Source: Mustelus asterias (lineage: Eukaryota). From it: a DNA stretch of 64,000 nucleotides. This document shows, one piece after another, positions 1-64,000 of this stretch. The DNA lies in the NCBI RefSeq assembly GCF_964213995.1, contig NC_135804.1, positions 26,846,001 through 26,910,000 on the forward strand, read 5' to 3'. Position 1 is the first letter of the stretch; the number at the start of each line of letters is the position of its first letter. The position numbers were made by a program, and so were the translations under genes. Under the pieces are notes generated by a model. The model was not told the DNA's origin. It ran no database searches and saw only the letters and a program-made list of their open reading frames with translations.

Positions 1-514
1 GAGATCTGCAAACTTATTCAACTAACTAAGCTATAATATGTCATGTGTTCTTGCTCAGAGAATCCCTCGGGTCATCTGTGGTATATTAGTGGTGTAACAT
101 AACTTGTCACATTTAATTGTTTAAAAAACGGGACGACTGCTTTCTCACGATTCACGTATTCAAAACACTAGAAATTCACTCAAAAAATTAAGTTAGAAGT
201 TAAAAACATCGAAGTCACATTAGTAATGAAACTGCACGATTGACAACTAAAGCAATTCTTCAATTTAGAAACATTAAACAATAATAATAAACGCCTCACG
301 ATTAATTTGATTTTCTATGTTAATAGATCTTGTTGGTAGATTTCATCTCTATATTGAGAGTTACTGTTGGTATTTGTTTCAATTACAGAGTGATGGATAG
401 GATTTGTGTCTCTCTCTCTGCGTGTCTCTCTTGTTTCACAAACTTTACCAAAAGGTCAGTACTAGCTGTGTCTATTGGTCCAGAACAGGTGAACTAACTT
501 TTCCAAAAACAAAC

Positions 515-618
515 CTTCTGCAACCGGTTCCACCAGGCAGATTCCTCCTTCTTCCCACCTTTTTTGCCACTGCCTCTTGCTCCACCTCCAGTTCCTCCTG
601 CAGACACCTTGGGGTTTT
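515..618 (-). CDS. AFG3L1: AFG3L1 coding exon 4 (ENPKVSAGGTGGGARGSGKKGGKKEESAWWNRLQK); gene continues beyond the window start
   Basis: Gly-rich linker plus GGKK..WW.R.QK matches AFG3L2 KRGGKKDDSHWWSRFQK; canonical splice sites. Confidence 0.85.
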
Positions 619-1574
619 CTGCAGATGAAGGTACCACAATATTGAAAGAATGTTTGATCTTTTACCTACAAGTATTTATCTTTATTTTTATTTGCATGCA
701 ATTCGGGTATCACTGGCAACGCACCACGTATTGGCCGTCCCTAATTAACCTTGAGAAGATCTTGGTAAGCCACCTTCTTAAATCACTGCAGTCCATGTGG
801 TGAAGGTTCTTCCATGATACTGTGAGGTAAGGAGTGCCAGAATGTTGACATAGTGATGATGAAGGAACAGCAATTTTTTCTCAAACCTTGATGGTGAGTG
901 ACTTGAGAGGGAAGTTGTAAAGTGGTCATGTTCCCATGTGTCTGATGTCCTTGTCCTTCTAAGTGGAAGAAGTGCAGGCTACTTGCACAAAACCACCCAT
1001 TATGAAGTACCACTATTGGTGCAAGAACTAACTAATACGGGGTGGGAGAGGAGAGCTGGATAAACTGATGACAACTAATATAGTACAAATATGGAAAGGT
1101 AGGTTATGGTTTTGGACTAGTTATCCAGAGACCTGGTCTAATAAACCGGAGGACACAAGGTCATAGTAGCTTTAAAATAAAACTAGAAATAAAGAATCGG
1201 TATTAGTAAAACCGACAGAGAAGTTTTAAGATAGCGACTGAAAATCCAATAGTAATTAATGCCCTTTAGCAAAGGAAACTTCTTGTTTTCAACTGGCCTG
1301 ATGCATTTGTGACTCAGGTCTCGCACCAAAGTGGCTGACTCTTGACTGTCCTTTCTTAGTTACCTTCCCATAATAAGTAAGATGGGCTTTGAGTACCAGC
1401 CTTGCAGGAAGACCCAAATCTCAGTAGTGAATAATAAAAGGCTGAGAGATTAAAAATTTGATCATTACAAATATTATTGGTGGAATAGTAAGGGTATTAC
1501 AGAGAATAAAACAGGGAGGTGATCTATTTCATCAGGAATTGCATTTTCAGAGTCAAAACTCAGGAGTACTTTAC

Positions 1575-1637
1575 CTTTAATGTCATTAGCTTTTGGTCCT
1601 GCTGCTTGTTTATTTTTGGGGAAATACTTCTCAAATC
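1575..1637 (-). CDS. AFG3L1: AFG3L1 coding exon 3 (GFEKYFPKNKQAAGPKANDIK-E)
   Basis: GFEKYFP motif of AFG3L1/AFG3L2; canonical ag/gt; phases 1/1. Confidence 0.85.
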
Positions 1638-1931
1638 CTGAAACAAGAAATAATTAAATTCAAACTCTCTCTCCTCATTTCCTAATATAATGCTACTCAA
1701 TTAAATAATTCCTATTATTAATTTATAAGTCCTGGTAAGGTGAAGTAAAATAAATGGCACTGGAGAAAAAGACCATGTGATATTCAGTGCAGTGGCATAG
1801 GTATTAATAGGATGTTACATCATCACAATCTGGCCCAATGTTGGTGTCAATGCTGCATTGCACACCTAGTTCAAAAGGAAAGAAACTTGGCAAGTTTTAT
1901 TTGGTTGCTGAAGTATATACCACACACAGGT

Positions 1932-2245
1932 TTAAAGTTTATTCATTAGTGTCACAAGTAGGCTTATATTAACACTGCAATGAAGCCACTGTGAAAATCC
2001 CCTAGTCGCCACAATCCAACGCCTGTTCGAGTACACGGAGGAGAATTTAGCATGGCCAATGCATCTAACCAGCATGTCTTTTGGACTGTGGGAGAAAACC
2101 GGAGTACCCGGAGGAAACCCACACAAACATAGGGAAAACGTGCAGACTCCACACAGTGACCCAAGCTAGGAATCAAACCAGCGTCACTGGCGCTGGTGAG
2201 GCAACAGTGCAAACTACTGTGCCAACCACTGGCACCATGCTGCCC
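1932..2245 (-). mobile_element. HE1-type tRNA-derived V-SINE, tail type B
   Basis: V-domain GGGTTTCCTCCGGGT.CTCCGGTTT; tail ...CCTACTTGTGACACTAAT. Confidence 0.85.
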
Positions 2246-2641
2246 TTACCACCACGCCATTTTATTTTAAGAAAATAAAACGTCCTTGTTTAAAGTGAGC
2301 AAAATCCTTGTAACGTTGCGAGTGCCTTGTGCAAAACATCAGCCAATGAACAATGTGCTCAGATGCCATTCGAACTGCGTCTTAGACAACATGTGAATTT
2401 CATGTAAATATATTTAGTATTTGTGGATCGATCAGAATCCCTCAGAGGGAGGTTGCAGCAATCTGCCAGAACTCTATTGTTGCACTGAGGTTTACAGCAG
2501 GCACTTCACATAGCATACTACATTCTGCTATAAAGCTGCTAAATGACTCTGGAGTAGGACAAATAGCAGGGATTTTAAAAAATCATTGTATATCACTAGT
2601 TTGTCTATAGTATCAATAAAAATGGATTCATTTGCACTTAC

Positions 2642-2726
2642 CTTTTGGTTCTTTTGAAGTGTGCAATCTAAAATTCAACATGTTTCCTTGATATCCTGGA
2701 CTTCTGTTAACACATGGTCGGATATA
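2642..2726 (-). CDS. AFG3L1: AFG3L1 coding exon 2 (YIRPCVNRSPGYQGNMLNFRLHTSKEPK-G)
   Basis: Acceptor tttttctgaatccag, donor G|GTAAGT; joins to give PKGFEKYFP, as in AFG3L2 RPPKGFEKYFP. Confidence 0.75.
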
Positions 2727-3589
2727 CTGGATTCAGAAAAAATAACAATTAAACTCAGCATTGGGATTCCTCGCAATCAACATCAAAATACAGCTGTTTT
2801 CTAACAGGATTACTAAATAGTTATTTTGGGCAAAGAGTCCTGGTTCAAGGCTGGTTAAAACAAAATTTGAAACTAATTTTAGTTTAAACATATTGTTTCC
2901 TTCAACTGTGCATAACTATTATCTTGCATCAATCATCTTTCAGCTAACTGTATTTCAGTTGTACTCCTTCACTAGTGTCCGTGAGACAAAAGATCATGGT
3001 AGTGTATTATGCAATCTATATTTCTAGTATTCCCTGGTTTACAACATTAAAAATATGACGCTCAAAGCATTTATCTGAATAGACAGAGACTAAATTATTT
3101 ACAGCTAAATTCACTGCAACCGACAGCACCTTGTATCTAATAAGTTTCATGGACAGGTTTATAGAAAGGTTCTTGTGCCAAAAGTAGACTGGATCTTAAT
3201 TCTATCATTATCGCTGGATGCCCCATAACACTGTTGAGCTAACGATATCATGTAGTCACTGCTGCAATGTGGGAAACATGGCAGCCTACTTGCACACAGC
3301 AAATTCCCATCATCAGCAAAGAGATGACGACTAGATTGTGATGTTCACCGAGGGATGAAAATTGGCCAGGACACCAGTGAGAAATCCTTTGCTCTTCTTT
3401 AAATGATGCCATGGGAAAGCGGACAGGGAGGGCCTGGATTTAATGTCTCTCGCAAAGAAAGATCCCACAGTACTGCACAGAAGTGTCAGCTTAGATTATG
3501 TTTTTTTTCTTCATTCATGAGATGTGGCTTTGCTGACTCGACGAGCATTGAATGCTCATCCCTAATTAGCCTTAAGATGGTGGTGAGCA

Positions 3590-4168
3590 GCTATATGAAC
3601 GGAGTGGGAATGGAGGGATACAAAAGAGTGGTCTAGTTTGGACCAGGGAGCGGTGCGGGCTAATTGTTCTTTGTTTCTCGTTTCAAGGCTTCATTCTATG
3701 ATCATCTTGCTGGTGCCAGTACAGAGCGAGACTGCGGATAGTTGGGAACCTGTCTCGGGGGCAGGGAATTCAGATGGTGTTCGTAAAGCAGAAGTGGAAA
3801 TGAATAGGGTTGGGAAGCATTTTCTGATCAGGGCCAGTGTGATCTCCTGGACTCGTTTCGATCGCCTCAGGGGGTCGGAGAGGAATTTCCCAGATTTTTT
3901 TTTCCCCATATTGGCCCTGGGGTTTTCACTCTGGGTTTTCGCCTCTCCCTGGAGATCACATGGTCTGGAATGGGGGGGTGGGGGTGAGTTAATAGGTTGT
4001 GATGAACAAAGCATCATAGCTGTGAGGGACAGCTCGGTGGATAGGATATTAGGATGTAGATAGTCTGGAAAATTGGGCGGGGATCCTGGATTCAATCCTG
4101 GACCGGGGAGCGGCGCGGGCTTGGGGGGCCGAAGGGCCTGTTCCTGTGCTGTATTGTTCTTTGTTCTT
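3590..4168 (+). mobile_element. CR1 3' end (last ORF2 codons + long 3' UTR variant)
   Basis: YMNGVGMEGYKRVV* followed by sequence near-identical to the reverse complement of 20490-21070. Confidence 0.88.
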
Positions 4169-4564
4169 GAACTGCTGCAGTCCGTGTGGTGTAGGTACAC
4201 CCACAGTGCTGTTAGGAAAGGAGTTCCAGGATTTTGACCCAGTGATATTTCCAAGTCAGGGTGGTGAGTGATTTGGTGGGGAACTTGCAGGCAGTGGTGT
4301 TCCCATGTATCTGCTGCCTTTGGCCTCAGGTGCTCAAGTCTCTGGATTGGGATTTGAACCAGTAATCATTTGACTCAGGAGTTCGGCCTTTCTTAAAAAA
4401 ATTAAGCTGCCTGATTTGAGTCTCTAAATAGCGAAATATGTGGGAATTATTTTCAAGTAAATACATCATTATGTTTCTCAAATTATTAAGAATTAAGCAC
4501 TCCTATTTTTCCAGCAAAACCAGTAGCTAATGGGCAAGTTTAAGATAATCCGCTTGTTCATTCT

Positions 4565-5880
4565 GAAACTGTCACCATTTCCCCTCAAGCCCTCGCCGAA
4601 CTCATCTTGCCCCGGAGGCCCATCTTCTGCTCCTTTGATCACATATCCACCAAACTGCTGATCACCCATCTTCCCTTCCTGGCTCCCACATTAACTGGAG
4701 TCGTTAATAGCTCACTCTCCAAAGGCACTGGCCACTATCCTTCAAATTTGTTGTCACCAGTCTCCTCCTTAGAATGATTCCACTGTCTTAACAACCTACC
4801 ACTGCATAAAGTTCTTGAACATCTTGTCATCTCCCAAATCTGTGCCCAATCTTCCCACAACTGCAATACTGAACCCTTCAATCAGATTTCCACTCCTGTC
4901 ATAACGCCAAGACAACACTCAAAGTCACAAATGACATCCTGTGTGATTATGACCATGGTAAACTATCCCTCCTCTTCCTTCTTGTCCTGATTGCAGACTT
5001 TAATATGGTTGGCACACTGTCCTCCTCCAGTACCTCTCTTCTGATGTCCAACTAGTGTGACTGCACTCATCTGGTTCCACTATCCATCCAATCATAGCCA
5101 GAAAATCATCTGCAACGGTTTCACTTCATGTTCCCACACCATTGCATGTACCCAAATGGACTATGCTTAGCCCCTTCCTATTACAACTCTCAACTCTTCA
5201 CTGCTTCTGATTTGTCACGTCACTTGTCTGAGAGTCAGTATTCCATGAGCAGAGATTGTTTTCAATTAAATATTGGGAAGAAGAAAGCCACTGTATTAAT
5301 TCCCCATCATAAACTGTTTGTTCTCTATCCACTGTCTGACTACACCAGACTATTCACAACCTTGGGATTCCATTTGATGCTGAGCTGAGCCTCCCACTCC
5401 CTATTTTCTCCATCACTAAGACTTCTTGCTTGGTAATAATGCCTCTCTGCTGCTGCCCCAGCTATGCCTTTGTTAACTGTAGATTGTTCAAATGCTCTCT
5501 TGGATGGCCTTGCATCTTGCACCAATCAACTTGAACTCATTTAAAAGCTGAGTGTCCATGCCCTAACTCACAAAAAGCCCTGTTCAGCTATTATCCCTGT
5601 GTTGGCTTATCAGTGGCTCCAGGCCAGCAAAGCCTTGATTTTAAAACCATCTTCCTTATTTTCAAATTCTACCATGGCCCTTCCCCATCTTTATAACTTT
5701 GAACAATCCCACAAATCTCTGAGATATCTGCAATTCCAAAACCACTATTTCTGGCCTCCTGCTCAACTTTAATTATTCCACCAATGGTAGCCCCAAGCTC
5801 TGGAATTTCCTTCCTCAATCTTTCCACTTATCCCACAAAACCCACCACTTTGAACAACGTTTGGGCACCTGCCCTGCTAT
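4565..5880 (+). mobile_element. Degenerate L2-clade LINE
   Basis: LKVTNDILCDYDHGKLSLLFLL.L.A.F motif at ~4918-5010; HWLP..LDFK-type 3' part. Confidence 0.7.
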
Positions 5881-6239
5881 CTCTCTATCAGGGTGACCAA
5901 GGGTCCCACATTTAATGGGGTTATTTTGAGTGTTAATCCCTCAAATCCGGAATTTCAAGGCCAAACCGTGTGAGACTTGAGTCTTAGCTGAGTGCTTGTG
6001 CAATACTGCAAGTCTGAAAGTCGGCCAGCAGGAGGAATTTAAGTTCTGTGGCACCTTAAACATCTGTGTTGGCTCGAACATAAAATTATTTAAAACTCCT
6101 TTTAACTTTCCACTCCTTAAAACCGCCCCCTCCTCAAATTGGTCAGCAGCACCCCTTCCCTGGGTGGCAATGCCATTCGTGTTGTTTGGTGGAGAGTTGG
6201 TCCACCCTGCTCCCTGTGTGACTCCATGTCTTATGGCGG

Positions 6240-6720
6240 GTTATACAATTCCTCTGAGGAGCGCCCTCGGTGACACAGATTCGCCCACCGACACCGCGCA
6301 GCCGGGTTTCCACCCACCGACACCGCGCAGCCGGGTTCCCCCTCCCCCCCGCCCCAATCTCACCCGGCAGCAGCCCCGCTGTCCCGGCCACAGGGCCCGG
6401 GCGAAGAGTCGCCGGCAGCCGCTCAGCTGCAGCCTGAAGACAAGCGCCATGGCCCTGGACCTGGGCCTCGGCCTCCAAGCTCAATGTCAGGCCGGCCTTG
6501 GGGGCCCTGCCGCCGCTCACACTCTCCACCAGCTCCGAGCTAAACCGGGCTGAGTCAGACTGGAGCGGACCGCCTGCCCGTCCCTCCGGTAAAGCTCAAT
6601 GTTCCGAACATCTACAAGTGAGAAACACAACGACAAGAGCAACCGCAAATCAGCTCCCCGGTCCCGTCTCCAATGCGCTCCGGGTGGAGGACGTGTTCCA
6701 CCACTGCGGTTCCGACAACA
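6240..6720 (-). promoter_or_regulatory. CpG island / promoter of AFG3L1
   Basis: GC- and CpG-rich stretch in an AT-rich, CpG-poor background, spanning the start codon. Confidence 0.75.
6364..6450 (-). CDS. AFG3L1: AFG3-like m-AAA protease subunit, coding exon 1 (MALVFRLQLSGCRRLFARALWPGQRGCCR; mitochondrial presequence-like)
   Basis: ATG at 6450 in a CpG island; Arg-rich, acid-free N-terminus; donor CGG|GTGAGA, phase 0, compatible with the next exon. AFG3L1 rather than AFG3L2 is assigned by adjacency to DEF8. Confidence 0.75.
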
Positions 6721-6766
6721 ACTGTATCCACCCAAATCAGAATTCATTCATTCACTGTGACTGTCA

Positions 6767-7400
6767 TTTCAATTTGATTTATTATTGTCACGTATATCAG
6801 TATACAGTGAAAAGTATTGTTTCTTTATTGTCACATATATCAGTATACAGTGAAAAGTATTCTTTATTGTCACATACATCAGTATACAGTGAAAAGTACC
6901 AACCCTACCCACCAACTCTACCTCCATTCACCTGATGAAGGAGCAGCCTCTGAAAGCTCCTGATTCCAAATAAACCTGTTGGACTTTTTAACCTGTCACA
7001 TGTATCAGTATACAGTGAAAAGTATCGTTTCTTTAGCATTATACGGGCAAAGCATGCCATACATAGAGCACATAGGAGAGAAGGAAAGGAGAGGGTGCAG
7101 GCTATAGTGTTACAGTCGTAGCAGCTCGGGGTAGAGAAAGATCAACTTAATATAAGGTAGTTCCATTCAAAAGTCTGATGGCAGCAAGGAAGGAGCTGTT
7201 TTTGATTCAGTGACCTCAGACTTTTGTATCTTTTTCCCCACAGTAGAAGGTGGAAGAGAGAATGTCTGGGGTGCATGGGATCCTTGATTATGCTGACTGC
7301 TTTTCCAAGGCAGGGGAAGTGTAGACAGCGTCAATGTTTGCATGATGGACTGGGCTTCGTTCACAACCCTTTAAAGTTTCTTGCGGTCTTGAACAGAGCA
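6767..7400 (-). mobile_element. Rex1/Babar-type LINE 3' end with local tandem duplications and a Penelope insertion
   Basis: CLGKAVSIIKDP.HP..SLFHLL remnant; AATAAATCAAAT tail; related fragment at 24352-24527. Confidence 0.6.
6898..6993 (+). mobile_element. Penelope 3' fragment with degenerate hammerhead
   Basis: TCAC-CTGATGA-AGGAGCAGCCTCT-GAAAGCTC then CCAAATAAACCTGTTGGACTTT. Confidence 0.65.
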
Positions 7401-8327
7401 GGAAAGGATGTTAAGATTTTGATAATTCTATTAATTTTTAGGTTTGTTGGTTGGCTTTGCTTTACTGGGGCTTCAGGACGACAACATGGCAGAGAAGCAA
7501 AGGTTTCGGTGAAACTCTGGATGGAGCTCAATGATCCCATCATGACTTTGAGCTTTTCAAGCTCCATGGATGGTTATATTATCCTGCACTTCATTCCCTT
7601 GTGATTATACTCCTGATTTCATAATATTACAGAGGCATTTGTTGCCTGTTATCCTGTGAAAATCAGGATTGTCCATTTTTTCTCTATGATGGTATTCATC
7701 CACTGGCATGGAACATGGGAGGCCTTTGTTTAATGTGCTTTACCACCTGCATTCAATCTTGGTTTTGATGTGTGGTACCAGGAGAGTGTGGTGGGTAAGT
7801 GGGGAGGTGGGGAAGAGGGGGGGTGTGGTCTGCCCACCCTATTTCTGGCTCCGTGTCAAATTCTAATTCTTGAGTTTCAGTGCTTGCAATATGGAGATAT
7901 TTCCTTGTTTGGGGATTGTTTGTGGGTCTTCTTTCTATTGGGAAGCATGCTGAGTTAGTTGTATGACGAGGGTTATGCTGTATTTACTGGTGTTTTATGT
8001 CCTGTAATCCTTACACTTACACTGAGGGAGTATATTTTTTGGTACCCTTCACTTCATTCATAGACAAGTGGCGCCACAGCAGGTTGGTGGGTAGCTGATT
8101 TGATATAGAGGTGGTTGATATGGCCTTAGAAGTCCTCATTGTGGATGAAGTAAACCCTCGTTGGAACTATTGATCTCACTTTTCTTTTGTACTTTTGTTA
8201 TTTTGGGATTAAGAAACCTTTGCTGGTTTCCTATGAAAGTATTGACAGATCATGTATCCTAGAAAAGACTGGGTTCTTTTTTCCCCCTGCTATATTTGGA
8301 ATCAGGGGAAATATGTACTGGTGGACA

Positions 8328-8398
8328 TGATGTGGAGATGCCGGCGTTGGACTGGGGTAAACACAGTAAGAGTTTTAACCTGGTGTTGTTAAAACTCT
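8328..8398 (-). mobile_element. Minimal Penelope-derived fold-back insertion
   Basis: Same terminus; TSD TACTGGTGGACA at 8316-8327 / 8399-8410. Confidence 0.78.
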
Positions 8399-9654
8399 TA
8401 CTGGTGGACACCCAGGCATGGTCAGCTAATCCTTGGATATCTCGCCTTTCTTGGTTTGGTCGTCTATATTTACTTGGCTGCGCGGGTAGTGACAGTGGTT
8501 ACTTGGCTCATGGAATGTAGGATGGTTATATCACCGTTGTTAGGGTTCCTTTGATAAGTGGAAATGGATGGCGTCTCATTGATGGCGGGGCCTAAGTGGC
8601 ATCTCAGGAGTGCCTAGAGATAGGGGTAGTTTGCTTTGTTCAATGTATGAGTGATGTCAGTATCCTTGGCCTGTCAGCCCTTATTGTAGTGTGTTATTGA
8701 TCCTAGTTTAGCTTGATTGAGGAGGTTAGGGCAGTAGTAACTATGTTTATCCGGGTCAGGTGAAGGGTATGTTGGGCAGGGGAGTAGGTCACCCTCCCCT
8801 GAGATATCACCTTTTGGGGGCTTCTGGACTGCTCTCCTTCTTGAGACTTAGTTCCCCTGGGGATTTGAATCCTGTTGACTGCGAGGCCTGAGTGCAAGTC
8901 AAAGTGTTCCGGTTCAGCACTGATCAGAGTCTTTCTTCAGTTGAAGATTAGGCTGGACGGAGATGGAGTAGATTGTATTCCTCCAAGTGGTCTTATTCTA
9001 GGACTTCCTCCTTCTTGAGGCTTGGGTTCCCCTGGCGTGGGCTGTATCCTGTTTCGTATGAGGTTCTGTTCTGTTCTGTCCCTGGTATCCTTTTTGAAAA
9101 GGTATGCAGAGCTAGCCAACATCTTGCATCTATTGGCTAATCCTGGTGTTCCTTTCTCTCGGGGTCCTCTCTTTATCTGGATGGTGAGGTGCTGATACAG
9201 CTCTGATTTGTTAGGATAAATTTTCCAGTCCTGCCAGCTGTGGGAATCATTGCAGGTGGGACAGAAAATTCAGCGGACCATTAAAGGTCCGTTGACCTTG
9301 GGTGGGAATTTCTGGTCTTGGGGTGCTTGCAGCCAGAAAATCACACCTATCATATTTAATTCTAGAGGGTTTTCCTCATCTTGTAAGGAGGAAAATTATA
9401 TCCTCCCCGAGTTTTCCCGTGTCTTGATGATTTACCACCTTGTCAGTAGGGTTTCCTTGGGGGGGGGGGGGATGGATTAGGTTTTCCAGTGATGATTGAT
9501 CCTAAACGACATCTCTGATATGGCTACAGTGAGGTTTATTGTGTTGAGTGTTTTGGCGTGGCACAAATCCTTAGCTTACTAACTCCTGTATGAATGTACA
9601 CAGCCACATCTTATACGGATGGCAGTAGCCTGATGTTCCCCCTTTTCTAGTAAA

Positions 9655-9945
9655 AACTTTATTTATTAGTCACAAGTAGGCTTACATTAACACTGCAGTG
9701 AAGTAACTGTGAAAATCCCCTAGACGCCACACTCCAGCGCCTGTTTGGGTACACTGAGGGAGAATTTAGCATAGCAAATGCACCTAATCAGCATGTCTTT
9801 TGGATTGTGGGAGGAAACCGGAGCACCCGGAGGAAACCTATGCAGACGGGGAGAATGTGCAGACTCAGCACAGACAGTGACCCAAGCCAGGAATTGAACC
9901 TGGGTTCCTGGCGCTGTGAGGCAGCGGTGCTAATCACTGTGCCAG
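9655..9945 (-). mobile_element. HE1-type SINE, tail type B
   Basis: Same head, V-domain and tail B. Confidence 0.85.
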
Positions 9946-10647
9946 TATCCTTTCATTGCTTGGAGGTCTGGGGATGCTGAGTTAGGTCCTGATTAGTTGT
10001 ATTTTGCCCCGCAAGTGATCCCATATATTGTGTAAATCTGTCTTTATTATACTGTGGAGGAGGTGCACACCATGGTGCTTATCCTGTTATCCTGAGATCC
10101 CCCACTCTTTCCGATATTGTTTCATTAGTATATACAAAAGACAACAACTGCAATGATTTATAATCTGAACCAGTTGTATGAGTATATGCTGGTCTTTTCT
10201 GTATGTGGAATAATGATCACTAGATTTTGGGGATTTCTTGCCTCTTGTGGTAAAATGGAAAACCCTCAATAAAGACATTCATTAAAAAAAACACTTCCTA
10301 TCAATGTTAAACAGAAAGAATAGTTTCCCTCTAATATAGAAATTCTGTCCTACAATTATAGTTAGTCAGTTAAATCAATGTGTAGGTTTAAGTCATCCAA
10401 AGTTCAAACTACTCTTCGACCATTCCCTCAAAGTTGATTTTAAAAACTCTTACTTAAAGTTTAATATCATTGAGTGTAGTTCACCAGTTGAGTGTAGTTC
10501 ACCAGTTGTCTCGACTCCCCATTGTCTCATGACAGAAATTCAAAATGAATCAAATCATTTAAATTGTGGTTAAATAATAAAATCCATAGAGGTTACTGAC
10601 CAGCAACGCTAAAAATGAGTAAAATTATCAAAATCTTAACATTGTGT

Positions 10648-10970
10648 CATAGAATCATAGAAACCCTACAGTACAGAAAGAGGCCATTCGGCCCATTGAG
10701 TCTGCACCGACCACAATCCCATCCAGGCCCTACCCCCCATATCCCTACATATTTACCCACCAATCCCTCTAACCTCCACATCTCAGGACACGAAGGGCAA
10801 TTTTTACCATGGCCAATCAACCTAACCCGCACATCTTTGGACTGTGGGAGGAAACCCACGCAGACACGAGGAGAATGTGCAAACTCCACACAGACAGTGA
10901 CCCAAGCCGGAAATTGAACCCAGGTCCCTAGAGCTGTGAAGCAGCAGTGCTAACCATTGTGCTACCGTGT
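10648..10970 (-). mobile_element. HE1-type SINE, CR1-like tail A
   Basis: A/B boxes TGGTTAGC / GGTTCAATT; tail GGGCCGAATGGCCT..(TTCTATGA)n. Confidence 0.88.
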
Positions 10971-11071
10971 CGTGAGCAAACATTTCAGTTTTCATTTAGA
11001 TAATATAGGAAATGCTCAAAAAACTTTGAACAGAATTTCAATGAAGGAAATGAACAAACCTTGAAATATAA

Positions 11072-11088
11072 TTTATTAAATATTTATT
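11072..11088 (-). terminator. Candidate DEF8 polyadenylation signals (tandem AATAAA), implying a ~3.7 kb 3' UTR
   Basis: tttatt at 11072-11077 and 11083-11088, at the end of a long, repeat-poor AT-rich stretch downstream of the stop codon. Confidence 0.4.
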
Positions 11089-14000
11089 CTATACATTACA
11101 ATAAATGGTCCCCAATGTATTTTAAGCACCATAGACAGTATGTTTGAGAAGGAACAATGCATGATGTCAAGAGGTGACCTTAATGGACAAGTATACAAGT
11201 GTTCTTTTTCATGATTCATATGCAAATTAAATTACATCATAACTATATGTGAATATATATAATATATATAATCCCTGGTAGTTTATATACACACAAATAT
11301 ATAATGAATAGTTATGCCAAGAACCATCATTTTCTAACAAGGGGGGGGGAAGCTGGAATTATGGAATAAATTTCAATATTTGTTATTTTAAAAGCACCTG
11401 TACAAAGAAATAAACTATTCATTTTATGAAATGTATTTTCTAAGTGTTACTACTGGAGGTACATCATCAATCACACTTTGTTGGTCAAATTTAAAACTAG
11501 TACCTCTGGATATATGCCAAGACTTAAGAATATTATGCAAGTGGTGGAAATCTGCATCAGGTTGGTCAGCTTTTAAAAGAAAATAAAGCTTTGATCAATT
11601 TACACTCAATAAATTAACCAAAGAATAAACGCTAATGACATGAAAAATATCGAAGATGCTACAAATCTGAAATAAAAGCAGAAAATGCAGGAATCATTTA
11701 GCAGGTTAGGCAGCATCTCTGGAGACAGGAAAAAAAGGTTGGAGCAACATTTCAGGTCTTTGTTCTTTTATATATCCAATGTTTCATATTCATAACTTTT
11801 CATCAAAACCCCAAGGATTCATAGATCGGAAACATAAACCGAACCCTTTGAGAATTTTCCACAGATCTTAGAAGAATCTTGCCTGACCTGCAAGAATTTC
11901 CTGATAATAATTAACTTCAAATCTTAGCCTATGTTTTCTCTTTCAAAGACTGATCAATCTGCTGGTGCATACCAGCAATTTTCTGTATTTATTCACAATC
12001 TTTTCAATGCCAAACAAAGTGGAGGAACAATACAGAACCAGAATCAATGTCCTACATCAATATTCAATGGTCTGCATTTCTTTATTGGATATGTTTTCAA
12101 ATGGATCATTTTTAGTAAAAGGGTTAAAATGAAACATCTGTTGGCCTGATTTTAAGAAGAACAGAAAAAGAACGCAGACAGTGCACAGACCAGACCACTC
12201 ATCAGATTGGCCTCTGTTGACTACAAGTTATATTTGAATTTTGAAAAGACAAATGATTTTGAAAGAGATGAATAAAATGGTGAATGCACAATTACTTTAG
12301 AAGGAGGTCTGAATAGTAATACTTAGGGATTTAAACCATTTCAACAAAGTGTTTAACAATATTTAGTGCTACAAAATGCAGTTTGTGATACAAAATTTTG
12401 AATTAGCAGCATGATTCTATATATAGTACTGGTGGGTAAGAATTTAAATGATTGCACAGTATTTAATTATATTTTACTTTAGAGTTCATCGAGAATGGGG
12501 AAACAAGCCAGTGGATCAAGGTATGCACCATCTAATAGTGTGTCAATTCTTCCTCTCCCTTCCCTCCATTGTGATAATCTTAAAACAATCAAGGAAGGCA
12601 CAATACGCCAGAAAAGGGAAAACCGACTGTAACGATCTCTTTATGCTGAGTCAAAGGTATCTCTATTTTCCTTTCGATCTTTTTTTCAGTGCTGATATCT
12701 GCATAATGCCTCAGAGAAATTATCTACCAGCCAAACTGCATCATTATCGAGTGCTAATTAACTATTCAAGAGAAAACATCAGACTGAAATATCAACCTGT
12801 AAAAATGCAATGTAATCCCCCCCCCCCCACAAACAAATCCTTAATCAGATTGTCAAAGTCAGTGTAAGTGGTGGAAGAGCCATTGTTGCAGAACTGATTG
12901 TTATTATTTCATCAGGTGTATGAAACCAAATCATTTCTTGTCATTTTGTCATTCCTCTTTCCTATTGAATAACTAAAACCTTAGCATCGGCAAAAGAATA
13001 CTGGTGATAAATGCAACAAGTGGGGATAAACACCCAGGGTGGTCATCATGGTCCCCATCGGCTGTTATGGCAAACTTCTAAAAAGCTGTGTCCCAAAAGG
13101 AAATAAATGATCTAAAGTTGAAATCAGAATGTTTAACTGTGATTAATATGGCACTGTTTTTCATCAAACTCAATGAATTACATTGGGAATTACAATATAG
13201 CATGGATTACATTAGTTATTTCATTCTCTTTAAAAATGCAACTGGTCCAACGTCAAGGTGTTCTCTTTAACATAATGATTATTAGTTTATCATTATTTTC
13301 AACAAGACTGAAATTAAAATCCAGATGTCCCATTTCAAATCAAATTACCACAGCCAAACTCCATATCTGCACCAAGCAGACTTGTAGCATTGAAATGTAG
13401 TCTTATTGATTGACCAACTAGCCCTATGGGCCATGGAGGGCTGGACCTATCACTGGAAACTAGATTCTTCGAATTCTGCTTTAAATAATGTAGTAAGCAA
13501 ATGTCCTTATATATGGTCCTGGCTGAAAAACAACGGAAAGCTTACCAGCATTTTGCACCAGTGGGCAGTGTGGCTTCAGTTCATAAAGCTTCTCTGTGCA
13601 TAATCGGGATCTGCTAAACTCCCTCAGGTAAATAGGTAATGACCCCTATACATTAGATCAGCAGAATCAACTGTGTAGATATCTTAGCAGCTTGGTTTGG
13701 AGATTCAAACATTGCACAATAATGGATTTTTCCTGGGTGTCAAGACATGCAACTGTTTTCAAACTGACAAGTGGAAGTGACCCTTGCTGTCAGCTTGCTG
13801 CTATCAATTTATCATTGTCTACAATCCACTGTTGCACAGGGTTCACGATTTTTAAAAAAAACGGCAAGGCATTTTGAACCTCCATTTCTTCACGTAGGCT
13901 GGGGCACTGGCCTCCTAAATGATCAATTTTTCTGCTTCCTATTGGCACAATTCCCATGAACTCAATCTCTACCCCTTCTTTTCTCGCAGTTCAGTTTCTA

Positions 14001-14736
14001 GTTTTGAACCAAATAATCGGGATTTGACAAAGATGAAATCTGACATACTAACAAGCCCAGATCTATAATTAATTGCCAACTTAAACATCTGTTCCATTAA
14101 TCTTGACGGTCGATTTAACAGAGAACAGGTCATTTGAGTTGGAATTTCTCCTTTGCCGAGTCCAGACTGATGCCAGTGAGCAGAAAATAAAAACGGGCAG
14201 CATTACTAACATTTTGTCTTCATCCCAAGAATGTGATAAAAGTGCTGTGTAGCTGCAAGCTCTCTCTTCATGAATTATCTCACACAGACCAGGATGCTTT
14301 TCCTGGAATCCATTTAAATACATAGTATGTGTTTCTGCAGTCAATCAGATGGAGATGGACTAAATATATAACAAAATTGAAATATATTCTAAATGGAAAG
14401 TGCTCAGGAAGGTATGTGTATAAGTACACTGCTCTTAATATTATGCTGATCAGATTTTAATTTCTAAAACTGCTGCTTTGATTCGCTAGGGAAGCTGCCA
14501 TTTTAGCCTTTCATCAACAGTTGGACTTCCAACATCAGGGATAATCTTTAATCTCTTATATGTTCATTTATATCAGATTCCCATGCCTCATATGGTCCAC
14601 TAATGGAAGCAAACAATTCCATTGTTAACATCTACATCATCATCCCAACAAGTTTTTAAACTTAGTTTGCTGGCAGGATATGAAATGAACAGCATTACAA
14701 AATTCTCAGTTGACGATTCTTCATTTGGGCTCAGTT

Positions 14737-14904
<168 letters not shown>

Positions 14905-15216
14905 TTAGAGACAACACATGGTGTCTCTGATTTACATTAAATTGCATGGGAACATTATAGTTGTCAGGCTGGTCCCAAAGCTCAAATTATACCATTTGTT
15001 TCACCCCAACAATCTCTCAAGGCAGTCTGTTCTATGCACATGCCATTCTCTGTCAAGCAGTTGATCCGAAACTCATATTCCACCTTTTCATGTAGAGTTC
15101 ATATACTCTGGATACAAAATTCACAGTTGCATAGTCAGTTTATCAGTTTGAGATTCTATTTATTAGTTTGATGAAAATCTTTTACTTCCTTGCCCCTCTA
15201 TAAACATTCTCAATTT

Positions 15217-15535
15217 ATAGAATCTCTACAGTACAGAAGGAGGCCATTCAGCCCATCAAGTCTGTACCGATCACAATTTCACCCAGGCCCTATTCCTGCA
15301 ACCCCACGCATTTACCCTGTCCATCCCCTTGACACTAGGGTCAATTTAGCATGGCCAATCAACCTAACCCACACATCTTTGGACTGTGGGAGGAAACCGG
15401 AGCACCCGGAGGAAACCCATGCAGACACGGGGAGAATGTGCAAACTCCACACAGCCAGTGACCCGAGGCCGGAATTGAACCTAGGATCCTAGCGCTGTGA
15501 GGCAGCAGTGCTGACCACTGTGCCATCGTACTGCC
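15217..15535 (-). mobile_element. HE1-type SINE, tail A
   Basis: Head, V-domain and tail A. Confidence 0.85.
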
Positions 15536-15595
15536 ATTTCTTAATTCCCTTCTCATAGCTTCAGTCCCTATTCTCAGCAATCGTTTATTTACCCT

Positions 15596-15890
15596 AATAT
15601 CAAAGCAAATTACTGTGGATGCTGGAATCTGAAAGAAAAACAGAAAATGCTGGAAAATCTCAACAAGTCTGACTGCACTTGTGGAGAGAGAATAGAGCCA
15701 ACATTTCAAGTCTGAACAACCCTTCATCAGAGCTGAAGACAAAGGAAATAGGATGAGATATACAACAGTGTAAATCTCATCCTTTTTTTGTCTTCAGCTC
15801 TGACAAGAGGACATCCAGACCTGAAATGTTGGCTCTATTCTCTCTCCACAGATGCAGTCAGACCCGCTGAGATTTTCCAACATTTTCTGA
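15596..15890 (-). mobile_element. Second-family Penelope fold-back insertion, with hammerhead remnants on both strands
   Basis: Inverted copies of the 45080-45210 sequence; TSD GTTTATTTACCCT at 15583-15595 / 15891-15903. Confidence 0.82.
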
Positions 15891-17174
15891 GTTTATTTAC
15901 CCTGCTCCACAAAGTCAGCATGTCCCAATAATACAATACTTAGATCTGAAATATTGATCGACATATACGCACTACTGCATATTGCATTATGTTCTACTCT
16001 TCTGACTATATACTCCAGTGCACTGATATTAATCACTCAAGCTCACTTTTATTCATGTTTCTGACGTTGTAATATCAGCTCGAGTTATCATACTCCCCCT
16101 CTTTTCCTTCACTACTCTACCTTTAAAAGCACAATGACACACTGCAATAGATGGTTCCTCGATACAATAGGACTGTATTTAGTTTTTAAGTTGCTTCCCT
16201 GGCCTGGGCCTCATCTGTGTAGTATTCCACAAGACAGACAAAGAAAATGCTCTGCCATAAAGGATGGAAAGGAAGAAACGGAGAAGTAGAAAAATGCCAC
16301 CCTTTTGAAGAAATAGTTGGATCCTACTGAACTTTTATGAGTATTTAATTCAGTACGCGTTCTGGCACACCTTGATGAGCAGCCACAGAAGTGCTGAGAA
16401 CAGGCTTCGTATTGGTCGCCCTGCCTTCTAGCATTAGGTCAATCAGATTTTTAAAAACGGATCGAGTAAACTTTAAAAGAAAACCAAATGTAGAATTGCA
16501 TCTGAATAACCCTGAAAGTTTGAAACTCTAAAGATAACAGAATTAGTTACATTAAGAAGTTACATTCAATCACAGCAGAATACACCCCCGAAGAAGTTAC
16601 AAATTCAAAATCTTAATTCATCCACCTTCGAACACATTAAGTTCCTTGTACGTCTTCAAAGATTGCAGTGTTTTTACCTCCATTACGCTTCTTGGGATTC
16701 TATATCACAGGTTGATTACTTAAAGAAGAATTTATTGATACACCCTGAACTTCCATGTTACTCATTTATTCATATCTCCCAACTTACACTCGCTTTTGGA
16801 TTTACCATTTTCGTTACTGGAACATTATACATCCCTATGATCACCACTCAAACATCCTCTTTCCATGCTGACACATCCTCGTTCCCTCAATCTTTTCTCA
16901 TAAATCAGACCTTTGACAATGGATTAGCCTTGTGGCACGCTTCTGCGTTGTCTTCAGTGCTTGTATATCTCACTCATCTCAGCAACCAGAACTGGACATT
17001 GCACTGAAGGTACTAAACAGAATGCTTTACAGTTCAGTCACAGCTTCCTGCATTCTACTATAAGACAACCTGAACATTCCATTGACTTCGATGATTACTG
17101 TGCCACATTGGACATGTTGACCACTAAGCACACCAAGATTCATTGGTCTATCTTGTCTTTCCTAGAATAGATAT

Positions 17175-17510
17175 CATAGAATCACTACAGTACAGGAGGC
17201 CATTCAGTCCATCGGGCCCGCACCAATCATGGTAATTGAGTGATTGGTGCAGGCTCAATCCCACCCAGGCCCCATCTCCGTAACCCCACGCATTCACCCC
17301 ACTATTTCCCCTGACACTAAGGGGCAATTTATCATGGCCAATCAATCTAAACCGCACATCTTTGGACCGTGGGAGGAAACTGGAGAACCCGGAGGAAACC
17401 CATGCAAACACAGGGAGAAGGTGCAAACTCCACACAGACAGTGACCTGAGGCCGGAATTGAACCTGGGTCCCTGGCGCGGTGAGGCAGCAGTGCTAACCA
17501 CTGTGCCACC
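17175..17510 (-). mobile_element. HE1-type SINE, tail A with templated insertion
   Basis: Head, V-domain and tail A. Confidence 0.85.
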
Positions 17511-17631
17511 CTATACTTTATACTTAGCTATTTCAACACCATTCAAGACTTGGGGGAATTACTCAATATTTCTTCATTATATTTTTCTAAATTAAACTTC
17601 ATGTCATTCTTCACTAATGCAGAAGTAAAAG

Positions 17632-17832
17632 TATAGCAAATGCTGAAAATCAGAATAAAAAACAAAAAAATATGGGTCAGGTAGCATCTCTGGAGAGAAA
17701 CCGAGCTAATGTTTCAGGTTGATGACCCTTCATGACCAGTTCTGAAGAAGAACCATCAACCTGAAATGTTAACTTTTTGCCTCGCAGGTGCTGCCTGACC
17801 CATTAAGTATTTCCAGCATTTTCTGTTTTTAT
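17632..17832. mobile_element. Degenerate Penelope fold-back remnant
   Basis: Palindromic ...CTGAAGAAG..CTGAAATGTT..CCAGCATTTTCTG. Confidence 0.55.
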
Positions 17833-18205
17833 GTGAATTTCCTGCCCATTTACATGTTTTATCCAACACATGCTAATTTCAGAGCTGCCGTGCTGTCTCC
17901 TTGGTTTGGTATCATTTGCAATATTGAATTTTTGAATCCAAAGTATTTATACAAATCGAGGCAGCAGTGATCCTCAAGTCCATTTTGGTTTCCATTGTTC
18001 AATTTCAGCTTGATCATTTTAGCCAGACAAGCTGCAAAGCTCAGCATTATATGATTATATTATATTACCAGCATTATATTACCATGATTGGTGGGGGCCC
18101 GATGGACTGAATGGCCTCCTGTACTGTAGTGATTCTATGATATCTATTCTAGGAAAGACAAGATAGACCAATGAATCTTGGTGTGCTTAGTGGTCAACAT
18201 GTTCA

Positions 18206-18545
18206 GGGCGGCACGGTAGCACAGTGGTTAGCACTGCTGCTTCACAGCTCCAGGGTCCCGGGTCCGATTCCCGGCTCGAGTCACTGTCTGTGTGGAGTTT
18301 GCACATTCTCCTCGTGTCTGCGTGGGTTTCCTCCGGGTGCTCCGGTTTCCTCCCACGGTCCAAAGATGTGCGGGTTAAGTTGATTGGCCAGGTTAAAAAT
18401 TGTCCCTTAGAGTCCTGGGATGCGTAGGTTAGAGGGATTAGTGGGTAAATATGTGGGGGTTGGGCCTGGGTGGGATTGTGGTCGGTGCAGACTCGATGGG
18501 CCGAATGGCCTCCTTCTGCACTGTCGGGTTTCTATGATTTCTATA
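18206..18545 (+). mobile_element. HE1-type SINE, tail A (young)
   Basis: GGGCGGCACGGTAGCACAGTGGTTAGCACTG head; CpGs retained. Confidence 0.9.
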
Positions 18546-18788
18546 TCTTTTGAAAGTTTCATGTCCTCTATTTAAGTTTTATTGTGCACTCCTCTCAAAT
18601 CCTCATTTCTTTCTTGAGGGTGGTAAAGTAGCAGCAGCCTTCAATCAGATCATGGATTGGCAATATTAGCACACAGTTACAATGCACTTCTTGTTTAAAA
18701 GAAAAATGAAGCATCCGTCCTATATAACTGCATCCTAACATGAACTTCTTGATGTACAAACTTACAGTCATTCAATTACCATGAGTCA

Positions 18789-19058
<270 letters not shown>

Positions 19059-19356
19059 TTAAAAATACAGCTTCGTACAATCATCGGGATAAAGAATTTG
19101 CAGCGGTATCGTAACATTTTACTTATAAATTTGATGCCTTTGAGTAGAGATTGAAAATTGTTTTCCTGCAGATACATCACGTGGAATACTACTGAACCGA
19201 ACATTGTCAATAAACTTTGCTTATCACATGAAAATATCAATTGATAAGAAAATTATGATATAATAACATATACACGGGGAAATTAAGCACCCAAAAGGTT
19301 GCAAATACAATGTTATATATTAACGCAGAGAACATTTAAACAAAACTAATGGATAA

Positions 19357-19580
19357 TGATTGGTCTGTGGAACACTTTGCAGCAGAAGGCTGTGGAGGCC
19401 AGGTCATTGAATGTCTTTAAGACAGATAGATAGGTTCTTGATTAATAAGGGGATCAGGGGTTATGGGGAAAAGGCAGGAGAATGGGGATGAGAAAAATAA
19501 TCAGCCATGATTGAATGGCGGAGCAGACTCGATGGGTCGAGTGGCCTAATTCTGCTCCTATACCTAATGGTCTTATGATT
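19357..19580 (+). mobile_element. CR1 3' fragment
   Basis: LWNTL.QKAVEA.SL..FK and GACTCGATGGG..TGGCCTAATTCTGCTCC tail. Confidence 0.7.
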
Positions 19581-20489
19581 ACTGGGCTGTATAGGAACAG
19601 TTTTAAAATTGGGATCTCCTATCTAAGATGGAGATGAGGAGAAAAATTCTCTCATGCTGAGTGCTTTACTTGACCATTTCAGGGGACAGTTAAAAGACAA
19701 CCATATTGCTGTGTGTGTGGAATCATACATAAGCCAGACCAGGTAAAGGCAACAGATTTCCTTCCCTAAAGGGTGTCTGGAGTCACGCGTAAGTCAGACT
19801 GGGTAAAGGCAGCAGATTTCCTTCCCTAAAGGACATGTGAATAAGATGGGCTTTTTATGACATTCTGGTTGTTTCACAACCACCATTACTGAGATTAACT
19901 TTTTATTCCAGATTTATTCATTCATTGAATTTAAATTCCACCAGCTGCCACAGCGGGCTTGAACTCGAGTCTCTGGAGCTTTAATCCAGATCTCTTTATT
20001 CCTAGCCCAGTGACATAACTATTGCTCAAATCCCCATTGAGGGGGTGTGACTAGCTCTATTGGTAAAAATATACAATGAAGCCAAGAGTACAATGTAGAA
20101 AGCCAGCCATATAACTGATATGACAGATGCTGGAAATCCTTCTGCACAGATGTTCTCTGGTCTGCTGAGTATTTCCTTTGTTTAATAGTTATATGCATAA
20201 TTGATACAATATTTAAGCCAAATACTTTACTGTTTTGAAGTATGACTTGCAAGGCTTTTAAGTAAATTACGTGATGGAAAATCATACACAGCAAAAACAT
20301 GTTTAACAATTTCTCTTTCTGAAAAATGTGACATAAAAAAATCACTCTGAGAAACAACATTGTAACTCTCTTTAAAGAAGCACAATAAAAATGCAATATT
20401 TTTCTATTGGATGAAAGGAGGGGGTAAAGTTTGAGGGCCGTGCTTCCTGCAACTAAAAACCTAGTTCCTTTTGAAGACTGATGTAATAA

Positions 20490-22552
20490 GAACAAACAAA
20501 GAACAATACAGCACAGGAACAGGCCCTTCGGCCCTCCAAGCCCGCGCCACTCCCCGGTCCAGGATTGAATCCTGAATCCCCGCCCAATTTTCCAGCCTAT
20601 CTACATCCTAATATCCTATCCACCGAGCTGTCCCTCACAGCTACGATGCTTTGTTCATCACAACCTATTAACTCACCCCCACCCCCCCATTCCAGACCAT
20701 GTGATCTCCAGGGAGAGGCGAAAACCCAGAGTGAAAACCCCAGGGCCAATATGGGGAAAAAAAAATCTGGGAAATTCCTCTCCGACCCCCTGTGGCGATC
20801 GAAACGAGTCCAGGAGATCACACTGGCCCCGATCAGAAAATGCTTCCCAACCCTATTCATTTCCACTTCTGCTTTACGAACACCATCTGAATTCCCTGCC
20901 CCCGAGACAGGTTCCCAACTATCCGCAGTCTCGCTCTGTACTGGCACCAGCAAGATGATCATAGAATGAAGCCTTGAAACAAGAAACAAAGAACAATTAG
21001 CCCGCGCCGCTCCCTGGTCCAAACTAGACCACTCTTTTGTATCCCTCCATTCCCACTCCGTTCATATAGCTGTCTAGATAAGTCTTAAACGTTCCCAGTG
21101 TGTCCGCCTCCACCACCTTGCCTGGCAACACATTCCAGGCCCCCACGACCCTCTGTGTAAAATATGTCCTTCTGATATCTGTGTTAAACCTCCCCCCCTT
21201 CACCTTGAACCTATGACCCCTCGTGAACGTCACCACCGACCCGGGGAAAAGCTTCCCACCGTTCACCCCATCTATGCCTTTCATAATTTTATACACCTCT
21301 ATTAAGTCTCCCCTCATCCTCCGTCTTTCCAAGGAGAACAACCCCAGTTTCCCCAATCTCTCCTCATAACCAAGCCCCTCCATACCAGGCAACATCCTGG
21401 TAAACCTCCTCTGTACTCTCTCCAAAGCCTCCACGTCCTTCTGGTAGTGTGGCGACCAGAACTGGACGCAGTATCCCAAATGCGGCCGAACCAACGTTCT
21501 ATACATCTGCAACATCAGACCCCAACTTTTATACTCCATGCCCCGTCCTATAAAGGCAAGCATGCCATATGCCTTCTTCACCACCTTCTCCACCTGTGAC
21601 GTCACCTTCAAAGATCTGTGGACTTGCACACCCAGGTCCCTCTGCGTCTCTACACCCTTTATGGTTCTTCCATTTATCGTGTAGCTCCTCCCTACATTAT
21701 TCCCACCAAAATGCATCACTTCACATTTATCAGGATTGAACTCCATCTGCCATTTCTTTGCCCAAATTTCCAGCCTATCTATATCCTTCTGTAGCCTCTG
21801 ACAATGTTCCTCACTATCTGCAAGTCCTGCCAGTTTTGTGTCGTCCGCAAACTTACTGATCACCCCAGTTACTCCTTCTTCCAGATCATTTATATAAATC
21901 ACAAACAGCAGAGGTCCCAATACAGAGCCCTGCAGAACGCCACTAGTCACAGGCCTCCAGCCGGAAAAAGACCCTTCCACTACCACCCTCTGTCTTCTAT
22001 GACCAAGATGTGGAGATGCCGGCGTTGGACTGGGGTAAACACAGTAAGAAGTTTAACAACACCAGGTTAAAGTCCAACAGGTTTATTTGGTAGCAAAAGC
22101 CACACTTTTGCGTGGCTTTTGCTACCAAATAAACCTGTTGGACTTTAACCTGGTGTTGTTAAACTTCTTTCTATGACCAAGCCAGTTCTCCACCCATGAG
22201 ATCCAACCTTTTTCACTAGCCTACCATGAGGGACTTTGTCAAACGCTTTACTAAAGTCCATATAGACAACATCCACGGCCCTTCCTTCGTCAACCATTCT
22301 GGTCACTTCTTCAAAAAACACCACCAGGTTAGTGAGGCATGACCTCCCTCTCACAAAACCATGCTGACTATCGTTAATGAGTTTATTCCTTTCTAAATGC
22401 GCATACATCCTATCTCTAAGAATCTTCTCCAACAACTTCCCCACCACGGACGTCAAGCTCACCGGCCTATAATTACCCAGGTTATCCTTCCTACCCTTCT
22501 TAAATAACGGGACCACATTAGCTATCCTCCAATCCTCTGGGACCTCACCTGC
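20490..22552 (-). mobile_element. CR1 LINE, 5'-truncated, long-3'UTR variant, interrupted by a Penelope hairpin insertion
   Basis: RT ORF pieces 22145-22621 and 21024-21986 are nearly identical to the 56-59 kb copy; extra 3' UTR module. Confidence 0.92.
22008..22168 (-). mobile_element. Penelope-derived fold-back (hairpin) insertion inside the CR1 RT
   Basis: ~60-bp inverted arms; TSD TTCTATGACCAAG at 21995-22007 / 22169-22181. Confidence 0.85.
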
Positions 22553-22571
22553 AATCTTAAAGGGTTCTTTA

Positions 22572-22811
<240 letters not shown>

Positions 22812-22891
22812 TCAATTTCAGAATAGCCAATTTGGACCAAAATGTTGATTTTGTTTTCCTATTTGAATCAATATTACAGCATACAACATCA

Positions 22892-23008
<117 letters not shown>

Positions 23009-23508
23009 CTACAGGCAGAAACCAAACACGATGCATGTTAACTAAACAACCAATTTTTATAAGCGCCACACACCTTCAAGATATGTCACTAAAATTTTGA
23101 ATAAGATCCAATTTTTAAAAACTGCACAATTGAAGTAAGTAAATAGAAACTAACTTAGTGGATAGTAGAACATGTTATCACAAACTAACTCTACTCAGTT
23201 TAACATTTCAGCCTGAAATACTCTGCTAAATGTTCAGGGCAGAGGACTCAAACAGGCTAAACTCTCAATCATTCCAAGCACAAGGGGAAAGATAGGTTCA
23301 AAGTTGCTTTCTTCACATGACATAAATTCTGGATGCTTAAAAAAAATCTCTACAGGTTAAATTCTGTAGCTACTTTAAAAATTCTAAAAGGAAGATTAAC
23401 TTTTGTGGAAAGTCTTCAAGGACAGCATTGAAACAAAAGGGGCAATATTGATGCAAATGTAATAAGTCAAATCACTGTTTGTATTTACAGGGTCTGTAAT
23501 TACAAACA

Positions 23509-24332
23509 GTTGATGTCATGTACATGGATTTTAGTAAGGCGTTTGATAAGGTCCCCCATGGTCGGCTTATGATGAAAGTGAGGAGGTGTGGGATAGAGGG
23601 AAAGCTGGCCGATTGGATAGGTAACTGGCTGTCTGATCGAAGACAGAGGGTGGTGGTCGATGGAAAATTTTCGGATTGGAGGCAGGTTGCTAGCGGAGTG
23701 CCACAGGGATCAGTGCTTGGTCCTCTGCTCTTTGTGATTTTTATTAATGACTTAGAGGAGGGGGCTGAAGGGTGGATCAGTAAATTTGCTGATGACACCA
23801 AGATTGGTGGAGTAGTGGATGAGGTGGAGGGCTGTTGTAGGCTGCAAAGAGACATAGATAGGATGCAAAGCTGGGCTGAAAAATGGCAAATGGAGTTTAA
23901 CTCTGATAAATGTGAGGTGATTCATTTTGGTGGGACTAATTTAAATGTGATTACAGGGTCAAAGGTAGGGTTCTGAAGACTGTGGAGGAATAGAGAGATC
24001 TTGGGGTCCATATCCACAGATCTCTAAAGGTTGCCACTCAAGTGGATAGAGCTGTGAACAAGGGGGCATAACTACAGGGTTCGTGGTGGGAGATATAGGA
24101 AGGATATCAGAGGTAGGTTCTTTACGCAGAGAGTGGTTGGGGTGTGGAATGGACTGCCTGCAGTGATAGTGGAGTCAGATACTTTAGGAACATTTAAGCG
24201 GTTATTGGATAGGCACATGGAGCACACCAGGATGATAGGGAGTGGGATAGCTTGATCTTGGTTTCAGATAAAGCTCGGCACAACATCGTGGGCCGAAGGG
24301 CCTGTTCTGTGCTGTTCTATCTATGTTCTATG
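23509..24332 (+). mobile_element. CR1 LINE fragment with internal deletion
   Basis: [26 protein letters not shown]; CR1 tail. Confidence 0.9.
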
Positions 24333-24575
24333 TACAGTTCTTCCTAACATTTTTTGATTTGATTTATTGTCACATGTATTAGCATACCATGAAAAGTATT
24401 GTTTTCTGTGCGCTATACAGACACAGCATGCTGTACATAGAGAAGGAAAGGAGACAGTGCAGAATGTGTTAAGAGTCATAGCTAGGGTGTAGAGAAGGAT
24501 CAACTTAATATAAGGTGGCTCCATTCGTACATTATTTTCTAGTTAAAATCTTTATTAACATACAAAGCAGGCTTA

Positions 24576-24737
<162 letters not shown>

Positions 24738-27121
24738 CTAATGGCAAGAAAACAAGGGGAGGAAAAGAGAATCAGGCAAAGGCCCATGTAGTACAACCTC
24801 AGGTAGCATCTGCAAGTGTCAAGTTTAAATGTATTCGCACTCTCTTCCAAGTAATGCATCAAAACATCCCACACTGGTCCCATTTTCTCACAGTTTACAA
24901 AATGTTGTCCAAGGTATGTTGTGGTCTTAATGCTACTATGATTTTCAACTAGACCTATCTTAAATTCATCAAAGATGATGGGCTGGATCTTCATCTCTCT
25001 GTCCAAGTCTAAATGGAGAAGTGCCATCCAAAGACATGGTGGGCGAGACCTGATTGGGGGATACCTGACCCCATGCCTGTTATTGGCAAGTTTTATCGGT
25101 GTGGGTCATCAGCATGTACACAGCACTCCCAACATCATTGACTGCATTGAGGGTTAGGCATTTCAGGCTGTGATTTTGAGAAGGTGGCTAGCTTCTGGAA
25201 GTAGTATGGTTAAAAGCAGCTTGTGAAGTTATGAAGCATGGGGGTGGGGCTCTGTTCTGTAACTGGGTTCCTTCTGACAAAGGTGTTGCCAACTTCATGT
25301 CATAATAAAATGCTAAAAGATAAGGTAGAGTCCCACTGTTTGCAGACATTACATTCCTGTGAAGCTGCACAATACAGTACATTGATAAAGATTTCAAAAT
25401 TGGTCAGGCTGTACTTCAGCTCCCAGAATAATAATCATTTCACCAAAACAAAAGTACAGCATAGGCAAGAAGACAAGTTACTGTAACGCCTCAATGTCAG
25501 GAAACTCCTTCTCGCATGAATCAATACACTAACACTCAACACCAGCCAAACATCCTGGGGAAAGGGAGAGGGAGAAAAATATGGATGAATGAATATTGTT
25601 CACGCAATAGGCGATAGTGTACAAAGCGCACAGCGCAGGTAGGTGAAAATGCAAATAAGGAAGTCGCAAAACGTGGGACTTAACGGTATGTTTTTAATGT
25701 AGCAATTGATAACCGGGCTTTGTTCTTTAAAGGTAAGTGACCATTAAATTGACCAGTTCTGCAAAAGTGGAAAAGTTTTCAGATGCATTAGAGTACATTA
25801 TCCACTTAATTAAATGTTCTTATACATTGTAGAATGTTGGCAGTTTTGACTATGTCAATTGACGTAATCTTTTCATTCAATGACAGCTCAGACATCTGTT
25901 TCCTTGCTTTAAAGTTTGAACATATAGTTGAGCTTTTTTTGGTGACTTTAAAGTTCTTCTGTATTAGGCTCAAGAGTTTTTGTTCACACAGTTGTGAATG
26001 TATGGCTGAGTTCTAAACTTAACTAATGGATTCAGCTCAGCAGGGGTTGTTTATGAACTGTCAGGAGGACTCTCAGCTTGCCTTAATAGCTTTATGGCAA
26101 CTTAATAGGGTAGATTTTTTATTAAGTGGATTTTGAAGGAGTTTGTTTATTTTGACAGTTTCACAAGCATTTCCAGGACTTGCTTATAGCCTTACAGTGT
26201 TCAAGATTTCTGCAAATAGTGGACACTGGGCAAAGGTTGAAATGGGAGCAAGGTAAATAGGCAGCACAGTGGGACGGGGGGGGGGGGGGGGGGGGAGGTT
26301 TGGTACAGGGGAGATTTCAGGGATTACCATCATAACTCTAGCCCATGCAAGGGCCAGGATCACAAAGTTGGGAAATGGTCCGATTCACAGTGAAAATCGG
26401 GCCATATATTTTTATATTTGTTCATGGGATTAGGTGGATTGGTATATTGCACAAAGTTTTCTTACATACTGAAGATGGTAGCTCTTTTGTTTTGGAGAAA
26501 AGCACATCTTGACGAAGCTGCTTGTGCCACTTTAAATATCTGACCCCAACCAGGATGGATGAGCAAACAGGAGCCAGAATTATTATTGGTGATTGCCATC
26601 TAGCAATGAATATTTAAAAAAAGGTAGAAATAAGCAGTCATAGTGATGGTGTCGATTTGTGATTGAAGGCTAATTTCAGGGGCCTATGAAAAGTGATCTG
26701 CTGCAGTCTAAAACACAATAATTGTATTCACTTTGTTTTGCATACATAAAGAAATAGTGGATATGTGATTACGTGCCATGTAAGTTGCCGCGCACCAGGC
26801 TGAGCCCTGCAAACAATCTCAAGTTAATTACTTTAATAATCTGCAACAGTTTGACCTTGTTGCTGGTATACTGTGTACCTCTTCCAAAAACAAATACTCT
26901 TTATATACGGAATCATTGTTTCATTTCATACTTTTCCCACAATTTCAACAAGTTGTGTGGTGAGTAAAAGGAGAAAACCTGAAACCGATGCACGTGAATT
27001 CTACCTTGTAGGATCAAATGCTGCAAAAGACATGTTGCAAGATACATTTTTTTTGACTTGAAATGGCAACTCTGGTTAAGGCCAATATAATTTTCTAAGG
27101 GACTCGCTTGACTATTTTTCA

Positions 27122-27343
<222 letters not shown>

Positions 27344-28619
27344 TTAAGGTGAAGAGAGTACAAGTGGAAGGCAGAAGGCTTTTTAAAAAAAATGTTCTGA
27401 TATTACGATAATGAGGCTGGTTATGGAAATAGCATCACCTCACCCTTCTGACTGGAGAAATCCCATGCATCTTCAATCAGGTACACTACAAGATAATTTT
27501 TGCACTACATTTCTGGACTATATGAACACATATATGTAAATTTTACGTATGGGTATTGTTGTATATTTTGTGTTTGCATCACTATTGTAAATGCCATATT
27601 GAATATGTTGACATTACTGTAATTATCAATAAATTATGATGCAAGGTCAAGGTGGCTATAATGGGGAGAGGGAGAGTGGTGGGGGGGGGGGGGGGGGGGG
27701 GGGGGGAGCAAACACTGAATTCTCCATTCCTGCAGCAGTTGGTGACATGTTCCTATCTTCTTGCTTCTCCCAGTAAGGAACAGCACAGACTAGGGTGACA
27801 GCATATGGAACTTTATGCGAGATAGGGTGTGAGCATCTGCGGTCAGAAAAGCAAGATCCAGAAGACAACGGCACAGTGGGATGGATGTTCACTTCAGGTC
27901 ATCTATTCCAGTATGGCTGGATCTTTGAAAAATTAAGAAAATGTAACCATCCCTTCGATAGTCTCAAGAATCTTATCACCTTTATGAACCCAATGTGTAC
28001 TCATGCATTCGCACTAGCCTTCTGGTCAAAAGTCTCATGATATAATGAGTGGTGTAGGAAAGAAACAATTTCCAGAAGAGGATATTTGACTCCTTATGAA
28101 TGGATTTTATCTTTATTGTATCCCAAGAATTGGTACCATTACTCTACCCTTTGTTAAAAAAATCTATTTATAAATAAATTGATGATTAGCTTTAGTTTGA
28201 TAGTATGGTATTTACCCTCTTCATAATAGACAAGAGGTAGGTGATGGATGTTGATATGGTCTTCAATGCATTGTAATGTAACTAACTGGTAACGTTCCAG
28301 TAACATGCTGCTCCACTAACAGTATGCACATGGGTGCACATTTGTTAAGTGTTGGAAGAAAGTCTGAACTGCAATGCCTTACATTGACTAAAATCTACAA
28401 ATAGCAACAATGTGCTAAAGGAATGCCAAGAAAATCACATCTTTCTTATGAGAAGATGTCTAAGGTCAAAGATTTACCATAGCAAAATAGAAATCAATTA
28501 ACTTAATATTTCCTTGGTGAACTATTTAGACCCAAAATTTTGCAATCGTCATTGAAATGAAGGAGTTGAAACTGTGTGTGTGTGTGCATGTGTGCATATA
28601 TGTGTGATGGCAAAATAGT

Positions 28620-28921
28620 TTAAGCTTATTTATTAGTGTCACAAGTAGGCTTACATTAACACTGCAATGAAGTTACTGTGAAAATCCCCTGGTTGCCACA
28701 CCGTGGCGCCTATTCGGGTACACTGAGGGATAATTTACCATGGCCAATGCACCTAACCAGCACGTCTTTCGGACTGTGGGAGGAAACCGGAGCACCCAGA
28801 GGAAACCCACGCAGACACAGGGAGAATGTACAAACTCCACACAGACAGTGACCCAAGCTGGGAATCGTACCCGGATCCCTGGTGCTGTGAGGCAGCAGTG
28901 CTAACCACTGTGCCACCGTGC
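28620..28921 (-). mobile_element. HE1-type SINE, tail B
   Basis: Head, V-domain and tail B. Confidence 0.87.
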
Positions 28922-29982
28922 GACATCATTTTCTTAATTTTTCAAAGATCCAGCCATACTGGCAAAAGATGACCTAAAGTGAACATTCATCCCACTGAGC
29001 TATTGTCTTCTGGATCTTGCTGTTCTGACCGCAGATGCTCACACCCTATCTCACATAAAGCTATCACCAAAGTCTGAGCTGATCTTTACTGGGAACATGA
29101 TGCTGGGAGGAGGTTGGTGTCCTTTAGGCCAACAGATTTGAAAAGATTTCTACATCTTTCCCAGTTTTTGTTGACTTCAGTGTGGAGACCCATTTTCCTT
29201 GGATAACTTTTTCAAAAATGTATTTTTCTGCACTAGTTTGATATTACAGCCCATTCAAATCTGAAGTGAAATTTTCCTTCAAAACATTTGTCTCTGGTAA
29301 TTATCTAATGACAGCATCAATATTATATCTGGCCCAATGAATTAATAAAAATCTTCCTAGTTAAAATGGCAACTATAAACAAATCAACAAGAATTTTCAT
29401 CTTCTGATTAGCTGACTATTCCAAAGCAGAATACATTTTTCAGATCTGTTTGGTCCAGACACCAAAAATGATTCAGAAAGATACATTTTAATTTAAAATA
29501 AACATTGTCTGAGTTGCTCCTCTGTCTTATTCAGTCTTCCATAGGCCAAAAAAAGCGTTAGCCTCTTCCAATCACATTCACTGGAGACTTTCTGCTTGGT
29601 GCAGATTCCCTTGTGTACTGCTAGTGTGATCCCAAGTTCTCCCAGCTGCTGTGATGGGATAATTTTTCATTTTGTTTTGAAAACAGTAAGGAGAATAAGT
29701 CTCCAAAATCCAGTCATAACACCTCAATATTGGTATGCAAAAATCCAACGAAGCTCTTCTAATCATCTGATTGTGCTGTCAGGACCTATTGTACCAAAAT
29801 AAATGGAAAAGTACCAAAACCATACAGAAGACTCATTAAATACAGATCAAATTACTAGTATCTTCCATCATTGTTAATGAAACAAGCAATTAGATTTTGA
29901 TGTAAACCTGCCCCATTCTTCATCTTTATCAGGAAAATATATATTGTTCATTTGAGGGATAACTTTGCACGACAATTGTTTA

Positions 29983-30237
<255 letters not shown>

Positions 30238-31459
30238 TCAATCACAGCTTCTCAGATTATTTTATTTACATTCCTGACAATGCATTCCTTTCTGTGCAAG
30301 GATGCTCTGTATCGGTACACTGACTTTACATGAGTGTACACAATACGTTTGAGTTAGTGTAGCAGGATTACTGAAACAAAGTTTCATTTTACTTCTTCTC
30401 AAGTTGGGTTAGTATCAAATTATATTACAACTAAATTATACTATTTATTAAAGTATCATCAGGACAGCGCTGAAGGAGGCCATTTGGCCCCTCCTGTCTG
30501 TGCAGGCCCCTTTGAGAAGAGCCAAGAGACAGCTCCACTCTCTTGCCCTCACAACCCTACAAAAAAATGTTAAAGTATCATCAGAGAATCTCTTTCAATT
30601 CAGTTTATAGCATTGTACCATTTACTAATCTTCTTTAGTTTGCAGTTAAAAGTACTGGACATCATTCAGTACGCAAATCAAACATGACTAGTTCTCTACC
30701 AGTCTTTGAACACACTTCAAAGCACAAGCAAGGAGGAACGTTACATGAATGATTAAGTATTTACTCAATTAAAACATTTTTCATTCAAAAACAGTCTATT
30801 GTATCACACTTCATTACAAGTTAGTACGGCAAAATTAGCTCGAGTTCTCATTTCACCCAGTGACATATTCCATCAATGAAGTATGTATGAACCAACTTTA
30901 TTTAGTAACCAAAAAAGATTGTGATAAGAAAACCGAGCAATCAAATCAATCGTTCCATTCATTGAACAAAGAAAAAAGTTACTAAGTGCACCTAATAATT
31001 TCTTCAGCTTTTTGCTTCCTGTTTCTCTTCTTAAAATGACAGGAGTATATTAGCCAGCCGAAACACAACATAAAAAACATTTTCAAAAATAAAAGTTACG
31101 TGCAAAATGAGTTGATGCTAGAAATACCTTCTTGTGACAAGAAGTCTTAACAATTTTCTGAAGTCTGTTTACCCAATTATTGGGATTTTACTTCCTGTGG
31201 AGGAATAAGCGGAACTCCACCACTTTGCCTGCCATGGAATCGGAGCAGGCGAGGACCCGACAATGGAAATCTCCATTGACTTCGGGTGGGAATTTCTGGT
31301 CTTGCCCGAGCGAGGCTGCAAAAATCCCGCCCATTATGTCCAAGAGATGCATCAGATGTTTCCATCCCCCTTCTATGAGACTGCAATACTAGAGCACACC
31401 GTGTAGAAAAGGGAAAAATAGGAATTCCATTTTTTCAATTTTTTTGAAATATATCACAA

Positions 31460-31780
31460 AATCCCTACAGTGCAGAAGGAGGCCATTCAGCCCATTGGGT
31501 CTGCATCGACTCTCTAACAGAGCGTCCCACCCAGGTCCTATCCCTGTAACCCCACTTATTTACCCCGCTAATCCCCTGAACTACACATCTTGAGACACTA
31601 ACATGGCCCATCCACTTAACCTACAAATCTTGGGACTGTGGGAGGAAACCGGAGTATCCGGCGGAAACCCACAGAGACACGGGGAGAATGCGCAAACTCC
31701 ACACACACAGTCAACCAAGGCCAGAATTGAATTCGGGTCCCTGGCACTGAGAGACAGCAGTGTTAACTACTGTGCCACCC
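31460..31780 (-). mobile_element. HE1-type SINE, tail A (older)
   Basis: Head, V-domain and tail A. Confidence 0.8.
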
Positions 31781-33332
31781 TATACATAGCTACAATACAC
31801 TGAATAACTATTTCTAGTTAATGGTATTTTTGGCATAACGTTCTGTGTGCGTTGCTCAGGTGGGCCGATGATTATGTCAAGATCAGAGGGAGATCTTAGA
31901 GATTGTGATCAGAGCCAGACAGTCAATCAGGCCTGGACTATGGTGAATGAGCACATGCTACTGGCTACACAACCATGAGAAAAATTCTCTTGGTTGCTCT
32001 TCGAACTTTCTGAAAAGTGAGCAAAAACAAAGGCTTTGAGGACAAAAGCAGCAGCAATACGTCTTAAATATTAAGTCAATGACACAAAACAGGTAGGCAT
32101 GGTGAATGTGTGACAATAATTGGATACAAAAACAGTTTTTTGTGTTTCATAGTACAGTTAAAAGCAATTCTGTAGAAAAAAAAATCATCATCGAAGACAC
32201 TAACATCTTCCTGGACCACGGGTTTCATCTAATGTTTCCAAAAGCAGGCACGCAAACAACCAAAATCAAGGTTACAAAGGTTAAACATTCTGGACTTGGC
32301 CAAGGGGAGACCATAGTCTCTACCCATCTGTTCAGAGGAACAACATGCTTTTTGGTACTGCTGGCTGCTATTGCCCTTCCAGCACATCAGGGCAGGTCTA
32401 AGGTTGGACTGCTAAAGCTGTAGTAACAATGCACCTTGTAAACAGCATTTCTTTTCACGAGAGCCTTTATAATTACTGATCTGATGGGTCCAAAAGGCTG
32501 GATTGAGCACAAATTCTGTGTCCCCCAAATACCACTATTACACACTCTGGTAACACAAGTTAGCGATGGAAATATAAAAAAGCTTTGCATTTTTCGCAAA
32601 CAATGGGCCACTTTTCAGCAAAGATAAAATAATGCTGAACAGAAGCAAGATAAGGGACACTCACAATAGCAGCACTTTTCACAGAATACCACAAGGTTTT
32701 TCTCCTAATAGTTAACATTGTGTCATGGTCTCAAGGACTCCTGCTGAGCCAGTCTCAGTCTATTCTACGCAAAAAGAGGGAGGATGGTTATAAAATAACT
32801 CATTTAGGCCTAGTCCTGGCATTATAATTGAGTATTTGGCTGAAATGCATCTTAAAAGTGGCAGTATATTAATATGCTTTATATATTGTCATGTAATAAA
32901 TTATGTAGAATGCATAAAACATGACAAAGTTAAACACCTTCTGCAATGGACCCTGTAGATGTGTAAATTTGCCTTTTAAAAAAAGCCTACAAGGCTTTTC
33001 AATTTTTTAGACCAACAACTGCAATAAGTCACTTGTATGAAGATTCAAATGCATAATCCAAACAAAACTTTAAACCCCAAATTCACAATTGCTGATTCTA
33101 TGAAATTTAACACTTTAAAATTTAACCTATATTATGCTGCTAAATAAAGAAAATTACAGACTTAATTGGGTCAATTCCTCCTGCTGAACATACAAGCCTC
33201 TGTATAAAAACCTCTACAGTAGCTCTAATATACATTGTTATTAATATACATCTATATCTATATTTTATTAAAATGAATTATTCCAAAGTGGGCATTCAAA
33301 AATACATGATAATTGGGATTTTTAAAAATTCA

Positions 33333-33560
<228 letters not shown>

Positions 33561-34386
33561 CTATAAAAAAAGGCAGCACAAATAAAATGGTCAACATCTA
33601 CTTAACGATGATATTTTTACATTAAGCTTACTGCAGAATTTCTATGCAATAATCAGAGTTTCTCACTAACTTCAATGATTCTATAAACTTTCCAGCCCTT
33701 ATTATATTACTGTGGTGGGATTTGAACCTACATCCCCAGAGCATTAACCTGGGCCACTGCATTACTAGTCCAGTGACATTGCCACTCTGCCACTGCATTC
33801 CCCATTAGATTTCTGTCTACTCTGTAAAGCCCCTTCAGAATTCTATAGGATTCAGTGAGGTCAATGCTCATTTTTCTAAATTATAGACCCAATTTACTCA
33901 GCCTATCGTAGGACAATCCACCTAATCATATTACCTCTCCTCATATTTCCTACCAAAATGAATCATGTCTCACATTTCTGCATTAAACTTCATTTGTCAC
34001 ATCTTCTCATTTCATTAGTCTGACACCATCTTGCAGAAATTTATTACCAGCTTTCTCTTCGTTTGGTATATTGTCTCAATGCCTCGGAGCGTTTCCCTGG
34101 CACATTAAGGTTGACTGGCTTGTGGTTATGATCCCCAATATACTTGGTTAAACAGCTCATTCCAAGCCTTTGTCAATGTTACTTGGCAAGACCTGTTTAA
34201 GAGCACTTTCTCTCCTTACCATTGAAATAGCTATTAGGATCTTTTGATGTTCCCCTCTCGACTGCAAATGGTATCACATCTTGCTCCCTTTATTGTCCAT
34301 CAGATTACTCCACTTTTCACATCATTTTGTAGCTTACTCTCCCCTCAATTATGGTATTTGTAAAAATGTTTACACTGTACATTTCA

Positions 34387-34569
<183 letters not shown>

Positions 34570-35421
34570 TCAAGGTGAAGAACATGAGATTCTTCACATG
34601 CTTACACATCAAGAGTGAAACAGGAAAAGAGGCCAGCACCAAAACCTAAGAGGACATGGAATCGTTCCAGCACAGACACAGGCCTTTCAGCCGTTGCGTC
34701 TATGCTGGCTCTCTACAAGAGCAACTTACCGAATGCCAATTCCCCATCTTTTTCCCATGGCCTACAATTTTCTCCTGTACTGTAATGATCCAATTCCCTT
34801 TGGAAAACGACAACTGATGTGCCTCCACTGCATTTTCAGGCAGTGCATTCCAGATCCCGAACCACTTGCTGCGTAAAACAGCTTTTCTTCATGTTGCCAT
34901 TGCTTCTTTGGTCAATCACCTTAACTCCATGTCCTCTGCATTTACATTTCCGACCACTGACAAGATACAATGAGATACAGGGCTGATTCCTCTCCTGGTG
35001 CTGACTGGGAGTAATTAGCATGGAGTGTGCTGGATGTGCACTCACCAACACCTGGACTGACTGTTTCTCTTTTTGTTCTAAGTTTAATATTTGTTGAACA
35101 GTAAAGAATTCACGCTCAGAAAATGGAGTCATCATAAAGCACAACATAAACAATCTTAATCCTACTTCAAACAGCATTCCGCAGAAGGTTACGATACAGA
35201 ACATAAGGAGCAACATTCTAGGTAGATGAATCTATACAAGGACCAAACTCAACTCTCTGACATCAGACTTGGGCTGAAGAGCATAAGAATAGTTTTGAAA
35301 AAAGGATATTTCAGCTCAATTCCTGGTGAAAACTGGAGAATTAGGTACTTATCTTTAAGTATGTACTAAAAAAATATAAATATCTCACTTATCTGCATTT
35401 AAATAAAAAGTCAATACTTGC

Positions 35422-35516
35422 CACGGGTTTGGAGAAATGATCCTCAGCCAGGCCAAGATCCATCATTCGGTCTGTATGTGCATTGACCTCCCTATACAAA
35501 GAGTCTGTGTATAGTC
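35422..35516 (-). CDS. DEF8: DEF8 coding exon 2 (GLYTDSLYREVNAHTDRMMDLGLAEDHFSKPV)
   Basis: MDLGL.EDHFS.PV motif; donor reads GTG|GCAAGT (GC donor). Confidence 0.9.
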
Positions 35517-36471
35517 CTACAATAGGAAAAATGGTATTTGTTAATGGAAATTTGAGCTACTGAAAGGAAAAATTATCTAGAAATACACAGAAGTATATCC
35601 AGGAATGTTGTGCAAATACTATTATAACCAACACCCAGGTAGGAGATATTCTCCAGCCAGCTTTATGCAAATTTCACTGAAGATGATCAGCTGCAGAAAT
35701 GCCTGATTCATCTTTAAATCCTTGGTGTTTTTAAAACATATCCACACAAATGCTTAGAAAGAAAATTCCAAACTCAACTCATACCTTATATTTTAAATTC
35801 ATCTAACTCAACTGTCAAGTTTAAAACAAAGAAAGTTGACTTCTGTATAACAGCTTTTGTTCACTAGATATGCCTTACGTAATTTCCTGTTGTACCTCCC
35901 ATCTTTCATGGAGTCACAAGACTGGTTATTTCAGCTGTAGCTTTCCCTTTCAGCAGTCACATGGCTCTTCCCCACATTGCGTGCAACGGGTCCAATTGAC
36001 ATCGAAAGTGAAATACTTTGTCGAGGCATGAAGATTGCACAATCTAATGTTTAATTTGACCATAATCCAACTTTACATTTTAAGAAGTGATTTCAAGTTT
36101 TATTTCTTCCTATATTCAGCAGCAACCCCCCCCCCTCGCTCTCAGCTCCCCAAACAGCGATTCAAATTGGGTTACGGCGCTATCAATCTCAGCAGGCCTC
36201 CGGGGTTCCATCCTTGTAATCACCCTTTCTTGTCTTCATCTCTAACACCAACCTCTGCATTCGTCAGATCACCTGAAGAAGTTGGTTGACCTCAGCTGAG
36301 TTAATGATGGAGCCAGGGCAAGCCAGGACCTTTAGGGAGTGACAGAACAAATGAATATGGAACACCTTTTGCCTTGACTCTAATTTTCAATCATTTCTTC
36401 TCTAACCCTTGAGAAATGCTAGTCCTGGATCAGTGTACATAGCACTCTGAGTCAATGAATAATACAAGTTA

Positions 36472-36705
<234 letters not shown>

Positions 36706-37529
36706 TTATCTTGAAGTGAATTTTCCTTCGATATTTAATCCCTCAGCTAGTAAGCGAAATATGAATTAATTTGAGCAGAAATTAGAAATTATCGCAGGAG
36801 AAATTAGGTACTTATTTACCGTGGTGTCGGACCAGAATTTATTCAAGGGGCGACCATGTACATTTGAGCTGTCAGCAGAATTACCAAATTAGGATTCAAA
36901 TGCAGTTTGGTACAAACAAGAGCCGTGAGAAAAGGATTGGCTGTCTGAACCACAACTGTAGACCTTACTGTCTTTGTGGTTAGATTGTCATGAAGACTTG
37001 TTCATTGATCACGAACACTCGCTCAACACAGTAAGTGATAGAATAATCTCAGGTTCTTTATAGTAAAAAAACGGCAATTTCTGAATAAAAGTCCCATCTT
37101 TTTAAAAGAAAAGTCTTATACAGTAGATAATTCCCCAGCCATGTCAGCTGTTCCCCGAACCTACAAATGTCTTTTACCAACTGACCACCATTAAATCACT
37201 GATTTTTGTCAGTGTTTCCTTATGGCCCAAAAATCAGGAACTGAGGTGTGGCTATGAATCCATCTCTTGTCATTCCAAGGCATGGAGTGCTGCAACATCT
37301 ATTCTACCCCCCAAGTTCAAAAAGCAAAGTCTGCTGCAGAGTAGAAAATATTTTGTCCTAGTATAATCAAGCTGGAGCAAGTACAAAGTCTTCTCTGCGA
37401 CCTTAAAGAATTACTGTAGGGCACATCTGCATTTGAAAATTTCAAAAGCAATCAGCTGAAAATAAAAAAATCTAATATTCAGAGATTTTATTCCAATGCT
37501 CACATGTAAACATTTGTACAATAATCATA

Positions 37530-37856
37530 GGCGGCACGGTGGCACAATGATTAGCGCTATGGCCTCACAGCACCAAGAACCCGGGTTTGATTCCAGTTTG
37601 CGTCACTGTCTGTGTGGAGTTTGCTAATTCTCCCTGTGTCTGCGTGGGTTTCCTCTGGGTGCTCTGGTTTCCTCCCACAGTCCAAAGATGGGCGGGTTAG
37701 GTAAATTGGCCATCCTAAATTGCCCCTTAGTGTCATGGGGACTAGCTAGGGTAAATGCATGGGGTTACAGGGATAGGGCCTGGGTGGGATTGTGGTCGGT
37801 GCAGACTCAATGGGCCGAATGGCCTCCTTCTGCACTGTAGGATTCTATGATTCTAT
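37530..37856 (+). mobile_element. HE1-type SINE, tail A
   Basis: Head, V-domain and tail A. Confidence 0.87.
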
Positions 37857-38574
37857 CACCCTAATGAATAGGAAAACGCATTCTGATTGCGATTTCAACC
37901 TATCCACATGCTGCTTGCTTGCTGATGCAGACAAAATTGCTTGTTTTGGATTATGATCTATCAAACTGGTCACAAAGTTTAATCAGTTGGTTTAAACATA
38001 TAGCTCAGCATGTGTTAACAATGAAGGCTATAATGTCCTGTTCTATTGCATTCTCCGACCATACAACTTTATTTCTCATCAAAAGTAAAACAATGAGGCC
38101 TTTATAAGCTGAAGCATGTGGAAGCACAGTTAATGTGATAAGAAAATTGTAATCACGCTCACAGGACCTTCTGAACAAGACAAACCATTGTTATTACTTT
38201 TGTGTTGGGAGGTTTGGGAGCAATCATTTACTCAACCAGAGTGGCACCCTTGCAAAAATCAGTCTATAAACAAAACACTCGGACCAACCATATATAATCC
38301 ATGGTTAGAGGCTGCACCCAGATAAAAGAACAAGGAGAATATGGGAATTATATTCATGGAACATTTTGCTAAAGAGAGTAGGTCAGACAGAGACTACTGC
38401 TCCACTTAAAGTGGAAGCAAAGTAAGGTGATGATCTATGAAGATAGGACACTGGGAAGTAGTTTTGGCTTACTTTAGCAAAGAGCCCACACAGACTAAAC
38501 AGGTTGAATTGTTTCCTTCCCTGTTGGGAACTTCTATAATCCTAAATGCTGAGTGAGTAGCCAGTGGTTAAAGA

Positions 38575-39000
38575 AAGATTGCATTTATATCATGCCTTTC
38601 ATGGTCACAGGACATCCCAAAGCACTTTGCAACCACTGAAGTATCTTTGAAGTGCAGGAAATGAGGCAGCCAATTTGTGCACAAGCTCCCATAAACAGCA
38701 ATTGAAAATGACCAGATAATCTGTTTTTGTGATGTTAATTGTGGGATAAATATTGATCAGGACATATGGGACAATTCCCCTGCTCTTCCTTAGAATTGCA
38801 CTATGGGATCGTTTACATCCACCTGAGCAGGAAAACGAATTTTGGCATCTCATCCAAAAGACAGCACCTCTGACAGTGCAGCACTCCGGCCATGCTGCAC
38901 TGCAGTATCAGTCTCATTTTTTGAGTTCAAGTCCTGGAGTTCTGAGCCCACAAGTTTCTCCCCAGAGGCTTTTATGCTACCAACAGAACCACAGCTGACA
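38575..39000 (-). mobile_element. Deu-domain SINE (SacSINE1/AmnSINE1-like); shorter relative at 3255-3495
   Basis: ...GGGATAAATATTG.CAGGACA..CCCCTGCTCTTCTT..ATGGGATC.TTTACATCCACCTGAG..AAAGACAGCACCTC, recognised as Deu-domain-like. Confidence 0.6.
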
Positions 39001-39029
39001 CAAAACAGTGTTTGGATGAAGTCACAGAG

Positions 39030-42000
39030 AGTGAGAACAGGAATCGGTGGAGAATGAATGCGTGGCTGAGGGACTGGAGCAAGGGACAAGGATTTGGGTA
39101 CTTGGATCATTGGGACCTCTTTAGGGGCAGGTGTGACCTGTTTAAAAAAGACGGGTGGCACTTGAATCCCAGGGGGACCAATATCCTGGCGGGAAGGTTG
39201 GCTAAGGCTACTGGAGAGACTTTAAACTAGAAAGGTTGGGGGGAGGGAATCGAAATGAGGGGACTGAGAGCGAGGAGGTTAGCTCGCAAATAGATAAGGA
39301 ATGTAAACAGGGTAAGAGGGAGGTTAGACGAGTGATGGAGAAGGGAAGTGCTCAGGCTGAAGGTCTGAGATGTGTCTATTTTAATGCCAGGAGTGTAGTG
39401 AATAAAGTGGATGAGCTTAGAGCGTGGATTGCTGCTTCGAATTGTGATGTGGTGGCCATTACGGAGACTTGGATGTCTCAGGGACAGGACTGGGTGCTTC
39501 AGGTGCCGGGTTTTAGATGTTTCAAGAAGGACAGGGAGGGAGGCAAGAGAGGGGGGGGAGTGGCACTGTTGATCAGGGATAGTGTCACGGCTGTAGAGAA
39601 GGTGGACGCCGTGGAGGGATTGACTACGGAGTCTCTGTGGGTGGAGGTTAGGAACAGGAAGGGGTCGGTAACGTTGCTGGGTGTTTTCTATAGGCCGCCC
39701 AATAGTAACAGAGATGTTGAGGAGCAGATGGGGAAACAGATCCTGGAGAGATGTAGGAATAACAGAGTTGTCATGATGGGAGATTTTAATTTCCCAAACA
39801 TAGATTGGAATATCCCTAGGGCTAGGGGTTTGGATGGAGAGGAGTTTGTTAGGTGTGTCCAGGAGAGTTTCCTGACACAGTATGTGGATAAGCCTACTAG
39901 AGGAGAGGCTGTACTTGATCTGGTGCTGGCTAATGAACCTGGACAGGTGGAGGATCTCTCGGTGGGTGAGCATCTTGGGGATAGCGATCATAATTCTATC
40001 TCCTTCACGATAGCATTGGAAAGAGATAGGATCAGGCAGGCTAGGAAAGTGTTTCTCTGGAGTAAAGGGAAATACAGTGTCATCAGGGAGGAAATTAGAC
40101 GGGTAAATTGGAAGGAGGCATTCTTGGGGAAAAGTACCGAAGGAAAGTGGAGGATTTTCAAGGAATGTTTGTCTGGAGCTCTGCATGACAACGTTCCGAT
40201 GAGACAGGGGGGTGTTGGTAGGGTACGGGAACCGTGGTGCACGAAGGTTGTGATGAACCTGGTGAATAAGAAAAGAGAGGCGTACAGAAGGTTCAGAGAG
40301 CTAGGAGGTGTTAAGGATTTAGAGGAGTATACGGGATGTAGGAAGGAGCTTAAGAAGGAAATTAGGAGAGCGAGAAGGGGTCATGAGAAGGCCTTGGCGG
40401 GTAAGATTAAGGAGAATCCCAAGGCTTTCTACAAATATGTCAAGAGTAAAAGGATGAGATGTGAAGGCATAGGACCCTTAAAAGGTGAAGGGGGAAAAGT
40501 TTGTGCGGAACCGTTAGAAATGGCGGAGCTGCTTAATGAATACTTTACCTCGGTATTCACGGTGGAAAGGGATCTGGGTGGTTGTACTGCTGGTTTGCAG
40601 TGGACAGAAAGGATCGAGCATGTGGACATAAAGAAAGAGGATGTGTTGGAACTATTGAATGGCATCAAGGTTGGTAAGTCGCCGGGACCGGATGGGATGT
40701 ACCCCAGGTTACTGTGGGAGGCGAGGGAGGAGATTGCGGAGCCTTTGGCGATGATCTTTGCATCGTCGATGGAGACGGGAGAGGTTCCGGAGGATTGGAG
40801 GATTGCAGATGTGGTCCCTATATTCAAGAAAGGGAACAGGGACAGCCCGGGAAATTACCGACCGGTGAGTCTAACCTCAGTGGTTGGTAAGTTGATGGAG
40901 AGGATCCTGAGAGACAGGATTTATGATCATCTAGAGAAGTTTAGTATGATCAAAAGTAGTCAGCAGGGCTTTGTCAAGGGCAGGTCGTGCCTTACGAGCC
41001 TGGTTGAGTTCTTTGAAAATGTGACCAAACACATTGACGAAGGAAGAGCGGTGGATGTGGTCTATATGGACTTCAGCAAGGCGTTCGATAAGGTCCCCCA
41101 TGCAAGACTTCTCGAGAAAGTGAGAGGGCATGGGATCCAAGGGGCTGTTGCCTTGTGGATCCAGAACTGGCTTGCCTGCAGAAGGCAGAGAGTGGCTGTG
41201 GAGGGGTCTTTCTCTGCATGGAGGTCAGTGACCAGTGGAGTGCCCCAGGGATCTGTTCTGGGACCCTTGCTGTTTGTCATTTTCATAAATGACCTGGATG
41301 AGGAAGTGGAGGGATGGGTTGGTAAGTTTGCTGACGACACCAAGGTAGGTGGTGTTGTGGATAGTTTGGAGGGATGTCAGAAGTTGCAGCGAGACATAGA
41401 TAGAATGCAAGACTGGGCGGAGAAGTGGCAGATGGACTTCAACCCGGATAAGTGTGTGGTGATCCATTTTGGCAGATCCAATGGGATGAAGCAGCAGTAT
41501 AATATGAAGGGTACCATTCTTAGCAGTGTAGAGGATCAGAAGGACCTTGGGGTCCGGGTCCATAGGACTCTTAAATCGGCCTCGCAGGTGGAGGATGCGG
41601 TCAAGAAGGCGTACGGCGTACTGGCCTTCATTAATCGAGGGATTGAGTTTAGGAGTCGGGAGATAATGCTGCAGCTTTATAGGACCCTGGTTAGACCCCA
41701 CTTGGAGTACTGCGCGCAGTTCTGGTCACCTCATTACAGGAAAGATGTTGAAGCCATTGAAAGGGTGCAGAGGAGATTTACAAGGATGTTGCCTGGATTG
41801 GGGGGCATGCCTTATGAGGATAGGTTGAGGGAGCTTGGTCTCTTCTCCCTGGAGAGACGAAGGATGAGAGGTGACCTGATAGAGGTTTACAAGATGTTGA
41901 GAGGTCTGGATAGGGTAGACTCTCAGAGGCTATTTCCAAGGGCTGAAATGGTTGCTACGAGAGGACACAGGTTTAAGGTGCTGGGGGGTAGGTACAGAGG

Positions 42001-42226
42001 AGATGTCAGGGGTAAGTTTTTCACTCAGAGGGTGGTGGGTGAGTGGAATCGGCTGACGTCGGTGGTGGTGGAGGCAAACTCGTTGGGGTCTTTTAAGAGA
42101 CTTCTGGATGAGTACATGGGATTTAATGGGATTGAGGGCTATAGATAGGCCTAGAGGTGGGGATGTGATCGGCGCAACTTGTGGGCCGAAGGGCCTGTTT
42201 GTGCTGTGGCTTTCTATGTTCTATGT
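39030..42226 (+). mobile_element. CR1 LINE, 5'-truncated within ORF1 (SGNH esterase-like end), intact ORF2, (TTCTATG)n tail
   Basis: ORF1 end MNAWLRDW..DGWHLN..G; ORF2 with APE and RT; CR1 3' end GGGCCGAAGGGCCTG..TTCTATGTTCTATG. Confidence 0.95.
39236..42148 (+). CDS. CR1 ORF2: apurinic-type endonuclease + reverse transcriptase, 970 aa open
   Basis: YFNARS, ITETW, GDFN, SDH (APE); [19 protein letters not shown] (RT). Confidence 0.92.
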   Translation: MGGGNRNEGTESEEVSSQIDKECKQGKREVRRVMEKGSAQAEGLRCVYFNARSVVNKVDELRAWIAASNCDVVAITETWMSQGQDWVLQVPGFRCFKKDREGGKRGGGVALLIRDSVTAVEKVDAVEGLTTESLWVEVRNRKGSVTLLGVFYRPPNSNRDVEEQMGKQILERCRNNRVVMMGDFNFPNIDWNIPRARGLDGEEFVRCVQESFLTQYVDKPTRGEAVLDLVLANEPGQVEDLSVGEHLGDSDHNSISFTIALERDRIRQARKVFLWSKGKYSVIREEIRRVNWKEAFLGKSTEGKWRIFKECLSGALHDNVPMRQGGVGRVREPWCTKVVMNLVNKKREAYRRFRELGGVKDLEEYTGCRKELKKEIRRARRGHEKALAGKIKENPKAFYKYVKSKRMRCEGIGPLKGEGGKVCAEPLEMAELLNEYFTSVFTVERDLGGCTAGLQWTERIEHVDIKKEDVLELLNGIKVGKSPGPDGMYPRLLWEAREEIAEPLAMIFASSMETGEVPEDWRIADVVPIFKKGNRDSPGNYRPVSLTSVVGKLMERILRDRIYDHLEKFSMIKSSQQGFVKGRSCLTSLVEFFENVTKHIDEGRAVDVVYMDFSKAFDKVPHARLLEKVRGHGIQGAVALWIQNWLACRRQRVAVEGSFSAWRSVTSGVPQGSVLGPLLFVIFINDLDEEVEGWVGKFADDTKVGGVVDSLEGCQKLQRDIDRMQDWAEKWQMDFNPDKCVVIHFGRSNGMKQQYNMKGTILSSVEDQKDLGVRVHRTLKSASQVEDAVKKAYGVLAFINRGIEFRSREIMLQLYRTLVRPHLEYCAQFWSPHYRKDVEAIERVQRRFTRMLPGLGGMPYEDRLRELGLFSLERRRMRGDLIEVYKMLRGLDRVDSQRLFPRAEMVATRGHRFKVLGGRYRGDVRGKFFTQRVVGEWNRLTSVVVEANSLGSFKRLLDEYMGFNGIEGYR

Positions 42227-42480
42227 TATTACTACACTGCGTTTGCCTCAGTAGCTAACATGAGCCATGTCAAAGAATCATAGAATCCCGATAGTGCAGA
42301 AGAGGCCATTTGGCCCATCGAGTCTGCACCGAATCTCTGACAGACCCTCTCCTCCACCCTACCCCCGTAACCCCACACAGTTCTCATGACTAGTGCATAC
42401 ACCCCACAAATCTTGGGACACTAAGGGGCAATTTAGCATGGCCAATCCACTTAACCTGCATATCTCTGGACTGTGAGGGG

Positions 42481-42627
42481 TTAATTCCCACTCACCTGAA
42501 GAAGGGGCTTAGAGCTTCGAAAGCTTGTGTGGCTTTTGCTACCAAATAAACCTGTTGGACTTTAACCTGGTGCTGTTAAACTTCTTACTGTGTTTACCCC
42601 AGTCCAACGCCGGCATCTCCACATCAT
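42481..42627 (+). mobile_element. Short Penelope 3' terminal insertion inside an HE1 SINE
   Basis: Ends CCGGCATCTCCACATCAT; TSD GACTGTGAGGGG at 42469-42480 / 42628-42639. Confidence 0.8.
42493..42529 (+). ncRNA. Minimal type I hammerhead ribozyme (PLE type)
   Basis: CAC-CTGAAGA-A-GGGGCT/TAG/AGCTTC-GAAA-GCTT^-GTG; palindromic AAGCTT stem III. Confidence 0.75.
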
Positions 42628-44003
42628 GACTGTGAGGGGAAACCAGAGCACCTGGAGGAAACTCATACAGACACAGGGAGAAAGTACAAACTCCACACAA
42701 ACAGTCACCCAAGGTACTGGTAGCACAGGGGCGGCACGGTAGCACAGTGGTTGGGGCGGCACGGTAGCACAGTGGTTAGCACTGCTGCTTCACAGCTCCA
42801 GGGACCTGGGTTTGATTCCCGGCTTGGGTCACTGTCTGTGTGGAGTTTTCACATTCTCCTCGTGTCTGCGTGGGTTTCCTCCAGGTGCTCCGGTTTCCTC
42901 CCACAGTCCAAAGATGTGCGGGTTAGGTTGATTGGCCATGCTAAAATTGCCCCTTAGTGTCCCGAGATGCGTAGGTTAGAGGGATTAGTGGGTAAATATG
43001 TAGGGATATGGGGGTAGGGCCTGGGTGGGATTGTGGTCGGTGCAGACTCGATGGGCCGAATGGCCTCTTTCTGTACTGTAGGGTTTCTATGACTTCTATG
43101 AAGGGTAGAATTGAACCCGGGTCCCTGATACGGTGAGGCTGCAGTACTAACCACTCTGCCACCTGGGGTCCCATTAACAGAGTAGTTTTTATTTATCTGA
43201 CAGATGCTCCACAATAGTCCATCATATACAAACCAAAAAACATTGTAGTTTTTGGACGTGACATATCTTTCAACGCAGGTCAACAACATCCTGATACACT
43301 AAGACAAAACGTTTAGGCTGACAAAATCCCAGGTTAAATACAGATGCAAACACAGAATTTTTAAAATAATTGAAATGGAGAGGATGTGTACTAAAAAAAG
43401 GAAATTTTATTGGTATATTTAATTTTAGCACATTAATAAGATGCCAACTTCCCACAACAACAAGAAAACAATGGGCCTAAAAGTTGCTTCGAAAAAACAC
43501 AGGTGTATAAAGATTTGAAATCATTTTCTTCAGCTATTCATGAGTAGAATGAGCTACTGCTATGATGTCCATTTAAATGTCTGCTAGCTGTCCACAAGTG
43601 CTGCTGGCATTAAAACAAAATTCTTACATATTTAATGTAAGAATTTAATGTATTTAAAAATGCTCAGATGTTGCACAGTGCATTGGAAACCAGTGTTGTG
43701 CCAGGAAATAATAGAATACAGCTCAGGATTTCCACAAGCCTAGAATGTCAGCCATATCTTTGTGAGACAAAGCTAGAGCAGACGACAAGCCAGGGTCAGG
43801 GCAAGAGAGAATTGGAAGCTATCTCAACATTGCAACCAGATTTTTAAAAAGCCATTTTTCCAGCATCCTTTTCTTTATATTTAAAGAGGCCATGTATTCC
43901 CTGTTGCTTTTAATACATTTTTATGTCAAACATATAAATCACATTCAAATGTTTGATGGTGAAATGAGCTGAAATCTTTTAACTTTATGACTCAAAAGAA
44001 AGA

Positions 44004-44186
44004 AAGAGTTTTAACAACACCAGGTTAAAGTCCAACAGGTTTATTTGGTAGCAAATGTCGTCAGCTGACGAAGGAGCTGGGCTCCGAAAGCGAATGGCAT
44101 TTGCTACCAAATAAACCTGTTGGACTTTAACCTGGTGTTGTTAAAACTCTTACTGTGTTTACCCCAACGCCGGCATCTCCACATCA
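44004..44186 (+). mobile_element. Penelope-derived fold-back insertion with a hammerhead core in the loop
   Basis: Inverted arms around CTGACGA-A-GGAGC/TGG/GCTCC-GAAA; flanking TCAAAAGAAA repeat. Confidence 0.8.
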
Positions 44187-44502
44187 AAAGAAATACAGGG
44201 TTCAACTTGTCATTGACCCTGTTTATGCTGATTTATATGCATTTTGGGGACAATGTTCCCAAATGATTGCAGCATGCATATCTACACTGCTGAATATTCT
44301 AACTTTATTTTATTTAGTGAGCAGACCACTTTACAAGGATCAAAAAGAAATGATAGGAAGCAGACAGCATAGGGAAAATTAAAGAACAGGCTAGTTTTAG
44401 AGTGTTTATGGTACAATTATCAAAATGGAATATAATTATAACTACATTATTCATCAAATCCACAAACCAGTGATACTAGGGTAATAAACATAGCCCTCTG
44501 TC

Positions 44503-45210
44503 ATGCCGGAATCTGCGGTTTATCCTACCTCGGAGAGACCAAATGCAGACTGGGTGACCACTTTGCTGAACACCTCTGGTCCATCCGTAAGCAGGACCCA
44601 GATCTTACTGTCACTTGCCACTTCAACACACCACCCTGCTCTCCTGTCCACATGTCCGTCCTTGGCCTTTTGCAATGTTCCACCGAACCCCAATGTAAAC
44701 TGGAGGAACAGCACCTCATCTTTCAATTGGGCACTTTACAGCCTCCTGGACTGAACATCGAGTTCAACAACTTCAGAGCATGAACTCTGTCCTCCACCTT
44801 CACTCCATTTCCATTTATTTTATTTCATCCTGTTTCTTCTTTTCATCCATTTTATCATCCTTCTTTCTCCCTGCCATTTTCCACTTCTCCATTCCAGCTC
44901 TCCTCCTTGCCCCCTCCTTCAGGGCAACTGTTGTAATCCCCTGGCAGTCCTTTAAACATCTGTACCTGTTCTGCCATTCACCATTCCAATCACTTAATGG
45001 ACACTTTTATCGCCTTCCCAGCCTTCTGCACCCTCATTTACATTCCCTTTGTTTCTCCCCCCCATCCCCCCACTCATAGTATAAATCTCTGCTGATCCTC
45101 TTTGCTTTCAGCTCTGATGAAGGGTCATCTAGACTCGAAACGTTGGCTCTATTCTCTCCCCACAGATGCTGTCAGAGCTGCTGAGATTTTCTAGCATGTT
45201 CTTTTTTTGT
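44503..45210 (+). mobile_element. 5'-truncated Penelope-like element: GIY-YIG C-terminus + 3' UTR with hammerhead ribozyme
   Basis: CGLSYLGETKCRLGDHFAEH...HF...KLEEQHLIFQLGTLQPPGLN; 13-bp TSD ATAGCCCTYTGTC at 44490-44502 / 45211-45223. Confidence 0.88.
45110..45148 (+). ncRNA. Minimal type I hammerhead ribozyme (PLE type)
   Basis: AGCT-CTGATGA-A-GGGTC/ATCTA/GACTC-GAAA-CGTT^-GGCT: stems I and II pair; palindromic stem III AACGTT. Confidence 0.8.
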
Positions 45211-45657
45211 ATAGCCCTTTGTCTGTTGAGATTGAATGCACAGCTGATAGCAGGTAGGATACTTAGACATCTTCAGATGCAGTAATATGGAGTTCTAACC
45301 TGTTAAGAGATTAAATAAGCCACTAATCAGGTTTATAAACCAACTGTCAGTCTATATTTGTCTATGTTTGTTTTAAAAAAAAGCAATTCATGATATTTAT
45401 AACAAATCTCCTGAGTTTTACGAGATGGTGGGGGTGGCATGCCTGCCGCTGGGACAGGCTGATGCCAAAAGTGCAATTGGTGCCATAACCTATAAACTTT
45501 TAAATGCTGATTGTATTGTTATATCATATATTTACAAAGAAAGAGAATGCAAACAATCCAGCCCAACCAGAAGGCAAATGGAATGTTAGGCATTATTACA
45601 AGGGGAGTTTACCCAGCACTTCGTTTTTGTTTCAGATTTTGGCATCCAACCTTGCCG

Positions 45658-45942
45658 CACTGCTGCCTCACAGCGCCAAGGACCCAGGTTTGATTCCTGG
45701 CTGGGGTCACTATCTGTGTGGAGTTTGCACCTTCACCCCATGTCTTCCTCCGGGTGCTCTGGTTTCCTCCCACAATCCAAAGATGTGCGGGTTAGGTGGA
45801 ATGGCTATGCTAAATTGCCCCTTAGTGTCAGGGGGACTAGCTAGGGTGAATGCATGGGGTTATGGGAATATGGCCTGGGTGGGATTGTGGTCAGGTGCAG
45901 ACTCGTTGGGTCAAATGGCCTCCTTCTGCACTGTAGCATTCT
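45658..45942 (+). mobile_element. HE1-type SINE, tail A
   Basis: Head, V-domain and tail A. Confidence 0.8.
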
Positions 45943-47199
45943 ACCCGCAGTATTTTGCTTTGATAAAAGTAGGGATGTTTTGCTGCACCTGTACAGGGGC
46001 TAGGTGAGACCATGTCGCGAATACTGCATATAGTTCAGGTCTCTGTTTGAAAAAAAGACATAGTTGGTTCGGAAAAGTTCAGAGAAGATTCACTTGACTT
46101 ATTCCTGGGGGTGAGGGGCTTATCTTTAGAAAGGTTGATCCTATACCCACTGGAGCTTAGAACGATGAGAGGTGATCTTATTGAAACATACAAGATCCTG
46201 GAATAATAGGATAGAAACCAGGAGGATGTTTGCACTAGAACCAAGGGACTGAGTTTAAGATGTACCTAAAAGTGCAGTTTCACTAATAAAGATGAAAGTG
46301 GGTTTGCAACAACAAACTTTGCAGTTTTATAAGGGGAGCATCTCATCATCCGAGTTAATCTGATATTAAGTCACTCGCGACGACTTAAAAAAATTTACAG
46401 AACAATTCCTTGTTTCGCTGGTTAATGCTGATCAGCTTCTTAGCAAATAAAATATTTTGGAATGTATTAAGAAATCCAACTCAGTTCAAACAGCAACAAA
46501 TAAGCAGTTGTGTGTGGGGTTGCTTTTGGCAAAACTATTTTTAAGCCAGCATCAAAGATAACAGAAACTCGATGTAACTGGTGTTTAAATTTCCCTCATG
46601 TTTTGCGTTTGGTGTGACCCATTTAGCATAGATATAGCTGATAAAACTGGCGCAAACTCTATCCAAAATGAAGTCCTTTACATTTGTTCTCATTTACTCG
46701 AAGGCAATGCAATTCCTACAATTACAAAAACAAGGTCAATGAATTTTCCACACGTTTCTTCCTAGTAGAGTCTAGGAAACATGCGGGACAAAAATACTCT
46801 TAAAAGTCACTTGGTACAAATGAGCTGATGATTTAATTTTGAAGTAATAAAGGTCTAATTTGCCTCGTTTAAATGAATAGAATCACATGTTTAGCCAAAA
46901 AAAATTATCGTAAGGTATTGTGAAAACAGTGTAGGATAGCAACCAGTACACAATGACATGTCCACACCGCCTTGAAGATTTTTTTCCAGTCCTGTACAAT
47001 ATCCCATTCTGAACCTCCCACTCTGATTTTTGCGCAACAAAGTAACATCAGACTGAGTGAATGAATTTGGGATTACACAATCGCTACAGTGCAGCCAAGA
47101 GGAGCTGGGCCCAGGGCTGCGGAGACAGGAGGAGGTTACATTGTAGCCCTTGGCTGGGAGGGGATCATTTGTATCATATTCGCTCCGGCCGAGAATCTA

Positions 47200-47930
47200 A
47201 CAATTGCTGCATGGATACATCGCCACAACAGAGAGCGCTCCGACACGGTACCTCATCGTTACGGTGTGAACGGGAGAGAATCCGGACACCGGGGTATATC
47301 AGGCAGCCTGAAGCACTGGATCAGCACAAAGCGACATGTTGTCCGGCTGCGTCTCCCCCACACCAGCCTCACCCAGCCCGCGACAGCGGCCTGAGCCACC
47401 CGGCAGGGCTCCACCAATCCGGGGCCGCACCCTCAGCAACCCACCAATCCGGGGCCGCACCCTCAGCAACCCACCAATCCGGGGCCGCACCCTCAGCAAC
47501 CCACCAATCCGGGGCCGCACCCTCAGCAACCCACCAATCAGAGTCCACACCCTCATCAATCCACCAATCAGAGTCCAGACCCTCAGCAATCCACCAATCA
47601 GAGGCCACACCCTAATCATTCCACCAATCAGAGTCAGCACCCTCAGCAACCCACCAATCCGGGGCCGCACCCTCAGCAACCCACCAATCAGGGTCAGCGC
47701 CCTCAGCAATTCACCAATCAGGAGCCACATCTTCAGGGGGCCCACCAATCAGAGTCCACACTCTCACCAATCCACCAATCAAGATCAGCACCCTCAGCAA
47801 TCCTACCAATCAGAGACCACACCCTCAGCAATCCTACCAATCAGAGACCACACCCTCAGCAATCCACCAATCAGGGCCTGCACCATCAGCAACCCGCCAA
47901 TCAACAAGCTCCGGCCGCAGGGCACCTCAG
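47200..47930 (-). promoter_or_regulatory. CpG-rich putative DEF8 promoter / non-coding first exon
   Basis: Main non-repeat CpG-rich patch upstream of coding exon 1, which has a splice acceptor and so needs an upstream exon; candidate donors CTGG|GTGAGG (~47373) and AG|GTACCG (~47252). Confidence 0.55.
47411..47905 (+). repeat. 30-bp minisatellite, ~17 units, consensus CCACCAATC(A/C)G(A/G)G(T/G)CC(A/G)CACCCTCAGCAA(C/T)
   Basis: Direct reading: first four units identical, later units diverged; each contains CCAAT. Confidence 0.95.
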
Positions 47931-48291
47931 GATACCTGCTGACCCACACAATGCTCCAAGGAATTGGGAAGCTGCAGTTCAGGAGGTACTGATAACATTG
48001 CAGGGAGAATAACTGGGTCAAGAATTCCCAATGTTTATACCTGAGGGAGCCCAATGATGGAAGCAAATTCAATTATCCAAACACATGTAATTCCTTGCTG
48101 AATAGAACACAGCATCTGTTACAAAGAAACGCTCAGCAGGTCAGATAGTATCTGTGGAGAAAAACAATTAACATTTCAGGTGGAGACATCCTTCCATTAG
48201 AACTGTTAGCTCCTTGATGCAATGTTGTGCTGCTGCCTGGAATGGAAGGAACTGGTTGCAAAAACTTGCACTGTGATTTTTACAGCTACAG

Positions 48292-48433
48292 GAACCAAAA
48301 CAGAAAATGCTGGAAAATCTCAACCGATCTGACAGCATCTGTGAAGAGAGAATAGAACCAACATTTTGAGTTGGGATGATCCAGGGTTTTCTGTTTTTGT
48401 TTCAGATTCCAGCATCTGCAGTAATTTGCGTTT
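48292..48433. mobile_element. Penelope fold-back remnant (host of the U2-derived element)
   Basis: AAAACAGAAAATGCTGG... and ...CAGATTCCAGCATCTGCAGTAATTTGC, as in 15602-15700. Confidence 0.65.
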
Positions 48434-48753
48434 CTCGGCCTTTTGGCTAAGATCAAGTGTGGTTATGCCGATGCTGCACTTGGTAGTGGCCATTGAGTTG
48501 CATTTAAGCTTCATATGTTTCATATGAAGCAATTTTTAAAAGCGGTATCTCGGCATTTTGGCTGAGATGCAAATGAGATCAAGCCTTGGAGGAGGAAGAT
48601 CTGCGCCTCCTCCAATCAGCTTGGCTCATGTAGATCAGGCCCAAGACAGGGTAGAGGCTTGCATGCCCTGTCTTGTCAGCCTGGATCGGAAATGTCTCAA
48701 CTTGTTGAGACTATGATTCGGACTTGATTTGATTGTATTGGAAAAGTGTAAAA
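48434..48753 (+). mobile_element. U2 snRNA-headed structured retroposon (SINEU-like) with short A tail and 11-bp TSD
   Basis: 48432-48460 is identical to U2 nt 6-34; flanked by AATTTGCGTTT at 48423-48433 and 48754-48764. Confidence 0.75.
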
Positions 48754-48984
48754 AATTTGCGTTTATCTTATGGTTCCTGTGGATCTTTGCATCACCCTTA
48801 TTCCTCAGATGCATTGTGTCCACTACAACCAAGTAAAAACGTAAATGGCCACTGAAAGTGTCACGTGCTGGTGGCAATGTGCAGTTCACTCAGGGTATGT
48901 GCTTGTGTGCTACCTTTCACCTCTCACAGGCACCACATGCAGCATTGTTTGCAAACCTTTCCAACACTGATACCTTAACAATAA

Positions 48985-49157
48985 TGATGTGGAGATGCCG
49001 GTGTTGGACTGGGGTAAACACAGTAAGGAGTCTAACAACACCAGGTTAAAGTCCAACAGGTTTATTTGGTAGCAAACGCCACTAGCTTTCGGAGGCTAGT
49101 GGCGTTTGCTACCAAATAAACCTGTTGGACTTTAACCTGGCGTTGTTAGACTCCTTA
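48985..49157 (-). mobile_element. Penelope-derived fold-back insertion
   Basis: ~64-bp inverted arms around TTTCGGAG; same terminus GATGTGGAGATGCCGG. Confidence 0.8.
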
Positions 49158-50391
49158 CCATAATAATCCCTCAGAGCTACTGGTCCCAGGCTGAAAAATG
49201 ATCTTGTTCAAGATGTCGACAACTGGAAAGGACTTCCCTGCCTCAAAGGGGCCAGAGACGGCATGGTGGCACAGTGATTTGCACTCACAGTGCCAGGGAC
49301 CTGGGTTCAATTCTGGCCTTGGGTGACTGCCTGTGTGGAGTTTGCACATTCTCCCTGTGCAGCCTTGTCTGTGACCCACAACAGTCTCTTTGGGTACAGT
49401 GCAGCCCTGTCACCCCACTTTGGTTGTGCTTGAGACAGAAGCTTTGCAGCGGTGAGAGAGATGGCAGCAGTGCAGTGTGATGTGCAGGTGAATATATGTA
49501 CCAACTTACCAGCATTTTAAAGTGCCTGTCTCGCTCGGCCTTCCTGACTCAGGCCACGTGAGACTCAGGTAGTGAAGCACATCCCTGGCTCCAGCATAGA
49601 ATTGTCAAAGGAGCAGAGCGAAGGAGGACATGCCTCCCTTTTACGGGGGGTGGGGTGACATCAGTGGGGGGGGGGGGGGGGGGGGGGGTGCAGGTCAGGT
49701 GGGTTGTTCGGGTGGCAAGGGGTCGTCGGGCCATCGTTCAGGTCAGGCGGGGGGGGAGTCAGACAACCAGGCTGCGGACTGAGGCCATGGAGCTGGGTCA
49801 GGGGAGAGTCGGTCAGGTCACGGGAGTTGTCAGGCCTGGGCACGTGTGGGACTGGGCTGAGTCAGGTCAGGGGCTCAGGTCGAGAGTGTGGGGAATACGT
49901 GCAGCTTTCCCATGTGGGTCTTTAAAATAGTTACGCTGAAGTTAGAAGGGCTTTTATTTGTTTCAGAGTAACGATGAGGATAGAACTGGAGTTCTGATGT
50001 TAGTGATTTAAATCGCTTTGTCAGATGATTCCCAGCCCAGCATAATCGTCCAGGGAAAGTTAGCCCTTGCTATGTAAACCCTTACCTGGGAACTTCTGAG
50101 AGCGATTCCCCAGCACATCTTTGGGGTTAGCCCCAAATCCGATGACGCTGGGGAGTTAGGAAGTAATGGGACGTTGTTTCTGTGATGTAGTGGCATGTTT
50201 CTATTCAGCAAACTATATAGGAACACAGGAATGTACAGGACCTGAGAAGGCTATTTCAGTCCATCTGGCCAGCACCAGAATTCAAAACTAGAAAGCACTA
50301 TTCACTAATGAAATTACTGAAATTGATTTTCTCCACAATTCCCTTTTACAGTTTCTGATGTTACAAGCCTCCAGATAAGGATTTGTCTTAA

Positions 50392-50712
50392 CATAGAATC
50401 CTACAATGCAGAAGGAGGCCATTCGGCCCATCGAGTCTGCACCGACCACAATCCCACCCAGGCCCTATCCCCATAACCCCATGCATTTACCCTAGCTAGT
50501 CCCCCTGACACTAAGGGGCAATTTAGCCTGGCCAACCCACCAAACCCGTACATCTTTTGACTGTGGGAGGAAACCGGGGCACCCGGAGGAAACCCACGCA
50601 GACACGGGGAGAATGTGCAAACTCCACACAGGCAGTGACCCAAGCCGGGAATTGAACCCGGGTTCACGGCGCTGTGAGGCAGCAGTGCTAACCACTGTGC
50701 CATCATGCTGCC
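50392..50712 (-). mobile_element. HE1-type SINE, tail A
   Basis: Head, V-domain and tail A. Confidence 0.87.
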
Positions 50713-50924
50713 CTTCATCAGGCAGCAATGTCTTCTCATCTTCAGAAGGTTCTGCCAATAACATTGGATATTAGTCAGAACAATGCAAGTAGCAATTAGC
50801 AGTCATGTTGGCTGTATCCCATGGGGACTAGGCCAGAACAATGGAAGCACCCAGGAGTATCACTTTACCATCAGCAATTGTCTAGGTCATCCTGCTATTA
50901 TTGTAATATTAAGGCCACATGTCA

Positions 50925-51305
50925 GGTTGTCCTAGGCCCAGCCATCTTCAGCATCTTCATCGATGAGCTTCCTTCCATCATAAGATCAGAAGTGGGGATG
51001 TTCGCTGGTGGTTGCACAATGTTCAGCACCATTTGTGACTCCTCAGATATTGAAGCAGTCCATGTACAAATGCAAAATAACCTGGACAATATCCAGGCTT
51101 GAATTGACAAGTAACATTAGCACCGCACAAATGCCAAGCATTGACCACCTCCAACAAAAGAGATACTTAACCATTGCCCCTTGACATTCAATGGCATTAC
51201 CATTGCTGAATCCCCTATTATTAACATCCTGGGGTTACCATTGAACAGAAACTGAATTGGACTAGCCATGTAAATACTGTGGCTACAAGAGCATGTCAGA
51301 GGCTA
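50925..51305 (+). mobile_element. Old CR1/L2-group RT fragment
   Basis: VLGPAIFSIFIDELPSIIRSEVGMFA..C. Confidence 0.7.
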
Positions 51306-51492
51306 GGGGTAGAATTTTCCCATTTTTCGGCAGAGTGTTGCAGGAGGTGGGACAAACGGCACTGAAGCTGTCCCAATGGCAGCTTTCTCTGCCATATTGT
51401 TCAGCTGTTAGTCGAGAAATGTTGATGGGGTGGGTCCCATGATGTAACGCTGGTCTCCCCACTAGCAACTTAGCTTTTTAGAGATCAGGGGT

Positions 51493-54400
51493 TTGATGGC
51501 CACGGGGGATTGTCAGTAGATCTCCTGTGGGCTTTGTGGAGTACGAGCTCTCTTATTGGGCAGGTGGAGGCTTGCCCAATAGGAAGTGTTCAGCGGGGAC
51601 TTTTAAACCTGTCACTTCACCCGGATCAGCTCCATCTGTAAGTCAAGAATCTTCTGTGGTAAGGCTATCATGCCTCTTTTCAGGAAACTTGCACCCTGTG
51701 ACACCAGCGGGGAAGACTGGGCACAGTATACTGAGCACATGTGTTACCTTCTTCGTGCTAACAACATTGGAGATGAAAAACGAAAGGTGATGTTGATGAT
51801 GGCATGCAGGGTACTAACTTTCAGTATTATAAAAAGTCTGACCTATCCAGATGCCCCGACTCAAAAACTTTTAATGAGCTGGTAGACCTAGACCTAGTAA
51901 AAAACCACTATGACCTGAAGCCCTCTGTAAACCTCTAGAGATACCACTCCAACATGGCTGGGAAAACTACTGAGGAACCTGTCATTGAGTTCTTGGCTAG
52001 GTATGGGAATGGACCATAAATTGTGAATTTGGACTGCCTCTTAATGAAATGTTGCGAGACAGGTTGGTATGTGGCATAAATGACCTAAGCACCCAAAGAA
52101 GCTGTTGGCAGAACCCGATTTGGATTTAAAGAAAGCCATTGAAATATCCTTATCACTTCAGAACACAGAAAAAGGGGCTCAGGAATTACTGGGAGCATCA
52201 GACAGCAATGTCTTCCAACTAGGTGGAGGAACCTCATGTACTCAGTCCTCAATGGACAGTAATTGTGTAAACCAGGTGTCAAAGGGCCCCTGTCAATGTA
52301 GGAACCCTAATGTCACCACCTGTCAGTCAAAGAAAGGCAATGACAACCCCAAGAGTATTAGAGAACATATTCCAGAAAGGTGCAATTACCAGACAATGGA
52401 TTATTGCAAACACTGTCAAAGGACACAGCCAAGGTGAAGTTTCAGGAACAGGCAAAATGCATGCTGCCTAGTGAAAAAGCCAAGGCCAGTACCTGCCCGT
52501 ATCATAAAAGGTATCCGCACTTCCAGAGAAAGGGACACAAAAGCTGAATTGTAACATCACAACAAAAGTTCCCCCAATAATTGTAGAAATACTGGTGAAT
52601 GGCCATCCCTTGAAGATGGAGGTGGACACGGGAGCTGCAGTCTCCATTATCGGAGAACAAATGTATAAGCATCTCCAATCTGGCATCCAACTCCTGAGGT
52701 TGGATGATTCAAAGGCCGGACTAGCCACCTACATGGGGGTGGGGAGGTGGAGCCATTACAGATAAAAGGCACCACAATGGCCCCAGTAATTATAGGCAGC
52801 AATCAACTCGTCTCCCACTCATTGTTATACTGGGCCGCGAATCAAGTCTTATGGGGAGAGATTGGTTCCAGGCTGGGTGTGGGGGACTGTACAAAGTTAT
52901 TAGTAGATACCCTGGAGTTTTCCAAGAAGGCTTGGGAAAAATAAAAGGAACCAAGGCCAAGATCTAAGTTGACCCTGACGCTACACCTAGGTATTTCAGA
53001 GCAAGGCCAGTCCCATACTCTATACTTGAGAAGATGGAAACTGAATTAGGGCAACTTGAAAATCTAGATATAATAAGGCTGTGCAATTTGTAAAAGGGCT
53101 GCCTCCATAGTCCCTGTTCTGAAGCCTGACAAATCAGTTTGTCTCTTTGGAGACTATAAACCAACAGTCAATCAGGTCTCCAAACTCGATAGTTACTCCA
53201 TGTCCCAAATCAAAGATGTGTATGCTAAGTTAGCAGGTGGCAAGGCATTCTCCAAATTGGAAATGAGTCCCGCCTCGCTTCAGCACAAACTGGACGAGTC
53301 TTCTTTGAAACATGTGACAATCAACACACATAAGGGACTTTATGAGTATACCCACTTGCCTTTTGGCATCATGTCAGTGAATGCCGTTTTCCTTGGAAAA
53401 CATCCTCCAAGGGCTATCCAAGGTAGCAGTATACTTAGATGACATCTTGGTCACGGCGGCTTCAGCACAGGAATACCGACCAACTTAGAAGTCTTGCAGA
53501 GATTTTCCAGAATGAGAGTTCACTTGAAGAGGGAGAAATGTGTTTTCCAAATGGTTGAAATAACTTACTTAGGCTACCGAGCAGATGGCAAGGGGTTATA
53601 TCCAGGAGAGGATAAGGTAAAGACCATCAAGAAAGAACCAACCCCTGAAAAAAAACCACAGAGTTTAAATCCTTCTTGGGACAAGTCAATTATTATGGAA
53701 AATTTATCCCAAACTTGACATCCATGCTGGTGCCTTTGCAAGCCCTACTGCGAAAATATCAGAGATGGTCCTGGGAAACTCTGCAAGCAGAGGCTTTTTC
53801 AAAGGTTAAATGTCAGGTGTTGTCAACAAACCAATTGGCTCATTTTGACTCTAAGAAGGAACTTATATTGACTTGTGATACTTCCCCATATGAGATGGGC
53901 CGATGCTGACATATTGCTGGGAAGACAGGACAGAAAGTCCATCGCGTATGCCTCCAGAACATTTTTGGATGCAGAGTGATGGTATTCTCAGATTGAGAAA
54001 GAAGGATTGGCTGTCATATTTATTGTGAAAAAGCTCCATCAATACGAACACTCAGATCCAGCACTGGGCTCTGTTATTAGCGACCTATGAATATCTTCTG
54101 GAACACCGCCTGCAACCTGAATAGCTAATGCTGACGCACTGAGTTACCTCTCGTTGCCCACAAGCTCCTTTACCAGTATTGGAAGAGGTTGTGACGACCC
54201 TGAATTTTTTGGAGACTTTGCCAATGTCAGCAGGGCAGATTAAAGTCTGGTCCCAAAAAGATCCAACCCTATCCAAAATTAAGCACGTGATCCTGTACAT
54301 GGGATTCCAAGGACAGCCCATGTTTTTAATCATGGTGGACGCACACTCCAAGTGGCTGGAGGTGCATCACATGGGTTCCATGAGTTTCCAGGCTGCAATC

Positions 54401-55438
54401 ATGAAATTACAGCAAAGCTTCAGGATACATGGGATACCGGAAGTCCCGATTTCCAATAACAGCATGGCCTTTACTAGCGGTGATATCCAATGGTGCTTTC
54501 CAATGGTATCTAATATGTCCGAACTGCATCTTATTATCCATCGTCAAATGGACTGGCAGGACAAGCACTGCAAACCTTCAAAAACAGTATGAGGAAACAA
54601 CTGACGGTATCCATGGAGACCAAACTGGCTTGGATTTTGTTCAATTACAGGACCACACCATACACAACAACAGGCATTGCCCCAGTGGAGCAGTTAATGG
54701 GATGTTGCCTTTGTACCCGATTAAGCTTGCTATTCCCAAACTTGGCGGAGAGGGTGCAGTCCCAACAAGGAAACCAGAAAAAAAATTATGATTTTGTAAG
54801 AACAGAAAGAACTTTCTCAACAGGTGATCTGGTTCATGCGAGAATCTTCGGGGATGATCCCAGATGGATCTCTGTGATCGTTATGGAGAAAATAAGACCA
54901 GCATCGGATAAAATCAAAGACCTTGAGGAAGCACCTAGACCATCTCAGAGCGAGGGAGTGCATGCCTGAGCAGGTTCCACTACCAGCCATGGAGATAGCC
55001 ACTGCCAGTGCCAGCCCACAGCTCAAAACTGATTCCATATTAGCCCCTCTGGACAGGTAAGGGACAGACCCAGATATGGGGGCTGAAGAAGTGGGCCTTC
55101 AGGCTGAAGTAAAGCCTAAGGAGGAACCTGCTTCAGTAACCCTTCAATGCTTCATCCCGAAATGAAGGTCCCCTGTTTGGTTCATGCTGCCTCACCCAGT
55201 CCTGCTTCAATGGACCTCTGGCCAATCCCTAAACATCGCAGAGTACTTGCTTACTATGGGGGTGCTGGGAGAGACTTGGACCTAAGGGGGGAGGGATGTT
55301 ATGATGGCCACGAAAGCCATGGGGGATCCACGTTGGATCTGCCTATGGACTTTGTGAAGCACAAGCTCCTTTACTGAGCAGGTGGAGGCTTGCCCAATAG
55401 GAAGTGTTCAGCGGGGGCTTTTAAACCTATTACATCAC
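51493..55438 (+). mobile_element. Degenerate Gypsy/Ty3 LTR retrotransposon (partial 5' LTR, gag, PR, RT, RH, IN, PPT, 3' LTR from ~55297)
   Basis: gag EDWAQY..; protease VDTGAAVS (~52620); RT YLDDIL (~53432); RH TCDTSPY; IN VDAHSKWLEV; PPT AAGGGGGAGGGA then TGTT; LTR repeat 51493-51620 vs 55301-55438; many stops and frameshifts. Confidence 0.88.
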
Positions 55439-58400
55439 ACTCCAAAACAAGTATATTGTTTTTGGATAGTGTGGAGGAGGATGACTCTCCAGGGGTAAGC
55501 CACAGTGACCAGGTCACTGGCACAGAGTCAGGCTCTGTGGCCCGGAAAGGAAAGAGAGGGGTTAGGAGAGCAATAGTGGTGGGGGATGCACGGACAGGTG
55601 ATTCTGTGGGTGCGAACGGGACTCCAGGATGGTAGTCTGCCTACCTGGTGCTGGGGTAATGGATGTCACCGAGCGGATAGGAGGCATCTTAAAAGGGGAA
55701 GATAAAGAAACGGATGTCATTGTACACATTGGTGCAAATGACGTAGATAGGAAGAGCAGGGGGATCCTACGAGAGCAATTCAGGGAGTTGGGAAATAGAC
55801 TAAAAAGTAGGGCCACCAGGGTGGCCATCTCTGGGCTGCTCCCAATGCCTCGTGCCAGTGAGGCTAAGAATAGGGAGTTAGTACAATTGAATGCTTGGCT
55901 AAAGGACTGGTCCAGGAGGGAGGGCTTCACTTTCCTAGATCAATGGGAAGTTTTCAGGAGAGGATGGCACCTGTACAAGAAGGATGGGTCACAACTAAGT
56001 TGGAAGGGCACGAATATCCTGGCTGGGAGTTTTGCTAGTGCAGTTCGGGGGGTTTAAACTAGTATGGCAGGGGGGTGGGGATCAAAATATTAGGTCTACA
56101 AGTGTAGAGGCTGGGGACGAGCTTGGGGCTGGGACAAGGCTGGCAAAGAAGAAGAGCACTCTGGGGGAGGATGACCTCACTGGGCCTGGAGGTCTGGAGT
56201 GCTGATACTTCAATGCAAGGAGCATAGCAGGTAAGACAGACGAACTTAGGGCCTTAATGCTCACGAGGAATTTGGATGTGGTTGCGGTGACAGAGACTTG
56301 GTTGAAAGAGGGACAGGACTGGCAGCTGAATATGCCGGGGTACAAGTGTTTTAGGCGAGACAGAGGAGGGGCCAAAAGAGGTGGGGGAGTAGCAGTATTA
56401 GTTGGAGAGCATATTACAGCGGTGCAGAGGGAGGACAATTCAGAGGGGTCGTGTAACGAGTCACTCTGGGTGGAGCTTAGAAACAGGAAGGGTGCAGTCA
56501 CTATGTTGGGGGTATACTACAGGCCCCCCAACAGCCCAAGGGAAGTGGAAGAACGGATATGTCAGGAGATACTGGATAGGTGCAGGAAAAAAAGGGTTGT
56601 TGTAGTGGGAGACTTCAATTTCCCTGGTATAGACTGGAAATCGCTGAGAGCTGGGACTCCGAATGGGGAGGAATTTGTAAATTGCGTACAGGAGGGTTCT
56701 TTGGAACAATATGTAGATAGCCCGACTAGAGAGGGGGCTATACTGGACCTCGTACTGGGGAATGAGCCCGGTCAGGTCTTCAAAGTTTCGGTAGGGGAAC
56801 ATGTGGCAAATAGTGACCACAATTCTGTTAGCTTTAGGATAGTGATGGAAAAGGATGAGTGGTGTCCCAAGGGTAAAGTGTTGGATTGGGGGAAGGCTAA
56901 CTTTAGTGTGATTAGGCAGAAATTGGCAGCTCTTGATTGGGAGAGGCTGTTTGAGGGTAAATCCACATCTGGCATGTGGGAGTCTTTTAAGGAACAGTTG
57001 TTAGGGCTGCAGGACAGGCATGTGCCTATAAAAAAGGATAGGAAGGGTAGGATTCGAGAACCGTGGATAACCAGGGAAATTGAGGGACTGGTCAAAAAGA
57101 AAAGAGAGGCGTATATTAGGTCCAGGCAACTAAAAACGGAGGGAGCTCTGGAGGAGTACAAAGAAAGTAGGAAAGAACTCAAACAGGGAATTAGAAGGGC
57201 AAAAAGGGGTCACAAAATGTCCTTGGCAGACAGGATTAAGGAGAATCCCAAGGCATTTTATTCATACGTTAGGAACAAAAGGGTTGTCAGGGAAAAAATC
57301 GGACCTCTCAGGGACAAAAGTGGGGAATTATGCTTGGAGCCCAAAGAAGTAGGGGAGATCCTAAATGAATACTTTGCGTCGGTATTCACAAAGGAGAGGG
57401 GTGTGTTGACTGGGAGTGTCTCGGAGGGGAGTGTTGAACCGTTGGAGAAAATCTCCATTACAGGGGAGGAAGCGTTAGGTTTGTTAGAGAATATAAAGAC
57501 TGACAAATCCCCAGGGCCTGATGGAATCTATCCAAGGCTGCTCAGGGAGACGAGAGATGAAATCGCTGGGCCTCTGACGCAAATCTTTGTCTCGTCACTG
57601 GACACAGGTGAGGTCCCAGAGGATTGGAGGATAGCTAATGTGGTCCCATTATTTAAGAAGGGTAGGAAGGATAACCTGGGTAATTATAGGCCGGTGAGCT
57701 TGACGTCCGTGGTGGGGAAGTTGTTGGAGAAGATTCTTAGAGATAGGATGTATGCGCATTTAGAAAGGAATAAACTCATTAACGATAGTCAGCATGGTTT
57801 TGTGAGAGGGAGGTCATGCCTCACTAACCTGGTAGAGTTTTTTGAAGAAGTGACCAGAATGGTTGACGAGGGAAGGGCCGTGGATGTCGTCTATATGGAC
57901 TTTAGAAAAGCGTTTGACAAAGTCCCTCATGGTAGGCTGGTGAAAAAGGTTGGATCTCATGGGATAAAGGGGGAGGTGGCTAGATGGGTGGAGAACTGGC
58001 TTGGTCACAGAAGACAGAGGGTGGTAGTGGAAGGGTCTTTTTCCGGCTGGAGGCCTGTGACTAGTGGTGTTCCGCAGGGCTCTGTATTGGGACCTCTGCT
58101 GTTTGTGATTTATATAAACGATCTGGAAGAAGGTGTAACTGGGGTGATCAGTAAGTTTGCGGACGACACAAAATTGGCAGGACTTGCAGATAATGAGGAG
58201 CATTGTCAGAAGCTACAGAAGGATATAGATAGGCTGGAAATTTGGGCAAAGAAATGGCAGATGGAGTTCAATCCTGATAAATGCGAAGTGATGCATTTTG
58301 GTAGAAATACTGTAGGGAGGAGCTATACGATATTTGGCAGAACCATAAAGGGTGTAGATACGCAGAGGGACCTGGGTGTGCAAGTCCACAGATCCTTGAA

Positions 58401-59058
58401 GGTGACATCACAGGTGGAGAAGGTGGTGAAGAAGGCATATGGCATGCTTGCCTTTATAGGACGGGGCATGGAGTATAAAAGTTGGGGTCTGATGTTGCAG
58501 ATGTATAGAACGTTGGTTCGGCCGCATTTGGAATACTGCGTCCAGTTCTGGTCGCCACACTACCAGAAGGACGTGGAGGCTTTGGAGAGAGTACAGAGGA
58601 GGTTTACCAGGATGTTGCCTGGTATGGAGGGGCTTAGTTATGAGGAGAGATTGGGTAAACTGGGGTTGTTCTCCCTGGAAAGACGGAGGATGCGGGGAGA
58701 CTTAATAGAGGTGTATAAAACTATGAAAGGCATAGATAGGGTGAACGGTGGGAAGCTTTTCCCCAGGTCAGTGGTGACGTTCACGAGGGGTCATAGGTTC
58801 AAGGTGAAGGGGGGGATGTTTAACACAGATATCAGAAGGACATATTTTACACAGAGGGTCGTGGGGGCCTGGAATGCGCTGCCAGGCAAGGTGGTGGAGG
58901 CGGACACACTGGGAACGTTTAAGACTTATCTAGATAGCCATATGAACGGAGTGGGAATGGAGGGATACAAAAGAATGGTCTAGTTTGGACCAGGGAGCGG
59001 CACGGGCTTGGAGGGCCGAAGGGCCTGTTCCTGTGCTGTATTATTCTTTGTTCTTTGT
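55439..59058 (+). mobile_element. CR1 LINE with partial ORF1 and near-complete ORF2, inserted in the Gypsy 3' LTR
   Basis: ORF1 esterase motifs (VIVHIGANDV), ORF2 APE+RT, (TTCTTTG)n tail, ATCAC duplication at 55434-55438 / 59059-59063. Confidence 0.93.
56257..58983 (+). CDS. CR1 ORF2 (908 aa open part); in-frame TGA at 56203 just before the YFNARS motif suggests an inactivated copy
   Basis: APE and RT motifs; upstream frame reads ...LEC*YFNARS. Confidence 0.8.
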   Translation: MLTRNLDVVAVTETWLKEGQDWQLNMPGYKCFRRDRGGAKRGGGVAVLVGEHITAVQREDNSEGSCNESLWVELRNRKGAVTMLGVYYRPPNSPREVEERICQEILDRCRKKRVVVVGDFNFPGIDWKSLRAGTPNGEEFVNCVQEGSLEQYVDSPTREGAILDLVLGNEPGQVFKVSVGEHVANSDHNSVSFRIVMEKDEWCPKGKVLDWGKANFSVIRQKLAALDWERLFEGKSTSGMWESFKEQLLGLQDRHVPIKKDRKGRIREPWITREIEGLVKKKREAYIRSRQLKTEGALEEYKESRKELKQGIRRAKRGHKMSLADRIKENPKAFYSYVRNKRVVREKIGPLRDKSGELCLEPKEVGEILNEYFASVFTKERGVLTGSVSEGSVEPLEKISITGEEALGLLENIKTDKSPGPDGIYPRLLRETRDEIAGPLTQIFVSSLDTGEVPEDWRIANVVPLFKKGRKDNLGNYRPVSLTSVVGKLLEKILRDRMYAHLERNKLINDSQHGFVRGRSCLTNLVEFFEEVTRMVDEGRAVDVVYMDFRKAFDKVPHGRLVKKVGSHGIKGEVARWVENWLGHRRQRVVVEGSFSGWRPVTSGVPQGSVLGPLLFVIYINDLEEGVTGVISKFADDTKLAGLADNEEHCQKLQKDIDRLEIWAKKWQMEFNPDKCEVMHFGRNTVGRSYTIFGRTIKGVDTQRDLGVQVHRSLKVTSQVEKVVKKAYGMLAFIGRGMEYKSWGLMLQMYRTLVRPHLEYCVQFWSPHYQKDVEALERVQRRFTRMLPGMEGLSYEERLGKLGLFSLERRRMRGDLIEVYKTMKGIDRVNGGKLFPRSVVTFTRGHRFKVKGGMFNTDIRRTYFTQRVVGAWNALPGKVVEADTLGTFKTYLDSHMNGVGMEGYKRMV

Positions 59059-59150
59059 ATCACCCAGACTGGGTTATAGCTCTCGAGCACTACCTAGCTG
59101 TGAGCCGTCATAATTCACACACCAACGTGAATGGATAATGTAACGGGGGA

Positions 59151-61548
59151 GAACATAGAACATAGAACATAGAACATAGAACATTACAGCGCAGAACAGG
59201 CCCTTCGGCCCACGATGTTGCACCGACCAGTTAAAAAAAAAACTGTGACCCTCCAACCTAAACCAATTTCTTTTCGTCCATGAACCTATCTACGGATCTC
59301 TTAAACGCCCCCAAACTAGGCGCATTTACTACTGATGCTGGCAGGGCATTCCAATCCCTCACCACCCTCTGGGTAAAGAACCTACCCCTGACATCGGTTC
59401 TATAACTACCCCCCCTCAATTTAAAGCCATGCCCCCTCGTGCTGGATTTCTCCATCAGAGGAAAAAGGCTATCACTATCCACCCTATCTAAACCTCTAAT
59501 CATCTTATATGTTTCAATAAGATCCCCTCTTAGCCGCCGCCTTTCCAGCGAAAACAATCCCAAATCCCTCAGCCTCTCCTCATAGGATCTCCCCTCCATA
59601 CCAGGCAACATCCTGGTAAACCTCCTCTGCACCCTCTCCAAAGCCTCCACATCCTTCCTGTAATGTGGGGACCAGAACTGCACACAGTACTCCAAGTGCG
59701 GCCGCACCAGAGTTGTGTACAGTTGCAACATAACGCTACGACTCCTAAATTCAATCCCCCTACCAATAAACGCCAAGACACCATATGCCTTCTTAACAAC
59801 CTTATCTACTTGATTCCCAACTTTCAGGGATCTATGCACACATACACCTAGATCCCTCTGCTCCTCCACACTATTCAAAGTCCTCCCGTTAGCCCTATAC
59901 TCAACACATCTGTTATTCCTACCAAAGTGAATTACCTCACACTTCTCCGCATTAAACTCCATCCGCCACCTCTCGGCCCAACTTTGCAACCTGTCTAAGT
60001 CTTCCTGCAAACTACGACACCCTTCCTCACTGTCTACCACACCACCGACTTTGGTGTCATCAGCAAATTTGCTAATCCACCCAACTATACCCTCATCCAG
60101 ATCATTAATAAATATTACAAACAGCAGTGGCCCCAAAACAGATCCCTGAGGTACACCACTTGTAACCGCACTCCATGATGAATATTTACTATCAACCACC
60201 ACCCTCTGTTTCCTATCCGCTAGCCAATTCCTGATCCAATTTCCTAGATCACCCCCAATCCCATACATCTGCATTTTCTGCAGAAGCCTACCATGGTGAA
60301 CCTTATCAAACGCCTTACTAAAATCCATATATACCACGTCCACTGCCTTGCCCCCATCCACCTCCTTGGTCACTTTCTCAAAAAACTCAATAAGGTTAGT
60401 AAGGCACGACCTACCTGCCACAAAACCATGCTGACTATCACCTATCAATTCATTACTCTCCAAATAACTATAAATCCTATCCCTTATAATTTTTTCCAAC
60501 ATCTTGCCGACAACAGAAGTGAGACTCACCGGTCTATAATTCCCGGGGAAGTCTCTGTTCCCCTTCTTAAACAATGGGACAACATTCGCTAACCTCCAAT
60601 CTTCTGGTACTATACCAGAGGCCAACGACGACCTGAAGATCAGAGCCAGAGGCTCTGCAATCACTTCTCTTGCCTCCCAGAGAATCCTTGGATAAATCCC
60701 ATCCGGACCAGGGGATTTATCTATTTTCAGACCCTCCAGAATATCCTGCACATCCTCCTTATCAACTGTAATACTGTCTATTCTACTCCCTTGCAACCCA
60801 GTGTCCTCCTCAGCTATATTCATGTCCCCTTGCGTGAACACCGAAGAGAAATATTGGTTCAATGCTTCACCAATCTCCTCCGGTTCCACACATAACTTCC
60901 CTCTGCCATCTATAACTGGCCCTAAACTTGCCCTAACCAACCTTCTGTTCTTGACATACCTATAGAACGCCTTAGGATTCTCTTTAACCCTATCCGCCAA
61001 AGTCTTCTCATGTCCCCTTTTAGCCCTTCTAAGCTCGCTCTTCAACTCCCTCTTAGCCAATCTAAAGCTTTCTAGTGCACTACCCGAGTGCTCACGTCTC
61101 ATCCGAACATAAGCCTCCTTTTTCTTTTTAACCAACAAAGAAACTTTTTTGGTGCACCACGGTTCCCTAGCCCTACCAATTCCTCCTTGCCTGACAGGGA
61201 CATACCTATCACAGACTCGCAGTAGCTGCTCCTTGAAAAAACTCCACATGTCGGACGTTCCCAGTCCCTGTAATCTCCTAGTCCAACCTATGTTTCCTAA
61301 TTCTCTCCTAATAGCCTCATAATTACCCTTCCCCCAGCTAAAACCACTGGCCCGAGGTTCATGCCTATCCCTTTCCATCACTAAGGTGAACGTAACCGAA
61401 TTGTGGTCACTATCACCAAAATGCACACCAACTTCCAAGTCTAGCACCTGGTCTGGCTCATTTCCCAGCACCAGATCCAATATAGCCTCACCTCTAGTTG
61501 GCCTGTCTACATACTGAGTCAAAAAACCTTCCTGCACGCTTTGAACAA
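59151..61548 (-). mobile_element. CR1 LINE, 5'-truncated, ORF2 open over 59258-61537
   Basis: SDH, RT motifs FADD; (TTCTATG)n tail at 59151-59182. Confidence 0.93.
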
Positions 61549-62019
61549 AGAGATTATCAAGTGTAGAGGCCTGATAATCAGATGCTAATTTATTCTAATT
61601 GGGATTCCCATTACATCACTGATGGGGTGGGGGCATCAGCACTAAATGTTGGCCAATCCAGCGAAGCCCACAGCCCATAAATTATTTTTTTTAAGAAGCA
61701 GTTAAATCATTAAGATGGCTATTTTGTCAAGCCTAGAGGTTTGGTGAGAAGGAAAGCTTGTTTCAATTTACATTCTAGGCATCGTGATTTGATCCACGTA
61801 AAAGGGAATACAAAGATCTGAAGACAGCCTTCTTGAGTCAGAGCTCATGGGACTGTTGAAAGTCCCAACACCTATGGAGGTCAAATTAAGTCTGCGGAAA
61901 CCAGGCTGCATAAGTCTATTGTGAAACTGTAATTGTCATTATACTATTGGTGTCTGAGTAATAAACTTGCATTTGGACAATACATCTGAGCCTGATTCAC
62001 AAAGAATTATTTAATTGAG

Positions 62020-62430
62020 TTTAAGAGATTTCCTAGCTCCCTAACCTATCCCTCCTCCGACTTATGTTATTGATACCGATATGTATCACAACCTTTGGCT
62101 GTTCACGACTGCCTTCAGAGTTCTGCAGCCACTGAGTGACATCCTTAAGCCTGGCACTAGGGAGACAACATGCCATCCTGAAATCATGTCAGTGGCCACA
62201 GAAGTAGTCGTTCCTCTAACAATAGAATCCCGGCACTGATTTTTTTTAGTCTTCCTGCTGCCTACCATGCCATGGACTTGATTCTGGTTGCACTCTGCAG
62301 AGGCACCATCACTCCCACTTGTATTCAAAATTGGACACCAGTTGAAGAGTAAGATGTACTTCTCCACTATCTGTCTGGTCCTCCTTGACTGGTAGTCGCC
62401 CTATTCCCCTCTGCCTGCATAACCGTAAAA
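62020..62430 (-). mobile_element. Degenerate CR1 ORF1 fragment
   Basis: GDSIVRG / CLPGA-like remnants similar to 55560-55750. Confidence 0.55.
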
Positions 62431-62749
62431 TGCAGTTTAATCTAAAAATTATTTTATTTTTGTTTATAGTTTGTAGATTTAATGGTTAAATTTGTCAATT
62501 TTCAAGGTGTTTTAGGGTTTAATGCGTCGGGGTACTATTTAACTGTATGTACCATTTTGTTTCTGCTAAGGTGCAGGATGTGGGTGGCAGGATGTGCGAT
62601 TTGTGTCCGTTGGCTTATCTTTGTGGTTACATTGTGATGCAAGGTAGCAAGACTGTCTTGAGATAGGAAGTGGTACAGTGGACAATTATTTACATCCTAG
62701 ATGAGAAGCAAGTTGAGACCTGGGCATTAAAAGGCTTCTAGAAAAAGAA

Positions 62750-63872
62750 GGCAAGGCTTCGAGAAAAAGTGAGAGGGCATGGGATCCAAGGGACTCCTGC
62801 CCTGTGGATCCAGAACTGGCTTGCCCAAAGGAGGCACAGAGTGGGTATAGATGGGTCTTTTTCTAAATGGAGGTCGGTCACCAGTGGTGTGCCCCAGGGA
62901 TCTGTTCTGGGACCCTTGCTGTTTGTCATTTTCATAAATGACCTAGATGAGGAAGTGGAGGGATGGGTTGGTAAGTTTGCCGACGACACGAAGGTTGGTG
63001 GGGTTGTGGATAGTCTGGAGGGATGTCAGAAGTTACAGAGGGACATAGATAGGATGCAAGACTGGGCGGAGAAGTGGCAGATGGACTTCAACCCAGATAA
63101 ATGCATCGTGGTCCATTTTGGCAGGTCAAATGGGATGAAGGAGTACAATATTAAGGGAAAGACTCTTAGTACTGTGGAGGATCAGAAGGACCTTGGGGTC
63201 CGAGTCCATAGGACTCTAAAATCGACCCCGCAGGTGGAGGAGGTGGTTAAGAAGGCGTATGGTGTGCTGGCCTTTATCAATCGAGGGATTGAGTTTAGGA
63301 GTCCGGGGATAATGATGCAGCTATATAAGACCCTCATCAGACCCCACTTGGAGTACTGTGCTCAGTTCTGGTCGCCTCACTATAGGAAGGATGTGGAAAA
63401 GATTGAAAGGGTGCAGAGGAGATTTACAAGGATGTTGCCTGGATTGAGTGGCATGCCTTATGAGGATAGGCTGAGGGAGCTCGGTCTTTTCTCCTTGGAG
63501 AGACGTAGGATGAGAGGAGACCTAATAGAGGTATATAAGATGTTGAGAGGCATAGATCGGGTGGACTCTCAGAGGCTTTTTCCCAGGGTGGAGATGGCTG
63601 CTATGAGAGGACACAGGTTTAAGGTGCTGGGGGGTAGGTACAGGGGAAATGTTAGGGGGAAGTTTTTCACACAGAGGGTGGTGGGCGAGTGGAATCGGCT
63701 GCCGTCAGTGGTGGTGGAGGCAAACTCAATAGGGTCTTTTAAGAAACTCCTGGATGAGTACATGGGACTTAATAGGATGGAGGGTTATAGGTAGGTCTAA
63801 AAGGTAGGGATGTATTCGGCACAACTTGTGGGGCCGAAGGGCCTGTTTTGTGCTGTAGTTTTCTATGTTTCT
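62750..63872 (+). mobile_element. CR1 LINE, 5'-truncated (same subfamily as the 39-42 kb copy)
   Basis: RT C-terminal ORF 62769-63794 and CR1 3' end. Confidence 0.92.
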
Positions 63873-64000
63873 AAAAACGGGTTCTGAGGCACCACTGGTG
63901 CCAGCACTATGGAAGCCGTAAGTGAAGCAGTGCTTTAGGTCACCTCGGTGTGGCCTGTGTGGCCCACAATTGGTGGGAAGAATGCAAGCACTGGCGACCT

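Follow-up and report, generated by a model that had tools for sequence, protein, structure and literature searches.

The short insertion at positions 22008-22168 of the window (the whole 64,000-nucleotide stretch of Mustelus asterias contig NC_135804.1 analysed here) represents a known form of a Neptune-type Penelope-like element (PLE), the head-to-head solo pLTR, and it was probably made from two cDNAs that were primed from two nicks in a symmetric target and whose ends were joined by end-joining repair. The hammerhead cut predicted in this family sets where the mobile RNA begins in a few percent of templates at most. The symmetric target and the twin-priming signature, both unreported in the literature searched, are of more interest than the cleavage result; the dyad target, combined with a second start at a fixed place and arm asymmetry in both directions, leads to a concrete, testable model of twin priming, and the tens of thousands of young copies in the genome make the questions of inverted structures and of cleavage countable at base resolution.

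Architecture and family of the insertion

The insertion is 161 nt long and consists of two head-to-head copies of pLTR sequence only, flanked by a target-site duplication (TSD) (Table 1). The insertion and its 13-bp TSD (21995-22007 and 22169-22181, 100% identical), as given in a preliminary description made from the sequence alone, are real; the final G of the left TSD copy also fits the element tail, so that the TSD length is 12 or 13 nt. Aligned to the reference copy from 42527 onward, the tail-bearing arm ends exactly at +1, the first base past the predicted NUH, and the inverted arm lacks the final 39 nt and ends at +59; when folded, the whole unit is a long hairpin (z -19). The focal site fits the dyad-symmetric host target described below with N16. 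Of the four inverted copies in the window, the focal one is the only one with its junction at the hammerhead site. An older, tail-less direct copy with an intact-looking hammerhead lies at 6924-6995, apparently within a long flanking duplication. The focal insertion lies within the RT region of a minus-strand LINE (21000-23200) that has an open stretch of 322 aa and that we take from its motifs to be of the CR1/L2 type; at the focal site in this LINE repeat 8 of 316 sampled copies have inserted, against 0.45 expected, and 4 of 29 look-alike loci also lie there.

Table 1. Positions of the focal insertion, its host target and related copies in the window (offsets count from the predicted hammerhead cut).
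Feature	Position	Strand	Remarks
Left half-site CTG of dyad-symmetric host target	21990..21992	+	
TSD, left copy	21995..22007	+	13 nt, 100% match to right copy
Tail-bearing pLTR arm	22008..22105	-	98 nt, +1 to +98 after predicted cut; 98% to 42527-42628
PLE 'tail', 39 nt	22008..22046	-	On tail-bearing arm only
Junction TTTT(GC), probable templated insert	22106..22111	+	Copies element +8..+13; last two T also equal template -2/-1
Inverted pLTR arm without tail	22110..22168	+	From +1 (or +3 at 22112) to +59
TSD, right copy	22169..22181	+	
Right half-site CAG of dyad-symmetric host target	22183..22185	+	
Inverted copy	8328..8403	.	Junction far downstream of cut (+48/+33)
Same-subfamily direct copy (reference)	42483..42627	+	Reads through hammerhead to -44
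Minimal type I hammerhead	42493..42529	+	Core 42496-42502 and 42519-42522, stem II 42504-42518, predicted cut after 42526
Inverted copy	43995..44186	.	Tail arm reads through hammerhead (about -29), inverted arm +5
Inverted copy	48985..49158	.	Both arms past cut (about -11 and -4)

The family is abundant and young: a 28-nt word from the tail occurs in 61,105 exact copies in the 3.68 Gb genome and a 68-nt word of the focal subfamily (A) in 18,973, and the last 600 nt of three long copies (L036, L163 and L164) are identical, which implies recent activity. It may resemble elements of cartilaginous fish. Young 5'-truncated copies retain open frames of 643-668 aa (L163:2732-4678, plus strand; L164:5326-7254 and L250:5618-7621, both minus strand). 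The proteins of the same-subfamily long copies L163 and L164 match RVT_1 (E 3e-10), and GIY-YIG is matched in one of three proteins at an E of 0.00055, under the Pfam cut-off, with the motif visible in the translation. The parent thus carries, in a single ORF, the RT and C-terminal GIY-YIG endonuclease of an EN+ PLE, with a DKG motif and two cysteines between GIY and YIG (CCHH finger) and, upstream of GIY-YIG, a CX2-5CxxC linker in the form C-X4-C-X2-C; the pLTR, the optional 30-40 nt tail, the inverted 5'-truncated copy and the TSD are all found as well. An inverted 5'-truncated copy, a one-sided tail and a TSD are described as typical of PLEs in the accessible parts of PMC8557442 and PMC3846280, and by the motif criteria set out in the former the family is classed as an EN+ PLE of the Neptune/Nematis type. 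The Penelope/Poseidon clade, which demands that the linker Zn motif be absent, was rejected, the motif being present in the parent. Also rejected was a non-LTR retrozyme, defined in the available portion of 10.64898/2026.07.22.740005 by tandem units each with a complete hammerhead; the focal unit is inverted, not tandem, and has no hammerhead core.

The closest known systems, EN+ PLEs of the Neptune/Nematis type (as far as covered by the accessible text of PMC8557442 and PMC3846280), share with the present family a pLTR with a minimal hammerhead, a head-to-head inverted 5'-truncated copy, a variable TSD, a 30-40 nt tail at one end and an RT with C-terminal GIY-YIG and CX2-5CxxC linker, but their targets are microsatellite or AT-rich, whereas here a pLTR-only unit of 161 nt sits in a dyad target with a 12-13 bp TSD.

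The minimal hammerhead and the distribution of 5' ends

The reference copy (42481-42627) carries a hammerhead with the cut predicted after 42526, as had been proposed. Judged from its conservation, the hammerhead is a real, structurally conserved motif, for which self-cleavage is predicted. The conserved core boxes, the NUH and the palindromic 15.2-16.2 pair are present, and the core columns are invariant or at least 90% conserved in 40 read-through copies that were hand-picked, partly by the GAAA box. In these copies stems I and II covary, with 93% of their cells paired and two-sided change in four of nine pairs (at the cut, for example, from C-G to U-A); none of 500 shuffles reaches the 17 cells observed, which reflect few independent events. 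Rfam hammerhead models give no match at gathering score within the window, and the free fold of the reference copy does not show the hammerhead (z 0.53), which is no surprise in a motif that lacks helix III. On the minus strand, the antisense of the 5' strand of stem I (42488-42499) reads as what we take to be a consensus-like splice donor. The minimal type I hammerheads of metazoan PLEs, in the portion of PMC4209133 available, likewise lack helix III, have a palindromic 15.2-16.2 pair and an extra nucleotide before stem II, and are predicted to act as dimers with low activity; the present motif differs in a stem I of just 3-4 bp and, in the youngest subfamily, a U at position 17, and its cleavage is a prediction.

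If cleavage defined the template, 5' ends should gather at the cut. The end counts come from a sample of 336 copies, selected solely on their 3' part (the first-listed matches plus incidental copies) and drawn from the window and the initial 48 Mb of contig C1. Repeated entries, copies preceded by <500 nt of sequence and the focal copy itself were removed. Anchored alignment against long copies located each end to within ~2 nt; some old copies were assigned to the wrong subfamily. Because about 100 copies had been chosen by an anchor reaching +7, the comparison leaves aside positions downstream of +7. Of the 336 tail-bearing arms, 260 read past -4, nine end at -3..+1 and 67 end at +2 or later, so that 260 of the 269 reaching +1 continue past -4; among 171 clean inverted arms 136 read through the site and one ends at -1/+1, which is no excess. 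With no dominant peak and with read-through of this extent, cleavage does not set the 5' end of the mobile RNA, and it is not established that a ~100-nt mobile RNA is delimited by cleavage in vivo. Nor is there a sharp peak at NUH+1 among fold-back and truncation points, which the preliminary description had anticipated: eight of 336 tail-arm ends fall at -1/+1, and the main pile-up is at -33..-37 (42490-42494 of the reference), the 5' edge of hammerhead stem I. This pile-up is strongest in the older subfamilies (48 of 57 ends outside subfamily A) and could reflect either transcription that initiates at an initiator-like word or a block to the RT; in the alignments listed, inspection by eye showed neither a cap-derived G nor a single-base start there.

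There is, nevertheless, a small step at the site. Tail arms end at rates (percent per nt at risk) of 0.72 over +2..+10, 1.50 at -1/+1, 0.35 over -2..-10, 0.82 over -11..-22, 1.33 over -23..-32 and 3.16 over -33..-37. The eight ends at -1/+1 exceed those of the next nine nt upstream (eight ends at -2..-10; p 0.005), as do the five in subfamily A (against three, among 128 tail arms; p 0.008). Compared with -2..-50, all copies together give no excess (8 observed, 6.2 expected, p 0.29; subfamily A p 0.04), and no significant excess at -1/+1 is found outside subfamily A in the 336-copy sample; in an earlier set of 316 copies -1/+1 ranks 21st of 89 two-base windows. Over +10..-1 the excess is ~15 of 277 at risk, roughly 5%, and cut RNA would accordingly be a minority template of that order. 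The step is compatible with a minority of cut templates plus trimming and is inseparable here from a local sequence hot spot. Thus, of the claim that the reverse-transcribed RNA was the 3' cleavage product, the step at -1/+1 relative to -2..-10 is what stands, against the read-through of most sampled copies; in-vivo cleavage of a few percent of templates is possible, for which the single focal insertion is weak support, and we lean slightly against the view that the first cDNA of the focal copy ended at +1 because the hammerhead had cut its RNA.

The local hot spot, with zero cleavage, is nearly as probable as its negation. Ends near +1..+7 would then reflect a C-ending cDNA priming on the G or GC of its own or its partner's AAAAGC, together with uneven RT stops on folded RNA. 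Subfamily-A ends at +3 are as common as those at +1 (four at +3, two at +1 and three at -1), and the minimal hammerheads published in PMC4209133, as far as its accessible text extends, cut poorly; bigger peaks of ends also lie elsewhere. A hot spot of this kind does not predict, however, that the end rate falls just upstream of +1, where a 6-nt palindrome at -6..-1 offers better microhomology, while ends downstream of the cut are the expectation for trimmed cut templates. A tandem jump to +1 also counts against it: a three-part insertion (L020:1480-1850) consists of an inverted arm, a copy running from +1 to ~75 nt into the ORF and a tandem copy from exactly +1, the last of which has the look of a jump between templates from the 5' end of an RNA. 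This insertion was chosen for its junction, its tandem copy being unselected. In DNA contigs of four sequencing runs, and then of one, aligned to the pLTR, loose ends were dominated by subfamily differences; two of the 11 listed X16 joints return to +1, a number too small to carry weight.

For PAc, a Poseidon element from Anolis, cleavage is protein-assisted and dispensable in vitro, with no RNA-seq ends at the site (PMC11167929); uncut RNA is its main template, as here, but no ends at the cut are reported for it, whereas a small step is seen here. Apart from that negative, no PLE 5' ends mapped to a hammerhead site were found in the literature searched (subscription papers and supplements being outside its scope), and PMC11167929 and the accessible part of PMC4209133 contain no direct evidence of in-vivo cleavage by PLE minimal hammerheads. 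R2 elements with HDV-like ribozymes offer an earlier case in which a ribozyme cut was read off genomic 5' junctions (available text of PMC3774820); their cut sets the element's 5' end, whereas here >95% of the cDNAs that reach the site continue.

The focal junction and its recurrence

Both arms of the focal unit had been said to start at the cut. This holds for the tail-bearing arm; the start of the inverted arm can be read, from the letters of the junction, as -2, +1 or +3. The four T between the arms, thought to be absent from the template, are better accounted for: the two at 22108-22109 equal template -2/-1, with the alignment of the inverted arm beginning at 42525, and TTTTGC at 22106-22111 matches the element's own +8..+13 exactly, which also accounts for the apparent mismatch C at 22111. 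The TTTT is thus probably templated, and if TTTTGC is a copy of +8..+13 the second arm may begin at +3. Of 30 look-alike loci 27 could be parsed, 25 of them with TTTTG directly after +1 (partly forced by selection), and some loci carry a second or partial copy of TTTTG; this fits priming by a terminal C on the G within the cDNA's own CAAAAG, followed by short synthesis, release and re-annealing. Family-wide, 162 unbiased pair junctions comprise 66 with microhomology, 17 blunt and 79 with inserts, and 41 of 46 inserts of at least 5 nt resemble nearby sequence more than their own shuffles do (mean 6.8 against 4.5 nt). Such synthesis may be the work of the RT or, by analogy, of host polymerase theta.

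The focal junction recurs at all 40 scored places with at least 98% identity, and the +6/+6 and +3/+6 junctions recur as much, which favours the cleavage-free hot spot; first-look candidates number 1054 for +3/+6, 514 for +6/+6 and 694 for the focal junction, numbers that are not copy numbers. A control junction at -12/-11 reaches at least 98% at only ~5 of 40 places, a result that would favour the +1..+7 zone but is diluted by stem II variants; another control, at -5/-5, comes from an older subfamily and is not comparable. Multiplication of the 161-nt hairpin as a small non-autonomous element in its own right, from one master copy, would explain the identity of 98-100% over nearly the whole unit at the 40 scored places, but the junction, the arm end and the tail end differ among the 27 parsed copies, other junctions recur equally and arm ends track the family-wide distribution, and we consider such amplification very improbable.

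Arm lengths, target symmetry and the probable priming of two cDNAs

An adjacent inverted arm is present in 209 of the 336 copies, and 139 of 171 clean inverted arms end 30-37 nt before the tail end. In 169 uncensored pairs the inverted arm is longer than its partner by >5 nt in 60 (in 33 by >20 nt), shorter in 51 and within 5 nt in 58, a nearly even balance of longer and shorter, with large asymmetries both ways (for example -15/-323 and +15/-477); in an earlier set 55 of 160 pairs lay within 5 nt, against a shuffled mean of 12.6. A TSD was detected in 144 of 162 copies, with a mode of 12-13, and rebuilding the empty targets gives TG-N16/17-CA for 97 of 125 inverted copies and for 12 of 17 direct ones, compared with 7.5% of random windows; a (C)TG-N16/17-CA(G) dyad thus surrounds the 12-13 bp TSD at 109 of 142 rebuilt sites. 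The literature searched, subscription papers and supplements being outside its scope, yielded no report pointing to a dyad PLE target.

These observations disfavour the idea that the RT turned back on its own cDNA, since an arm copied off the first cDNA cannot exceed it unless the palindrome tip is later deleted, and since the target is dyad-symmetric. The full form of that proposal, in which the hammerhead 3' product is the template and the RT runs off at +1, adds untemplated T and folds back to leave the trace of a ~100-nt mobile RNA, draws on the exact +1 end of the focal tail arm, the small step at the site, the hairpin-like units at all 40 scored places, the share of near-symmetric pairs and the covarying stems; against it are the passage through the cut of nearly all tail arms that reach it, the probably templated insert, the longer inverted arms, and the 30-37 nt stop and dyad target that it leaves unexplained. 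It is contradicted as a general rule, possible for the focal copy alone, and improbable overall. Independent stops do not account for the surplus of near-symmetric pairs, and for a share of copies this keeps fold-back alive.

The symmetric target, together with the two start sites and both-strand extension of PAc, points instead to two nicks and two cDNAs. From what is observed directly (the architecture, the TSD, the parental ORF, the symmetric target and the arm lengths) we infer four steps. A protein dimer would nick TG-N16-CA with a 12-13 nt stagger; one 3'-OH would prime at the tail end of a pLTR RNA and the other ~35 nt further in; each cDNA would halt independently, mostly past an uncut hammerhead; and the two 3' ends would be fused via 1-7 nt of microhomology, often after short templated synthesis, which in the focal copy would have yielded TTTTGC when the terminal C primed on the G of the cDNA's own CAAAAG. 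The 30-37 nt stop of the inverted arms equals the in-vitro spacing of the two RT start sites of PAc (PMC11167929) and counts for twin priming; these sites lie one tail-length apart, with both strands nicked and extended and a protein predicted to be a dimer. Those data stem, however, from another PLE clade: PAc is without the linker Zn motif that marks the clade of the present family, prefers ATT and has an ORF that starts inside the hammerhead. Two further points weigh against twin priming, in that the 58 of 169 pairs within 5 nt would need coupled synthesis, trimming or some fold-back, and asymmetric deletion at the palindrome centre after insertion could mimic a longer inverted arm.

The latter process belongs to a further reading, self-priming on antisense RNA (as in PMC3846280, in the part available) or fold-back of a single cDNA followed by asymmetric deletion of the palindrome tip, which we regard as unlikely. 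It would account for the correlated arm ends and the palindromic microhomology junctions, and self-priming has been put forward for head-to-head PLE junctions in the accessible text of that paper; the asymmetries in both directions, the templated inserts, the fixed end of the second arm and the symmetric target argue rather for two primed DNA ends. The route by which PLEs form inverted structures is called undefined in the available portion of PMC8557442.

The twin priming favoured here is comparable to that of LINE-1, in which two primed cDNAs, copies of different parts of one RNA, are joined by microhomology; short, locally templated inserts are known from polymerase theta. Here, by contrast, the two arms are copies of one and the same part, pointing to two RNAs or two passes. 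A combined account, in which symmetric twin priming (a dimer, TG-N16-CA and two starts one tail-length apart) acts on templates of which a few percent are hammerhead 3' products, would make these insertions the first record that a minimal hammerhead of a metazoan cleaves in vivo, and is put forward tentatively, as less probable than its alternatives taken together by a clear distance. A few insertions (L282, and 5 of 196 inverted copies in an earlier set) carry the tail on both arms.

Follow-up and report, generated by a model that had tools for sequence, protein, structure and literature searches.

A U2 snRNA-headed SINE family in the shark Mustelus asterias, likely transcribed from U2 promoters and copied by a Keno-type Tx1 LINE

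Introduction

A 64,000-nt stretch of the Mustelus asterias genome (positions 26,846,001 to 26,910,000 of contig NC_135804.1, referred to here as the window) contains a short unit, at 48423-48764, that opens with a piece of U2 snRNA and continues as a series of hairpins. This locus raises the question of what such a unit is, from which promoter its RNA might be made, and which machinery might copy it. SINEs with snRNA heads have no internal promoter, and their transcription is left as an open question in the accessible part of Kojima 2015 (PMC4494074), where the SINEU class was defined from crocodilians only and linked to Tx1-Mar and to Mariner-N4 targets. Later papers give the crocodilian range again; in one of them SINEU and SINE28 are jointly assigned to avian, crocodilian and mammalian genomes (PMC8010984, in part), and a further paper makes no mention of snRNA, SINEU or Tx1 (PMC5499810). 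Our literature search, which had most subscription journals, Repbase Reports and Dfam outside its scope, found no shark SINEU and no SINE sourced from U2 arrays. We propose that this shark genome records a testable answer to the transcription question, in the form of copies fused behind U2 gene flanks and of retrocopies that bear those flanks. The reading that we favour, and consider probable, is that a U2-derived SINE inserts at U2 nt 37/38, that the U2 promoter likely drives its transcription and that a Keno-type Tx1 LINE likely copies it.

Results

The window copy and its neighbourhood

The features of the window copy and of its immediate surroundings are as follows.

48293..48422 (no strand assigned): host repeat with inverted arms, outside the element, which is inserted at the repeat's end
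48423..48433 (+): left target-site duplication, 11 bp, AATTTGCGTTT; its last 2 bases also lie within the U2 match
48432..48463 (+): U2 head, truncated at its 5' end and covering nt 6-37, without a mismatch over nt 6-34 and with G in place of A35
48451..48485 (+): hairpin 1 (48451-63 with 48473-85), in which the branch-site-recognition region of the head pairs with element-specific sequence
48508..48530 (+): hairpin 2, with a stem of 10 bp that symmetric deletions have made shorter in some subfamilies
48531..48541 (+): A-T5-A4 tract, single-stranded, with a hairpin on either side; the Rfam alignment places it at the U2 Sm site
48545..48570 (+): second U2 5' piece, folded as an extended stem I
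48573..48629 (+): module B hairpin, a long one of about 21 bp, with a variable loop
48632..48749 (+): module C, a degenerate U2 derivative, homologous to an older 220-nt U2-derived family
48636-53/48664-83 and 48694-700/48705-11 (+): hairpins of module C, the second aligning with U2 stem IIb
48740..48755 (+): 3' end and short A run (48750-48755); the family form is AAAGTA-(T)n-(A)n, like a Tx1 LINE end
48754..48764 (+): right target-site duplication, 11 bp, AATTTGCGTTT

The original prediction had described a perfect 29-nt copy of U2, and 48432-48460 is indeed identical at 29/29 positions to nt 6-34 of a U2 gene from the same genome. It also held that identity ends at nt 34, but the match runs on to nt 37 with one change (33/35 identical over nt 3-37 of that gene), and the head of the window copy ends at the Keno insertion site. 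The 11-bp duplication said to bound the unit is present at both ends and is corroborated by a paralogue of the host repeat at window position 15630 (minus strand), where the target site is single and empty. The U2 word reported to recur three times does so at 48450, 48576 and 48632, and the suspected second copy of U2 stem I corresponds to U2 nt 7-27 at 48548-48568 (19/21 identical), folded as an extended stem I. No U2 upstream flank accompanies the window copy, which is probably a dead end, and the element head contains no U1 match longer than 9 nt.

The window is rich in repeats, and no host gene was recognised in it. Endonuclease-RT open frames of 980, 925 and 778 aa, at 39206-42148, 56206-58983 and 59258-61594, belong to other LINEs, which we take to be CR1-like. 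A 30-bp tandem repeat at 47300-47900 has open frames on both strands, and a near-perfect 64-bp inverted repeat (98%) lies at 49023-49158; short hairpin repeats of this type also occur within U2 spacers and have served as targets of SINE insertion (L010, L026).

A young family of U2-headed copies

A similarity search of the shark's own genome gave 2,051 candidates, the best 40 of which are near full length at 93-100%. An internal 18-mer has 5,191 exact matches (2,592 + 2,599) against none for its control, and a 24-mer from the head has 3,696. Among the first 30 exact U2-head matches taken by position, 28 belong to this SINE family, one to an older family and one to neither; the 18-mer is exact in 20 of those 28 copies, which gives an estimate of about 7,300 copies. 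At L166 (C1:8827652, minus strand) a U2 head leads into sequence that resembles neither the SINE nor the older family nor the LINE 5' end. We collected 130 copies by a 3' anchor, 108 with a head and 22 without; 34 of the headed copies come from similarity-ranked loci and 74 were sampled by position.

The element is about 320 nt long, and its copies differ from their nearest neighbours by 0.9-17% (median 3.3%). Exact duplications of at least 8 bp (median 14) flank 50 of the 108 headed copies, compared with 7 of 500 mismatched-flank controls. The start falls at U2 +1 in 21 of the 108, and the majority of the rest begin within the first 8 nt. Insertions are found at U2 nt 37/38, in the SINE's own head region and at diverse look-alike sites; 27 of 43 independent sites have an A at -3 (p = 7e-6), a base also present there at the U2 site and the window site, and the preference for a pyrimidine at -1 of these 43 sites is not significant (p = 0.06). 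Subfamilies are very numerous, with dozens of coexisting variants and loops of widely different and mixed types; the hairpin 1 loop is highly variable among them. Four-gamete tests between subfamilies give 25-36% incompatible pairs at all distances, with no decay with distance. The subgroup of the window copy is represented by 100 exact matches of a diagnostic 24-mer, none of them on C24. Beyond this species, the comparison covers the 3' part only (48575-48750): a search with 48575-48790 against runs from four other organisms matched 261, 815, 63 and 429 contigs, with lineage-specific variants.

The window element is thus a dispersed copy of a young snRNA-headed SINE family, with many copies of one structure as opposed to independent chimeras, and a single pseudogene is excluded. 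The single-copy outcome that the original prediction named as its refutation is contradicted by the 18-mer matches.

Two of the 108 copies are A-to-G hypermutated on the sense strand, this change making up 22 of 26 and 14 of 20 differences from their nearest relatives (L138, minus strand, offset 524, and L075). The pattern suggests that ADAR may have edited an RNA intermediate; the overall excess of A>G over T>C (p = 0.011) rests on these two copies, and no A-to-G-edited SINE retrocopies were found in a literature search with most subscription journals outside its scope. Separately, a SINE or LINE lies antisense within the hairpin 1 loop region of another SINE at L006, L075/L076 and L231; such nests are inverted over about 300 bp, and the head region is a target on both strands.

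Fold and selection on RNA structure

The window copy folds at -134.9 kcal/mol (z = -7.25), a stability equalled by none of 100 shuffles. The six stems named in the original prediction appear in this fold and are recovered when the alignment is folded, and most pairs are intact in 90-100% of copies. The description of the unit as a chain of stem-loops is sound to this extent, although "all-hairpin" slightly overstates the case, the last 40 nt or so (48712-48753) folding only weakly.

To assess selection we took stems from the window copy alone and excluded CpG and A>G changes; the last stems of the alignment fold, fixed by the anchors used to collect copies, were left out. Variants common to at least 4 copies number 58 outside stems, 12 within stems with pairing kept and 9 within stems with pairing broken, whereas the corresponding numbers for variants found in 1-2 copies are 73, 16 and 74. 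Tests of inherited against private variants give p = 5e-4 and 1.5e-7, values to be taken as guides because the copies are related, and p = 7e-5 and 4e-5 when only the 74 position-sampled copies are used. Private variants break the stems, which inherited ones preserve; hence the source elements were selected to keep the fold. The structure had been called designed-looking and stem covariation proposed as its test: selection against stem-breaking changes bears this out, but strong two-sided covariation is not part of the picture, since the pairing-preserving changes are mostly one-sided and compensatory changes on both sides few. One two-sided case is the pair 48638/48681, which is G-C in 84 copies, G-T in 13 and A-T in 10; A and T predominate there in run X19, from another organism.

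In the fold, hairpin 1 hides the sequence able to pair with the branch site, and this masking may serve to protect splicing. For the position at which U2 sequence gives way to the body, the cut site alone suffices as a cause.

Origin of the body

The original prediction described the roughly 290 nt after the head as a chain of stem-loops, one of them a second U2 stem-I-like copy. The body is not wholly new sequence, and its 3' third is U2-derived. The link runs through an older family of about 220 nt (for example C1:9699466-9699700, minus strand), the best 40 of whose 3,030 candidates, a number that may include members of the main family, match at 87-92%, the query aside. Its copies are about 90% identical and lack the branch-site-recognition sequence; they begin with a U2 head, after which a hairpin replaces the branch-site region and U2 stem IIb, the Sm site and stem III follow. 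Module C aligns with the older family at a score of 94.5, and the older family with U2 nt 38-170 at 99.5, each score being reached by 0 of 1000 shuffles. Direct comparison of module C with U2 is not significant (73/1000 shuffles; 83/1000 for the window copy), so that the U2 ancestry of module C is derived through the older family only. Sequence comparison thus traces three parts to U2: the head, the 3' third and, at 48548-48568, the second 5' piece. For the bodies of modules A and B, likeness to U2, module C or the older family is not significant (98-757/1000), and the idea of three stacked U2 modules, which we also considered, holds only for the two 5' pieces and module C.

A Keno-type Tx1 LINE as partner

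Keno inserts 37 nt into U2 ahead of a defined 3' target (PMC6136364, in part), and is set apart by its AP endonuclease (PMC4640811, in part). In one array of U2 genes in the shark genome, each 8,035-bp unit contains a LINE with a ZCCHC3-type zinc-knuckle ORF1, an AP-type endonuclease and RT. It carries a U2 head of its own and is inserted at U2 nt 38, where the Keno 3' target follows, with a duplication of 19 bp. Among named proteins, its endonuclease is closest to one from Heterodontus (70% over 35% of the query), and named amphibian and teleost matches stand at 34-49%. The LINE ends in AAAGTATATTTTTGAAA plus an A run, resembling the AAAGTA-(T)n-(A)n of the SINE; the shared tail is only about 12 nt long. 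LINE copies carry U1 and U2 heads.

Of the 23 dispersed matches listed for the LINE 5' end, 20 were examined: 4 abut or lie within a SINE, 6 are copies of one SINE-LINE-SINE cluster and 10 are away from any SINE. None of the 20 has a full ORF2, the longest being 1,063 aa. The cluster has been multiplied within a larger duplicated unit on unplaced contigs (L213, L219-L221, L223, L227), and no U2 promoter is found in its flanks there. A second Tx1 family at U2 sites has a different 3' end (L046:3630-4870, L274), and one of its truncated copies has a U1 piece before the U2 head.

Head, tail, target and nesting are shared by the SINE and the Tx1 LINE, which argues that the SINE is a passenger, likely mobilised by this Keno-type element. 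The alternatives first offered, an snRNA-derived SINE or a non-autonomous passenger of a U2-targeting LINE, turn out to be one thing.

Copies in the U2 arrays

U2 genes occur in arrays on C24. In one, 8,035-bp units (at least 16 copies, C24:44815000-44941000) each contain an intact U2 and a U2 broken by a Keno-type LINE that is itself broken. At the edge of the array that lies near 43 Mb, at C24:43.06 Mb, the U2 upstream flank is intact and U2 nt 1-37 pass directly into a SINE with an internal deletion, followed by a truncated LINE, a second SINE and U2 nt 38-191. The flank-bearing units of the C24 array number 42, of which 32 are U2, 9 are variant U2 and only this one, internally deleted, has the SINE, a proportion that counts against U2 arrays as the source. 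The search for promoter-fused copies with the C24 flank likewise returned 1 among the 40 scored of 1,095 candidates. The 9 variants (C24:43020089-43053167, L266-L269) carry at nt 37 a short duplication of the head, or two, in place of the next bases; they are spread within the array and may be abortive insertions or SINE precursors.

A second type of U2 gene, diverged in its 3' half, forms a short array with a 448-bp unit on C21 (28051000-28082000, L313-L316). This array is heavily interrupted by LINE and SINE, has units on both strands and holds one intact SINE. Its 5' flank has 26 matches, which continue into SINE (10), LINE (5), U2 (4) or other sequence (7). The 10 SINE matches represent 8 loci, namely the intact copy in the C21 array and 7 dispersed inserts. 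Around 5 of these 7, flank and SINE together are enclosed by duplications (18 bp on C14, 16 on C6, 13 on C7, 10 on C1 and a candidate 10 on C2); the loci on C8 and C11 have none. The insert on C14 spans 1.7 kb and reproduces three consecutive units, each interrupted by a SINE, and one flank precedes differing subfamilies.

The array copies that we saw are fused right after U2 nt 1-37 with no 5' duplication, and hence the +1 of the gene is also the +1 of the SINE. All have an A tail, with U2 resuming behind it at nt 38, which marks them as insertions. The array spacer before the SINE at 7 dispersed loci, 5 of them with duplications, shows that array copies have served as sources, and the footprint is that expected if array copies are transcribed and retrotransposed. 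The transduced inserts start upstream of +1, which implies read-through, and a neighbouring LINE could drive it. The array flank precedes none of the 108 ordinary copies, which consequently do not name their source; no array source was found for the window subgroup, whose nearest transduced relative is 92% identical. The original prediction proposed a search for a master copy with a PSE/DSE upstream: copies do stand behind U2 5' flanks in two arrays, but comparison of flanks did not identify a PSE, the weak likeness to U1 flanks being reached by 9-24 of 1000 shuffles.

Competing explanations

The same SINE and LINE might instead be fed mostly by dispersed copies that are read through from outside, with U2 arrays as one of many sources. 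SVA elements are transcribed by read-through from upstream promoters in this way. This reading, which we regard as rather unlikely, would fit the very many subfamilies with mixed loop types and the few array-resident copies in the assembly, and the two copies rich in A-to-G change might need a long RNA duplex of the kind that inverted nests give. It does not account for the exact U2 +1 start in 21 of 108 copies, nor for the recurrence of the U2-array flank at 7 dispersed loci when the only other recurrent 5' flanks among the copies are SINE, U2 and one shared host repeat. Read-through transcription has been proposed for SINEU as well (PMC4494074, in part).

We consider it very improbable that one or more functional variant snRNA genes are the source, with the copies as processed pseudogenes and the structure serving a cellular role. 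At gathering scores Rfam has no match in the 64-kb window. Its U2 model aligns over its whole length at 48427-48628 with the T tract at the Sm site, and this alignment, the selected structure and the 9 flank-bearing variant units on C24 speak for such a gene; the score, however, is 35 bits against a cut-off of 46, and the tract, exact in 84 of 108 copies and T6 in 11, is without the canonical closing G of an Sm site. Dozens of variants coexist, no tailless master was seen in a non-exhaustive search, and the array copies bear the A tail and the U2 nt 38 junction of insertions. For the window copy itself, an identity as a U2 or variant U2 gene was rejected on the same score, the missing flank, and the A tail and duplication. 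When E values up to 10 are admitted, U2 is still the one meaningful match; U4, with an E value of 4.1, is at chance level.

Independent chimeras, formed each time LINE machinery copying a headless RNA jumps to U2 snRNA, could explain the extra U2 pieces upstream of 2 of the 108 copies and the LINE copies with U1 and U2 heads; against them stand a junction position identical in all copies, pairing of head and body in a conserved stem and, above all, the inherited G at nt 35 (26 of 108 heads, neither U2 type), which largely refutes an explanation that we find highly unlikely. An ordinary polymerase III SINE whose internal promoter escaped recognition hardly deserves credence, for although the element is short and structured with a variable T run before its A tail, none of the 108 copies has a B box and every one has two or more tracts of at least four T, which argues against polymerase III; as a classical SINE1, SINE2 or SINE3 it was rejected for want of internal promoter boxes and of a tRNA, 7SL or 5S head match in Rfam, which gave no ribozyme match either.

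Discussion

The cycle that we propose for a U2-derived SINE resident in U2 arrays has six steps. Array copies stand fused after U2 nt 1-37, so placed that the +1 of the gene is also that of the SINE. RNA from such copies has been retrotransposed, as shown by the genomic footprint of dispersed, duplication-bounded inserts with spacer and U2 pieces around the SINE. The usual transcript would start at +1, be made by RNA polymerase II and be primed at the A tract, giving ordinary 320-nt copies. At a cut U2 gene the U2 head may anneal to the upstream half, yielding a seamless junction and a new source. A relaxed endonuclease would also cut look-alike sites and leave thousands of promoter-less copies, mostly dead ends, while turnover of array copies would supply many short-lived sources and with them many subfamilies. 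Finally, selection keeps the hairpins, most likely for RNA stability and for masking of the branch-site-pairing sequence.

A bolder extension, which we offer as speculation and think distinctly doubtful, is that the lineage is an snRNA mimic with a U2-like layout, a capped U2 5' end and an Sm-like tract. It would have been born repeatedly in U2 arrays from Keno-damaged genes, would enter snRNP export, Sm loading and re-import, and would have been selected to hide the branch-site-pairing sequence, sparing splicing; the arrays would hold all stages, from U2 variants with duplicated heads through the 220-nt family to the three-module element.

Sharks would be a second vertebrate lineage with snRNA-headed SINEs, and the family here is far younger and larger, its partner LINE and its target both being identifiable. 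The diversity of subfamilies amounts to a natural mutational scan of the RNA structure required by a retrotransposon passenger. A burden on U2 arrays is implied by the heavily interrupted small array on C21.

Among known systems, R2 and its non-autonomous derivatives live in a tandem RNA-gene array and form a seamless junction through a target-homologous 5' end, in rDNA, with polymerase I and a ribozyme. The shark SINE is similarly array-resident with a seamless junction, a strategy like that of R2, and differs in using U2 arrays, in having no Rfam ribozyme match and in its thousands of off-target copies. U2 retropseudogenes and U2/U6-LINE chimeras share with it an snRNA 5' piece, a target duplication and manufacture by a LINE, but they are one-off events, whereas the shark SINE forms a family that inherits its body, has subfamilies and keeps its structure under selection. 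R2 in 28S rDNA is cotranscribed with the host transcript (PMC4494074, in part).

Keno (Tx1) and Utopia share with the shark SINE and LINE both the insertion site, 37 nt into U2, and the target sequence on its 3' flank (PMC6136364, PMC4640811, both in part). They are autonomous, and the accessible parts of these papers mention no dependent SINE; the shark partner LINE, unlike them, is widely dispersed and carries a U2 head.

The closest parallel is SINEU. The shark element has a U2-derived head, is shorter than 500 bp, non-coding and A-tailed, and has target duplications, and its mobilisation by a Tx1-clade LINE is indicated indirectly, through evidence like that given in the accessible part of PMC4494074; it fits the SINEU class as defined there. 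As described in part of PMC4494074, the crocodilian SINEU-1, -2 and -3 likewise have a U2-derived head ending near nt 32-37, a length below 500 bp, an A tail and duplications. Tandem insertions and internal T tracts are further points in common, SINEU-1 shows repeated addition of U2 pieces, and SINEU-3 is an internally altered form of U2, to which the older 220-nt family is similar in plan. The partner Tx1-11_Crp, like the shark partner LINE, has its own U2 head. SINEU prefers Mariner-N4_AMi, whereas the shark SINE targets U2 nt 37/38, its own head and look-alike sites; and the accessible part of PMC4494074 reports for SINEU neither a source linked to a U2 promoter nor selection on RNA structure.
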